Shown here: positions 1 through 64,000 of the stretch, piece by piece
Layout: each line of letters opens with the position of its first letter
Numbering within the stretch: the stretch's first letter is position 1
NCBI RefSeq assembly: GCF_024521635.1
Contig: NW_026250407.1
Location: 1,302,001-1,366,000, forward strand
Length of the DNA stretch: 64,000 nucleotides
Source of the DNA: Tricharina praecox
Taxonomy: Eukaryota
Reading direction: 5' to 3'
The notes under the pieces: model-generated
Databases searched by the model: none
What the model was told of the DNA's origin: nothing
Seen by the model: only the letters and a program-made list of their open reading frames with translations
Position numbers and translations under genes: made by a program

Positions 1-86
1 CTACATGTTAAGCAAGGTATCGCCAGGCTGTAGTACCGAGTACTGCAATGGGTGACCATGTGGGAATCCCTGGTAACTAACGTAGT
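1..86 (+). rRNA. 5S rRNA gene or pseudogene, 3' part only (5' end lies before the window), with an apparent 8-nt insertion
   Basis: GTTAAGC...GCCAGG[CTGTAGTA]CCGAGTACTGCAATGGGTGACCATGTGGGAATCCCTGGT aligns by eye with the 3' half of fungal 5S rRNA (yeast GTTAAGC...GCCTGACCGAGTAGTGTAGTGGGTGACCATACGCGAAACTCAGGT). CCAGG/CCTGG and ATGG/CCAT helices can pair; T-rich tail follows. Confidence 0.72.
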
Positions 87-2305
87 TTCTACTTTGCCAT
101 GGCGTACAAGTGGTGGCCCGACCTCTCCATTGGCGGCCAGGTGAGGCAAGATGTCATGCCACAAGCAAGTTGTTTACAGTTACCGGTATCATGCTGCTGG
201 CAGGACATTGGTGACATACTTACCTGCTTACATACCGGTGCGGCAGCTGTGCCACAAGAATTTATATTTCCAATCTACCAACCAGACGAACCGCTTACAC
301 GGTCCACCGATCTGGCCTCCGCAAAGCCATTTCTAGAGTACTCCAACATCGATTTGGCATCGCGGGTAATCCTCTACACACATAGCCGCGCGGTCCCTCC
401 CATCTCCTCCTCCCCCTTGCCCCGGCTAGCACAGTCGCTCGTAACTACCTATTATTTCACGGTATTTACTGGCGACACTGAACGGTCTGTTCGATTATGA
501 ATATCACTGCGCACGTGACCTCCACGGCATCGTAGAGTACTACTACTATTATTACCTAGTACCAGTACAAACATGGTAACGACACGCTAAATATGAGTCC
601 AGGCACCAAGTGGGTATGTACTCATGTAGGTCGTAGATCTCGACCGCGGAAACCAGCGACGAAACCACAACACCAGATCCGCACCGTCTCGGTTTAAGGT
701 TGCTGTCAGCGCACCAGGTATGTACCTACAATATACATGACTATCGCCCACGCAGTCCAGGGTATGCTACTCTCCTCTATGTACCAACATAGTTACATTG
801 AGCGCACTACTCTTCTAGGTAACTATCATAGGCATGTTGTTATCATATCGACATACCTTCATACATACCCGGCACATGCGTGGGTACATACGGTACATAC
901 GGTATTTACCTAGCCGCCCACGTTATGTAAAGCCACGCCCGGATCCATGCCAGCGTCAAGCATGCATGAAACTCGGCTCCGTTACATACGATCGCTTCAG
1001 CATCCCCGTCAGTCTCCCCGCGCGAGAGAGGGGCAACAGGGCAGGGCGCAGCGGCGCTCCATTCCTTTCCCTTCAATTTTTGCCTCTTTTTCCTTCAGGT
1101 CGCGGGGGAAAACAGCCCAGCCCGGGGCTGGATTCGGCGGGTGATGATGTGAATCGACCCGGAACGAATGCGGGTTTGCTAAAAGGGTTTCTGTCTTCTT
1201 TTCGCTTTCTCTTTCTCTTCCTGTTTTTGATTTTCACTCTTCGACGCCGCGGGGGTATGTACATAGAGTACGGTGCTCGCGCGCGCGCGGTTGCAGTTAT
1301 GCTTATATTTGCAGATTATATAGGTACCTAGTAAGTTACCTAGAGGTCCGCCGCCGGTACGTTTAGCCTGGCTGATCCAAGACCGGTGCTGCGGGCGAGG
1401 GGGGAGGGCGCCTCTGAAACCGTTTATGTACGAACACAGTTCTGCGACGGCGTGTGTATGAGCCACGGTCGTCCATGGGTTTCGTGTGCTATGTAAACCT
1501 ACCTGTGGGCGGTTTTTTCCTTTTCCTTTCTTTTGTTTCGGTGCAGTGGGAGTGCCATTGCCATTGGTGGGGTTCGGTTTCGTTGGAGACGATTGGAGAG
1601 GCGAGGAGGAGGAGGGACTCGGGAGGAGGTATATATGCTCGAGAATGTTGTTTCGTTTAGGCAAGAAGGAGTGGGCGGAGGACACAGACACGGAGAAGGT
1701 GAAGGAGAAGGGAAGGAGAATGTACTGCACATATGTAGTTCTGCGGCCCGTGAGTTCTCGGTTGGCTCTTCGAAGGCGGCGGTGGTGAGCCAAGATGTAC
1801 ATACGGTACATGCGGTACATTCAAGCGTCAAACGAGTCTGAAGACATCGTGCAAGGGTAGATATCCGTTCTCTGTGCAGTGATGACCCTAAAACGTCCTA
1901 GACTGCCACATACCACCCCCACCCACCCACGCCCGGCCAGTGGCCAGTGGACGTTGGTATGTATATAGGATCGTATACCCCTCTCCTCTCCCCTCACCTC
2001 CTGCTTTCCCAGAGTAATTTTCTAGCTATCCTTCTCATTCTCCTTCTTCTTCTCCCTTGTTCCTTGGGGTTTCTTGCCCTTTTTGAACATCACATATAAC
2101 GATGCATATTTCTACATAATCGAAACAGACAGACCCGACGGACGAGTGTCTTCTTACCTTCTTACCACTGCATATTTTAGCACCCCCCGCCATAAGCTCA
2201 ACCACCTTTGATAGGTTGTTGTTGTTCTTATTTTTTTCTTTCTTTCATTTGCTCTTGGGCCCTTTCGGAATTTCCTTCGTCCTCACCACCATAAAACCAT
2301 CCACA

Positions 2306-3899
2306 ATGCTTGCATTGACAGTAATAATATCCGCAGCCTTGAGCTTGGCCTCGTTGGCAGCCGCGCAGACAACGGCCGCACCGCCAGTGGCTGACGGGAA
2401 ATACGGCGTCCTGCGCACGCTGGTGAGCCAGAGCTGCCTGCAGCAGTGCTACATCGGCACGTGCAGCGATATCGATCCGGCATGCGTGTGCTCGACACTG
2501 GCGAACGACGAGACGGCAGCGAAGGCGTGTGCCGAGAAGAATTGTCCCACCACTGCGTTCGACGCCCTGAGGGAGGAGTGTGTGTCGAGGAGTGCAGATC
2601 TGGGAGTCGTCTTTGCGGGCGAAGGGGACGGGAGTGTTGGTATGTTACCCCCGTGTGGAACGACCGTTGACGACCGGACTGACCAGTGCATCAGCAACGA
2701 CTTCGTCTGCAGCCGCGGCGAGTACGGCAGCCGACACGACTTTAGTGCCTTCCGGAGGGGCAGCGACCGAGCTCCTCCCGCCTTCCGCCGCCGGCGCCTC
2801 CGCTGCCGCCGTTGACAGCACCAGCACCAGCACCAGCACCACCGCGGCAACGCACTTCTCAGTCCCCGCGCGGCCGCCCGGGCTCATCGCGGCAGCGGTG
2901 ATCTCACCGATCGCGTTCCTCGGACTCCTCGGCCTAGGCGTATTCCTATTCCGGCGACGGCGGCAAAAGCAGCTGAAGCGCGCGTCGATCAACACATTCA
3001 TGGACCAATCCGGGCCGCACTCGCCGCAGATCGGCGGGCCGCTCGACGTGCGCCACGAGAAGCTGCCGGATTTCCTGAACGACATATTGAGGCAGCCGGA
3101 GAACGGCTCGCGCGGCCAGAGGATCCCCGCTTATGAGAATCCGGAAACACTGGGTCCTCCGACGGCGGGAATGGGGATGGGGATCGTGCAGCCAATGGGA
3201 TATGAGCGCCGAGTTCCGACTTCCCCCCAGCACACGACTAACCACACTCGTGACCCTTCGGTGGGCTACAGGAGCGCCACTCCTGCCGGCATCTCCGGCT
3301 ACGAGAACCCCGAGACCCTTGGCCCACCCACGGTAACACGGAGCGGATCGACGGCGGCCGCAGCGGGGTACGAGCGGCGAATTGCGGCCTCACTCGCGCC
3401 GGGCTCCACTGCGGCCAACCGCAGCCCCACCACGGCGGGCATCCCCGCCTACGAAAACCCAGCCCTCGCCTACCCCGGCTACCCCAGCGCTGGCACCGGC
3501 ACCGGCACCGACGACCCATTCCGCGACCCGATAACGACTCAGCAGACATTCTCGTTCCCACCGCCGCCCAGCAGCAGCGGGGGCGGCGGATCCGGGCGTG
3601 GCACACCTGCTCCCGCGCCCCGATCCGGCCACGCCACACCCGCTCCCGCGCCCACGCTCACGCGCAACTCCTCGCTCTCGGCCATCTCCGAGCGCTCCCG
3701 CGGCTCAGCCGCGCGCCACGGCCACGACACGCAGGTCGAGATGCGGATCGCGTATCGCGCGCTCCGCAGAGAGGTCGGCGATAATGGGAGTGATTGGGGT
3801 GGGTCGCAGCAGCACAGCCAGCACCACCAGCACAGCCAACAGCAGATGCACAACCAGCAGCTGATGCACCAGCAGGTGGTGCCCAGGAGGCTTATGTAG
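2306..3899 (+). CDS. CFEM-domain single-pass membrane protein (signal peptide, CFEM, Ser/Thr stalk, TM, long cytoplasmic tail); exons 2306-2639, 2695-3899
   Basis: Signal peptide MLALTVIISAALSLASLAAAQ. 8-Cys pattern C-x3-C-x4-C-SDIDPA-CxC-x12-C-x4-C-x11-C. Intron 2640-2694 (GTATGT...CTGAC...CAG) joins the two ORF frames. TM GLIAAAVISPIAFLGLLGLGVFLF followed by RRRRQK. Confidence 0.85.
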
Positions 3900-5647
3900 A
3901 CGCTTTCTTTCTTTCTTTCTTTCTTTCACTTTAACGTCATAAACTAGAGGGTGTGTGGTGTGGACCTAGGGGTTAGGGGTTAAGGGTTGTGATTTGGGGC
4001 GGCGGGGCCGGCGGAGAGGGGGGGTTACGGGAAGGCGTTCTGGAACTGCTTTGGCTTTGGCTTTACTTACGACGATACAAATCTACGGCATCTATATTTT
4101 TCTTCTCTGTTCTTTTCTTCCTCTTCCTTCCTCATCCTGGGTATTCTTATTTTCCGGGGTTTGTCCGGCTATCTACATAGACTCTGGGCGCTTGAAAGGG
4201 CCGAGACGGTTGGACGGCTAGCTAGCTGGCCGGGACACATGCATGTACGGTTTAGTTACCTTGTATAAGTAATCATCGGTGCGCAGATGGATCATGGCGG
4301 TGGTATTTTGCAGGGCAGAATACTGCGGTAGTTAGCACAATAGGTACCTACATACTCGACGGGAGTGGTCGGTGTGGCGTCGGTTGTATCAAAGTACACT
4401 ACTTTCGAGGCTTGATCAGATTCTTCTATGCTCTGCTCTGCTATGTAGTTGGTCTACTCTACTTCCCGCGGCGGCGGCGGCGGGGAGAGGACATCAAATC
4501 CACGTGCGCCATTGGTATGTACCGAGCGGGTACGTAGCGCGAGTGCGCATCTTCGCACCTACCGGCAATCGGGAGGAATACCTAGCATATGTACAAGCAT
4601 AGCATACCAGCAAATTTACCTACATACCATCGCAAGACCCAGCCTTACGTATGTCCCTGGAATCCCAGAAGATAATGGTAGCGTGTGACCCAGCACAGGT
4701 ACTTTTTCCACCCAGTTAAAACCGCCCTCCTCCTCTTCCTCTCCCTCCCCCTCCACCCCCAGCGCATATGCATTCTGCAGGCTTGGGAAGCTGCGAAGCT
4801 GGGAAGCTGGGAGCCCTAGGAGCACCGCGATCGTGCTTCCGTGCCTGCATCGGTAGTTATGTAGGAATTGGGCACCTGTATACTAGCGTGTTGATCGCTG
4901 GCCAGCGGCCATCGATGAAGACCCCCGGGCGGCTCGCCTAGAACGGAGCCAGGATGTATGCACAGGAGAAATTTCTGGAGAGTCCAGTCCAGTCGCAAGG
5001 AGTTGGTGTGGAGGAAGGTGGAGGGACAGCGGCTTCGAATGTTCATCGAGAGGGGGGCGGTGGCCTAAACTCTACTAGGGGGGTGCAGCAGGACAGCTCG
5101 ACTGGAGCAACGCCAGGGATGTGAGCCAACAAGAATCTTTCGTAGTTCGATGGCGAGAAAATATTTCGTACATACATACATGTGTAGCTCGATGTCGAGC
5201 GTGAGCCACCGACCGCCGCAACCAACCATCTAGTTATGCCTGCGTGGCTCGACCAGAGCGGCGCGATCTTTAACTGTCTGGCATCCCAACTGTGGTCCGG
5301 ACGCTGTTTTCACGCGCCATGTCGATCCATTCGATTCCTGCCCAGCGCATCGTCTGAGGGAAGAAGGCATGGCTGCATGCAGTGCTTGCTGCTCGGTGAG
5401 CTGAGCCGACGGCTCCAGAAGACGGAGGGAAGCGTTCACTACGAGGAAAGGAAAAAAGATATGAAAGTAAGAATCATCCAGTGGATAGGATGGATTGAGT
5501 GACAGGGCGCAATGACCCGTGGAATGTCTCATGCAGTGTGGTACATGTCAACCATCGATATCGGATCGGCGGCACGTCGGGATTCGTGGCTCGTGGTTGA
5601 GGGGAAGGGGCCTCGACTCCAGAAGGCGGCGGAAGAAGAAGAAGAAT

Positions 5648-5753
5648 AAGCAGAAGAAGAAGCAAGTAATGGAGTACTAACGGGTTGAAATGAAGACAGA
5701 GAAGCAGAAGAAGAAGCAAGTATTGGAGTACTAACGGGTTGAAATGAAGACAG
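5648..5753. repeat. Tandem duplication, 2 x ~54 bp, each copy containing TACTAAC...CAG
   Basis: AAGCAGAAGAAGAAGCAAGTAWTGGAGTACTAACGGGTTGAAATGAAGACAG at 5648-5699 and 5702-5753. Confidence 0.9.
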
Positions 5754-7399
5754 GAATGGATGAGGGGCAGCTTGGATCCCCGCATGGTAGGTGGAGGCCG
5801 GTGGAAAGTGCATTGGGTATGTGCAGTGCATGACATCCATCTTCCCCCCCACTTCGTAGCAAACGGGAGAACGGGTACTAGGTAGGTGGGGTGTCCACTG
5901 TCTAGGACCACATACCATTATGGATACTGATCCATAGCGCCGAACGTGTGTGCGAAGTGTGTGAAGTGTGCAGAGCGCGCAGAGCGCGCAGAGTGTGTGA
6001 AGTGTACAAAGTGTGAAAAGCGCATGCAACCAGGTGGATCGGCTCCTTTACCGTTCAAACAAACGCCCACTCACTACTAGCAGGAATCCGACCAGACGAA
6101 CTGCGCTGTGCTGTGCTGCTGGTTGGTTGGAGCAGGAATCCCCACACCATCCTCTCAGAGGAGGGATCCGAGGGCGAACTGCCCAATGCTGGTTCGCCTC
6201 CGATGCTCGGTCGTCGAGGGGTTTGGACATGGTGTATAACGAGTAAGTACACACGTCCGCAACAGAAAACGTGGATGTGATTGGCTGCGGGGACTGCGCG
6301 TGCGCACGGAAGATGCAACGTGTGAGTGGCTATCACGGTCCTAGTGATCAAAGACGTCATCTGTGCTTTTGGAATCTCCTCGGTATGTGCCTGTATGTGC
6401 TGCTTACGGTGGAGACCACTACGATGAAGCTCTGGCTATTTCCTTATCGTTCGAGGCGGCCACGCAACAATAGGTTTGGTTGCCGCTGCTTTTACGTATC
6501 CTTTCTGAGGGATGCGAGTGCATCTGAAGGTGTGGTAGAAATCATCGTCGGAGGTCGGACTCGTATTCAGCCCGCCCATAGGAGTCGTTCACGGCCAAGC
6601 TGCAAACGTGTTCTCTAAAAGGGATGGGGAGGGGGAGGGGGAGGGAAAGGGGTGAACTGCTCGTATCTGCCCATGCCTCCGGATTCTCTACAGGAGAGGA
6701 TCATATTTCATGTTCGGAAACCATTTCACCCTGCGCTGGCAGCAGTCGAAGTGGATGAACACAGCTTACTCCGATCCGCGTTGCTCGCATCCAATCAAGA
6801 CCCTTGATGGCCCGTGCCCATGCTGGTAGGGCTGTTCTCCGAGAGCCGCCATGTGCACTTAAACGTGTGAATCTATAGGCGATCGAGGGTCTTCGGTACG
6901 AATCGATGCTCGGTTGTGTGTTTTCCGCAGGCCGAGGAACGGGATTTGCATGCCTCACGGTAGGGCCATGCGTCGATGCAGCTGTAGCTCTGGGAAGAAG
7001 CAAAAGTGACGACTGATGGATGGGAAGCGGATGCGCACTGGAAGTCCGACCCACCTATCACTTTCGACATCAGTAAGCCACTTACTCTCCAGGATACGCT
7101 ACGCAGCCGCCTTGACTAAAGCCGATTCACTCACGGGGACGATCGCTATGCGACCTCCGTATGGCATCTGCTGGCAAGCGATAGTGGGACCAGCAAACGG
7201 GCCGATACTACTATGCAAGGCAACTGTAGCCGCAGCCAGCCCACCCCTTCCGAACTATCTATTGCATAATCCGAAACATGTTCGGAGGCTCCTGCGGCTG
7301 TAAGATGCGATGCAGAGAAGCTTTCCAATACGCCGTCTAGAGGTGGAAAACGAGGCATCGACGAATAGGCTGGCTATGCAGCCCAAGTTGTTTCTTGGA

Positions 7400-7533
7400 C
7401 ATTCCACCAAGCAAGAGTAGAGTTTCTCGGTGAGAAACTATTCCCTGTGTGAGCTGTTCTTGCCCATTGCACCAAGCACGAGCATAGTTTCTCGGTAAGA
7501 AGGTTTGCCCTGTGTGAGCTGTCCTGGCCCATT
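7400..7533. repeat. Diverged tandem duplication, 2 x ~65 bp
   Basis: CATTsCACCAAGCAnGAG...AGTTTCTCGGTrAGAA...CCCTGTGTGAGCTGTyCTkGCCCATT repeated with period 65. Confidence 0.8.
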
Positions 7534-9126
7534 CTCGGACGGCGACAGCGGCATGGTGCAGGGTGGGTCTTTCTTCCGAGCCCTGCAGAAGGCCATTGCT
7601 CACCCTGGCGAGGTTCATACTCAGCAAAAAAACGCAATGCGGCTGTGAGTGTGCCCAACAGCCGACACTCACCCCCCCTCCATCTCCCGGACACGAGAGT
7701 TCGAAGCGGACTCTCCGGTTCCCTCGTATGTATGCACCGGCTCGGCCCGTTCGCCTCAGCCCTCGCACAGCCGGCCACCACCCATAGTCACCGTTCGCTA
7801 CTCCTACATACGCATATTGTTCTCTCTCTCGGTGAAACGGAGAGGGCCCGTCGACGGATAAAGATTGGCGATGTAGGTACAGTATGGGAGTCGGTCGGTC
7901 TGGGAACCGTGCGGTAGAGACGACAGGAGGAGGGGGGCGTGGGGGAAAAGCGGGGGTGTGTTGCAGACCAGAATTCACCTTGTCTCAAGCCTGTCATGCG
8001 CAGCTGTTGCCTGTTGGCGGGGCTCCACGATTTCCCCAAAGTACGGAATGGGGCTCTAGAGTATATTGGTTTGCTTTTCTCGTACCGAGGAACAATCTGC
8101 CGGACTAAACTTCCGATGGTCGTCCCTCCCCTGGGAATTCATGATTCATCCCAGCCGCCCATATGTAGTAATATGGTGTGATGTGATGTGGTATGTAGAG
8201 GTGGAGGTGAAGGTGGAGGTGGGGCAGTGGCTTGAGTTGCTTGACGCCCGTCAAGCCCCGTTTGCTGGCCCACCATCGAGCACTGCAAGCATAGACGACT
8301 TCAGCGAATCCACGCGCGGCTGGACTCTGTAATTCGCATTATCCGAAAGAAACTGTGGATCCGTGTGCGTGTGTTGACGCACGTCGATAGCGTGGTTATC
8401 ATCGTCATCCTCGAGGCCACATCGTTTGGCTACGGCATCGTGTTTCTAGCGAAGCTGCCCTTAGGCCGATCGATACCGATTTGCGTGCAACCTGGCACGT
8501 TCCGCGCCGCATATCCAGCTGTGCATCATTAGAAGGCATGACTCCCTGCAGTGATGGTTCGTCCGAAGAGAGAGAGAAAGAAAAAGAAAGAAAGAAGAAA
8601 AAAACATTCCCAAGAATGGTCCCCCAGGGGTGGGATCGCACGTCACCAAGCAGCGGTGCGGGCCTGCTGCAACGGATTGCCATCTCTTCCCGGTCCCCGA
8701 ATGCCCCAGAGGATTCTCAGATTATGTCTGCCTAGTTTCTTTTGGTCCAGCACCCCGAAGCCTGCATCCGAAAAGTGTATTCCGCGTGCTATGTCACAGG
8801 ATTAATATAACACTTCCTACACGGATATTACACGATTGTGAGGATATGGTTCGTGTCAGGCGCAGGCGCAGGAAGTCGGCAACAGCGGAGGGCCGCGATA
8901 CTCCCATATCTGAATTCCGGAGACGTGGGTGGTCCACGTACATACTCACCACCATGATGGCAGAGGTTCGTGTGAGCCAGCCAGTCAGCCAGCCCGATAT
9001 GCCCCCCCAACCACGCTTTTCCAGATAACCATGCAGCTGTGTTTGCCGCAGTGTCGACCGATACCGCTCCCTATCCTAGGTGACGAGGGGCTCGATTGAT
9101 CCCCCTCCTTCCACCCTGCCGGCAGC

Positions 9127-10246
9127 ATGAGTGAAGAAGAAGATGATGATGGCCCTTACGGCTCTGGAAACTCGAGGTCTGGTACATAGCCGCATCAGAT
9201 TGTGGAGACGATAAAGTCGGCAGCATAGTACCCAAGAATCGAAGAGGATTCAACATACCGAACGAACGATCCAAATCATCCAAGTTGCCTACCGCCTTCC
9301 CGAATCAAGCCTCATTCCAGCAGTCATCAAACGCCCCTCCTAACATCATCCGTTGCACAGTTTGCCCTGCCGCCTTCTCGAGTCAATCGCAATTCCGGAA
9401 ATTACCAAAAAAGAAAGTCCCTAGGAACAGACATGTCGTGCTCCAGCGATGTGGCAATAGCTTATCCTAAGCATTATCCTTCCGCGCCATCGTCTTGCGG
9501 TACGTAACATCTATTCAGTTGGGCACCTTTCCGAATCTGCCTTGCGCAGTGGGCGTTTCCCTGTGGAGGAAGAAAAGAAAGTGAAAACAAAAACTTACAT
9601 TGGAGTAGGAGCGGATAATGGAAGTCAAGTGGGGTGTCGTACGGAATCCGATATGCAGGCCATGACGTACGGTTCTTCGAATGCTTGTAGCTCGTTATAC
9701 ACTTCTCAGATGCAGGCTGGCAACCACACAAACTACAACCAAAGCAACTACAGCCACGGCTCGGAGGTCATTAATACCATCTCGTGTTTCTTCAAAAACT
9801 GCAATAATGAGCTCAACATTAACCACTGGGCAGTCCACTGTGCAAGTCACTGCAGTGGCCCGCTCGATGATTCCGAGGAAACCAGCCGCCTCTTCTGCAA
9901 CTGCGGTGGCACCTTCGAAAACAGCTGGCAGTCCCAATTCCGGCACTTCTTCTCGAGTTCCTCTCTGGAAGTAAGGGATGGCGCCTGCGGCACATCCCTC
10001 CTGAATAGACTGAAGGCCAAAAACATCATCAGGGAGGAAGATGCCGAGAAACAACAGTCCCACATGCTGACTGTTTTCAACCGGCACCGGTCCATCAGAA
10101 GGAACGCAAGAATGGCAGGCGCGATCCCCAGGTCTCAGCACGATCTCGAACATGTCGGCCAGTGGGCGTCAAGATTTCAATCAGAGCGGCCGGCTCAGGG
10201 AACATCGGACGAGGACAACATACTCGGTATGGTGATCAATTTCTGA
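9127..10246 (+). pseudogene. Degenerate or stop-interrupted gene for a fungal Cys/His zinc-binding protein; exon structure unresolved
   Basis: ORF 9542-10246 has C-x4-C...HWAVHCASH and CNC...W...H motifs. Upstream frame from ATG 9127 (MSEEEDDDG...) is open to ~9500 except for TAG at 9187 and 9226. Splice-donor-like GTACGT near 9500 and GTATGG near 10228. Confidence 0.4.
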
Positions 10247-13200
10247 CAGTCCGAGTTACTATAACTGACGTGGGGAGGGGAAGGAAGGGAATTGCAGCAT
10301 TGAAATAACGACAGACGACGTATAAATACGCATCCTCAGACGTCAATATCTATCCCGGATGGTGTCTGTTTCGAATCGGGCCGGAAGCGCTTGTTAAAAA
10401 CCTCGCCACGGATCACCGCTGACGTTTTTTTTCCTTTCATTGTTCCATTGTCCCCCATTTCTTTTTTGCGGAGAAGGCGGTAGTAAACTTATTGGGTTTT
10501 TTTTTCTTTCTTGCTTTTTTGATTCTGGCAATTTCCCTCCGGAGGACCCCCCACAACCTTATTTTCTTTGAGCCCAATAGGCTTAACCCCCCACGTACAT
10601 ACCTATTTCCTGTTTAGTCATGTTGCCCGTTTGCTTCCATCTCACGATCTGGCGGTATCGACGCTTGTATTCGTTAATTGATTCCATTGGGGAGCGTACC
10701 TTTTTGCTCCGTTGCTTCGCGCTGCTTTCGTTCCTGGGCGAGTGAGTGCTGTTGGGAGTTGCGAAGGGGCGATGCCGGATTTCTCGGGACCGTAGTGAGC
10801 GCACGGAGGGTGAGGGGGAGAGGGGGAATAATATCTTTGAGAAATCCAAGCTCAACAGCGGGGAGGGGGCAGGCGGGTGGTAGTTACGTGTCTTAATGCT
10901 GTGCTAAATGATGCTGCCTGAGACTGAGCACACTGCGCACTGACCAGGAGTCAACATTTGGCGGCCCATGAGGCTGGCAGGGTAGTGAGTGCGCACACCA
11001 ATAAATACGGATCGCGAAACGAGAACAGAACGCTGACTGACTCTTTGGTAAAAGAGAGCGAGCCCGTTGTTAGGATAGCGTCCGCCTAGCGACGACTCAC
11101 GCGTGATGGGCCCGGGGCGGGGTGGGGCGGCATCGGAGACCAGTTGCGATTAAGCACCTTGTATCGTTAGTTACCATATCTACCGAACTAGTAGTATCCA
11201 GACCCATCGTGAACATGTTTTGTCTGCGCGGGGAAGTGAGCACCCACAGAGCCTGGTAATATACACTTGAGTACCGTATCCACGGCATCCGCGAGCCGCA
11301 TCAGCCTGGCCGTCGGTTGAAGCCTATGGTTATCGTTCTGAGCACCCACAATCACTCGATTCCTCCTTGTGACGCTTCGGGTTCGGAGCGAGGGACGCCG
11401 AAACGACTCTGAAACCGAGTTCACGGTGGTCGGTGGTATAGTACACGCATGAGATCCGATACCGAGCGCTTCGCCTGCTTCCTGTCAGTAGCCCAGCCCA
11501 TCATCAGTGCGCTCCCCGCTCGCGTGGATGTAGAAAGTCACGGGGGTGGTGGGCGGGGGCGGGTTGCAAGTCCCCGATTGGTCTGGCAGTCACTCGATGA
11601 GAACTCGATAGAGTACCCGTAACCCATAGAAACTCGACCACCAAGCAAGAGCGAGCCAGTCATCCACACCATAGAGTACCTACGGCTTCAGATGAGCACG
11701 GATCGGATGGTTCCAGGCTTCCAGCCTTACAACGGGCGGGCGGACGAAATGCGTCGCGCTTTACCGCTTTCCTTGCGCTTTGCATGAGAGGAATTAGGGT
11801 GGACCGCTCATGTGGTTTGCTGAATTGCGAGCTTCGAGTGCCAGCTCGAGAACGACTGCCTTGAACAGTGGTGGTGATGGTGGTGACGGTGGTGGTGTCA
11901 TGGGCTCCCCGCCAAGTGCTCGGTCTGATGGGTACCGCCGGTGAGACACGTGCGCAATCATTCGAAGTAAGTACCTACTATGAGTACAATACATATCATA
12001 CATACATCATACGTAGCTGTTCCCCTCGAAGCTTTTCCCATGTATATGTACATATGGTACGTGCTCCCAAGATCTCGATGCATGCATGTCAATTTGTAGT
12101 AGTCGTCAGCCGCATTACGCACCTTCTGTATCTGTGGCGCAGTGATGTTGTGGCTAGAGTAGTTAGGTATGCCGACATTGCGAGCGCGGCACCGAACAAG
12201 CTCTGTCGCCAAGGATTCGAAATTGAACGATGGGCGAGTGGACTGTGGTGTGGTGGTGGACGGCGAAAGACCGCCGGCTGCCATGGAGAGTAGAGTACCT
12301 AGAGTGGTGCAGAGTTCAAACCCTTCCGGCCGAGACTCGAGGCGCCCAGAACCGGACTGGAGAGGACTGGGAGCGGACTGGAGCGGACTGAACTGGAGAA
12401 GATCTTCGAAAGACTGGAGACTGGTTCGCGGAGGCGGAATACCTAGTACCTACTCTACGGTACTCTACTATTCTACGGTATGAATCCTATGATTTACCAG
12501 TGCAGGCCTATCTACTACTATTCGTATAGGTGCTATGTACTAGAGTACCTACCGTAGGCACGTATCCAATCCACCGCCAGAGGTCAGAACCATCCCAAGC
12601 TCTCGAGAGTCTCAGTCGACATCTACTACCGGTACTATGTATATACGGTACGGCACCTACTCTGTGCTATGTTTACACCCGGTGGCGCTCCCGTTTCGTC
12701 TCGCCTCGCCTCGTCACTACCTACCTACTTTCGTCTCGTCAATCCCAGAATCCCGGATTCCCGGATTCCCAGGCTTATCCTGCATCCGGCGGCCACACCC
12801 ACCGGTGGGCCGGTGGCCGATAGGAGCTTATGCGTCACCTAGACCCCCTCCCCAGTGCCCACGTAGGTTGTCAGGATCGCTGTGTTGGGTGCGGAGGAGT
12901 GATGGGTTGGTATCTGCCGAAGTAAGTGGTTCGGACTCAGTCACTCAGGGTGCCCTGCCAATCGTGCGTACCCGCTCCGCTCTGCTCTTATGGCACGGTG
13001 TTGACTGCCAGCAAGAACCTCCACATCTCCAGAGTCCTTCCCAGGTAACTGGGTAACTACCCGACACCGGCACCAAGTTCCACAGTCGGTACATACCTCC
13101 ATACCTACCACTTATATAGTCGCCCCCGCCGCCCGGCCGATAACCACTCTCCCCATCCCCTCCCCATCCCCTCCCCATCCCCATCACATCCCCTCCCTTC

Positions 13201-14708
13201 CCCTTCCTTTTTATAATCTCCATTTCCCATTCGCGCGGAGCGTCGGAGGGCCGGAGGGTTGGAGGCTGACATGATGTGAGGCCTGGCCTGGCCTGGAGGG
13301 ATGCTCATAGTACGCTACCGTGCCCATAGTACCGTACGTATTACCGTACCTATCGCGGATTCGCAGCACACGCGTCGTTCCTGCTCGCTGCACGTCGCAC
13401 GTCGTAGTCGCACATCCATGATCCGGTGCAGCGGCGCGGTGCGTATTCGATGGGGGTTTTTTTTCGCACGACTGGGTCTTGGGGTCCTGGGCCGATCGAA
13501 GTTTGAAGGCGACGGTATGAACTGAGAGGGACCGCTCGGGGCTGCGGTGCAGCGGTGAACGGTGGTAATCATCCGGACTCACCCCCCCTCTGTGTTGTCT
13601 GTGCAAGCTCGAGCCTCAGGTCGAGGTTGAGACCAGGTCTGGCGTTCAGTTGTGTGGATTCCATGGAGTCACTGGAGTCACTGGAGTGTGGGTAGGGCTG
13701 GCGTAGCGAAGGTTTAGTTACACTGTTGGTCTGTTACGGTGCTAGTATTCTTCGCTTCGCCCGGCTATATATAGCTGTCAATGTCCATGAATGTAGATAT
13801 TTCGACACCATGTAGGTACTTGTAGATAGGGTACATACCGTACATTACCTTGACCTCGACTGACAGTCTGACGCTTGACGGACGCCGGACGGGACTGTAG
13901 GCTGTCGGTGGTCCATGTATAGCATGGCATACAGCAGTACGGTAACGGCACGTATCTTGCGTGGCTGGGGTCGCAGCCACACACTGCCACAGGGCTGGCA
14001 TAGAGTACCCCGCAGAAGGCTAACCAGCGATACAGGCTCACTCTGACTGAGGATGATGCTGATGATGCGTCAGGACTGCGGAAGACGGGCGCCATACGAG
14101 CCCGGTCCAGTACTGTGCAGTACCGTGCAGTACAGTCCAGTACACTGCTATATACTCGCGCAGGATTTGCACTGATCTACACTATGGGTACGAGAAAACA
14201 AACCGCCGGCGCAGGTTGCAGTGAGCACTGCCTCTGGTGCTCTGCCTACCAAGTAGAGTACCGGTATGCGTAGTGTACCTATGATAGCCACACCTTGCTA
14301 CAGCCTACGCTTATGCTTATGCTAAAAAGAGGTGCGGTTGCGTGTACATGAGTGCTACCAACCGATCCGCAGCCAGCGCAGATGTGGACCCTGGCCGGCC
14401 GTGGTGGCGCATCCATGTCCGTCCGTCGAACCGCAACCTCACGAATCCGATATGTATTCTTCTCTGCTTGCTTTGCTTTGCTCGCTTCCTCGCATGGCTC
14501 ACGCACGAGGCTGTGTAAGGAGGGAGGGAAGCAGAGTAAGAAAAGCAAAAGCAAAAGTCGATGTATGTAGTGTACAATACATAGTATATCTCTCGGTCGA
14601 CCCCCCGCAGCTCGGCTTTGTCTTCTCTTCTCTTCTGGGGAATGGAATGGATTCGAACGGTTCGCGCCCATTCCGTCCATCAACACTGCAGAATATATCT
14701 TCACCATC

Positions 14709-16971
14709 ATGCCGAATCAGCCCCCGCACTCCGATCTCATACAGCCCTACATCGATCTGTGGGAGAGCGTGCCGATCGGACGCTATCGAGACAACGACGA
14801 CCAAGATAAAGACCAGGTCCAAGACCGAGACCGAGACCGAGACGAAAACCGAGACCGTCCGCCGACTCCGCCGCCGAAGCCGAAGGAATTCCAGAAGCTC
14901 GCTATGCCGACACTCCGCAGGAAGGGCCCTCGGCTACATCGCACCGAAACGTTTGGACACCAAACACCGAGGGGAGGTGGGAAGGCGGAGGGCATGGTGC
15001 AGGTCACGGGTTGGAAGACAACGGGGCTATGTGTCGAGCCGGAAAGTGCACATCCCGCCGAAGCCAACGCCCAGTCGGACAGTTCGCAGCCCGCAACACC
15101 ACAAAGCGTCACTCACGCGTCGATATTCGCCGCGAACAATACCTACGCGTCGGTATTCGGCGCGGATCCCGACGCTTCGGTGCTTGAGCTGGCGAAGCCA
15201 GAGAGGAGGGAGGATGCAACGCCGTCGGAAAAGCTGCCGTTCACACCGGACGAGCTGTGGAATTTCCACCGGCCCCGGACGCCGCTGCCAGCGATGCCGA
15301 CCACCGTCTCGTGGGGCCCGCGGCGCAAGTCGACCGTCCACAAAGTGGACCCAGTTTTGGCCGCGGACTTCGACTTCTACGGATACCCGCCGTTCGAGCA
15401 CGCCCCGACATCCCCACGCACGAACGAGTCCGAGGAGTCCGTATCCCCGACCTCGACCACATTCTCGGGCTCTTCGGGAGCCTACAACTCGCCGGCCTCA
15501 TCCGTGGCCCCGAGCCCGTGCATCCCCAGCGCCGGCGCCCCGGTCAGCATCAAGGCGGCCAAGATGCTCGGGATCGACCCGTCCTCGCGCATAATCGCGA
15601 ACCGCGTATCAGCGCCCTCGTCCGGCTTCATCGCCGAGCTCCCGGACCGCTACAACTCGCACCGCACGCGGTCCGCGTCCGCGCCCCACTTCCCGCCCGT
15701 CTCGCTGCAGAAGTACAACACGGTGACGCGGACGCCGTCGGCGCCCACGGCGACCAAGCCGCCGCAGCAGCAGCCGCTGCTCGCAGCCTCGCGCACCGCG
15801 ATCCCCTACGACGCAACCAAAGACGCAAAGGCGATTTGGGACGCGCTGTACAGCGACCGCAAGATCGACGAGGACGCGCTGTCGTCGACACTAGTGTCGC
15901 TCACCCGCGGATCGCGCGCGAAGCTCCCGCGTTGCAAGAAGGCGTACCAGCAGCTGTTCGGGGAAGCGATGTCGGTGGACGTGCGCGCAGAGACGACACT
16001 GCACTACCGCACAACTTTGACGCGGCTGATCGCGGGCCCGCACGAGGCGGAGGCGCAGGCCCTCAAGCAGAACGAGAGCACGTTCTTCATGGACGACAAG
16101 ATGGTCGCCGAAGCCCTGTTTGGAAAAACCCCGGAGGAAATTCGCGGCATCAAATACCATTTCGAAGCGCTTCATGGAATCCCCCTACAGAAGGCCCTGC
16201 AGGACCTCTACCTCTCCAACACCGAGCCATCCGGCAGCGTCTTCGACACCGCGGGGCCGTCGTCGTCGTTTGGCAGGGCGTGTATCCGGGCGCTGCGCGC
16301 GGATAGACAGGTCGAGACGCTGGAGTCGCTGGCGGGGCTGAGCGAGGAGCGGATGATGAAGCGCGAGCAGAGGTTGACCTCGGACGTTGAGAATCTCTAC
16401 AGGGCGGACCCACAGCGCCGCGGATCGAACAAGTACCTCAACCAAGACTTGCTGCTGGAGCTGGTCATGCGCAGGAGCGATCTGTATCTGGGCGAGCTGT
16501 GCAGGATGTTTCAGGAACGACATGGGATCCAGCTCGCGGAGCTGGCGCTGGCAAAGGATAGGACCAGAATGAACTCGGCGTCGTACTACCCCGTCAGCCT
16601 GGTACGTCCATTCCCCCCATTCTCTGTCTATTGTCTATGATATATCGAACCCCCACTAACACCGCTCCCAGGGCTACGCAGTAGCGCACGTGCTCAAAGG
16701 CGCGATGAACAAGCCGCAGAGGGACGCGAAGCTTTTGGCGGACGCGATGAAAGGGCTGTGCACGAACGACGCACGGCTGATCGCACGATTAATCCGCATA
16801 CACTACGATCCCGACCCACGACACATGCTGTTCGTAAAGGAGATCTATCAGCAGCGGTACGGAAAGAGGCTTTCCGAAAAGGTGTGGAAACACTCGAAGG
16901 GCACGTATAGAGTTCTGCTACTGAAGATTGTCGAGGGCAGGAGCGATCTGTTGAATGATGATCTGTTTTGA
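14709..16971 (+). CDS. Divergent fungal annexin-family protein with long disordered N-terminus (~730 aa); exons 14709-16601, 16672-16971
   Basis: Annexin-repeat-like segments DAKAIWDAL...KKAYQQLFGEAMSVDVRAETTLHYRTTL and RDAKLLADAMKGLCTNDARLIARL...YQQRYGKRLSEKVWKHSKGTYRVLLLKIV. Intron 16602-16671 (GTACGT...CTAAC...CAG) keeps frame. Confidence 0.82.
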
Positions 16972-17787
16972 TGAACGGACGGGGACTAAGTCATATGTTT
17001 CTTTTCTTTTCTTTTCTTTTACTGTACAGTGGTCGGACAGGACTGGCAAGCGTGGGCGTTGGGAATCATTTTGGGTCATCATTTTAGATCATCATTTTGG
17101 GTTATCTGGGTACATATTCGGACGGGAGGCAGGTGTTGGTTGTGTTGGATGTGTTGGTTGGTGTTCTGTACATACAAATCTGCAAAGATCGAGAAGAAGA
17201 AGAAGCTTCGGTTCCAGAAGGCTGCGAGCCTGCGACGGAACATTCTAGCCAACCTACCATCATGGGTGCAGTCCGGTCCGATCCGCGCCCCTGCATCAAC
17301 CAATCAACCAACTAAAGCCCGTCCGTCACATTCGGCCCGACGCCACCACCACCGATGACGCACCGGAGAACTTCTCCGATCCATTGTCCATGACAAAAAA
17401 GTCCCGCCATCGGACCACCTCGTCCCATGCCATCTTCTCATCCATCCTTCTCATCCCAGGGCCCACAACCGAGAAGAGACTTCGTCTAGAGGAAGCGAAG
17501 TAATCACATCACGCCAGGAAGCTCCGGAATCGGACCACGGCCGGACGTCGGGAGGCCGCATCGCTCCTGTCCCGCTCCTGCTCCGCGGAGAAGAGGACTC
17601 GGCATGGGCGATTTCGGGAGCTTGCACGCTACTATGCTTACTCTACGGACGGGAGCGGAGGACGGCGGAGGATGAGGGTTACTGATCCAAAAAAACCTTT
17701 CGATGGCATTTGGCCAGCCAGTGGTGGTGGTGGTGCCGGTGCCGGGAGCAGCGGCTGGGGGGAGTTCAAGAGGAGGGGATGAGGAGA

Positions 17788-17794
17788 TATAAAA
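17788..17794 (+). promoter_or_regulatory. TATA box of the protoglobin gene
   Basis: TATAAAA ~75 bp upstream of ATG 17868, followed by a CA-rich 5' UTR. Confidence 0.55.
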
Positions 17795-17867
17795 ATCCCA
17801 CGATACCTCACTACCGCCAGTGGTATATACTCCATTACTACAGACACATACACATACACACCTCACA

Positions 17868-18754
17868 ATGGGCAACCCGATAACGCACGTCCCGGCCTCA
17901 TCGCTCAGTTCCCTCTCCACGCGAATCTCGTACCTGCGCAGCTTCATCTCCTTCAGCGCCAGCGACGCCTCCGTCCTGCACTCTAGCGCCTCCGTAGTCG
18001 CACCCTTGATCCCCGTGATCGTCGACACGGTCTACGAGAAGCTGTTATCATTTGACATCACAGCGCAGTCATTCGTGCCGCGGCAGACAGGATACTCCGG
18101 CGAAGCCCCCACGTCGCTGGACGAGCTCACGCCGGAGCACCCACAGATTCGCTTCCGAAAGGATTTCCTCGCCGGGTACCTGAGAAAGCTGGTCACAATG
18201 GATTATGATAAGATCGAGAGCTGGGAGTACCTCGATAAGGTCGGCGTTATGCATACCGGCAGGGCCGGGTTCGCGCATCGGTTTGTCTCCCACCCCCCAC
18301 CCCCCACCCCCCACCCCCAGAAATAAGCTCGGAGACTGATGAGTGACTACAGCGCCAAAAAACCCGCTCTGAGAGTAGAACTCGTCCACTGCGCGCTGCT
18401 GCTGGGCTACGTCGAGGACATCCTTGTGGGCGCGGTGATGGGGCATCCGGACTTGGACAACGATACGAAAACGGTCCTGTTGCGCGCTGTCAACAAGGTT
18501 CGTCCCTCCCCCTCCCCCTCTTCTTCCCTTGTGCCTTCCCGATCTTGGCAGCTAATGCAGTGCAGCTCCTCTGGATCCAGAATGATCTCTTCGCGCGGCA
18601 CTACGTCGCTGATGCCGACGCGGCGGAGGAGGCAGAGGCCAAGAAGATTATGGGGCGTGATAGGGTCGCGCTGGCGGCTGTGGCGATAGGGCTGGTCGCC
18701 GCGGGGGCGGGATTGATGCATGTTCTGGGACCCGCCGTGTTGTGGCAGACGTAG
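17868..18754 (+). CDS. Protoglobin/globin-sensor-domain protein with C-terminal hydrophobic anchor; exons 17868-18280, 18353-18497, 18566-18754
   Basis: RISYLRSFISFS..D, VYEKLLSFDITA..F, YLDKVG.MHTG and KLLWIQNDLFARHY are typical of fungal protoglobins. Introns 18281-18352 and 18498-18565 are canonical and frame-consistent. Confidence 0.88.
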
Positions 18755-19130
18755 AAGGGGAGCAGATGTGGATGGCGTTTGGGATTTGACTTCTGTAATG
18801 GGTTGGAACTTGGGTTGGCTTTCGGCGTGGATCGTATGACTCTTCTCACTTTATGGTTCAAATAGATCGTAGCTATCACTACTGGTGCACTATACTAGCT
18901 TTTCGTGATCACTGTGCGCTCTGTTATACTTGCTGTATAAGCATCCGACCCAGGTATTTACATCATGGCAACCGCACTCCGAGTATCCCATCTCCATACC
19001 GCTCTTGCGTCTTGACACCCAATTCCATCCATCCATCCATCCATCAAATGCCATTGCCAAGCGGAACACACACATCTAACCATCTATCCAGCCGACCAAC
19101 CGGCCTACCACTCAACCCGAACCCATCCCC

Positions 19131-20261
19131 TTATCCCTTCCCCTTATCCCTTACCACATCCCCCATAGCCCCATCCCACCTCGCACTTGCACTCCTCCCC
19201 ATTCCTAACTCGGCATCCTCCTCTTTAAGCTCCAGCGCATCAAGCAGCGTCTCAAAATCCCGCTCATCCAATTCCTTCCACCGGCGACTGCGCACAGTAT
19301 GCAGCGCACTCAACCATCGGGGCGGAAAGCATTCCTTGAAAAATTCCGGGCCGCCGCCGACGCCGTCCGCACCGAAGGCCCGGCCGGACCTCCCCCGAGG
19401 CGACGAGGGATCGAATGTGAAGGGGGGGTTGCGGGGGAAGATGGTTTCGGCTGCGGCCGATGCCGAGGCCGGGGAGCGGACTACTCCCGGCGCCGCGCTC
19501 GCCGACGCCGCCGTTACGGCAGCGTTTTCTATCAACTCCTGCGCAGCAATAATGCGGCGGACTGAGCGGGGCGACAATTCCGGCACTGTTTTGCCCCGTT
19601 TGGGTGTGGAAGAAGACGCTGGCTTCGCCACCCGGTGTTGCGAATTACGCCCGGAACGACGACCCTTCCCGCGCTCGCTCCGCGAGGCCGAACCAGCTTG
19701 CAGACGTTGGAATTCTGGCAGGTGGCCTAGCAGTGCTGCTGATTCGGCGGCTACGGCTGCCCGCCGCGCGGAGCGGGGTGATAGCTGCCGCGTCTGCTTG
19801 GCGGGCGTGAGGGTGCGGGAAAGGAGCGCGGGAATGGTCGCTGGCTGACTACGGGCGGGGATTGGCTCGGCGGGCGTGACTTTGCTGGTGAGGATGGCTA
19901 TGAGATTCGCCGGCCGACCACAGGCGAGGCATGTGGCTGCAGTGGTGCCGGTGGTGCTATCTATGATGAAGCGGCTATTGAGGTTCAGCAGGTCTGATAG
20001 GGACTGCGGAATGAGTTGGCAGTTGCAATATTTAGGTGTAGCGGGGGCGGGGAGGCATAAACCGCCGAAGGTATCGGGATTGGCGTGGGCGGTGGTAGCG
20101 GTACTGGTAGTCGGCGACGGGGGAACTGGGAGGTGGAGCTTCGGCGCCGGGTCCGTGCTCGCTTCACCCCCGAAGACACATACGTCCCCCACGTCCCCTC
20201 CATCTCTGCCGAAGAGATCGGAGATTAACGCCTCGACATCAGTATCGAAGTCCTCATCCAT
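19131..20261 (-). CDS. Hypothetical protein (376 aa) with a CxC...CxxC motif
   Basis: Uninterrupted ATG-initiated 376-codon ORF with A-rich context before the ATG; no recognised family. Confidence 0.6.
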   Translation of the reverse strand: MDEDFDTDVEALISDLFGRDGGDVGDVCVFGGEASTDPAPKLHLPVPPSPTTSTATTAHANPDTFGGLCLPAPATPKYCNCQLIPQSLSDLLNLNSRFIIDSTTGTTAATCLACGRPANLIAILTSKVTPAEPIPARSQPATIPALLSRTLTPAKQTRQLSPRSARRAAVAAESAALLGHLPEFQRLQAGSASRSERGKGRRSGRNSQHRVAKPASSSTPKRGKTVPELSPRSVRRIIAAQELIENAAVTAASASAAPGVVRSPASASAAAETIFPRNPPFTFDPSSPRGRSGRAFGADGVGGGPEFFKECFPPRWLSALHTVRSRRWKELDERDFETLLDALELKEEDAELGMGRSASARWDGAMGDVVRDKGKG

Positions 20262-20488
20262 TTTTTTTAGTCTTTCCGCTCGACTCGGGGCCAGGCATGT
20301 ACGTATAAGTAATCCTCCCCATCCTCAACTCGAATATGCGGGAGTCATTCATCTTGCCGCCCCCAATTATTCCGACGTGCACACACTGAACACGAATGAC
20401 ACCCCCAATCTCACTTCCATTACCCCTCCCGCATCCATTACCCCCTCCCACCACCGTCACCAACACCACCGCCGCCACAACCACTATC

Positions 20489-20755
20489 CTACTCCTCCTC
20501 AACCACTTCCTCGCCATAGCTCGCCTCGATATCATCCTCCTCCGTCGCCTTTCCCAAATTCTTCTCCTCCTCCATGCGCTCAGTCAGGTAAGCATTGACC
20601 CTATCCTGCAGCTGGGCGACGGCCTCGCGCACTGCGGCCAAATGCTTCGTGTCCGTGCCGTCGGCGGGCTCCGTCGCGATCGTGAACGTCTTGCTGTCCG
20701 AGGGCGCCGGGAGCGGCGATGCGTACACAGCTTCGATCTTGATGGGAGACGACAT
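20489..20755 (-). CDS. GON7: EKC/KEOPS complex subunit Gon7 (88 aa)
   Basis: A.Y.SP...KTF...HL..VR.AV..LQD.VNAYLTERMEE...E..YGEEVVEE matches the fungal Gon7 family. The real start is ATG 20755, inside the longer ORF. Confidence 0.88.
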   Translation of the reverse strand: MSSPIKIEAVYASPLPAPSDSKTFTIATEPADGTDTKHLAAVREAVAQLQDRVNAYLTERMEEEKNLGKATEEDDIEASYGEEVVEEE

Positions 20756-21228
20756 CGTAGGCAGTGCGCTTGGTTGGGTGTGGTGGGGGTGTGGTGGAAT
20801 GACGATGCTGGGTCGGTGGGGGGGGGTACTAATAGTTAGGTAGTGTAAAAATGAGGGCTTGGCACGAGTCACCACGCGTGCTTGAGCCTTGAGCCTTGAG
20901 CCTTGCGCGGTCGAGATTCGAGATTCGAAACCATCCATCCATCCCCACACCTGCACCGTCATCGATTCCCCAGTATATACAGTTACATCGTAATCATATC
21001 CACCAGCAATGTCCCATCAACCCCGCATGCGAACGAAAACAAACAAGGAAAAGAAGCTGTACTCGCCCGTAAAGTAATCATGTATCATCGATAAAAAAAC
21101 AAACCCGCAAAAGCAATCCGGCATAAGCAATCGTAAACATGCATGATATAACAAGCACGCAAAGTACGGTAAAGACAAAATGCTGTAGCACCTCCACATA
21201 AGACGAGACTCCTATATTACACCCCGCG

Positions 21229-24200
21229 TCAACTCGCCCTCTTCTTCGCACATCCGTAGTGCACCACCTGTCCACTATTCTTATGTCAGCACGCACGCGA
21301 ATGTATCGAGTGGCCGGGACAACTGACTTCGGCAACCTCCAGATAACACTCAGGCCCAAGCGCTTATGGCAGACAGGACACACGCTCTCCTCAGCCACAG
21401 TGGCATGGCTGTTTCTCGAACCCAACAGCCGCTCCTGCACATCGACGAGGTGGCTCTTCCTGAGCGCGGCGATGATCCTGTTCTCGGTGACCTTCGCATT
21501 TGCAGCGCGGATGCGGCTCTCGAAGTACGTCTCCAGATCGCGAATCCTAACATTCTCCGGGATGAGCTTCAACGCCTCACTCGCTTCCAGCCGAGCGCCG
21601 TGACGAGAGAGGATCGCAAGGGCAGGGCCCAATTGCTGACTGTAAGGCGCTGGAGGCCGTAAGTAAAGCGAGATGAGAATGTGGTAGACCTGGTCGACCT
21701 CTGCCGGGGCAATGTTGGCATTCTGGTGCACTCTCATGCAATACGCCTCGGCCTTGTCGTGGTCGTGAAGCTTGAAGACGTAGATCTCCAGTGCGGACTT
21801 GTGACGGCCCATCTTCGACAGCACGACAGCCCTGCACTCGTAGTATTCTGGAACGTCCCGTGGCAACGAACCGAGAACCTTCTCGGCACGGTACTGATCC
21901 GACGTCTCAAGGAACATAAGGAATCGGGCATGCCACTTGTCCTTCTCATCTTTCGTCATATCGCGGGCGAGCGCCGTGAGATATAGCCCGGCGAGTCGTG
22001 TGTGGAATTCCGGGGTCTGATCGTGTAACTCGGTGATGATGTGCTCAAGATACTGGATAGCGAAACTTTGATCCTGCTGCTCCAAGTAATCCAGCACTCG
22101 AGCCCGCGGCAGTGATTCCGAATTACCGGTATCGCCCACGAAGATCTCCATACCCAATACCGGATCGACCTTCAGAGGCCACATCGCAAACTCGAGAATA
22201 AGGTCGGTATGCTCCGCCTTCAGTCTCTCGAGATAGGTGACTGTCCTTTGGGGTCCACGGAGACTAGGCGCTTTACTATCCTCATCTGCTTGTCCAAAAA
22301 ACCTCAACAACTCCAATGCATCTCGATGAAGCTTCTTCCGCTCCAGAAAGTCGACCAGCTCTTCGAACTTCCCTTGCTCGCGCAGCTTTTCGCTCACGAC
22401 ATCCGGGTCGCAGTGGTTCTGGATCCTGACCAACGAGCCGATCAATGCCGGCCGCACGAGCATGTACGCTCTGAATAGAGTGGTGTCGACCAATTGGCAA
22501 GTCTCCATAAGTTTCTCGATGCGTGCCTGAGCCGGGTCCTGACCCTCACCAGGGTGGCCATCCAGTACCAGGAAGGTAGCCTCCAAAGGATCCTTCTTCG
22601 ATGCTTCGTGGGCAGATCCAGGGGCCAAGACGGCTAACGGATCAAGCGGTTGACCTTCCGAATTGAAGTACTTGGTCAACTTTCTCCGCACATCGTTGAG
22701 GAAGGTGCCGATCAAGTCTTGGGCCGCCTTCTTCAACTCGTCACCCTCAAGTGGCTTCGGTGTCTCATCAACATCAGCATCCTTCTTAGCAGCGAGACTA
22801 GCGCTATCGAGGATGGAGGCGTCGTCGGCGGCGACTCTTCGGCTGCCGAAAGAAAAGATGGAAGCGGTTTCTCCGTATTTTCTGTTGAACGCAATGTTCC
22901 TCATCGAGCCATAGGAGTCGACTGTCGGACTTCGTTTGATCTCGGGCGTCACAGAGCGTTCCTTTTCTGGCGTTGCATCTCCCGACGAATCCGTCTTCGT
23001 GTCCGCTTTGGTGCCAGGCGCCTCGCCGCTTTCTCCGTTCTCCTTCTTCGGATCGCTTTCCCCATTCGACTTGGGAGCATCCCCATCTTCCGGAGCGGTA
23101 TCGGTTTCACCGTTCTTGTTGGCATCTCCATTTTCCGGGGGCTGCTCCTCTTCGTCCCCATGATCCTCCCCATCCGATCCGCCCTCCTCCTGATCGGGCC
23201 AGATCGAGAGTTCACCCGCGATAGCGGGTGGAAAGAGCTTGATAACCCTTTCGGGTGGCGCCGAGCATGTACCAAACAGTGCCATACTCTCCTCGTATCT
23301 CTTCCGTCGAAACAGCTTCTCGGCCTTAAGCATCTGCACCTCCCGCAGCTTTTCGTCCTTGTTCTCCTTGAGCAGCACGCTTTCCAACGTCTCGATGAGC
23401 TGGATTGCTTCGTCCAACTGCTCGGCCTCCACCAGGTTGTCGATCTGTGTTTCGTAATTCGTCGATTCCATCCTCCACACCTGTGTAGGCGAAGCCACGA
23501 AAAACAGCTTGCCAGCGTGCTGGAGAGCGACATTCGGCGGCGGTACATGCAGCGTCGTGACAGTAGGTAGATTTATCGTCTGCAGCAACGTCCGAGTTGC
23601 CGGATTACGGACGCCAATCTGGTGCTTCGCCGCGTTGAGGGATATTAGGTAGGGATACGAATATGCGATGGCGTCTGGCGGCGTCGACCATCGTATGGGC
23701 GGGCGTTTGAGCGGTTTGCCGTCCGTGTCGATGAAAAGCGTAGATGCTACGACGATCCGTTTAGCCACGAAACCCCTCCCCCATGAGCGACGGGGACGGA
23801 TTGAGCGGTGGGTGAACTTACAGTCTTTCACCAGCAACAGCTCCTCCCCGGCCAATCGGGTACTAAGCGATTTCGAACCCCATCCTCCCATTCCCACATA
23901 GCTGGCCCAGCCTGCCGCGGCCGCCTTGTCATCGCCCGCTTTCGACGCCCCATTCGTCGCATCCGAAGGCACAATCTCCTCCACGTTTGCGGTGTCCACA
24001 TCGACAATGACGAACCCACTCGTCAACCCGACGACGATCTTATGACCACTCGCCCACGTCAAGCTGCGCACATTGCCTCCGAGCGTGACCTCCTTCCCCT
24101 CCTGAAACCCGCCATCAGCCCACGAATACATCAGGAGCTTCCTCCTAACGCCAATCGCGAGTTTCGAGACGATACTTGGGATCTGCGTATCAGGATCGCG

Positions 24201-24654
24201 CTCAACATTACTCGTGATAGCGAGCGTCGACGCGCCGCGCGCCTTCGCCAGCGTCTCCGTGAGCGTAAAGTCGTTCAGGTCGTGGATGTGCACGTTCGTG
24301 TCGGCGAGCGACACGAGGATCGCCGCCTCCTTGATGCATGCTAGCACCTCGATCTTGCGCCGCGAGAAGTTATCGACGGTCCGTAGCAGCTCCAGTGAGA
24401 CCTCCGGCGTGTCGGGCGAGATCACCCGGTACACTCGTAGCGCCCCCGTCGATAGCCCCAGGATCAGCTTGTCGCCTGTGATGAAGCAAGAGACGGTGTC
24501 AGCTCAGACTTGAGGGCGTGCGCGCGCACGAAATTGAGGGGGCGGGGATGAGGGGGAGGGGTGAGGAGGTACCGTAGGCAAGAAGCGAGTCGATCCGGGT
24601 GCGGTCCTTCGGCGGGAGCTCGAAGATGGAGTGGGCGCTGAAGGCGTTGAGCAT
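21229..24654 (-). CDS. VPS39: HOPS subunit Vps39/Vam6 (CNH + CHCR + C-terminal Zn finger); exons 24654-24573, 24475-23822, 23746-21328, 21274-21229
   Basis: MLNAF...IDSLLAYGDKLILGLSTG.LRVY N-terminus, VDTTLFRAYM, L..LG.H..AL.IYVF, CPVCHKRLG.SV...P.G.VVHYGC. Three canonical introns: 24476-24572, 23747-23821, 21275-21327. Confidence 0.93.
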
Positions 24655-25450
24655 GACTGGTAGGTAGCTACGAGCCAGCTCCTCTCGGCGGAGAGGCTGA
24701 CTGCTGCTCTAGGGGGAATGCCGCGCGATTGGATATCAAGTAGGTCGGCTCGGTGATTGGAGGAAGAGCATGGGAGAAAAATGCTTGCTTGCTTGCTGGA
24801 GCAGTCACTTTCGTTCGGTGATCGATATGTAAGTCGGGCTTGCTTTGATGGAGAGGTTGGATATGGGGACGGCAGGGTCGCACAGACCAGAAACGGGCCA
24901 ACAACTCACTGTGCGCCAGACGTTACGTCGGCCCGCAGATGCCAAGTAATCGATCAATCGCGCCAAATCATAGAATCTCATCCAGTTATCCGAATTCGGC
25001 AACATATCTGTGTTTCTTTCCGTGTTCTCATTCGTTTTTCTCCCCAAACATTGGTCCGGGTGGGATGTTTTTCCGTTCTGGGCTTTATCGTAAATGACAG
25101 CGCACATAGAGGACTCTTTAAATCCTGCAGTCTGCAATATCAAGATCCGTGCTACTACCATGGGCTGCTCACTGGAATTGGAAGAACTTTTAAAATCAGC
25201 AGACGGAAATGAAAACAAAAAAATCAAGCAAGTGAAAGCCAAATGCAAAGAGTGGAAAAAAAAAAGTACAAAAGTAGAGAGGAGAAAGCAAACATTGCAG
25301 AAACATAGCAAAACATGATGGTCGAGGCCAATGCCGTCCCCTTCCGCTCCTCGGATTCCCATTCCTTCTCTCCGTTCGCCCGTCAACGACAACCGTGAAC
25401 GGACAGACTTTACATTTGAGCCCGCCGCAAGTATAAACAAATCGGCAAAC

Positions 25451-25507
<57 letters not shown>
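25451..25507. repeat. (ATG)19 microsatellite in the 3' region of the CCCH gene
   Basis: Perfect trinucleotide run. Confidence 0.95.
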
Positions 25508-25509
<2 letters not shown>

Positions 25510-25666
25510 CAAAGGCCAACCAGCCGGCCCATTGCTCGATAACAAGATAACAAAAAAAAATAACCAACAGAACAACGTCGATTCAACCGAAGAGGGCTCC
25601 GTCAGGTGGCGGAAGTCAATAGCTACATGACCGGACACGTGACCTCCCCCGATGCTCTTTTCTTGC

Positions 25667-27363
25667 CTAATCGTGGCTGTAGTAGCACCTCTCGTTGATA
25701 CATTCCTGTCCAAAATTACACTGCTTCTGGGCTGCAAGCCTCCTCATGGCAGCCAGCTCATCCGGCTTCAATGGGTATTTGTGTCCAAAGGTGCATTCAT
25801 CATCGCCGTAATTGCAGTCCCCCTTCAGGTAGTGGTTATTGCACGGCTTGGGTCGCAGCTGCTTGACCTTCCTGGTGGCCTCCAGGATCTGGCTCTCAGA
25901 AATCTGCGGCGCAGCTTTAGTGAGCCGAGGGGAATTATGAGCCACCGACGTGGGAGGGGTAATGGCGGGGGCAGCGTTGGCGGCCGCTGCGTAGCTGTTG
26001 ATCGGAGCATTGACCTTTGTTGCGGCACTGGCACTGGCAGCGGCACCGGCTGGAGTGGGTGACGCCATGCTGAGCACTGGGCTCCGTGGCTGCATGTAGA
26101 CATCGAATTTCTCGGGGCTGAAAACTTCTTCGTATTTAAGTCGCTTGTAGAGCAGTCCGTCGAACTCCTTCCCGAACGGCGGTCCCTCGAGCAGGTGGAT
26201 CTTCTCGAGTGCCTCCTTGCCGTCGACCTTCTTCAGCACTCTGGCATAGCCGTTATCGTGGCTCGCTCCGAGGATGATGCGGCGACAATTATAATTCTTC
26301 AGATGCCACTCGAGCTCACCTTCGAATTGCACCTGTCAGCAAGGGTTTTTTTTGTTGATATTTTGTTTTTTACAACCGGTCACTCGGGGAGGGGGGTGCA
26401 GTGGAGCAGATATACTCTTTAACTTCCAATCCGCCATCTCTTTGCCCTCTCCTACATCGATGAAATCGATCTGCTCGTGCCTCGGATCGGAGAATCCCTG
26501 AGCAAACTCACGGAAGGCAGTGACATTCGTCGTCAACTGCTGGGTCTTCATAGCTCTGGAAAGCCCCTCGACGTTTGCAAAGACACGAATAATCGGTTTG
26601 AGCTTTGTGTCTTCGAGAACCCGTTTACTGAGACGATTGGCCGCCTTTTCTCCGCCGGCACGACCTTCTTTGATGAGGTCCCTTCTGAACTGTTCGCCGC
26701 AACCCCCCCCTCCCCGTCAACACAGGAATCGATCTCCACCAGAGATGGGGAGAGCATCCGAGGCCTTACTGTCATTCCATCCCCATCGACCAGAACCAGA
26801 GTGTAATGATTACAAGCCTAACGGGAGAGCATCAGTATCCCAACTGCTCCACCCACCCGCCGGCTGGGATAACGCGCAACTCACCAACTCCCTCTCCCGC
26901 ACTTCCACCATTCTCTTCAATTCACCAACTTGCTTCCGCAGATCTCGATTTTGCTCATTCATGTTGACCAAGTCCAACTGAGAGTTGTCGTATTCCCTCG
27001 TGAGGTGTTCCTTCTGTTCAAACAAGTACTGTCGGGCAAAAAACGTGAGCTCCAGCTCTCCGCGCATTGCCTCCCTCCACCTCCCTGCGTCCACCCTTCT
27101 CCTCCTGCCCCTCCAGCTCTCACCCCCCTTCCTCCTCCCTTTCCCGCTCCCGCTCCACCTCCCCCTCCACCTCCCCCCTGTCCCAGCCCCAGCCCCTTCC
27201 TCACAGCACATACCTCCATCATCGCAAAAGTATAATCAAACTGCTTCTTTAGCCCGGCCATGTACTCGCGGGGCGTCATCGACGGCTCGCTATCGTTGCT
27301 GTTGGCGTAGCCGTTCATGGAATTCCTCATTGACGCCGGCGATTGTGACGGCGGGACCGCCAT
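25667..27363 (-). CDS. Coiled-coil + NYN/PIN-like (DUF7923-type) + tandem CCCH zinc-finger protein (~422 aa); exons 27363-27214, 27028-26885, 26817-26770, 26689-26416, 26319-25667
   Basis: Spliced product contains LVLVDGDGM, GG..AA..L, RVFANVEGL, F..F..GF, DFIDVG.GKE.AD.K, C..IILG.SHDNGY, LLEG.PF and two CCCH-type fingers. Four introns keep frame; the last uses a GTATAT donor and AAG acceptor. Confidence 0.85.
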
Positions 27364-27611
27364 GGATACTCTGTTTTACCGGCGTTCGTAGTAGTTGGGA
27401 ATGGGATAGATAAAGTCCTATATTTTTTTCTCTTCTTCTGCTTCTGCTTAGAGAAATTCAAGGACCCCAGGATCAGCCTGGGGGAGATTCGGGAGGGGGG
27501 ATATGAGTTAAGAGAAGTAGGAGGAGGAGGAGTAACAGTAACGGGAGTAACGGGAGTAGACGTATGATAGGTGGAGGAACAAGTGCACGCGCGAAAAGTC
27601 TGCGGATTACA

Positions 27612-27784
27612 ACACTCACACTCACACTCACACTCACACTCACACTCACACTCACACTCAAGTTCACACACACACAGGGATGATGCCACAAAAAGCAATC
27701 GTCTCGACCCGCGCACTGCAAGTCTGCAAGCGGAAGCAATAGGTACCGTAAGGTGATCGTGGACAGAGTACCAAGGTAGAGTAC

Positions 27785-27818
<34 letters not shown>
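27612..27818. repeat. (ACACTC)8 at 27612-27659 and (CAG)11 at 27786-27818, upstream of the CCCH gene
   Basis: Directly visible simple repeats; a poly-G tract follows at ~27970-27992. Confidence 0.9.
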
Positions 27819-27819
<1 letters not shown>

Positions 27820-30800
27820 TTGTTATTTTCTTTTCTTTTCTTTCTTTCTCGGGCGAGCGAGCAAGCGGAGTTGAAGATTCTCGAAACACAAAAACGTAGA
27901 ATATGTAGATGAACCGCCCAAAACTCGCGAGGGGTCGGAGGGGGTGGGAACGGAAGGGGGGGTGGGGGAGGGGGGGGGGGGGGGGGGGGGGCATCGCGTG
28001 ATTTATAAAGTGCGCCCAGCGGCGCAGCGTCGCAGCCAAGTGAGACCTCGCTCGACGCTCGCTCGGGTACTTACATCTTACCACATCTTACTACTCTGCC
28101 GTACTCTACTCTACCCAGGTCCGGTTCGCGAGGGCGGAGATGTATTGTACCGCTCTGCTGCGTACAGTATGATGAGGAACAGCAGGATGAGAAGGCACTG
28201 GGCGCTGCTGCCGCTGGAAGTTGAAAGTTGAAACGACGTGTTGCTGTAGGATTTGCAGCCAGCCGGATGCAGACAATGGCGTCGTAATCCCATACTTACG
28301 CAGAGTACTCTACGAGTAAGTACTCGCCCACCCAGCCAAACAGCGCCCAAGGGCTAACCAACCCAATCATGAGCCTTGTGCGGAACTTAGGCAACATCGC
28401 GCGTACAGATCCATGCGGGATGGTGGTGGAGGTGGTGGAGGAGGCGGTGGGAAGGAATCCACGAACCTCTCCTCTCAGCCCCAAGAATCACAGAGGCACA
28501 GCGGGCTTCAGCATAGCACGTGCTGTCGGTGGACAGCCAGCCAGCCAGCCCACCTTACCCGAGGCTGCGCCTTGGCACTCTACGCACTGCCGTGATTGGG
28601 CCCGGCCGAACACAATGGCAAGAGTCAAGAGTCAAGACGGACTGGTCAGCGGTTCCGTTCCGCAAGGCGGACGAGCGGATACGGCAGGTATACGGTAGTT
28701 CTCTCATCTTCGCACCTGGGCTGCTTCCGTACATCATGTAAGTACGGCGCAGAGTATAGTACTCGGGTGTGAGGGAAAGTGATGCACCACCACCACCGCA
28801 AAATGGGGCCTGAGGAGGTGCACCACCTGCCCTTGTACCCGTGTACTACATACCGGTACATGAGAGCAGATGTACCCCGGTGGCACCGTGGCACGACAGG
28901 CGTGGTGATGTGATGCGATAACAGGGCGAACGAACGCCGAGCGCGAGCGCCGAGCAGAGACTGGTTTCGTGTTGTCATGACAGCGCCTGCGACTCTGCGG
29001 GACCTCAGGCGGCCCGCGGGGTTGAACTTCGAAGGAACGCCTCGTCGGCGCTCGCCTTTGAGTTTGGTACTCTACATAGGGCTGTCCCGCTGCCGAATTC
29101 GTACGCCAATCGCTGTAGCGTCCGTTCCCCGCAATTCCATTGGTGCTGTTACACAGGCCCTCCCCCACGCTCAGGTCCCCGGCCCCCACCGTATTCCTGC
29201 TCCATTCCCCTCATGTCTGCCTGATGGTATCATACCTGGACTGCAAAGGTACTAGCCAAGTACCCAGTAGCGCTAGGTACCTGCCGCCCGCGTTCCCATG
29301 TTTGCAACACCATACTGCGGTATACCCAGGCTACTGATGTTTCCGCAGATCAGAGCGAGCGACGTTTAGATCATTCATCGTGGAATCGATGCCGGCTTTT
29401 CTCCCGCTTCTCTTCTGCTCTCTTCTCTGCGCGATCCTACTCTGACTGACAGGGTTGGCGGGTAGGTAGTTAGCGCTCGATGGCCGCACGTCGCATCATC
29501 TACCACGATGTTTTACATTGTCTCGAATCTGTATTCTGAAATCTGGAGTTGTGGTTGTCTGCTGATCTCGGTGGACGTACACGGTACTAGTACACTACCG
29601 GTACGTTGTGGGAAATACTCGCGACTCGAGAGTGGTCGGCAGTTAAGGGATGAGCATTTAGGTAGCCGTGAAATCGTGACCGCTACATCGTACATATACT
29701 CGCGGGGATGAGAGCGCAGCGCTGGACATTGGGTGAGGGTGGTCAGTAAGGGATGAGCATCGAGGCTGCCGTGTAATCGTGACCACTGCTCGCAGGAATG
29801 GAGCCGCCTAGGCATCAATCGTGAACCGTGACCACTCGGAGTCTTCTCCAAAGCTTTACTCGAGATTCATCTTCATCGTATTGCATTTGTCCGTCTCCAA
29901 GCAGTGGGCTTGTCAACTCTGGAGTCCGAAGTGCGTGCATGTACCGTCCGAGAGACTCAGGTGCAGGTGATGCGATGACTTCCAAATCTTCTCCGTCATC
30001 CTCTTGGATCTTGATCCGATAGGTAGAGTACCATGATGCAACGTGATCCCCTTGCATTGCTCAGTGAGTGACGACGGAAATGTCTTTTCGCACACGTACT
30101 CCACCCCGCGGTGCACTCCTCAAGGCTCACTCCTTTTCAGTCTTCAGAAGCGTGAACTTCGAAGGTATGATACGGCGTGGACACTGGAGTAGAATAGATA
30201 TCGCACATCCCGATAGACCTGTTTCCAACGAGGCCCCGGAGAGCCTCATGCTCCCAATCCAGTCCAACGTTCCTATGCGCAATACTGGTATCGACTCCCG
30301 CCCTTACCCACACTATAGCAACGCTCCTCCTCAGCGACATTGTAGCCTTACTCCCCTTCCAGGCTTCCAGCCCGGCTGCTTCCAATAAGGCCAATATCTA
30401 TAGTAATAAACACAGCCTGCCCGGCTCGCTTCGAATCTCCAGATTCCGAATACCGGTGTGTAAAGTTACAGCACACTCTACCGTCCGTCCGTCCGGCTGC
30501 CCTTATGTACACGGTCGGGTATAGTTAGCTCGGTGTACAAAGATGTCTTGCTTTACCTTCGTTTGTAGCAGGCTGGCAGCCCACTGCCGCAGTGCTGGAA
30601 CGCCAATCCAATCCAATCCAGTCCTTGAAGCACAGATAATCATAAAATATCACTCTCAACCAGAGTGCTTTTCCGGCGTAGTTGAGCTCAATGAACCACG
30701 CTGGATTGAGCCACCAGTCATTGAGTCACCAGCGCAGCTCGATACTCACCGCTCAGGTCTATCCACAAAGTCCAGCCCACTGAGCCCAGCTTCATTGACA

Positions 30801-31586
30801 TTCGCTCCCGCCTCCGCAATTCCAAGCTAGAAAAGGTATCATACCTACGCTGCGCCATTGAGTCTTGAGAACCCCGAACCGAACCCTGAAACCCACGCTT
30901 CCATTCCATTTCATCGCAGAAATCTCGATTCTCCACGGTACCGTGGATCCAAGCTCTACCATCACAGGTAGGTAGGCCATGAACTGTTCCCACGTCCATA
31001 CCCACACCCACACCCCCTCATTCCCGGCCGGCGTGCATATTTTCTGCCGGCGGGGCTGTGATACGGACGGACGGACGGCAAAGATACCGTATTACCGTAT
31101 GGGTGGTATTGAGCGTGAACACCATCTACCTACTCTACAGCTCGGTGTTTCAACTTGCGCTATGTGGGTAGTAGTGCCCGTTGGAGATACATTTCCGGCA
31201 GTATCTAATGTCTTCACAGTCCACACTTCTCCATCCGTGGAAATATCTCTTCTGCAATTCTGCGTGACAGCTTACTCGCAGGGCTGAAGCGAACGGATTT
31301 CGGCAGAGGAAGCCGCGCCTATCTGCCTCGCGTTGGCCTACGGGGCGTATAATCCATGACCTCCAGTCTGCGGCGTCGTTCACCGGAGAAGTCCAAACTC
31401 AACTCCCAACCAAGAATGCGCTTTTCATTCCCCGTATCATCGCATAGCTAGAAAGAAAAACCAGAAGAAGAAAAACCAGAAGAAGAAAAACCAGAAGAAG
31501 AAAGCCTCAGGCGATATTACACTACATGTTCGTACCGGAGAAGTATGAAACTCCGTCCCCTGTCCCCCATCCCCCTCTCCACGCCA

Positions 31587-34500
31587 CTAAACCTCAGTCT
31601 CGACATCGGGCTCCCTTCCTTTGAGCGAGACCTTTCCCTTCAATTTCCTCGCGCCGAACTTCGCCTCGTCCTTTGCGAACGCGATTGCGCGCATCGGCTT
31701 CCACTGCATGAGCCCGCGGTGGCGCCGGTGCATGTCCTTCTGGTTTGCGCGGTAGTTCTTGATCGCGGCGATGGGGCCGGAGGATTCCTTCCTGCCACTG
31801 CCGCTGCCGCCCGCGTGCGTTTCTAACGCGGTTGATGTAGGCGAGGTCGGGTCGTGGTACTGCGAGCTCGTCACGTGGTGGTACGAGTCGTCTGAATCCT
31901 CCTGGTCGCTGGGCGACGTCGAGGTATCGCTGTCGTCGGAGTCGTAGCTATACCGGTAGTTGTGGTGGTTCTCCTCGATGGGTCCTAGAGAGTGTTGAGG
32001 CTTGTTCTGAGGCTGAGATCCTCCTCCTCCGCCCTCCGTGAGCTCCTCGCGTGCTCGTTCAAACACCTGCCGCCAGTTCATGCCGTACTTGTCGGTGTAC
32101 AACTTCTCGTCGCCCTCTTCGAGCAAGCCCTTTTCGGTCTTTGCCAGATCCTTGCGCATCTCGCGCACACTCTTCTTGTGCAGCTCGTCGACCACGGGGT
32201 TCGTCTCTGTGTAGACGGTGTCGCCGCGGATGCCCTCTCCGCGGCAGGCAGCCCAGGTCTCAAACGTCTCGCGGGAGTCGTTGTCGGTAGCGAAGCGGTC
32301 GTGGTCGCGGTCCATTCCCGGCTGGAAGCGCGCCTCGAAGGTCATGGTGCCGATCTCCTTGACGTCGAGTTCCGGGTGCTCATCGGGCCGCTCAATGTAG
32401 TTCTGCGTCAGCCGCTGCGGGTTGTTCGTGCTCCAGATGGGAATTGTGATGGTCGTGCGCTCGTTGTCCACCAGCTTGTCGAGCCAGACCATCGCGTGGC
32501 AGTTGGGCTTGCGCGAGTTCGAGGATGTGTAGATGTCGATCACGACGGGACTCATATACCGATGCTTCACTGGCAGGCGCAGCTTTCGCGGCTGCTTGGT
32601 GCCCACGGAAGTGCTCCATGTCATGCCGGACTCGGACGATGTGCAGCTCTTGCGTGGGATCTTGCCCGTCGAGCCGCCCGTCCTGAACTTCAGCTTGGCA
32701 GGCTTATCGAGTGTCGACGTGATCGTTTCACCCACAAACTCAAACGTGCCGACATCCCAACCGAGAAGCTGAGGAGGGAGTGATATCTCCAAGCTGCGGA
32801 AAAGCACAGATAAGCGGATCTGACCGAAACCGAGGCCGCCGTCAAGAGGGAACCATCGAGTGACTTCACTGCTGGTTTGGAGGATATCGGAAAGCTTCAA
32901 TGGTACCACCCCCAGGAGCGGGTCGTGCTCCCGTTGACGTTGATCCCGTACCGAAACGGTGACGATAGCCGAGCGCCAATCGCGCACAAAACGCTCCGTT
33001 CCAGCGGAGAATTGAGGCTTGCTGCTCAGAGCCTTTGTTCTTGTTCGGTAGATCAACTGGTCATTGAGCGTGACAGTGCAGTAGGCGCTAGGCAGCTTTC
33101 CACCCTCTTCCTGCTTATTCTCGCCAGTCTTCATGCCGGGGGAATACTCCTTGCCATCCTTGCGGTTGCCATACGTTCCCGTCATGTCTTTGACCTCCAG
33201 GTTCACAATCTGGTGGACAATTACACTGACGATTCCGGATGGGAAGAGAGGGTCTGGAGGTGTGTGCATGACTGCATCCTCAAGAGGAGTATCGATACTG
33301 CCCTTGTCGTCCTGCAGCTCGGGATGGTCTTTGAGCTGAGGAGGAAGGTTGACATCCTTTCCACTCGTACGCAGTGCTGGTCTGAACCTCGTCCTGCCGA
33401 AGAATCCAACTGACCAGTACAGCTCGCCGGGCATTGCTGAACCCGACTCCTGTCCAGTGAGCTTTGAAACTTGTTGGTGCATCTTTCCTGGCTCCAGCAT
33501 GAGGTCCTGAATGGGGACTTCGATCTTTCCGACCATGTCGTCGGCCGTGAATCTGTCGCTATCCCAAAGCTCGATCGACAGTGACTCTCCCGCCTTAATG
33601 TGCTCGCTGCGAATTAGAATGCCGGAAGACTCGTGCCATTGAGGATTGAGATCATCGACGATGACACGTGTAGAGTACATGGGCTTCCCGTACTTCGAGA
33701 ATGCAATGGTGATCTATCGCACAACGTTAGTATAGGCATGATCACGTCACCAACGGAAAACTTGCATATGCATCACTGCTTCCACGTCTATCCTGCTTGC
33801 TGAGCCCGATAGCCTTGTCGATGTTGATCCAGAGGATGCCAAGTGCTTCGGTTTCCTTCTTGACATCATCGCCCATGAGCATCTTGCCCAATTCCAAGCT
33901 CATACTCTTTGGTGCAACGTACTATCCATTGGTCAGCATTGGCCCGAGTCGGGAGGAGCCGAAGGACTCACTTCATTCGCTGCTGTTGCAATTGATGCAT
34001 TAACAAAATTGGAGATCATCGGGAGGTCCAAGATATTGATTCCTTTCTCCATCATCGGGATGCAGGCCACGGAAACTTTCGGGATACCCATAAGGGTGAA
34101 AGTGAGGGTCTTCAAGAATGGCGAGTCCGGAGATAGCTGGAGACGGAGGCGAACGGTGCCGATCAGGCCCTTTAGCTCCACCCAGATTGCTGTTTTCAGC
34201 GGTCAGCGACTGCGGACATATGAAATCGTCCATAGATTTGACACATACGTAATGGCACTCCAAACAGCCCCTTGATACCAGCATAGAAGACAATCTGCAT
34301 GTGCATGTTGCGCGTTTTCCCAGAGACACCCTTGGACTCCGAGGGAGCAGCATTATAAGCAAAGGCAACCTCAAGATTGTACACTTCACCGCCGTCCTCT
34401 TCGGCCTTTCTCTGTGATTCATCTTTGCCATCCCTGGCAACTGTAGCCGCTTTCTTCAATTCTGGAACTTCGGAATCTGGCAGCGCTCTCAAAGACAGAA

Positions 34501-35703
34501 TCCGGATCGGATTCTCTCCCTGGGAAATGTCTGCGACACGGACGTTCTCGATGAAGCCTGGTAGTGATGCTTGCATCACGTCTTCGATGGTATCCGCGAT
34601 CGAGACAAACATATCTGGGTTGACGAGTGACCATACGAGTCCAACGAGGCTGTTCATCCATTCGACGGATTCAGCTATACACTGTCAGAACACATTAAAA
34701 TTGCACCGGGAATATTCGACGTACGAATCAAGTTGCTGACTGCCGTCTCGCCGCGCTTCTTCTCAGACGCCCAGTCCACGTTTCTAAGCCCGTTAGTGCG
34801 TGCGAGATAACTCCAATTCCAAAGGCACAACTCACCTAGCTTCGTCCATGACACCTCTGCACCAGTACCACACGCCTCCCGAGACCGAACCGGCGATGAG
34901 AATCAGGGCCCAAAGAGAGCCTCCGCCGAGGAGTTTCCCAAGCACCAGGATAGTTGCAAAGATGCCCCCGCACAGAAAGGTTGCCTTCTGTTCGAAAGAC
35001 GCGAAAACAGTATCACTCAAACTCAGGGTCGGTGTGGCGTGGAAAAGCACCTGATTCCGCAGTCAGATCACAGCTTCCCGAGTCTCTACACCAACAGCTT
35101 ACATTCGTTTTCTCGCCACGGATCGGTACATCGACTGTAGTTCCGGGCTTCACTGGCGCCGGCGGCGCAGTAACATCCTGTTTCTCTTTGTATTCGTCCA
35201 TCGGTTGGGTCGGACTTGCGAAATCATTTTCCTGCCAGTAAATCAGCACCTTCCTCCCAGTACAATCACCTCGGCAAAAAAGAACCTACAGAAACCACCC
35301 CCGGTTGTCCTGGTATCGCCGTCTTCGGCACAACGACACTTGGCTTTCCGGCCACATCCTGAAAGTCCGAAGTTACATCCTCGATAACGACCTCCTTTCC
35401 CGTGGTGGGATCCTTCACGGTCCTCCTGTTTCCCTCCTTCGAACCCTGGCCTTTCTTCAACGCCTTCGTCTGGTCGCGCGCAGACGGATGTGCATCCGCC
35501 TTTTTGGTCTTTCCTCCACTGTCCCCCTCTTCTCCTCCTCCTCCTCCTCCTCCCTCTTGCTCATGCTGCGGTTGCTCGTACTGCGGCTCTCCTGGCGCCG
35601 GTCGTGATTGTGGATCCGGGAAGCGCTCACGTTGGTCCCGCAAGAAGTCGGCGACTTTGGGGATCGGAGTGTTACCGGAATATGGATGCGTATTCTTCGA
35701 CAT
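31587..35703 (-). CDS. Mug190-like tricalbin/extended-synaptotagmin-type protein (TM hairpin, SMP-LTD, two C2 domains), 8 exons
   Basis: V.DPTTGKEV.IED, hydrophobic hairpin, PESVEWMN, VRLRLQL.P..PF, SDAYIT..FSK.GKPMY.TRVI.DDLNP.W, WDSDRFTADD, RRHRGLMQWKP.R...REPDVETEV. Seven frame-restoring introns, one with a GC donor (33714-33765). Confidence 0.88.
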
Positions 35704-36918
35704 TGCGGCGCAGTTATCTTCGCAAAGATCAGTAAGTGAACACCTACTGCGTCCGAGGAAAAACGAAGGAGTTTTGTTGTTTGAATTGTTGTATGGAAGT
35801 TGCTCTCGGCGAGCGTGACGTAGGCCAAGCCAGGACGCTCCTCTACTCTAAATTGAGTGCGACCAACTCTACATCATGGTGACGGAGTAGCCGTTCGGTG
35901 CAAGAAAATATCGAACGGCCAAGATCAGGGATTTCCCTCAGACGGCCCAGAGGATTTGCAGCAACCCGGATCTCAACACGGGAGAGTACGCGGCAAGGCC
36001 ACTTCACGACGTCTCACGCTTGCCGCAGGCTGCAGCACCGAGTTCCTGGCTCCGATGATTTTCGAAAGTTGGTTTAGCGAGATTGCGACGGATGAGCCAA
36101 ACTCTGGCACGTGCGGGATCAGAGTCGCGAACGGTACTCTGGAGTAAAGTATCCTGTCTGCCACCGATACCGGTATTCTTGGACTCGTCTAACTGTCCTG
36201 TTGTCTGTGGCCAGGAACTGGAGTACAGTACAGTCACCAAACTCACCACAGCAAACGTCCGCTCGGCGATAAGATCCGATCATAAGATTTGCATCTATAT
36301 ACCGCGCGCGAAAGTTCGAACCCAGGTTTTCGCACATGGCGGGAACGTAAGTTACGTAACTAGTGTACTGGAAATAGTCGAGCGGCCTAGTTGCGCTAAG
36401 CTGCCAGCTCCAACTTTCAAGTGTCCCAGCTTGCAGCTCGCAGCCTCGTTTGAGGGACGGCTAAAGTTTTCGAACAAGGCTTCCCCGCACCCCTACTATA
36501 GGAGCATGGAGTCTGCCTGGATGTTCAGCAGTAGAGTGCGTACATAATTTTGCGAAGAGCCTTCAGCTATCTGGATATTTTCGAGTTGGCCACCCAACGC
36601 AAATGCCCGCTTCAACTGGCTTCAGACGGCCTCGAGCCTGCTAAAATCGTACCGTGCCAGACTTCGATAGAGACAAGACAGGAATTCATTCACATGTTCG
36701 GTAGATCATAAGCTCCAGCACTTGAGTAAGCACACCGAGTCACCGAGTATTTCCTCGTGAGCGCAAATAGATGATGTAACACACGCCGGCAAACTCGGTT
36801 GCACGGCTCCCCGCGGCCTCGGCATAGCTTTTTCCTCGAAGCTACCCCGCCACCAACCCCCACCGTCGTCGTCAAAGCTTCATTTCCTATGGTTATCTGC
36901 TCCACCACCAGCCCAACC

Positions 36919-37971
36919 ATGACGCGCCCACTGCCCCTCGTTCGAACGCTCTCGTACCCCGCGCCGTCCCGTCTGTCGCGCCCACGACGACACCTACGAT
37001 CGTTCACATCGCTGCCACGGTTCTCTGGCACCTCAGTCCGCATCGTCGAAGTCGGCGCGCGCGACGGGCTGCAAAACGAAAAAACCACTGTCCCACTCGA
37101 AACCAAGCTCGAGCTGCTCTCGCGCCTGAGCAAGACCGGGCTACGGCACATCGAAGCGGGCAGTTTCGTCTCTCCCAAATGGGTACCGCAGATGGCGAAC
37201 ACGTCCGCGATCCTGTCGCACCTCGAGGCCACGAAGGACGCGGAGCCGCGGCACCACGACATCACGTACTCGTACCTCGTCCCGAACGAGAAGGGCCTCG
37301 CCGGCTTCCTGCACGAAAAGCCCACGCCCGGCACCGGCAACGAGATCGCCGTGTTCGCGTCTGCGTCCGAGGGCTTCTCGCAGAAGAACCTCAACTGCTC
37401 CATCGCCGAGTCGCTGCAGCGCTTCGTCCCCGTCGTTGAAAAGGCGCTGAAGAGCGGCTTCCGCGTGCGCGGCTACGTCAGCATGGTCATTGCGTGTCCG
37501 TACTCCGGTCATACGCCGCCAGAGGCCGTCGCCGGCGTCACCCAGAAGCTGCTGGATATGGGCTGCTATGAGGTCTCGCTCGGCGATACGAATGGCGTCG
37601 GCACCCCTGGCACCGTCGCGAAGCTGCTGCGCTGTCTGATCAATGAGAGGTGCATTCCCGCCGAGAAGCTGGCCGCACACTTCCATGATACCTACGGCCA
37701 GGCGATCGTCAATTCGCTGGTCGCCCTCGAGCACGGCATCAGGACGTTCGATTCTAGTGTGGGCGGGCTGGGTGGTTGTCCGTATGCTGCGGGCGCCACC
37801 GGAAACGTCGCAACTGAGGACCTGGTGTACTTCTTGGAGGGCACGGGCGTGCACACCGGCGTGGACCTGGAGCAGCTGGCGAGCGTCGGCGAGTGGGTGA
37901 GCAAAGTGCTGGGAAGGCGCAATGGAAGTAGAGTCGGCAGGGCACTGGCGGGCAAGAGGAGTGTGATGTAG
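36919..37971 (+). CDS. HMGCL: Hydroxymethylglutaryl-CoA lyase, probably mitochondrial, intronless
   Basis: VEVGARDGLQNE, IEAGSFVSPKWVPQMA, GCYEVSLGDT.G, HFHDTYGQA, GLGGCPYA.GATGNVATED; Arg/Ser-rich presequence. Confidence 0.95.
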   Translation: MTRPLPLVRTLSYPAPSRLSRPRRHLRSFTSLPRFSGTSVRIVEVGARDGLQNEKTTVPLETKLELLSRLSKTGLRHIEAGSFVSPKWVPQMANTSAILSHLEATKDAEPRHHDITYSYLVPNEKGLAGFLHEKPTPGTGNEIAVFASASEGFSQKNLNCSIAESLQRFVPVVEKALKSGFRVRGYVSMVIACPYSGHTPPEAVAGVTQKLLDMGCYEVSLGDTNGVGTPGTVAKLLRCLINERCIPAEKLAAHFHDTYGQAIVNSLVALEHGIRTFDSSVGGLGGCPYAAGATGNVATEDLVYFLEGTGVHTGVDLEQLASVGEWVSKVLGRRNGSRVGRALAGKRSVM

Positions 37972-40241
37972 GCTTGTGGTGCTGGTGTGATATCCTTTGC
38001 ATTCGTTCACTTTCATTTATCTTCTGGGCGCTAGATGGAGTTGGTGTAGAGTTCCTCGGTTCGGAGCTGCGATCATTATGTACGGTCTTTATGCATAGCA
38101 ATATATTGGTTTGAATTCGGACATTATCGTGGACCATCCAAGTACGTGACCGTAAACAAACCACTGGTCCAGCCGCATGTTGCACTTCTGGCGCTCAGTA
38201 GCAGCCGCGGGCTATTGACGAACGGCCGCCCACCGAGCTTCAAGGATGAATGGCATCCTACACAAACGTCCGATCAGTCCCTGCCGCACAGCGGACCAAC
38301 ACTCCTGCACGATCCGTCACTCGGAATAGTCGCCGAACCGGTGCATAGGAAATACAACGTGAGCATTTCGCCGCGGTAACTTTTGCTGCAGTCATTCGCT
38401 CCCGGTATCACTATAGTACCCAGATCTATGTACATGCGTGTTGTCTGCTCTCGTCCACCGCCACGCCCAGCAGACAAGATACCTACCACCATGGCCGCCC
38501 ACCCTCGTTCCCACCGCTAGGTATACGGAAACTCAAGTCGAGATCATCACCCACTCATTCCGAAGGACGGGCAACAAAAAACAGGCTTCACTCTGGGGCG
38601 GCGAGGATACAGATCATCGTCCAGGTTGGAGATTGATCTGTGGCTCTTGTAAAGAGTTCAGATGGGACGGTTTACTATAGAAATTATCCCTGGATGGATA
38701 GATAGTGTTAGTATTGTGGTATATAGGGGCGGGAGAAGGGAGGCGGAGGTAGGAGGCGGAGGTTGGGGGTAGGAGGCGCAGGTAGGGGGTACGAACTATG
38801 AAGTAAAGTCGACATACCGTCCAAGAGATGGGGAGAGGGGGGGTTATATGTAAATGTCGGAGTCGGCGAAAGTTTGCTTGTCAAGCCCTACTCACGCCTA
38901 GTAATTGGGCGAGCACAAGCCCTTCCACGTGATACTGCCGTGTGACTGACCATGATGCAACTTCTCCTGAGACCAGAGGTTAGTGCATGACACTCACTCG
39001 CTCAGCCACTTATCAAAGTACCCACAGATTGGGAAAACCCGCGAATACCTGCTCCACCAATATTTTCAAGCATTGGAGGGTGCCCTGTAATGATACTGCA
39101 CCAATTGTCCCAACCAACCATTAACGCTTCCGAAATCCTCGCATATGTCAGAGAATTTCCTCATTGTTGAAAGAAGAGAATATCCCCTAAGCCCTTGTGC
39201 ACCAAGAGTTTCACAGACGTAGCGGAATTGGTGGTGTCTGTTGAATCCCAATCCACACCCGGACCGGCGTTTGCAGCAGCAGGTGGGTGGGGGATGCTAT
39301 CCCACCACCACGACTCATCGAGTGACCGCACATGAAGAACGCACGAAAGCAGCGACCTGACTGCGAAGTTCACCGTCGAGACGCCAGCCGGTATCCAGCG
39401 CGACGGCGTATGCTCGAGAGATGCAGATTGCCGACCCTAGTGAGAGCCTTGCTACATACACTACAATACACTACACTGCACTGCACTATACTGCACAACA
39501 CTACAGCACCCAGGCCGCCGCGCATCTTCGCCGCCACCGCACATGGCCTCACTCGGGCCGGGCCTCACTGTGCGCCGAAGAGCCGGTGGTCTGTGGTCTG
39601 TGGTCTGTGGCCGCGGAACAGGCAGGCGAGGCAGCAATACTATATGTAGTAGATATACATATAACGGCTATTACTCTATGAAACATCTACTCTACTCTAT
39701 CTACTCTACTCCATAGTACCTAGGTGGTAGATAAATAACCACCAGCCAGGCAGGCTCATATACCTGGGGCATACATACCTCTATATATAGGTGGTATATA
39801 TGCCGTAGCATGAATCTATCAAGATTCAATCCGTGGCCGGCTAAATCCTGTACATATCAAGATACAAGTTCATACGCAAAGGTAGGTATGCAGACATCGA
39901 GCTCAGACTACGCCGTACCATATACCTAGATCCATATAGATACTGGGTAGTAGGTAGTAGGTATAGTAGTATATAGCCGATACCAACGTATCCGTACTCT
40001 ACATACCCAGAGTCCAGAGTCTACATAGAGTACCCGTGTTGAAGCAAGTAAAGTACCAGTACTCTATCTACCCAGATGGGCAGAATACCATACCGTCAGC
40101 CTCCTTTCAAGCTTCATCGCTGACTCGCTAGACGCCCACGTACGGCCGCCGGGAGCGCTACTATATAGCCTCCAGCCCCTAATACCTATAGCAGTTAGTA
40201 GCCCCCATTGCCGGCTTGACGTCCAAAGTTCGAAGCTCCAC

Positions 40242-40280
40242 GACGAAGACGAAGACGAAGACGAAGACGAAGACGAAGAC
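40242..40280. repeat. (GACGAA)n microsatellite
   Basis: About 6.5 perfect copies. Confidence 0.9.
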
Positions 40281-41538
40281 GTCTGTGGGGAAGCCGCGTG
40301 GTGCTGCGTTCAGGCTCCGACTGTTGGCGAAATACCTACTTTACTTTCTGCTATGTATAACCAGCTATACGGTGAACTGGTAGTTACTAGTAGTTATCCG
40401 AGTCGTAGCAATTTTGGCACGCGGTGTGGAGCCGGGATCCGGGGGCCGGTTGAGTATGTAGTGGGTGTGCGGGCCTTGATCGATGTTCTCATAGGGTTTG
40501 GGGGTTTGGGGGGTTTGGGTGGGGGTTCTATCTTCTGCTAGGTACCTAGGGTGATGGTATGTAGATGTGTGTAGATGTGTGTAGATTGAGTAGTGTAGAA
40601 TAGTGAAGTGGGCACCTATGATATGTGCTAGTGGTATGTACCTAGGTAGATCGGCAATATGAATTATCACGCTGTCCCTGCATCTCTACAGTCTACCACC
40701 TAGTGCCGGTATATAGGGGACACTGACGGGCCGGTGAGAATAGACTCTACCCACTCGACTCTACTCCCCTCTGGGGAATATTGCCCAGTTATCCGTGATT
40801 ATACTTCGCACTTTGATATCCGGAACGGCCCTTCGCCGTGGAAATGGGGCAAAAGACGCGCCAGATTATAGTATGATACTATAGTAACTGCATAACCATC
40901 CCCCTAGACATGCTAGTTGTCCGATCAAAAGCTTGACTGTAGTCTGTGGTGGATGGATGGCCGCACATCGAGTTCCGAGCCGGTTTACCGAGCCCAGCTA
41001 GGCCGCATGGCACGAGTTATTTAGAGCACCTGCGTACCTGCATAGATTGTATGTATATGCCATGAAGCCGGAACGGCGGACAGTCGACGGCGTCTGTTGG
41101 GAAGCGATTCTTGTTGTTACCGGGTACGTACTGTAGATAGTCGGAATCCATAGCTTACTGCCTAGCGTAACTAGAGTGGAGCACATGCGAAATGGAGCTT
41201 TGAGAAACGAGGCGACGAGGCGTCCGTCGTGATTCGTGACTGGCTGCACTGCACTGCACGTCTGAATTTGGCGAAGCGAGGTCGGACCGGCCAAAGATCA
41301 TGGGTTGGGTTTAAATGAGCAGGTATGATACGGTACGGTACCGCATGTAAGCAAGCGGTGCTTGACATACGCACGGGGGGAGGAAGGGGGAGGGGGGTGT
41401 TGTGGCGTGATGTAAGTATGCAGCGTGAGTACACTGCGTTTTGCCCGCTCGAGGCACGCCAGAGGAGAGAAGAGAAGAGCAGAGAAGAGGAGAGAGAAGC
41501 AGAGAGAGAAGCAGAGAGAGGTGCTGACTGCCTGCCAA

Positions 41539-41611
41539 GTGCTCACTGCTCAGTGCTCACTGCTCAGTGCTCACTGCTCAGTGCTCACTGCTCACTGCTC
41601 AGTGCTCACTG

Positions 41612-41654
<43 letters not shown>
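41539..41654. repeat. Compound repeat: 7-bp GCTCA(C/G)T units followed by (TAC)n
   Basis: About 10 heptamer units, then about 14 TAC units. Confidence 0.9.
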
Positions 41655-44600
41655 AGGATATGCGCGCGGGTAGAGCACCACACATAGCGAATGTGTTGTG
41701 CTGGAATGTCAGAAAGCCTCTTGGGGAACAGATTCTCGCGTATTCCATGCAGGTACGTGCATGGAGTACGGTGCACCCCACTCCCCGGTGAGGACCGACG
41801 TAAAGTAGAGTAGAGTACATATGCCACCACACGTCGAGACGGGGTCGGGAGGGGGGGCGTCAACAAGGCTGATGGTTGTGGTGGTGGTGGCTATCTGATG
41901 ACGAGAGAGATGGGGCCACTCCTCTCCGTGGTCGAATGGGCTTTTCTTTCTCTCTAGCAGCCACAGAGGCGGCTAGGCAGGCAAGGCCCAATAGAGAAGC
42001 GGTACATAGTACGAGTATGTTCATACCCTGTGGTTGGGGGCGGGGAGCCTGATACGGTGCGATACGATGCGCAGTTCAGGAGAGAGAGAGCCGCCTGAGA
42101 GCCTGAGGATGCCATGCAGCCGTGAGATCTCCGAGTGCTCGGCGGTGTTGCGTTACGGTTCCCCTGGTTGGTGTCGATCAGGCACCAGTTGTATCTGATT
42201 CGCAGGAGGCAGGTGTGAAAGACTGACCGGACGATGGTTATGGTTATGGTTATGCGAATTGAATACGAGCACGCGCAGGTGTGAAGGCGCTACTCTGTGA
42301 ACCACGGAGAGGCAGATGTGTGTGTGGGAGGGAACCCTTACTCTTTTTTCTTTTCTTTTCTCCCTTTTCCTCTCCCTGGCACCTGTTCCTCGCTCTCGCT
42401 GACGGTCATACTCGAGACCTTCTGGATTGGTCGATCTCGCGCTCGGCGACACGGCACGCTCGCTCTCACGCTTTCTCACGCTCTCTCACCCATTCTCACG
42501 CTCTCTCACCCATTCTCTCAAAGTCCCGCCCCTCCCGTCCCCCGCATGTCCCAGTCCCACTCGATAGCGGGCTATGGCGGGATAGTAGCTATCTCATCAT
42601 CGAAATATCGGCAAGATCTCCATCGCCGCCGCTCAGCCGTTTTGTCTTTCAACTTTCGCGTTTCTCCTGCCTGCCTGCAGCTGCAGCTGCAGGCTTCTTT
42701 TCTGTTCTGCCGGGCGGTCGCGGAACGGAGAAAAAAAAACGCACCGTCGCTTGAATGACCACCCAAGTACCGCATTCTCCCCGCAACAAACCTTTTCGGC
42801 GAATTATTGACGAGCGCCGGCGGCGGCGTGACGGCGTCTCAGCTTCCTTCCGGCTCTCGAAACGCTCCCCCTTCCCCTCCCTTGCATCTTGGTAATGGCC
42901 ACTTGATCCCTATCCTGCGCCGCTGCGCGCGTGCGTCACACTTGGCAGTTATGCCCGATCGGAGGGAATCGACCCAGACTTCTGACTCCCAGACTGATTC
43001 CTAGACTCCCAGACGCCAGAAGTTCCGACGGGAGTTCCGACGGGAGTTTTGGTGACTGGACTGGAGGCTGCAGCTGGGCTGCATAGGTTAACATAAGTGG
43101 ACTAGGTATCTATGTATCTACTATCGACACTCAGTACTCTACATACGGGATGGATGGATGGATGGGTGTTTGTTGTTCGAAACTCTAGTTATGTAACTCC
43201 TTGGTTCACACACCCACACACAGCCACACACCATCTGGGATTCTGGGATTCTGGGATTCTGGGTACCCAGGTATGCGATGCGGATAAGGCCGGATTACTA
43301 GTCCCAAATCCCAATATCATATGCCACCATGTGCATCCTTATACCCTTTGTATCTAGAGTAGATACGAGGTTCTGAAGAATCTTCGTTGTCCGGATAGAA
43401 CGGATAGATATGTAAATGAGAGTGTATCCCACCAGCACAGGAGCAAAGGAGCTCACGAGGATTTATTTCGTTCGTTGGTCGATGGACGTTCTATTCTTAC
43501 ATACTCTACTCTACTCGCAGCTTCGGCACGTCTCGGCTCGCAGCTGGCAGCTGGCAGGATCCGATCAACTCCTGCCCTGCCTACTCGCTCGCAGCTTGTC
43601 CAGTGCTCACGCGCGCTCAACTTGGATGCTCATATCAGCACTAACTAATCACTTTTTTTTCTCTCGTTTGGTTGTTTTTTTTTTTTTGGTTTTCTTTCGC
43701 CTCACCTCTGTCCTCACCGGATATGATGAATCCTGAATCCTGAATCCACCCGCTTCGCTCGGATGATGGATCGGATCCGCGGGACTGCAGGATTGTGGGA
43801 CCGGTAGGGACGGAGGGACGGAGTTCGAAGCTGGAGTTCGGGACCACTTGTATGCAGTCTGCGATATCACCCCCCGTCCCCCGTGACATCCGCTGTCAAC
43901 GCTGCGGCGCGGCGCGGTGAGACGATGTAAGGCGAGGTGAGCCACTCCGAGTATGTACATATGTAGCATAGATAGAGTGCCTTCATACAATGCTAATCCC
44001 AAATCCCAAATCCTACCCCACATCCACATCCCCATCCCCATCCTCAAAGGCTTGGTCTTAAGGCTTGGTCTTAAAGGCTTGGTCTTACATGAAGGTTTGG
44101 AGGCGCATGTTGACTCACCGGCGGCCGCTTCGAGTAAGTACCGGACGAGTGGTTCGTGGGAGTTTGAGGAGGTGGTAGAGGAGGTGGCGTGCTCCAGCGA
44201 GTTGGACGAGTTGGATTCATCGAAATTGAATGTCTGTATCCGGTCGACGCCGGCGCCGGGGGTGAAGCGTGAAGAGCAAAGGGCGTAAGATTTCCCAACT
44301 TGCACTTGCACATGGTATGTTGACTTGGGAGTTGGGCTCGCCTAAGGGAGCTTTGTAGTTACATAATTAGTTAGTGCAATGCACGGTATGGTGGCGGTGG
44401 TTGTCGCTATTGTCGCTGTTGTCGTTGTCGTTGTCGTTGCCGTTGCCGTTGCCGTTGCCGTTATTGTGGTCGTGGACCGTGATGGACGGACCGTGATGAT
44501 GGCGGAGGGTTCGAGTATAATCGAGCATAATCGACCACACATAGTAATCTCCATGCAGCGGAGTCACTAGTTGAATACGTACGTAACCTACGGTACGGTA

Positions 44601-47490
44601 TCTACACGGATATACATATTTAGGTATGGCGAAATTGAAGACGTTGACCGCGTCGATCACCAGCGAATCGATCTGATCGCACGGCCGACCTCGCGGACCG
44701 TGACGGAGTCAATCCTCAGCCCTTGCGGGGACGCTGAACGTACCGCAGTTCAGCTTCGGTTCGTCTCGCCTCGCCTCGTCTCTTCTCGTGGAACGTATGT
44801 GCTCCAAGATCTGACAACGTTACGCCGCGAGGCTGAGCCTCCGATCAAGGCCTTACTTTCTTCATTCTTCGTCCTTCTCCTCCTTCAATGCGACATGCGC
44901 AAGTGTGCGGCAAAAAAAAACACATCCTCTATGTAGTTATTGGCGGAGGCCTGGGAGTATGTAGAATACCTGAATCCTGGGGTAAGATCGTCGAAACACG
45001 GAAACGACCAATCAGCAACGAAAGCATAAATGAGGCTGAGGCCGCCCGTATCAAACGTATTAAACGGAGGGACGGAAATAGAATGTCACCCGATCCCCCT
45101 CGTAACCATCGTGGTGCTAGTAGAGTGAGCAGAGTGCTCTAGCTAAGGTCGAAGGTAGGTCGAAGGTCGAAGGGTGCAGCCATCATCCTGCTTCCATGGG
45201 CTCGCATGGAGAGTATGTAACGATTCGACTCGAATCTGGAAGCACTCTACTACTATTCTGTTAGATGGTAGATGGCAGAGTTTCTCGATCCATAAACCTA
45301 GTCCAATCGCTTCAAACGGGGGGTAGCTTTGCGTTCAACTTTTATGTACCTTCACCATCGTCGTCACCATTATCATCAACGTCGTCAAGAAGACGCCAAC
45401 TTACGCCGACATCGTGCCAGCTCAGCATCCGCATCCGCATTGGCATCGGCATCGACCACCTTGGCAGCAGCAGCACTCGCTGTACTCTACATATCTATGT
45501 GTCGAACATTCACGTCCGTCCGGAACGGAGTGGCGCGTTTCGCAGGATGGAGATTGCGATGGACTGTGGTTAGTTACAGTTGGGGTGTCACCGTGTCGGT
45601 TCCGAGTTCTGCCCAGTGTCTGGGCGTGCTTGGCTATACACCCTAACTAACTAACGGAACGGATGGAGAGGGAGGGAGGGAGGGAGGGAGAGCGAAAAGG
45701 GATCCGGGGAAGTTGGGCTTACCTGGATATGCCCCGACCGTGCGGAGGCTCCAAGTTCCCATCATATGCTACCTACTCCACATAGACACCCGTGGGTTGG
45801 TGAGTGGGTGGGTGGGTTGGTAGGGTATCGCTGGATGGACTGGGAACCGTACTCTACTATTGCTACTTCCGCCGAGATGGAGTCGGGGCGACGCTGGAAG
45901 AAGACAGGAACGAGATCTCCGGCCTCCGGGTAATAGGTGACTAGATATGCTTCCTATTCTGTGCAGCGCTGTTCCCACATGCTGGTCTAATCGACTAACC
46001 TAGAGCCGATGACTCCATACATCACTATATCGCGTGCAGCCGTCGTCTCGAAGGAGTCGATAGATCCAAACGCTTCTCCCATATAGAGCACCTCCTGGTC
46101 ATAGCTACTAGTAGCATAGAGCTCTCGGTACATCCTCCATCATGGTGCCTACTGGCAGCTGGCACACTGGTGACTGCGGCCTCAAATGGGTAGCGTGGGA
46201 GGGCTGAAGTCTCTGCGCCAATCCGCGTCGTGTGTAGCGCCGTCACCTTCCCTCCTTTGGTGCGCCCAACCACGCCTGATTGGGGCGGGACGAGGGCTTG
46301 CCGTTCGTTCCACGTTTCGAAATGTCCAATCCAGGGAGAGGAGGGGGGGCGGCGCCAGGCTTACCGCATCGAGAAACGAACAAGACTTTGACATTGCTTT
46401 TCGCTCAGGCCTACTCCTGAGCGAGGTTCGGGGACAAGGCCAAGCCAGTGAGCGAGGCAGAGAGGCAGAGAGAGAGAGAGACAGACAGAGAGAGAGAGAG
46501 AGAAAGAGAATCAGCCTGTTGTTGTTATTGTTGTTGATGTTGATGTTGATGATGTTGTTGATGTTGTTGCTCGTGTTGCTCGTGTTGTTGTTGCAAGGGC
46601 CAAGCCCAAGCCCGCAAACGAGACCAGACCAGAAGAGCCGAACAGAGGACCACAGAGATCTCAGCACCACACGAGTGACCCCCAGATGTGTCTCGGGCTG
46701 TGTGTTCTCCGCGAAGGGCCACGCGGGACTCGGATGCCCGTGATGCTCGCAAACGGGCGAACGAGCGGAGTCGCCAGGGACATCACGAACGCTGAGCGTC
46801 GACATCTCCGGCCTCCGGCCTCCAGCCACGCTCGTCCTCCTGCGGATTCCCGCCCACACGCACCCTCGCACCCTCGCACGCGCGCTGCCATGGCTCCGGT
46901 GCCGACGTTGCTTCACATCCGTATTGCCGCTCCCCAGGCAAGGCCTCCCTCTGATCGGGTGATCCATGATGCCCATTGAGCTGGCGGCGACAGGCCAGGC
47001 GCAGCTGTTGGTCCCTGGTGGTGATTGAAAGCTTAGCATTCGTGCCACCCAGCCAATAATCAAGGCAACCATCCCCCCCTCCCCCACCCAGGGCGGATGA
47101 CGGCGGTTGTGAGGATATCTCTTCCGGCGTAGCGTGATTGGGCCATGCACCCTGAAGGAGCGAGGGAGCGAGGGAAGGTGGGTGAGAGGGAGGGAGGGAG
47201 GGATGGAGGGATGCTTTTTCGGGAACGAGCGTAAAGGCCCTGGGGAGCGCGGTTTCGCTGAAGCGATCCTACCACCCTGCTGCAAATATAAGTGGGCCGC
47301 GCCCTCCCCCTCTTCCTGAATATTCAACACCGCAGCTTCATCGGATTCCTGGGTTCACTCGTTATCCCCAAGATCCTCCGAGTTCTTTCTTACCAACTAA
47401 AAAACTAATTCAACTTTCGAGCCCTTTCGTTTTTTGTCACGACCTTTTTACTTCGATAGTCATTCCTTCCCTTCGAGGCGTTTAGCGGTC

Positions 47491-50172
47491 ATGAAGTTCT
47501 CAACTTTCGTGGCAGTGGCCACCTCGGCCGCGGTCACGCTTTTTTCAGCCGGTGCCGAAGCTCAGCAACCAGTCAGCGGCTTCTACCCCGTCCGTGGACC
47601 CATCGTCTACGACAACCGCGTTGTGCGGCGATTGCCGCTGCAGTACATGGCCAGCGACCGGCCGGATATCTACAACATGTTTGTGTTGGCATTGGTAAGG
47701 ATATTCCCTCCCCATCCCGGTCTCGATCTCGGTTTCGGAATTGGACTCGGAATCGGGTGTCGGGCGCGCTCCATCGAACCGTACTAATTACCCTGCGGAA
47801 TATAGACAGATATGCAGAGCAATAAGCAGGAGACCGATCCCCTCTCCTACTACCAGATCTCTGGTATTCACGGTGTGCCTTTTGTTCCTTGGCAGGAGAC
47901 TTCCGTGGCCACGCAGGACGATTCCACTGGATACTGCACGCACACTTCAGTGCTTTTCGCCACTTGGCACAGACCTTTCCTTGCCCTGTTCGAGGAGCGT
48001 CTCCTCAAGCATGCCATCTACGTTGCGTCCAAGTTCACCGGTAGCTCCGCTGCACGGTACCAGGCCGCGGCCAGGAACGTCCGTCTGCCGTACTGGGACT
48101 GGGCCGCCGCCGACCTCCAGTCGCGCATGCCGCCGCAGCTCACCGCCACCAGTGTGACCGTCGTCCGCCCCGGTACCGGTGGTGTCCCCCAGACCGTCAG
48201 CATTGCCAACCCGCTCCGCGAGTACCGATTTACCAACGCCAACCTCCGCGCCGAGTGGATGGGCGACGGTGACTTCGGTCTGACCGACCGCACCCGCCGT
48301 CAGCCTCCCGTGAACATGGCATCCAGCAACAATGCCGCCGTCGACGTCGCCATGAACGAGGGTTTCACCTCGCGCAGGAACGCCGTCTTCGCCCTGTTCA
48401 CCATCCCCAGCTTCAGCGACTTCTCCGGAACCCAGTTGAACACCAACGGAAGCCCCAACGCCTGGAACTCGGTCGAGTCCATCCACAACAGCATCCACGT
48501 TCACATTGGTGGCCAGCGCGGTCACATGACGGCCGTTGCTTACTCTGCCGTAAGTCCCTTTTTCCGGGAGGAACGGATTTTTTATATTAACGGATTTGTG
48601 TAGTTTGACCCCATCTTCTGGCTGCACCACTGCAACGTCGATCGTCTGATCGCCATGTACCAGGCTGTCAACCCCGGTAGAGTCGTCGAGTCCCGCCCTG
48701 CTGCTGGCACTTTCCACAGACGTGTCGCCGACGGTAGCACCCTCATGGATACCATTGACACTCCCCTCGCGCCTTTCCGCAAGACCACCGGTACCTACTA
48801 CACCTCCCGTGATGTCTCGTCCGCCGACTCGATCTGGAACTTCGGATACTCGTACAGCGAGGTCCCCGACTCCTTCCGTGGTAACCCCACCGGTCTGCGT
48901 TCGTTCACCAGCTCCGAGATCAACCGTCTCTACAGCTCCGGCTCCACCAGCGCCAAGCGTGCCAACGAGCACACCCGCCGCGAGTGGATCTGCCACATGA
49001 CGTACGATATCGGCGAGCTCAAGGACTCTTCCATGATCAAGGTTTACTTCGACAAGCCCCCGTCCACCAACGGCACCTACGTTTCGCCAGTTGGCACCGC
49101 CATGCCTCCTAAGTCGACTGGCACCCCCGGCTCGTACGGCAACAGCACCTACGAGGGCCCCATCAGCCACGATGCCCACTTCGTCGGTTCCACCGCCTCG
49201 CTCAAGGACCCCAAGCACACCATGACCATGAACACCGCCGGTGCCGTCTACCTGAGCGATGCCCTGCTCGAGGCCGGATGCAAGTCGCTGAGCCCCGAGG
49301 ATGTCGTTCCTTTCCTCAAGGAGAGGCTGAGGTGGGTTGTCTCTATTGGAGGCCACACCGAGGTTCCCCTCAAGGAGCTGCCCTCGCTCAAGGTAGGTAT
49401 CTCGTCCGCCGAGGTTGAGTACCCCGAGGACGAGACCATGCTCCCCACCGTCGGAGAGTTCTTGACCCATTACGATGTCACCGAGCACAAGAAGTGCGGT
49501 TTCACCCTTGCAGACGAGGACCTCGTCGACTCGACCCCGGCCAAGCCCATCGCCGATGCCGTCGTCTCGCTCCTCCCCACCTACATCCGCCCCAAGCCTA
49601 CGTTCGTGCCTGAGGTCCCGACCTACCCCATCTACACTCCCGAGCCCACCTACGCGCCTGAGGAGCCCGTCGAGGAGCCCACTTCCGTCCCGACCTACGA
49701 GGAGCCCACTTCCGTCCCGACCTACGAGGAGCCCACTTCCGCTCCCGTCTACGAGGTGCCTACTTCCGTTCCTACCTACGAGGAGGCCACTTCCGTCCCG
49801 GTGTACGAGGCGCCCACCTCCGTCCCGACCTACGACGAGCCGACTTCCGTCCCGGCGTACGAGGCGCCCACCTCCGTCCCGACCTACGAGGAGCCGACTT
49901 CCGTCCCGGTGTACGAGGCGCCCGCGCCCAGCGTTCCCGTGTACGAGGAGCCCAAGACGTCCGCCACAGTCGGCGTCCCCGTCTACGGCGAGCCCGCGAC
50001 CACCTACGCGCCGGTCCCGGTCCCTACGTCGACCAAGGTCTACAACGGCGTGACCACCGTCGTCGTCAAGAGCTACACCACTGTCTGCCCGGCCACGTGT
50101 GAAATGCCCGTCACCACGGCCTTCACCTCCATCTACCCCGATGAGCCCCTGCCCACCTACAGTGTGTACTAA
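47491..50172 (+). CDS. Secreted tyrosinase (type-3 copper) with C-terminal domain and Tyr-rich repeat tail (~838 aa); exons 47491-47694, 47806-48549, 48604-50172
   Basis: Signal peptide. CuA: ISGIHG.P, YCTH...F.TWHRP. CuB: ES.HN.IH..IGG, FDPIFWLHHCNVDR. Also RLPYWDWA and the GYSY motif. Introns 47695-47805 and 48550-48603 are canonical. TATA near 47287. Confidence 0.95.
49675..49947 (+). repeat. Coding minisatellite, 27-bp unit encoding xPTSVP(T/V)YE, 9 copies plus one 10-aa variant
   Basis: EPTSVPTYE EPTSVPTYE EPTSAPVYE VPTSVPTYE EATSVPVYE APTSVPTYD EPTSVPAYE APTSVPTYE EPTSVPVYE APAPSVPVYE. Confidence 0.95.
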
Positions 50173-53100
50173 ATGTCTCCGCGCGTCTGTCTCACGAAAC
50201 GAAAAAGGCTTTTTTTTAGAAGGGATAAAGCAAGCAGAGAGGGGGAAATGGGGACTTAACAGTAATACCTAATCGCCGCCGCATTTTGGAATCGTTTATT
50301 TTCTTTTTCTTTTCATATCTTTTCGCCTTTTCCTTTCTTGTTCAGTCATTCATTTATCGGAGGTGTGTGTGTGAGTTTTATTTCATCCACGTTTTTTTGG
50401 ACAAAAGGGGATGATCTAGGTATGATGTCTATGGAGACGGGAAGAGGGGGGGGGAAATGGTTGAGTGTGGAGGTGAGGGGGATGTGGTTTTGGTTCTCTT
50501 CCAAGTATCTATTGAAATTCCATTATGTCTGTTTTGTCCCTTCATCGTCGCATATCATCATCGCACTGCATTGCACTGCATCTCTTGCATCTTTGTGCAT
50601 ACTTGCATCTTACACCTTACATACCACTAACTGTAGACCATATCACGCTCATCTGCGACTTTCTTTCCGCTTCCACTTCTGTTTTATATTTTGTTTTTGA
50701 TTTTTTCCGGTGACGTTTGAGTTGAGTTGCGTTGAGCGAGCCATATGATTTCCCCCTATTTCCCTTCAGGGGCCAGGGCCAGGACCGGTGCAGGGGCCGG
50801 GGTGGTTCAGGCACCAAACCGAGCAAGCGTTGCAACTCGCAAGCGAAGCGAGGATGGAGAGCACCCCCTTAACTAAGAAATAAAGAAGGAAAGAAGGGTC
50901 TGCACTTGCACATCAGATATTTGAGTAGCCTGGGACTGCGACTGGGGCCGGGACTGGGACTGGGAGTCGAGGAGGGGAGGAGGGGAGGCTAAGCGATAAT
51001 TGTTAATTGAGGCTGTGCTGAATTCAATTTTCACGTCATTTCGGCGGTCGCAGCTTGCTCCTTCCTGCTGCAGGTACGGAATGGAGGGTGGAAGGGCTGC
51101 AGCCTTGCTTCTGAATTCAGGCACCCCCTTCTCCCTTCTTCCTTCTTTTCCATCCCCTGTCGAGGGGGCCTGTGGTGTTTGGCTTGTGCTGGTGGGTGGT
51201 GCTGGTGGGTGTGCACTGTGGGTGTGTGAGACTTGAGTGGTGTGTGTGGTGTGCGTGATGTGTGTGTGTGTGAGGAAGTCATTACCGAGCCGTAAGACAT
51301 CGTCATCTCTCTTCTCTCTCTTTTTCTCTCTCTCTCTCGCTTTCTGTCTGTCTCGCCGCTGCACTTTGCGGTTTTGCTTTTGTTGTAGGGCCGTGTGGAT
51401 TGGTGTGGATGATGATCGGATGATCGACGAGGTGATTGGTGGTGATTGGAGCGGTAGATGCACCATGCATACATTCTTATGACTTACTTCTTACTTGGTT
51501 GCTCTAGACTCTAGAGTATTCCTTGGTATGCAGTACGATACTTATGCTGAGCGGTGCGCAAAAGGAAGCAAATGTTGAATTCTACATGAGTAAGTACCGG
51601 TAGGCACTGGATCCGTATACGAGAGGGAATGAGTTGGTGGCTTCTGGGTTGGTGGCTTCTGGGTTGGTGGCTTTTGGGGAGGGAGAGCAACGACGCATGG
51701 CCGCGCTGATACATGATAGGTAGAGTACTACATACATTCACATCATACCGGTAACTCCCGTACCTCCCGTACCGTATGTAGCTGAAATGAGCTCGTGTGT
51801 TGGAAGGGGGGCTGGACAGGTACCTGCATATCCTTATGCACCGTTGCGATCCGTGTCGCCGTGTCGCCGTGTTGCCGTGTCGCCGTGTCGCCGTGTTGTC
51901 GTGCATATCGTATCATATACCGTATGTACCGTATGTACCGTATGTACCGTATGTACCATGATTACTTGGGTATCATACGAAGAATATACCGTAGTCTAAA
52001 TATCTACATATCCAGAGGGCCGCGACATTCGTTTCATTGTTTCATTGTGTGCATCGCGAACGAAGCCACCCCACAGAAAGCAGCAAGCAGAGAGCAGCAA
52101 ACAGAAAACACAACAGCCAAGCACGATAGCCAAGCAACGTAGGTACTCGTCATATATGCACCGATTTCATCGTGTACACGCACTGCTCACTTACGTACGT
52201 ACTCCATGCATACATACGTGGGGCGGCAGGCGGTGGGCGGCCGTCCTGCTTGCTTCCTATCGATAAATATATGTACTCCAGGCATCTGCCGCTCTGGAAG
52301 CAGCATCGACTATCCCCCGCTCCCCCATACCCATCCCCGTCCCCGCAAAAGCGGTCGCGTTCCTGGAAACATAGCGACATAAGATAGGGGTATCAACAAC
52401 GGGGGGGGGCACGGACATTCGGGCCGGTGCTACTGTTGCTGCTGTTGCGACGACCTTGCAACCTTGCGACCCAGTCAGTTGTCTAGAGTACTCTATGTAA
52501 TCAGGCAATCGGACTAACGCATGTACATTGTGCGTTGTGCAGCTGTAACTATGCTTGCTTGTATGCTTGCTTGCATGCTTGCTTGCTTCCTTCCTTCCTT
52601 CCTTCCAGGCACCGTGTCATGCCATAACGGATGCTGTCAAGAGTCGAGACGATGTTTCCCGCCCTCTCCCTCGCGCCTCCCCCCCCCCCCCCCCCGGGGT
52701 GAAACGCGCACGCGCGCGGGCGGCGGAGTGCGGCGGAGTGCGGCGGCGGCGGGCACACGTATGATACTATGGAGAAGAGCATATATTACCAAGTACCTAG
52801 AGTGACTTCCTTCCCAGATGCCCATGACGGTACCCATCTATCCATCTCCCCTCCCCTGCAATGTGCATGCGAAGCTGACGGTTTTACGTACTACATAGTA
52901 TGTACCCAGTACTTGGGTGCAGCACTTCAGTCTTCAGCCGCAATCGGCACGGGTGCTTGCAAGTTGCTTGCAAGTTGCTTCACTTATGAGTTGTGCGGCG
53001 TGCGCATCACTCGTGGGTGATGCGTCGGTATGTATAGATGTACGCTGGGTGGCTGAGGACGGCGTGGTGCAGTTCGCCGTGCTCTGACGTCGGCGCGTCA

Positions 53101-53487
53101 GAGTGAGTATTGCGTACTGCGTGCACGGCGATGTGCTGTACACTGGTATCTACTGGTGTCTACTGGTAGCTACCGGTACTGGTAGTTACCTACCAGGTAG
53201 GTGCTCAGGTGCTCGATCGCTCTACATACAGAGAATTCCGCAGCGGGGCAGAGCAGTAACGCCACAGCTCTGAGCTCTGCGTGAGATCACCGGACACTGG
53301 ACAGGACTGGACGGAATGGGGAAGACAGGATGGAATTCCGATAGTCTGAGGCCGCGACGGAAACACTACTACCTATGTACAATACTCTATGCATGGTACG
53401 CCAGTACCCGTCAGGCTGTCACCTCCCAAGCCAGTCCTATCCCCTACCACAGTCCACGCGTGCTCACCCATCACACACAGCCACCCA

Positions 53488-53811
53488 TTACCCGTAGTCA
53501 TCCGCAGCCACCCACCGCTCGAACGCCAGCAGCCACTCCCTCGCGATGCGAAGAAAGCCATTCACCACATCCCAGCGCTCCTCCTGATCGACTTCAAAGA
53601 CCCCGTGCGTGGACTGCGCTTCGAGGTCCGAAAGCTCGTGCAGGAAGTCGCTGATGCCGTCTGGTGCGTCTGATGTGTCTGTTGTGGATGCTGCGGATGT
53701 GGCGGATGTGGGATTTTCCGGTGACTGCTGGTGGTGGTAGTGGTAGTGGTAGTGGTGGCGCTGGCGCTGGCGGAGGCGGAGGTGTGGGTTTGAGGGAGGT
53801 GAGGAGGACAT
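53488..53811 (-). CDS. Small hypothetical protein (107 aa), His-rich N-terminus and helical-looking C-terminus
   Basis: ISDFLHELSDLE...RWDVVNGFLRIAREWLLAFERW looks amphipathic. TATATA upstream near 54020. An overlapping frame from ATG ~53966 makes the start uncertain. Confidence 0.4.
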   Translation of the reverse strand: MSSSPPSNPHLRLRQRQRHHYHYHYHHQQSPENPTSATSAASTTDTSDAPDGISDFLHELSDLEAQSTHGVFEVDQEERWDVVNGFLRIAREWLLAFERWVAADDYG

Positions 53812-54860
53812 GATGGTGAGATCTAATTTCTGAAGCAAGATGTGGTGGTGGTGGTGGTGGTGGTGGTGCTGCTTCTGGTGGTGGTTTATCCGAGAACGTT
53901 TCGTGAGCGTAAACTGATGATGCTGATGGCTTTGGGGCGGATGGATGTGCAGTCTGTGTAGTCATTGAGGTTTCGAGGTTTCGAGGTTTGGCAGTTTCTC
54001 GAAGGTCCTGTCGTGGAAATATATAGCTCGAGCCTCGGCGGGGACATGGAATGTGACTGGTTACAGACTTACAGTGGCCGTCCATTCAAGCTGTTCGATC
54101 GCCGCGTATTGAATGTCGAGCAGTTGAATGGTGAGTACTGTTGTCCAGTCATTGATGACTATTTTTAAAGTGATACGTCTGGTGAGTTTAAAGTGGGGGA
54201 GGGGGGGAGGCAACTCAAACGCAGCTCGGCCACGATACGTGGACTTGCCGCATTCCTACATCGTCCCATGGGTGGTCACTCGCAAAGATATATAACACCA
54301 CCTGGTTGGCGGCGGCGGCGCCACGAGAAGACGGGAATCACCGAACGTAGGTAGGTAGATAGATACCTAAGGTAGCTGAGGACGCCTACCTACCTTATTC
54401 ACCTCGTAAGTTACCGGTTGCTTGTTTTTAACGTCCTATGTACCGGGAGTGTAGGAACGGATTTTGATATCTCGCTCCGGGCTCGTACTTTCTGTTAGAG
54501 GAGCTTCCGTTGAACTTCGCGGAAGTTCAAGATATAAGGTGTTGAAATTTCAAATGTATAGATAGAATGACAAAGATAATTGATTCGATACGGATAAAAC
54601 CTATCATCGGCGGCGAGGCCTCTCTTTTTATACATATATGAGGCGCCGCCTAAGGTTCGCCGCCGCGTACCCATATGTTCGTCGACAATCCGTTGCGGCA
54701 GTCGAGACCCAATCTTGACCTTCTACTGCGAAATCTTATTCGTGCCGACGTCTCCCGGCCCGGGCGACTAAAGTTTGACATAAGGTATGCACAATATACA
54801 TTGTACTGCACAAAGACCCCCATCTTGCGATTCCATGGTATGCGACGCACATACACAAGA

Positions 54861-54930
54861 GTTATTCGAGCAACGTTATTTGAGCAACGTTATTCGAGCA
54901 ACGGTATCCGAGCAGCAGTATCCGAGTAGC
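54861..54930. repeat. 5 x 14-bp minisatellite (GTTATTCGAGCAAC-like) abutting the left direct repeat
   Basis: Five progressively diverged 14-mers ending where homology with 59752 begins. Confidence 0.85.
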
Positions 54931-55325
54931 GATTAATCGATCTGGATGACGGGAATGAGCTTTGCTGGAAACGTTGACGTGCGGCGGCCAGCCTACCGAG
55001 TAGAATTCACTGGATGAATGTCCGATTTGGTTGCGATCCACGTACGGCAAGAATGGATGTGAGGAACTGCCTTTGGGTAAATATATCCCCGCACGAGATA
55101 TACCTACCTAAGTACTCAGCGACTGTTATCGTGAATGTACCTACCTACCTATGCCGTACACGATGGCGGGATCCCTTCGAGCCGCCCGTTACCGGTGAAT
55201 ACCAATCCTTCCGGCCACACCATGCCGGGCAGATAGACAGCAACTTCCTGGCGCGTGTCGTATCACGAAAACTCGTTCGTTTTCAGATGTACCTTTTGCA
55301 TAGGTAGCCGATTCCATCCGGAGCC
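54931..55325 (+). repeat. ~395-bp direct repeat, left copy
   Basis: Shares blocks such as AACGTTGACGTGC, GCGATCCACGTACGGCAAGA, AGCGACTGTTATCGTGAATGTACCTACCTAC and TAGCCGATTCCATCyGGAGCC with 59752-60150. Confidence 0.9.
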
Positions 55326-55628
55326 TCAAAGGGAAAACAGGCCAGAGACCTAGTAGGAGCGGACAGCGCCTTCGGACAACGACTGGTTATCCTCCTTGGA
55401 AACCCCGGACAGACAGAGGAGACAGTGCTATTAGACGAAGCTGAGGCTGAAGCACTGGATTTCACGGTCACCAAAGACGAGGCGAGCGTAGCCAAAACGC
55501 GCGCAGCAGGCCCACAACGCCCAGGGCTATCGATGTACACAGATGGATCACCATTGTGATCAGATGGTGCCCAGCAGTGGGCACACAAAGACGTCCCCGG
55601 GAATGAGAAGGCCGACGAATGGGCGGCA
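55326..55628 (+). mobile_element. Non-LTR (LINE, Tad-like) retrotransposon relic: internally deleted RNase H domain
   Basis: RPGLSMYTDGS (first RNase H motif) is joined almost directly to IVIRWCPA..HKDVPGNEKADEWA (last motif), with frameshifts. Confidence 0.8.
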
Positions 55629-56129
55629 CCACCACTACCCCGCCAACGTGGAGACTGATTTAAAAGAACAAACGTAGAACTCAAGGATTAATTTTTAAGA
55701 AACGCCGACTTCGGACTCCGCACATGAAGATTATCACTAAGCCCTCCTTCACATCCTCGTTTTCCCTCCCTTGCCTCCTTCCCGAGGCTTCCTAGTCCCA
55801 GTTCCGTTGTCTATAGAGCCCAATGTATTAGCTGCATGTCCCTCATCGCGTTCGGTGGTAGTCGGTGACCTGCCTAGTGATCTTCCTGGTGAATCTGCTG
55901 CTGGAAAGGAGTTACCACCCAGCGCGGGATCCACCGGAGTCTCCTCAGCCTTCGCGACTCCCATACGCTTTGCGTTCCCCTCCCTCCAGACAATGTTCCC
56001 TTTCTCGAAAGGGACGGTGACCTCGTAGAGCCATTATTGTGAATTGATATGGTTTGATTAAAGCGGATATTACGTGCCAATCTGCTGGTATGGCTTCGTA
56101 TCTCCCTCCTCCTGCGGCACCGCAAGCAC

Positions 56130-56245
56130 CTGATGATTGGTTAGTTACATAAGCCGGGGCAGTGATAAGAAGTGGCAACTTACGTCCCCGAAGGGATGAG
56201 GGAAATAATTCCCCCCCCCCCCTGATGTGGGTGCGGTCCCCGGCT
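56130..56245 (-). repeat. Exon-piece + intron cassette, copy 1
   Basis: GGGGAATTATTTCCCTCATCCCTTCGGGGAC|GTAAGTTGCCAC...TCACTGCCCCGGCTTATGTAACTAACCAATCATCAG. Confidence 0.85.
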
Positions 56246-56274
56246 TTTTGCCGGGAAACATCGTCTTCTCACAG

Positions 56275-56866
56275 TTGCAGCAGGCAAGCGGCCGTAGGCC
56301 GTAAAAATCCGCGGCATTCTGGATTCCGACCAGCCGGAATTCTTCATGCTCGGCAACCAACCCTGACGTGAGGAAACTGCTCCAAATGTCGGAGCGACAG
56401 AATGAGCAAGTCACGCTGGCGTCCTCCGTTTCGAACAGTTCCACGGTCGGGGGGTTGGTTGCCGCGAAGCACTCCGACAACATCAGCTAATCGAACCGGT
56501 TGGTTAGCTACATAAGCCGCGGCAGTGATACTCGTTAAGGGGCAACTTACGTTCCCGAAGGGAGGGGGGAAAACATTCCCCCCACTGTGGGTAAGGTCCC
56601 GGAAGGGATGGGGGAAATTATTTCCCCCGATGTCGCCGAGAAGCACTCGGACAACATCATCTGATCGAACAGTCGGAAGAGCTAAACAAAGTCACTCTCC
56701 ATCTGCGACTGGCTCATGGTAATGTCAGATGACCCTCCGCTCAGAACACGAGGGTACTCGCGCAAGGACTCGTGAACGATTGCCTTGCACTTGTACTGCT
56801 CGTTGCGACAGACCATGCGAGACTTGGCAAGCGATTCGAAAACGCATACTCGAGTGTCTCCACGGT
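56275..56866 (-). pseudogene. Fragment of a fungal JmjC-domain protein (region C-terminal to JmjC plus Cys-rich finger), split by cassette copy 2
   Basis: TVETLEYA/ESLAKSRMVCRNEQYKCKAIV...DF..LFRLF...MLSECF...VTCSFCRSDIW..FLT resembles, from memory, TVETLE.AL.EALPRARMVCRDEQYKNKAI...TCSYCRCNIFNRFLTC of ascomycete JmjC proteins. Not verified by search. Confidence 0.55.
56487..56632 (-). repeat. Exon-piece + intron cassette, copy 2 (exon piece doubled)
   Basis: GGNNFPHPFRDLTHSGGNVFPPPFGN|GTAAGTTGCCCC...TCACTGCCGCGGCTTATGTAGCTAACCAAC. Confidence 0.85.
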
Positions 56867-56890
56867 CACTGGAATCCGAGGGTGCAAACC

Positions 56891-56997
56891 CTCTGGTTGG
56901 TTAGCTAAATAAGCCGGGGCAGTGAGATTATGTGGCAACTTACGTCCCCGAAGGGAGGGGGAAAATTATTCCCCCCGCTGTGGGTAAGATCCCCGAC
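56891..56997 (-). repeat. Exon-piece + intron cassette, copy 3
   Basis: GDLTHSGGNNFPPPFGD|GTAAGTTGCCAC...TCACTGCCCCGGCTTATTTAGCTAACCAACCAG. Confidence 0.85.
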
Positions 56998-57539
56998 TTG
57001 TTTCAGGGAAGTATCTTCGTGCCGCGGCAGTGAATAATGGCCTTCAGGGGGCTGATGGGGCTGACCAGTGGCCGCTGGGTGAGTTGATGGTGGTTGATGT
57101 TGATGTCAATGTCAATGTCTGTGTTTGGGAGAGATAGAGAGCAGCGGAGAGAGCAGAGAGAGCAGAGCCTTTTATAAGGAAGGTGGGTGCGGCTTGGTGG
57201 GTGCGGCCGGTGCGGCCGGTACTGAGGCCGCATCACCGCACCCCCCCATCCCCCGCACACGCCGCGGAACTAGCCAACAGTGTCAAACGTTATTCGCTCG
57301 GAGATGTCGGCACGAATAAGGTGAGAGAGAGAACATCAATTTTTTCTCGCATGCGGCCTTTACTATCGTATGGCGACCACCACCTTCCCGACTTTTCCTG
57401 CCAGTTCCACGGGGTAGAGAGAAAGCTCTATCGCCTCGGCTCGATGCTACACCACTGGCTACCAAAACAAAACACCACCACGCTCGTTGTCCGCCTACTC
57501 CGCTATCTGCCACGACCACGCTCATTATCCGCACCAACC

Positions 57540-57662
57540 AAAGACACAGTACCTTACCAGACACTCCTGTTCGGCTCCGGAGGCATCGCTCCCCTCTTCG
57601 GCCTCCTCTTCTGCCGTTTCTTCCCCACCTTCGTCGTCCTTAGATATTCCAACACCCTTAGT
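57540..57662 (-). mobile_element. Possible LINE ORF2 C-terminal relic
   Basis: Minus-strand translation VLEYLRTTKVG followed by a purine-rich tract resembles the VL.FL..T.VG end of fungal Tad-like LINE ORF2. Confidence 0.4.
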
Positions 57663-57748
57663 TTTGTATATAACTTAGAGAGCCCTCGCCGCTCATGATA
57701 GGTTTTTTCAGTATCAATTCAATTATCTCTGTCGTTCTTCTATATATT

Positions 57749-58937
57749 TCAACAAACAGTAGGCACATACATAGGTACATATTCAAGAGCACTATGGCAG
57801 GGCAGGACAGTTAGGCGGGTTGGACAGGTCACAGTGGCGTGGAACCGGAGTGTGTACATATATTGCCATGATTTATTTAGGTCGCAAGCAATTACTAACT
57901 CAGCAAAAACAAAATCCAAGTCCATCACCAATGTTCGTCCGATCCAATTCCTCACCGCGTTTTCCCTAACGGACTCGTTCGACAAACTCGTTTGCAATGT
58001 TTCGTGATCGTCTAGATACCCTCGTACGGTCTGAATGTTCGAAGTTAGGTACATTCTTTCATAATCCAAAAAGTTGAAACAAAGAGACAGGACATACCCG
58101 CATCGCCGGTGGGCGGTCGTCTGGTTTGCTTTTCGTCTCAGCCAACGACTAATACTCGGTCGTTGATGTGACGTAGAAACGTCACACTCCTCCAGCTGAG
58201 GTCTGCCAGGATTCTCATCAAGCGATCGGCATGCCATAGAAGATCCTATACCTCTATGTGTGCCGTATCACGTTGAGCCGTGATTTTCTTCAGGACAGCG
58301 AGTACCTGATGATTGGTTAGCTACATAAGCCCCGGCAGTGATACTCATTAAGTGGTAACTTACGTCCCCGAAGGGGAGGGGGGGGAATCATTCCCCCCGA
58401 TATCAGTGCGACGCCCGCCATGTTTCCGTCTGGCATAGGAATATCTAACCCCTCGAAGAGGTCATTGAAATCAAATACGTTGCCTGGCATGCCGCCCTGC
58501 TGGTCCAGGGCAGGGTCAAAAGCGGGGTTACCATCCACAGGATCCCCTTCCGGTCTGAAGTAATTGCCGCCTGGAGAGCCATAGCCTGGGCGCGTCGGGG
58601 GGACATAGACAGCCTTGTGGTTGGGTATATCGGGGTTTGGTGGTTCCAAAAGCGCTGGGTCGATGTATTAGCGGCTCCCAGTTGTTGCCGGGGAATGTCG
58701 TCGTGCCGCTGCTGCGGCTGCGGTGGCGGATAACTGCCCTCATGGGGCTAATCGGGCTGGCCAGTGGCCGCCGGGTGAGTTGAGGGTGGTTGATGTTGAT
58801 GTTGATGTTGATGTCTGTGTTGAGGAGAGAGGGTGGAGAGAGAGCGGAGAGGGGAGAGAGAGGAGCCTTTTATAAGAAGGGTGGGTGCGGCTGGGTGCGG
58901 TCGGTGCGGTCGGTGCGGCCGGTACTGAGGCCGCATC
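57749..58937 (-). pseudogene. Paralogous degenerate gene sharing the TATA/5' block and cassette copy 4
   Basis: 58685-58937 is homologous to 57000-57234. Peptide HQHQPPSTHPAATGQPD*PHEGSY...IDPALL...FDPAL. Intron 58306-58363. The next exon begins VLAV, as after cassette copy 1. Confidence 0.55.
58306..58400 (-). repeat. Exon-piece + intron cassette, copy 4
   Basis: GGGGGGAATGATTCCCCCCC...CTTCGGGGAC|GTAAGTTACCAC...TCACTGCCGGGGCTTATGTAGCTAACCAATCATCAG. Confidence 0.85.
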
Positions 58938-59751
58938 CCTGCGCTCACACACGCTGAAGAACTACTTAGATACATATTCGAGATATCACTCGGTAGTACC
59001 AAGTGACATGCCTTGCGCTGCCGGCTTTTTTTTTGTTTAAACATCAAGATACACTCCACAACAGTCCCATGGCTAATATCGAAGAAAGAAGGGATCAGAA
59101 GGGCTGACCTTCGTCATCGTATCCGTTGTCGTCAAGGACGATAGATAGGAAAGGAAATAGCAAGCTGTATAGTCTAACCATCGCCGCCAACGCCCTGTCT
59201 CGGCCATGGCGCATGCCGCCGAGGACTGCGATGGCGAGTTTGGATGGTAGGAAGCTGCGGCTTGCATTGCTATGGTTATGTGCCGGTTTTCGACATGCAA
59301 CGCTCCAGCCTCCGGGGGCGCTGGTAAATGATCAGTATTGGGGGGCGGAGATGAGCAGGACTAGGGTCTCGCTTTGTATGTGATGGCTCGAAGAATATTT
59401 CCCCTCTTTCTGCTGCCCGGACTCCTCCGTGAGACGCTTCTAGGTATGTACATAGCCGCACTGCTCCGCCGGCAAAACCTCGATCCGATATCTTCCTTCG
59501 TTTCGAGATCCCCGCCAGGCCCGCGCTTTCATTCCCATGTCTCTACTGACCGAATGCGCACCGAGCCCGTAACTACCAGTATGTCGTTTTCGTCGGCGGG
59601 ATATGTCTATGTAGTAGCGTCTCATCCTAGCCTGCGTGAATTGCCAGCGGCCCGACGTCGATCTCCGGTGCACACCTATTATAGTGCCCGGAGGGTCTCC
59701 GGCAATGGCAATGGGCGAGGACTCGGGTTGGGCATTGAAATTCGTCTGAAG

Positions 59752-60150
59752 GATCAATCGATACGGATGGACGAGAATGAGCCTGGCTGGCAACGTTGAC
59801 GTGCCGCGGCAGCCTACCGTTGAATGAAGCTGGATAAATGTCCGAGTTTAGTGGCGATCCACGTACGGCAAGACTGGATGTTCGCAACTGCCTGTGTCTA
59901 GAGTATTTCCCCACACAGGATACGGTATAGCGACTGTTATCGTGAATGTACCTACCTACGCTGTACACGATGGCGGCTTCCTTCGAACCGCCAGTTGCCG
60001 GTGAATACTAAGCCTTCCGGCCGCACCGGGCAGATAGTTCGATAGCAACTTGCTGGTATGTGTGTCACCACGGATGCGTGTCGTATCACAAAATCTCGTT
60101 CGTTTTCCGGATGTATTGCAGATGGTACCTAGCCGATTCCATCTGGAGCC
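59752..60150 (+). repeat. ~395-bp direct repeat, right copy
   Basis: Colinear, diverged homolog of 54931-55325. Confidence 0.9.
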
Positions 60151-60614
60151 ACCACATGTAGTGGCTACAGCGTAACGCTCGGTGTAGCCTTGCCATGGGA
60201 TCGTGACGTACCCACCTGGTGGTCCAATGTTGACGGCGGTAGATAATTCGTGACGAACTTTGTGGCTGGTGGTCAGCGGCACACGATCGGGGATAACCGT
60301 TTACTCGCTACTGCGGACGTGATTGACGACTTGAAGTGAATCGGGATGTAACGGCGTCTTGAGCGCGCCAATACTCGTATGCTACAGATATAGTTAGAAC
60401 ATGCGTATTGCGGGGCTGTGGCCGAACAATCAGCCCTCTAGTTCGCCCAGAGGCCAAGGCAAGGTACGGTACCTCAAGGCAGACACGAGTGGTATCAGTG
60501 GCACAGCCCGAGTACTCACCACGGGTGCCATGAGTACCTGGAGATTCCATCGTTCCGTGCTCGACTAGAAGTGAGGCATAGCTAGGCCGGCGGTAGTTAC
60601 GCCACGTTCGTGTC

Positions 60615-61346
60615 ATGTAACTGCGAGTGTGCGAATACTGTTCTGGCTGGAATTATGGTCTTTAACCGGATCGCGATAATTGCTGCCTACATACCTACTG
60701 TGAAGATGTTCCGCGACCATCGTCCGTTATAGCAGTTCCGGCACCGGTACCACAGCAAACCGGCGGCACGGTCACGGCAACCCCCACAATTCCAACTTCG
60801 GAGATCTTTCTCAACCCCACCATCGATCCGGCAATCCCAATCGCCGCCCCTCTCCTCGAACCCGGCGATGAACGTCAGCCCACCGCAACAACAACCACAT
60901 TCCAAGCACCGATTGGGCCTGCACCTGGTGTTGGAACCAGCACCTTCGTGCCTATGCCGGGCTATCGGGATCAGCCCAATGACAATGGGATAGGGATCCG
61001 ACACACCGTTGGTGCGATCGTTGGCTTGGTCGGCTTGGTGATAATGCTCATCATTGTGGCTTGCCTTTTTGGGAGGAGGAGAAAGAAGCAAAAGGCACTA
61101 CTACTGGGTGGTAACGGAAGGGCCGGATCGACGGACTCGAGAATGATGCTTGTTAGAGTGGGTTCAGAGGATGGTTCGGCGGCGTCACCGCCGTCTTATC
61201 TGGAGGCCGTAAAGGGAAGAAGGGTGGAGGGTGAAATGGCGGCGGGTGCAGTGAGAGATTCCGCTTCTCCTGGGCTGCAGTTTGGTGCACCTCCTAGGTA
61301 CGAGAATGGTGCGATGTCCGCTGAGGGCCTGGGTGGTGTGAGATAG
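60615..61346 (+). pseudogene. Single-pass membrane protein with two cytoplasmic PPxY motifs; 5' Cys-rich part interrupted by TAA codons (or true start/exon unresolved)
   Basis: Frame is open 60666-61346: Pro/Thr stalk, TM VGAIVGLVGLVIMLIIVACLF-GRRRKK, PPSY and PPRY. Upstream in the same frame reads M*LRVCEYCSGWNYGL*PDRDNCCLHTYC. Confidence 0.55.
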
Positions 61347-64000
61347 CGCAGCAGGGTAGGCTGGATGATGTACCATAGCCGTCTGATGGGGATTTGCTGG
61401 CGTTCGTGGTGCTTCTGGAGTTGCATATATAGAGGTTGGTGGCTGTATTATGTATAGGAAAACCAGTAATGGACTGGGACTCGGGGAAGTGGACATTGTT
61501 GCAAACAGATTCCCCGACTCAGGCTGAAAAATGGCTCCATCCAGATGCGATACTTACCTGTCCAGCAGTAGCGATATCATGTGGATATAATATACGCAAC
61601 TTCCTTTGGTCCCGCCTGCTGGTAGAAATCTTCAAAGCCCTTCAACTTCAGACATCACCACCTCCCCATTTTACTAGTCGATCAGGGCTTGGGGTTTTAG
61701 TAAACCTTGTATCCAGTGGATGACCGCCCATCGTTCCGTGCCCAACGGCAGTGATTCTCTGTGGCCCAAGCCGTTCCGTTGCGGCCAGCCCAGCCATGCG
61801 GCGGATAAAGTTTGAAAGTTTACACATCATCCAAACGCAATGTTTGATTCCCCAATGAAACCATGTCCCTCGAACTCCGCCTGAAGGACCAACATTCCAC
61901 CATCTACCATCACCTTCAACTTGAATCCATCTTCAACGGCTGTGTGAGGATCTCAGCCGTTCTGAAAAGTGGAAGTTCCATCCGGGGGAACCCATGTAAC
62001 CGAAGATTCACCTTACGCTCCGTAAGTTCCAGGCTCGAGCGAAGCTTTCCCACAGAGAGTCAAATTTAAAGCTCAACATAAACGCAGGTCAGTTCCCTCC
62101 TGCCCCGCCTCCATCGCATACCATCGCATACACTCCGAGCATCGGCGACATGACGGCACGAACAGGCTCCCTGACAGATGGCTACGTATTCGCGGACCTA
62201 CCTCTGGGCCTCATCAGCAGCGGCTGGGAGGATGTTTCACCAGAGGAAAGAGGAACGGCCGAAGAAGAGCAGGCCTTGGAGGAGTTGAAAAGCATCATGG
62301 GCGGGACTGAGTTTCACGGTGTCGGTCAGTCGATAAGGGAGTTTGGGGTCTTTTCTGGGGTACGTTTGCTTCCGGGAAGAGCAGTGGTAACTAACCACAG
62401 GAGAAAGGACTGACTGACTGGTTGGCAGAAGTGGGTGCGGAGCTTGGGTCGGGCGGCGTGGAGTGATTTGGCAAGTACCGGGGTGATAATACCAGATGTT
62501 GCGGCGACTACACGGTGTGCGCGATGCTCGGGGATATAGGGTTGCGTGTCTGAGGGTGTCTGGGAGGCGCGGTGTCATGAGGACCTTGTTTTCTGTCATT
62601 AATTGTATTCCAACGAGCTTTCAGATGACTTCAAAAGTGGCCGGACACGCCGCACTACCTACTCTAAGCAGTGGTGTGACGTCGTTCATAGAACAGGGTT
62701 GATGTATGCCGTGACCTTCGTCGAAGTTCCAACTTGACGAGCCCACAGCAGGTACTCCTGCTACAGCACTCCACCCAACACCTCCACATCTCAGCCCTGA
62801 TGACATCTTTCCTCCAACATTCACCTTCTGATACCCTTGGATCCGACACTTCCGAAGTCATCTAATACGCCAGCGGAGGCCTTTGCGGCGGTCGTACACA
62901 GCAAGTTCAAGTTCAAATACAGACTTTCCGAATCGATTCCATCATCCGCCAAATACAGAGGATGTCCTCAACTAGACGCCTGATGGAGCGACAGCAGTAT
63001 ATGCCCTGGCCCTACCGCGATACCGAAGGGGCGTCCTATGAGCGAGTCTCGTGGTATGTAGGCATGCTGAGAACCCTCGAAGGTACACATGATGAAGATC
63101 AACGCGTGCACAGTGTGGATGGTGTGGGAGGTAAGTTTCTCGCGGTTTATTGAAGCGCGATCCGAGTTAGGAAGATCCTACCTAGGGCTTCTGATCAAAC
63201 AGCATTTCTCGGGCGAATTATTCCAGTCTCTTTTTCCAGGTGGAATACTTACGATTCACCTTGACTCCCGCAGTGCCGATCAGGAGGAGGTTGTTTGATC
63301 GTCCCGGACGGGGCGGGCGCTGGTCGAGGCCCTCCCACATTCCGGAACTTTTTTTCGCCCGCTTGCGCCGAATGCACGGGCCGGGCCGAAGCCAACGTCA
63401 GACGAGCTCCCCCGCATGCATGTATGTGTACGGCTAAGCAACTAGGGTTCCCCGCATAGATATCTGACCGGCAACTCTAGCTAGCCACCGGTCATCGGAT
63501 ATAAATATCTTTCCGAACCCTCAAGGAACGCGGAGCGCCCGCAGTAGATCGCGGTAAATACGCAGTATTCTGGGGAATGATCCGGACGCAGTGGTTGGAC
63601 CGGAAAGGTTCCGGGCACACCACCCCAAGTTAACAATTTGAGAAATTGCGTACTGTGGGACACAGCGGAAACGGCGGGCATGGTAGATGCACGAGCGGTG
63701 AAATTTCGCCGACCTAGCTAGACCAGATTTGGTGGGGTCAAACGTTCAGAGTGCTCTTGTTTATTTTGCCGGCGGTCTGTCTGTCTGTCTCATCGTCCAT
63801 CATCATTGTTTTCATCATTGCTTTCATCGTCTGTTTTCTTTGCCGGTTAGGTACTTGATTTGTCTAAGGGGTTGTCTGGTCGTTTCTTTAGTGTGCTCTC
63901 TTGCTATTGGGTCTCCTGAATTTTACAGGAGGTCTTTCTTCTTTCACGAATCATTTCTCTCTTCGTGACTTGTACTTGACTTTCTTCACCCTCGTCACAA

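What the first reader, a model, noticed from the sequence alone, without database searches (positions are those of the whole stretch)
47491..50172. Secreted tyrosinase carrying its own putative substrate: a periodic Tyr/Pro/Thr/Glu repeat tail
Seen: an intact dicopper tyrosinase, a dibasic KR site (SAKR) before the C-terminal domain, then ~200 aa with a Tyr every 9 residues (xPTSVP[T/V]YE x10, Tyr invariant). It ends in a TTVVVKSYTTVCP motif and PTYSVY, with no GPI signal. Known: tyrosinases convert peptidyl Tyr to DOPA/quinone that cross-links (mussel adhesive, egg-shell and cuticle proteins), Kex2 cleaves after KR, and T-rich YTTxCP motifs occur in fungal wall proteins. Inference: a one-gene enzyme + structural-substrate system in which processing activates the enzyme, which then cross-links or tans the extensin-like tail into wall, ascoma rind or adhesive.
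Basis: partly seen in the sequence, partly recalled or inferred. Interest (0 to 1): 0.72.

Follow-up and report, generated by a model that had tools for sequence, protein, structure and literature searches.

The report
Secreted tyrosinase with tyrosine-rich tail
A soil cup-fungus gene encodes a secreted pigment-forming enzyme (tyrosinase) with a floppy tail carrying regularly spaced tyrosines, but in relatives the conserved part is a small end-piece like those of cell-wall proteins, so the tail more likely tethers the protein than serves as its built-in substrate.

Summary
A three-exon gene (47491-50172, +) encodes an 838-aa pro-tyrosinase, and RNA contigs from two runs confirm both introns. 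It has a signal-peptide-like N-terminus, a dicopper domain (PF00264) and a lid domain (PF18132). The dibasic KR434-435 sits in a flexible loop. A 218-aa disordered tail follows, with 21 Tyr.

Strict 9-residue periodicity covers only nine units (residues 673-753; 27-nt repeat, 9.4 copies).

The built-in-substrate reading is only partly supported.
- KR/RR is conserved in 19 of 20 homologues. It lies 3-4 residues past the position aligned to the activation cut of Agaricus PPO4. Cleavage would leave the tail on the lid fragment, not on the enzyme.
- Across 17 orthologues (a Pezizales clade, 100/100 support) the linker varies from 30 to 219 aa and from 0 to 12.2% Tyr. Two have no linker Tyr.
- The last ~45 aa (a T/V-rich YTTVCP Cys-pair module) is kept in all 17, about as well as the lid.
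- Similar periodic P-x-Y-E-E-P repeats occur in unrelated proteins without a tyrosinase domain.

Best reading: a wall-mannoprotein-like stalk plus retention module, with a young, lineage-specific Tyr-rich expansion. It may be oxidised, but that is not shown. This is a new variant of a known kind.

The parts
47491..50172 (+). Whole coding region of the pro-tyrosinase gene: 3 exons (47491-47694, 47806-48549, 48604-50172 including the stop), 838 aa
   Evidence: Sequence and translation. Both splice joints are seen in RNA-type contigs of X3 and X4, and intron 1 also in X7.
47491..47562 (+). Signal-peptide-like N-terminus (residues 1-24: Lys2, a hydrophobic core, A-E-A before QQ)
   Evidence: Read from the translation. 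The same kind of N-terminus is in the full-length orthologues P0004, P0006, P0007 and P0011. No signal-peptide predictor was available, so this is an inference.
47695..47805 (+). Intron 1 (111 nt, GT..AG)
   Evidence: Skipped in contigs of X3, X4 and X7.
47842..48666 (+). Tyrosinase central (dicopper) domain, interrupted by intron 2 (48550-48603)
   Evidence: PF00264: E 3.6e-30 on exon-2 aa 13-248 and E 4.8e-07 on exon-3 aa 1-21. Best solved relative is A. bisporus PPO4 4OUA, E 7e-27. His motifs were located.
48550..48603 (+). Intron 2 (54 nt, GT..AG)
   Evidence: Skipped in contigs of X3 and X4.
48955..48960 (+). Dibasic K434-R435 (within SAKR), the putative Kex2-type activation site in the linker between the catalytic and lid domains
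   Evidence: KR/RR stands at this place in 19 of 20 homologues. The loop has pLDDT below 50 (exon-3 aa 114-121; P0007 residues 429-432). Exon-3 aa 1-115 align to PPO4 chain residues 274-382, and active PPO4 ends at Ser383 (PMC4157443). Cleavage itself is inferred.
48982..49401 (+). Tyrosinase C-terminal (lid) domain
   Evidence: PF18132, E 8e-15. It folds confidently in AF2. Foldseek's best matches are latent abPPO4 (5M6B, 4OUA_B; E about 5e-09) and A. oryzae pro-tyrosinase.
49534..50040 (+). Pro/Thr/Val/Glu/Tyr-rich linker (residues 627-795, 169 aa, 16 Tyr), predicted disordered
   Evidence: Composition. pLDDT is below 50 over almost the whole stretch. Only 54% identical to the closest orthologue P0001, against 82% for the lid.
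49672..49914 (+). Nine in-register 9-aa units (consensus E-E-P-T-S-V-P-T-Y), the strictly periodic Tyr array
50041..50169 (+). Conserved terminal module (residues 796-838): a T/V-rich strand region, YTTVCP, a second Cys four residues on, TTAFTSIYP, and a P-x-Y-x-V-Y end
   Evidence: Found in all 17 orthologues. 84% identical to P0001 and 58% to P0007, about the same as the lid. In a profile search of 1.84 billion representatives, the only convincing hits were tyrosinase-lid proteins.

Best explanation
This is a secreted latent tyrosinase of a Pezizales (Pyronemataceae-like) soil fungus.

The architecture is well supported: signal peptide, dicopper catalytic domain, flexible linker with a conserved dibasic site, lid domain, a disordered Pro/Thr/Glu/Tyr stalk, and a conserved ~45-residue Thr/Val/Cys/Tyr end module.

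The function below is inferred.
1. A Kex2-type protease cuts at KR in the secretory pathway. This is the same place where other fungal tyrosinases are activated.
2. The C-terminal extension behaves like the C-terminal part of a fungal wall mannoprotein. It has a probably O-mannosylated extended stalk and a Cys-pair module of the YTTxCP type.
3. The extension keeps the zymogen, or the lid-plus-tail fragment, at the cell wall or extracellular matrix.
4. The strictly periodic tyrosines come from a young tandem amplification of one P-x-Y-containing unit. This happened in one sub-lineage and is not the conserved feature.

The exposed PxY tyrosines are chemically plausible targets of the enzyme. Their oxidation may add covalent fixation to wall proteins or chitosan. 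I rate that as an auxiliary or opportunistic effect rather than the reason the tail exists.
For: Architecture:
- Pfam domains.
- Solved relatives PPO4 and MelB pro-tyrosinase.
- Splicing confirmed by RNA contigs.

Dibasic site:
- 19 of 20 homologues keep KR/RR there, including 3 of 4 tailless paralogues.
- The loop has low confidence in both AF2 models.
- It aligns with the PPO4 activation cut.

Conservation of the extension:
- The 17 module-bearing proteins form one clade (100/100), separate from 4 tailless paralogues.
- The module occurs in 16 of the 58 tyrosinase-type database proteins retrieved, plus the window's protein.
- Module identity tracks lid identity: 84 vs 82% for P0001, 58 vs 56% for P0007. 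The linker does not: 54% and 11%.
- Linker length runs from 30 to 219 aa and Tyr content from 0 to 12.2%.

Tail properties:
- The tail is predicted disordered.
- A very similar T/V-rich YTTYCP motif followed by further Cys stands in the GPI wall protein Pga31p of C. albicans (sequence printed in PMC9017365).
- Periodic PxYEEP repeats also occur as spacers in unrelated proteins P0051 (LRR domains) and P0065 (zinc-ribbon domains).

Context:
- No functionally related neighbouring genes were found within the window.
Against: - No experiment or localisation data exist.
- The module matched no known family (Pfam). Its profile found no wall protein at E<=0.001. The resemblance to wall-protein motifs therefore rests on a short motif.
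- The module did not fold or dock with confidence in AF2: pLDDT 40-64 in P0007 and below 55 in the window protein.
- There is no GPI signal, so the mode of retention is unknown.
- If KR is cut, the tether would hold the lid fragment and not the active enzyme.
- Tyr looks non-random. 85 of 105 linker Tyr across the orthologues sit in P-x-Y, and Phe/Trp are almost absent (WIN 16 Y vs 1 F, 0 W; P0001 25 vs 0; P0014 20 vs 0). Tyr-rich linkers co-occur with Lys (P0001), His+Lys (P0014) or Cys (P0003/5/6). All of this fits a cross-linking role better than a plain spacer.
Confidence: 0.45

Rival explanations
1. One reading: an enzyme plus built-in structural substrate. Kex2 cleavage yields active tyrosinase and, in equal amounts, a lid-plus-tail protein. 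The tail's exposed PxY tyrosines are turned into DOPA/quinone and cross-linked into wall, fruit-body rind or adhesive. This would be a fungal counterpart of mussel-foot or eggshell protein tanning, and a selected function at least in the Tyr-rich sub-clade.
For: - The tail is disordered and exposed, which is the condition under which tyrosinases act on peptidyl Tyr. The abstract of PMC4064347 says steric availability of tyrosyl side chains limits cross-linking and that a Tyr tag enables it (search listing). Passages of PMC4033337 describe tyrosinase-catalysed grafting of gelatin, sericin, casein peptides and silk onto chitosan.
- Tyr reaches 9-12% in the window protein, P0001, P0002 and P0014, and 6-7% in P0008 and P0058.
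- 85 of 105 linker Tyr are P-x-Y, and Phe/Trp are nearly absent.
- Differently built repeats are also Tyr-rich: P0014 has a ~25-aa His/Lys/Tyr unit and P0001 has Lys-Pro-Thr-Tyr units.
- Tyr of 4.5% or more is confined to one 11-row clade.
Against: - Nine of 17 orthologues have 3.3% linker Tyr or less, and two have none (P0012, P0013). The long Pyronema linker (144 aa) is Ala/Pro/Lys/Glu-rich with 3 Tyr.
- In the nine units Thr, Ser and Pro are as invariant as Tyr, as expected for a young array. Tyr invariance there is therefore not evidence of selection.
- Similar periodic PxYEEP repeats occur in proteins with no tyrosinase domain.
- The window's repeat has no Lys, His or Cys partner residues inside the array.
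- No chemical evidence exists.
Confidence: 0.25
2. A plain propeptide or spacer. The extension only assists folding, secretion or latency of the zymogen. It is discarded with the lid after cleavage, and the repeats are neutral low-complexity expansion.
For: - Linker length and composition vary widely, from 30 to 219 aa.
- The tail is disordered.
- Fungal lid domains are removed on activation (PMC4157443 passages).
- Tailless secreted paralogues exist in the same fungi: P0016, P0018 and P0020.
Against: The terminal module is kept in all 17 orthologues at about the same identity as the folded lid. That argues for a specific function beyond spacing.
Confidence: 0.15
3. A tethered copper-loading arm. 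The Cys pair of the terminal module replaces the CXXC 'copper grappler' loop that the lid domains of cytosolic fungal tyrosinases (abPPO4, A. oryzae MelB) carry.
For: - PMC4157443 passages describe a conserved CXXC motif on a disordered loop of the lid, proposed to load copper.
- The window's lid has no CXXC (sequence).
- The module has two close Cys (CX1-6C) in 16 of 17 orthologues (module column; P0002 has one Cys in the module and another just upstream), sometimes with a nearby Met.
Against: - The tailless secreted paralogues P0015, P0016, P0018 and P0020 have neither a CXXC in the lid nor the module, so secreted enzymes of this group can evidently do without one.
- The spacing between the Cys varies.
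- The module did not dock in the AF2 models.
Confidence: 0.07
4. A RiPP-type precursor. The repeats would be core peptides of a Kex2-processed repeat protein, modified by the fused tyrosinase, as in ustiloxin-type pathways.
For: Kex2-processed repeat precursors and tyrosinase-dependent fungal RiPPs are known (search listing and abstracts of PMC7329392 and PMC6514808).
Against: - There is no Lys or Arg between residues 648 and 766, so no dibasic sites separate the units.
- No methyltransferase, DUF3328-type or other cluster genes were detected nearby.
Confidence: 0.02

Closest known systems
Agaricus bisporus PPO4 latent/active tyrosinase (PDB 4OUA, 5M6B)
   Same: - Dicopper domain plus a C-terminal lid domain.
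- Best sequence match (E 7e-27) and best fold match.
- Activation cut in the solvent-exposed loop after the tyrosine motif, at the position where the window protein has KR.
   Different: - PPO4 has no signal peptide (recalled).
- PPO4 carries a CXXC loop in the lid that the window protein lacks.
- PPO4's C-tail is a short, putatively membrane-oriented stretch, not a Pro/Thr/Tyr repeat plus Cys module.
Trichoderma reesei TYR2, the secreted, C-terminally processed tyrosinase
   Same: A secreted fungal tyrosinase whose C-terminal domain is removed. This is known to me only from the title cited in the reference list of PMC6238066 and from recall.
   Different: No repeat tail or YTTVCP module is known to me for TYR2. 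I did not fetch or compare its sequence here.
Fungal GPI wall mannoproteins with T/V-rich YTTYCP Cys motifs (C. albicans Pga31p; S. cerevisiae Sed1p by recall)
   Same: - A Ser/Thr/Pro-rich stalk.
- A T/V-rich strand followed by YTT-x-CP and further Cys (Pga31p sequence in PMC9017365).
   Different: - The window protein has no GPI signal.
- The module profile found no such protein at E<=0.001, so homology is not shown.
- Here the motif is fused to an enzyme's lid domain.
DOPA-based structural proteins tanned by tyrosinase (mussel foot protein 1, trematode eggshell proteins)
   Same: Disordered, Pro-rich short tandem repeats with one or two Tyr per unit. The orthologue P0001 adds Lys next to Pro-Thr-Tyr. 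The comparison with those proteins is recalled, not computed.
   Different: - In those systems enzyme and substrate are separate genes.
- The window's repeat is acidic and lacks Lys.
- No DOPA evidence exists.
Streptomyces tyrosinase caddie protein (MelC1/ORF378)
   Same: A partner polypeptide that puts a Tyr into the tyrosinase active site (mentioned in PMC4157443 passages).
   Different: The caddie is a separate small folded protein that serves copper loading. There is no sequence or fold link to the tail.

Membership tests
Type-3 copper tyrosinase (Pfam PF00264) | Profile match above the gathering score | tested here: met
   106.4 bits on exon 2 and 30.8 bits on the start of exon 3, against a cut-off of 22.6.
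Type-3 copper tyrosinase (Pfam PF00264) | Six copper-ligand histidines (CuA x3, CuB x3) | tested here: met
   Motifs GIHG, YCTH and TWHR (CuA), and SIHNSIH and WLHHC (CuB) were located. They align to the corresponding PPO4 and hemocyanin motifs.
Fungal tyrosinase | Cys two residues before the second CuA His (thioether-forming Cys-x-His) | tested here: met
   YCTH at 111-114, aligned to the gyCTH of PPO4. The covalent bond itself cannot be tested here.
Latent pro-tyrosinase with a C-terminal lid (PF18132) | Tyrosinase_C domain after the tyrosine motif and linker | tested here: met
   PF18132 at E 8e-15, 56 bits against a cut-off of 26.9. GYSY stands at 397-400. The fold matches latent abPPO4 and MelB pro-tyrosinase.
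Latent pro-tyrosinase with a C-terminal lid (PF18132) | CXXC copper-incorporation motif in the lid (described for abPPO4 and aoTYR) | tested here: not met
   The lid (residues ~443-626) holds three isolated Cys (445, 542, 614) and no CXXC. The motif is described in PMC4157443.
Secreted, Kex2-processed protein | N-terminal signal peptide | tested here: inconclusive
   The N-terminus has the classical shape and is shared by full-length orthologues. No predictor was available.
Secreted, Kex2-processed protein | Accessible, conserved Lys-Arg site; cleavage after it | tested here: inconclusive
   The site is conserved in 19 of 20 homologues and lies in low-pLDDT loops. Cleavage itself cannot be tested with these tools.
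GPI-anchored fungal wall protein | C-terminal hydrophobic GPI attachment signal | tested here: not met
   The protein ends ...IYPDEPLPTYSVY, with no hydrophobic stretch. Read by eye.
Kex2-processed repeat protein / RiPP precursor | Dibasic sites flanking each repeat unit | tested here: not met
   No Lys or Arg between residues 648 and 766.
Extensin-type Tyr cross-linked wall protein | Ser-Pro(3-5) blocks and Tyr-x-Tyr cross-link motifs; Pfam extensin repeats | tested here: not met
   No extensin family was reported by Pfam at E<=1 on exon 3. No SPPP run occurs in the tail.
DOPA-containing adhesive or tanned protein | Tyr converted to DOPA or cross-links in the mature protein | not testable with these tools
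   This needs mass spectrometry or staining of native protein.

The most novel reading that the evidence does not exclude
In the Tyr-rich sub-clade (the window protein, P0001, P0002, P0014, P0008/P0058), one gene makes a two-component tanning or adhesive system.
1. Kex2 cleavage at the conserved KR releases active tyrosinase.
2. It also releases an equimolar lid-stalk-module protein.
3. The stalk's PxY tyrosines all lie on one face of an extended stalk, because a 9-residue period equals three polyproline-II turns (my inference).
4. These tyrosines are oxidised to DOPA/quinone and grafted to wall chitosan or protein.

This would be a fungal convergence on mussel-foot-protein chemistry, with enzyme and substrate encoded as one polyprotein.
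Probability: 0.22. Interest if true: 0.8.

Novelty: new variant of a known kind. Interest (0 to 1): 0.5.

Why it matters
Fungal tyrosinases are mostly studied as cytosolic or free secreted enzymes. Here a whole orthologue group in Pezizales carries a conserved wall-protein-like end module on the lid domain. In some lineages the stalk in front of it is unusually Tyr-rich.

If the extension tethers the zymogen, it would explain how an extracellular phenol oxidase is kept at the hyphal surface, for melanisation or for handling phenolics. For context, tyrosinase genes of Pyronema domesticum are reported as enriched among genes upregulated on burned or pyrolysed substrates (PMC8579045 passage).

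If the Tyr-rich stalk is a real substrate, this would be the first single-gene enzyme-plus-substrate tanning system that my searches found. Full-text searches turned up no report of a fungal tyrosinase with such a tail. These searches cover only the held open-access library.

Tried and rejected
- Complex prediction (P0007 catalytic domain against its terminal module) could not be run. No verdict exists.
- The window's whole genome is not held, so I could not look for paralogues or stand-alone repeat proteins in the same organism.
- A word-index search with the module scored only 7 candidates and returned only P0001 and P0009.
- The module profile against 1.84 billion representatives gave 8 hits at E<=0.001. 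Four are tyrosinase-lid proteins. The other four (P0060-P0063) are unrelated repeat proteins that I judged spurious after reading them.
- The ESM Atlas gave only weak leads. The tail scored 0.78 to a 'putative extracellular serine-threonine rich protein' cluster. The module scored 0.79 to a 'putative Lustrin A' ascomycete cluster. Both are below the level where the tool calls a hit more than a lead.
- AF2 did not place the module with confidence.
- Earlier-findings look-ups returned nothing relevant.
- The literature searches for Tuber/ascomata tyrosinase and for Tyr-rich wall cross-linking in fungi gave nothing specific.
- Contig depths were not used to rank expression, as the tool advises.
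- RiPP-precursor and GPI-anchor readings were considered and rejected (see rivals and membership tests).
Full report
**What is there**

The region holds one gene on the + strand with three exons: 47491-47694, 47806-48549 and 48604-50172. The two introns are GT..AG and 111 and 54 nt long. The product is 838 aa.

RNA-type contigs of two runs (X3, a 2080-nt record; X4, a 2086-nt record) join both exon pairs at these sites. A soil metatranscriptome contig (X7) joins the first pair. Overlapping pieces cover the tail to 50300 without any further joint. The gene model, including an uninterrupted tail in frame, is therefore confirmed.

A 773-codon open frame on the opposite strand (47947..50268) is best read as a by-product of the GC-rich coding strand. 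The splice signals are on +.

**Enzyme part**

- Pfam finds Tyrosinase PF00264 on exon 2 (E 3.6e-30) and the first 21 aa of exon 3 (E 4.8e-07). It finds Tyrosinase_C PF18132 on exon-3 aa 127-266 (E 8e-15).
- All copper-ligand motifs are present: GIHG 88-91, YCTH 111-114, TWHR 121-124, SIHNSIH 293-299, WLHHC 322-326. The tyrosine motif GYSY is at 397-400.
- The closest solved protein is Agaricus bisporus PPO4 (4OUA, E 7e-27).
- The AF2 model of exon 3 matches latent abPPO4 and A. oryzae pro-tyrosinase best.
- The N-terminus looks like a signal peptide. I read this by eye, and it is shared by the full-length orthologues.

**The KR site**

- SAKR is at 432-435.
- Exon-3 residues 1-115 align to PPO4 chain residues 274-382. 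Active PPO4 ends after Ser383 on a solvent-exposed loop (PMC4157443, passages read). KR434-435 therefore lies 3-4 residues past the homologous activation point.
- KR (RR in P0058) stands at this place in 19 of the 20 homologues that hold the stretch. Only P0020 lacks it.
- The loop has pLDDT below 50 in both AF2 models (P0007 residues 429-432; exon-3 residues 114-121).
- Kex2-type activation is thus a well-founded inference. It also means the tail stays on the lid fragment, not on the active enzyme.

**The tail**

- Residues 621-838 contain 21 Tyr (9.6%, against 4.2% upstream).
- Nine in-register 9-aa units (consensus E-E-P-T-S-V-P-T-Y) occupy residues 673-753, window 49672-49914. Thr4, Ser5, Pro7 and Tyr9 are invariant.
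- TRF reports a 27-nt period with 9.4 copies at 80% match, and a 54-nt period with 4.7 copies at 88% match.
- None of 100000 shuffles reached the observed run of equal Tyr spacings.
- The periodicity is real, but it is the signature of a young tandem array and covers about 85 aa, not 200.
- AF2 gives pLDDT below 50 over almost the whole tail.

**Relatives**

The nearest named relatives are Pyronemataceae (Pezizales): Sphaerosporella brunnea, Wilcoxina mikolae and Pyronema domesticum. The best hit, P0001, is 70% identical over exon 3. The DNA itself is held by soil metagenome runs.

I examined 58 tyrosinase-type database proteins. These were 56 of the 57 hits (P0051 is an LRR protein) plus P0058 and P0059. 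A local profile search found the terminal module in 16 of them, plus the window protein.

On a lid-domain tree these 17 form one clade (100/100), apart from four tailless paralogues. The rows used were the 17 plus P0015, P0016, P0018 and P0020. The more distant hits were left out.

Within the 17 (one search gave the same figures except P0006, whose module it failed to cut):

| Feature | Result |
|---|---|
| Linker length | 30 to 219 aa |
| Linker Tyr | 0 to 12.2% |
| Tyr-rich linkers | P0001 12.2, WIN 9.5, P0002 9.2, P0014 9.1, P0008 7.0, P0058 6.2 |
| Intermediate | P0004 5.1, P0010 4.5 |
| Tyr-poor linkers | P0005 3.3, P0059 3.3, P0003 3.0, P0006 2.9, P0007 2.9, P0009 2.4, P0011 2.1, P0012 0, P0013 0 |

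The two early-branching groups (P0011/7/9 and P0013/59/12) are all Tyr-poor.

The module is as conserved as the lid, and the linker is not:

| Compared with | Lid identity | Module identity | Linker identity |
|---|---|---|---|
| P0001 | 82% | 84% | 54% |
| P0007 | 56% | 58% | 11% |

The feature under selection across the group is therefore the end module. Tyr-richness is a derived, lineage-specific property of the stalk.

**What speaks for a role of Tyr nevertheless**

- 85 of the 105 linker Tyr in the 17 proteins stand in P-x-Y. The conserved C-terminus itself ends P-x-Y-x-V-Y.
- Phe and Trp are almost absent from the linkers.
- Differently built repeats are also Tyr-rich. Examples are Lys-Pro-Thr-Tyr units in P0001 and a ~25-aa His/Lys/Tyr unit in P0014.
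- Tyrosinases are known to oxidise exposed peptidyl Tyr and to graft proteins to chitosan in vitro (PMC4064347 abstract; PMC4033337 passages).

**What speaks against Tyr being there because of the enzyme**

- Similar periodic acidic Pro-x-Tyr repeats occur in P0051, with LRR domains and units like PTEEPVYE. They also occur in P0065, with zinc-ribbon domains and units like VPTYEEPVAE. Neither carries a tyrosinase domain.

**The module**

- It matches no Pfam family.
- Its profile finds only these tyrosinases convincingly among 1.84 billion representatives.
- It does not fold or dock confidently in AF2.
- It resembles, at motif level only, the T/V-rich YTTYCP-plus-Cys stretch of the C. albicans GPI wall protein Pga31p (sequence printed in PMC9017365).
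- It has a Cys pair in 16 of 17 orthologues. The lid lacks the CXXC copper-loading loop described for abPPO4 and aoTYR. That leaves open a low-probability copper-arm reading. However, the tailless secreted paralogues lack both features.

**Context**

The window otherwise carries unrelated genes: Vps39, Gon7, protoglobin, annexin-like, C2/Mug190-like, a CCCH zinc finger and HMGL-like. No biosynthetic cluster lies around the tyrosinase.

**Verdict**

I favour (0.45) a secreted, Kex2-site-bearing pro-tyrosinase whose lid carries a wall-mannoprotein-like stalk and retention module. In this reading the periodic Tyr array is a recent, lineage-specific expansion.

The self-substrate reading keeps about 0.25. 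It is worth a direct MS test.

Noticed in passing
window 47947-50268, minus strand: A 773-codon stop-free frame runs antisense to the tyrosinase gene. It has no Pfam support and the splice signals are on +, so it is probably a by-product of GC-rich third codon positions.
   Followed up: partly
P0014 (580 aa, metagenome-derived orthologue): Its tail is built from a ~25-aa repeat rich in His, Lys, Tyr, Gly and Pro (20 Tyr, 15 His, 13 Lys in 219 aa). This is a different unit from the window's and looks like a second, independent Tyr-rich expansion.
   Followed up: partly
P0051 and P0065 (unrelated proteins found with the tail as query): Long arrays of 8- to 10-aa acidic Pro-x-Tyr repeats sit in an LRR-domain protein and in a zinc-ribbon protein. 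The second also carries a precomputed Pfam extensin-repeat label (PF02095). This suggests a recurrent spacer type.
   Followed up: partly
window ~46200-47100 and ~50870-51480: Simple-sequence tracts flank the gene. Translations of the flanking frames show runs such as poly-Asn/Ile and His-Thr repeats, so microsatellite-like DNA lies in both intergenic regions.
   Followed up: no
window 21081-24503 (-), 17793-18323 (+), 20492-21016 (-), 31590-33713 (-), 36775-37968 (+): Other genes in the window by Pfam: Vps39-like (CNH, Vps39_1, zf-Vps39_C), protoglobin, Gon7, a C2/Mug190-type protein and an HMGL-like enzyme. None relates to the tyrosinase.
   Followed up: partly
window 47400-50300 in public runs: The stretch is held almost entirely by soil metagenome runs and partly by soil metatranscriptomes of the same study. 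Two small RNA-type runs of coded organisms A and B hold it at about 0.9 of words, so cultured near-identical isolates probably exist.
   Followed up: partly
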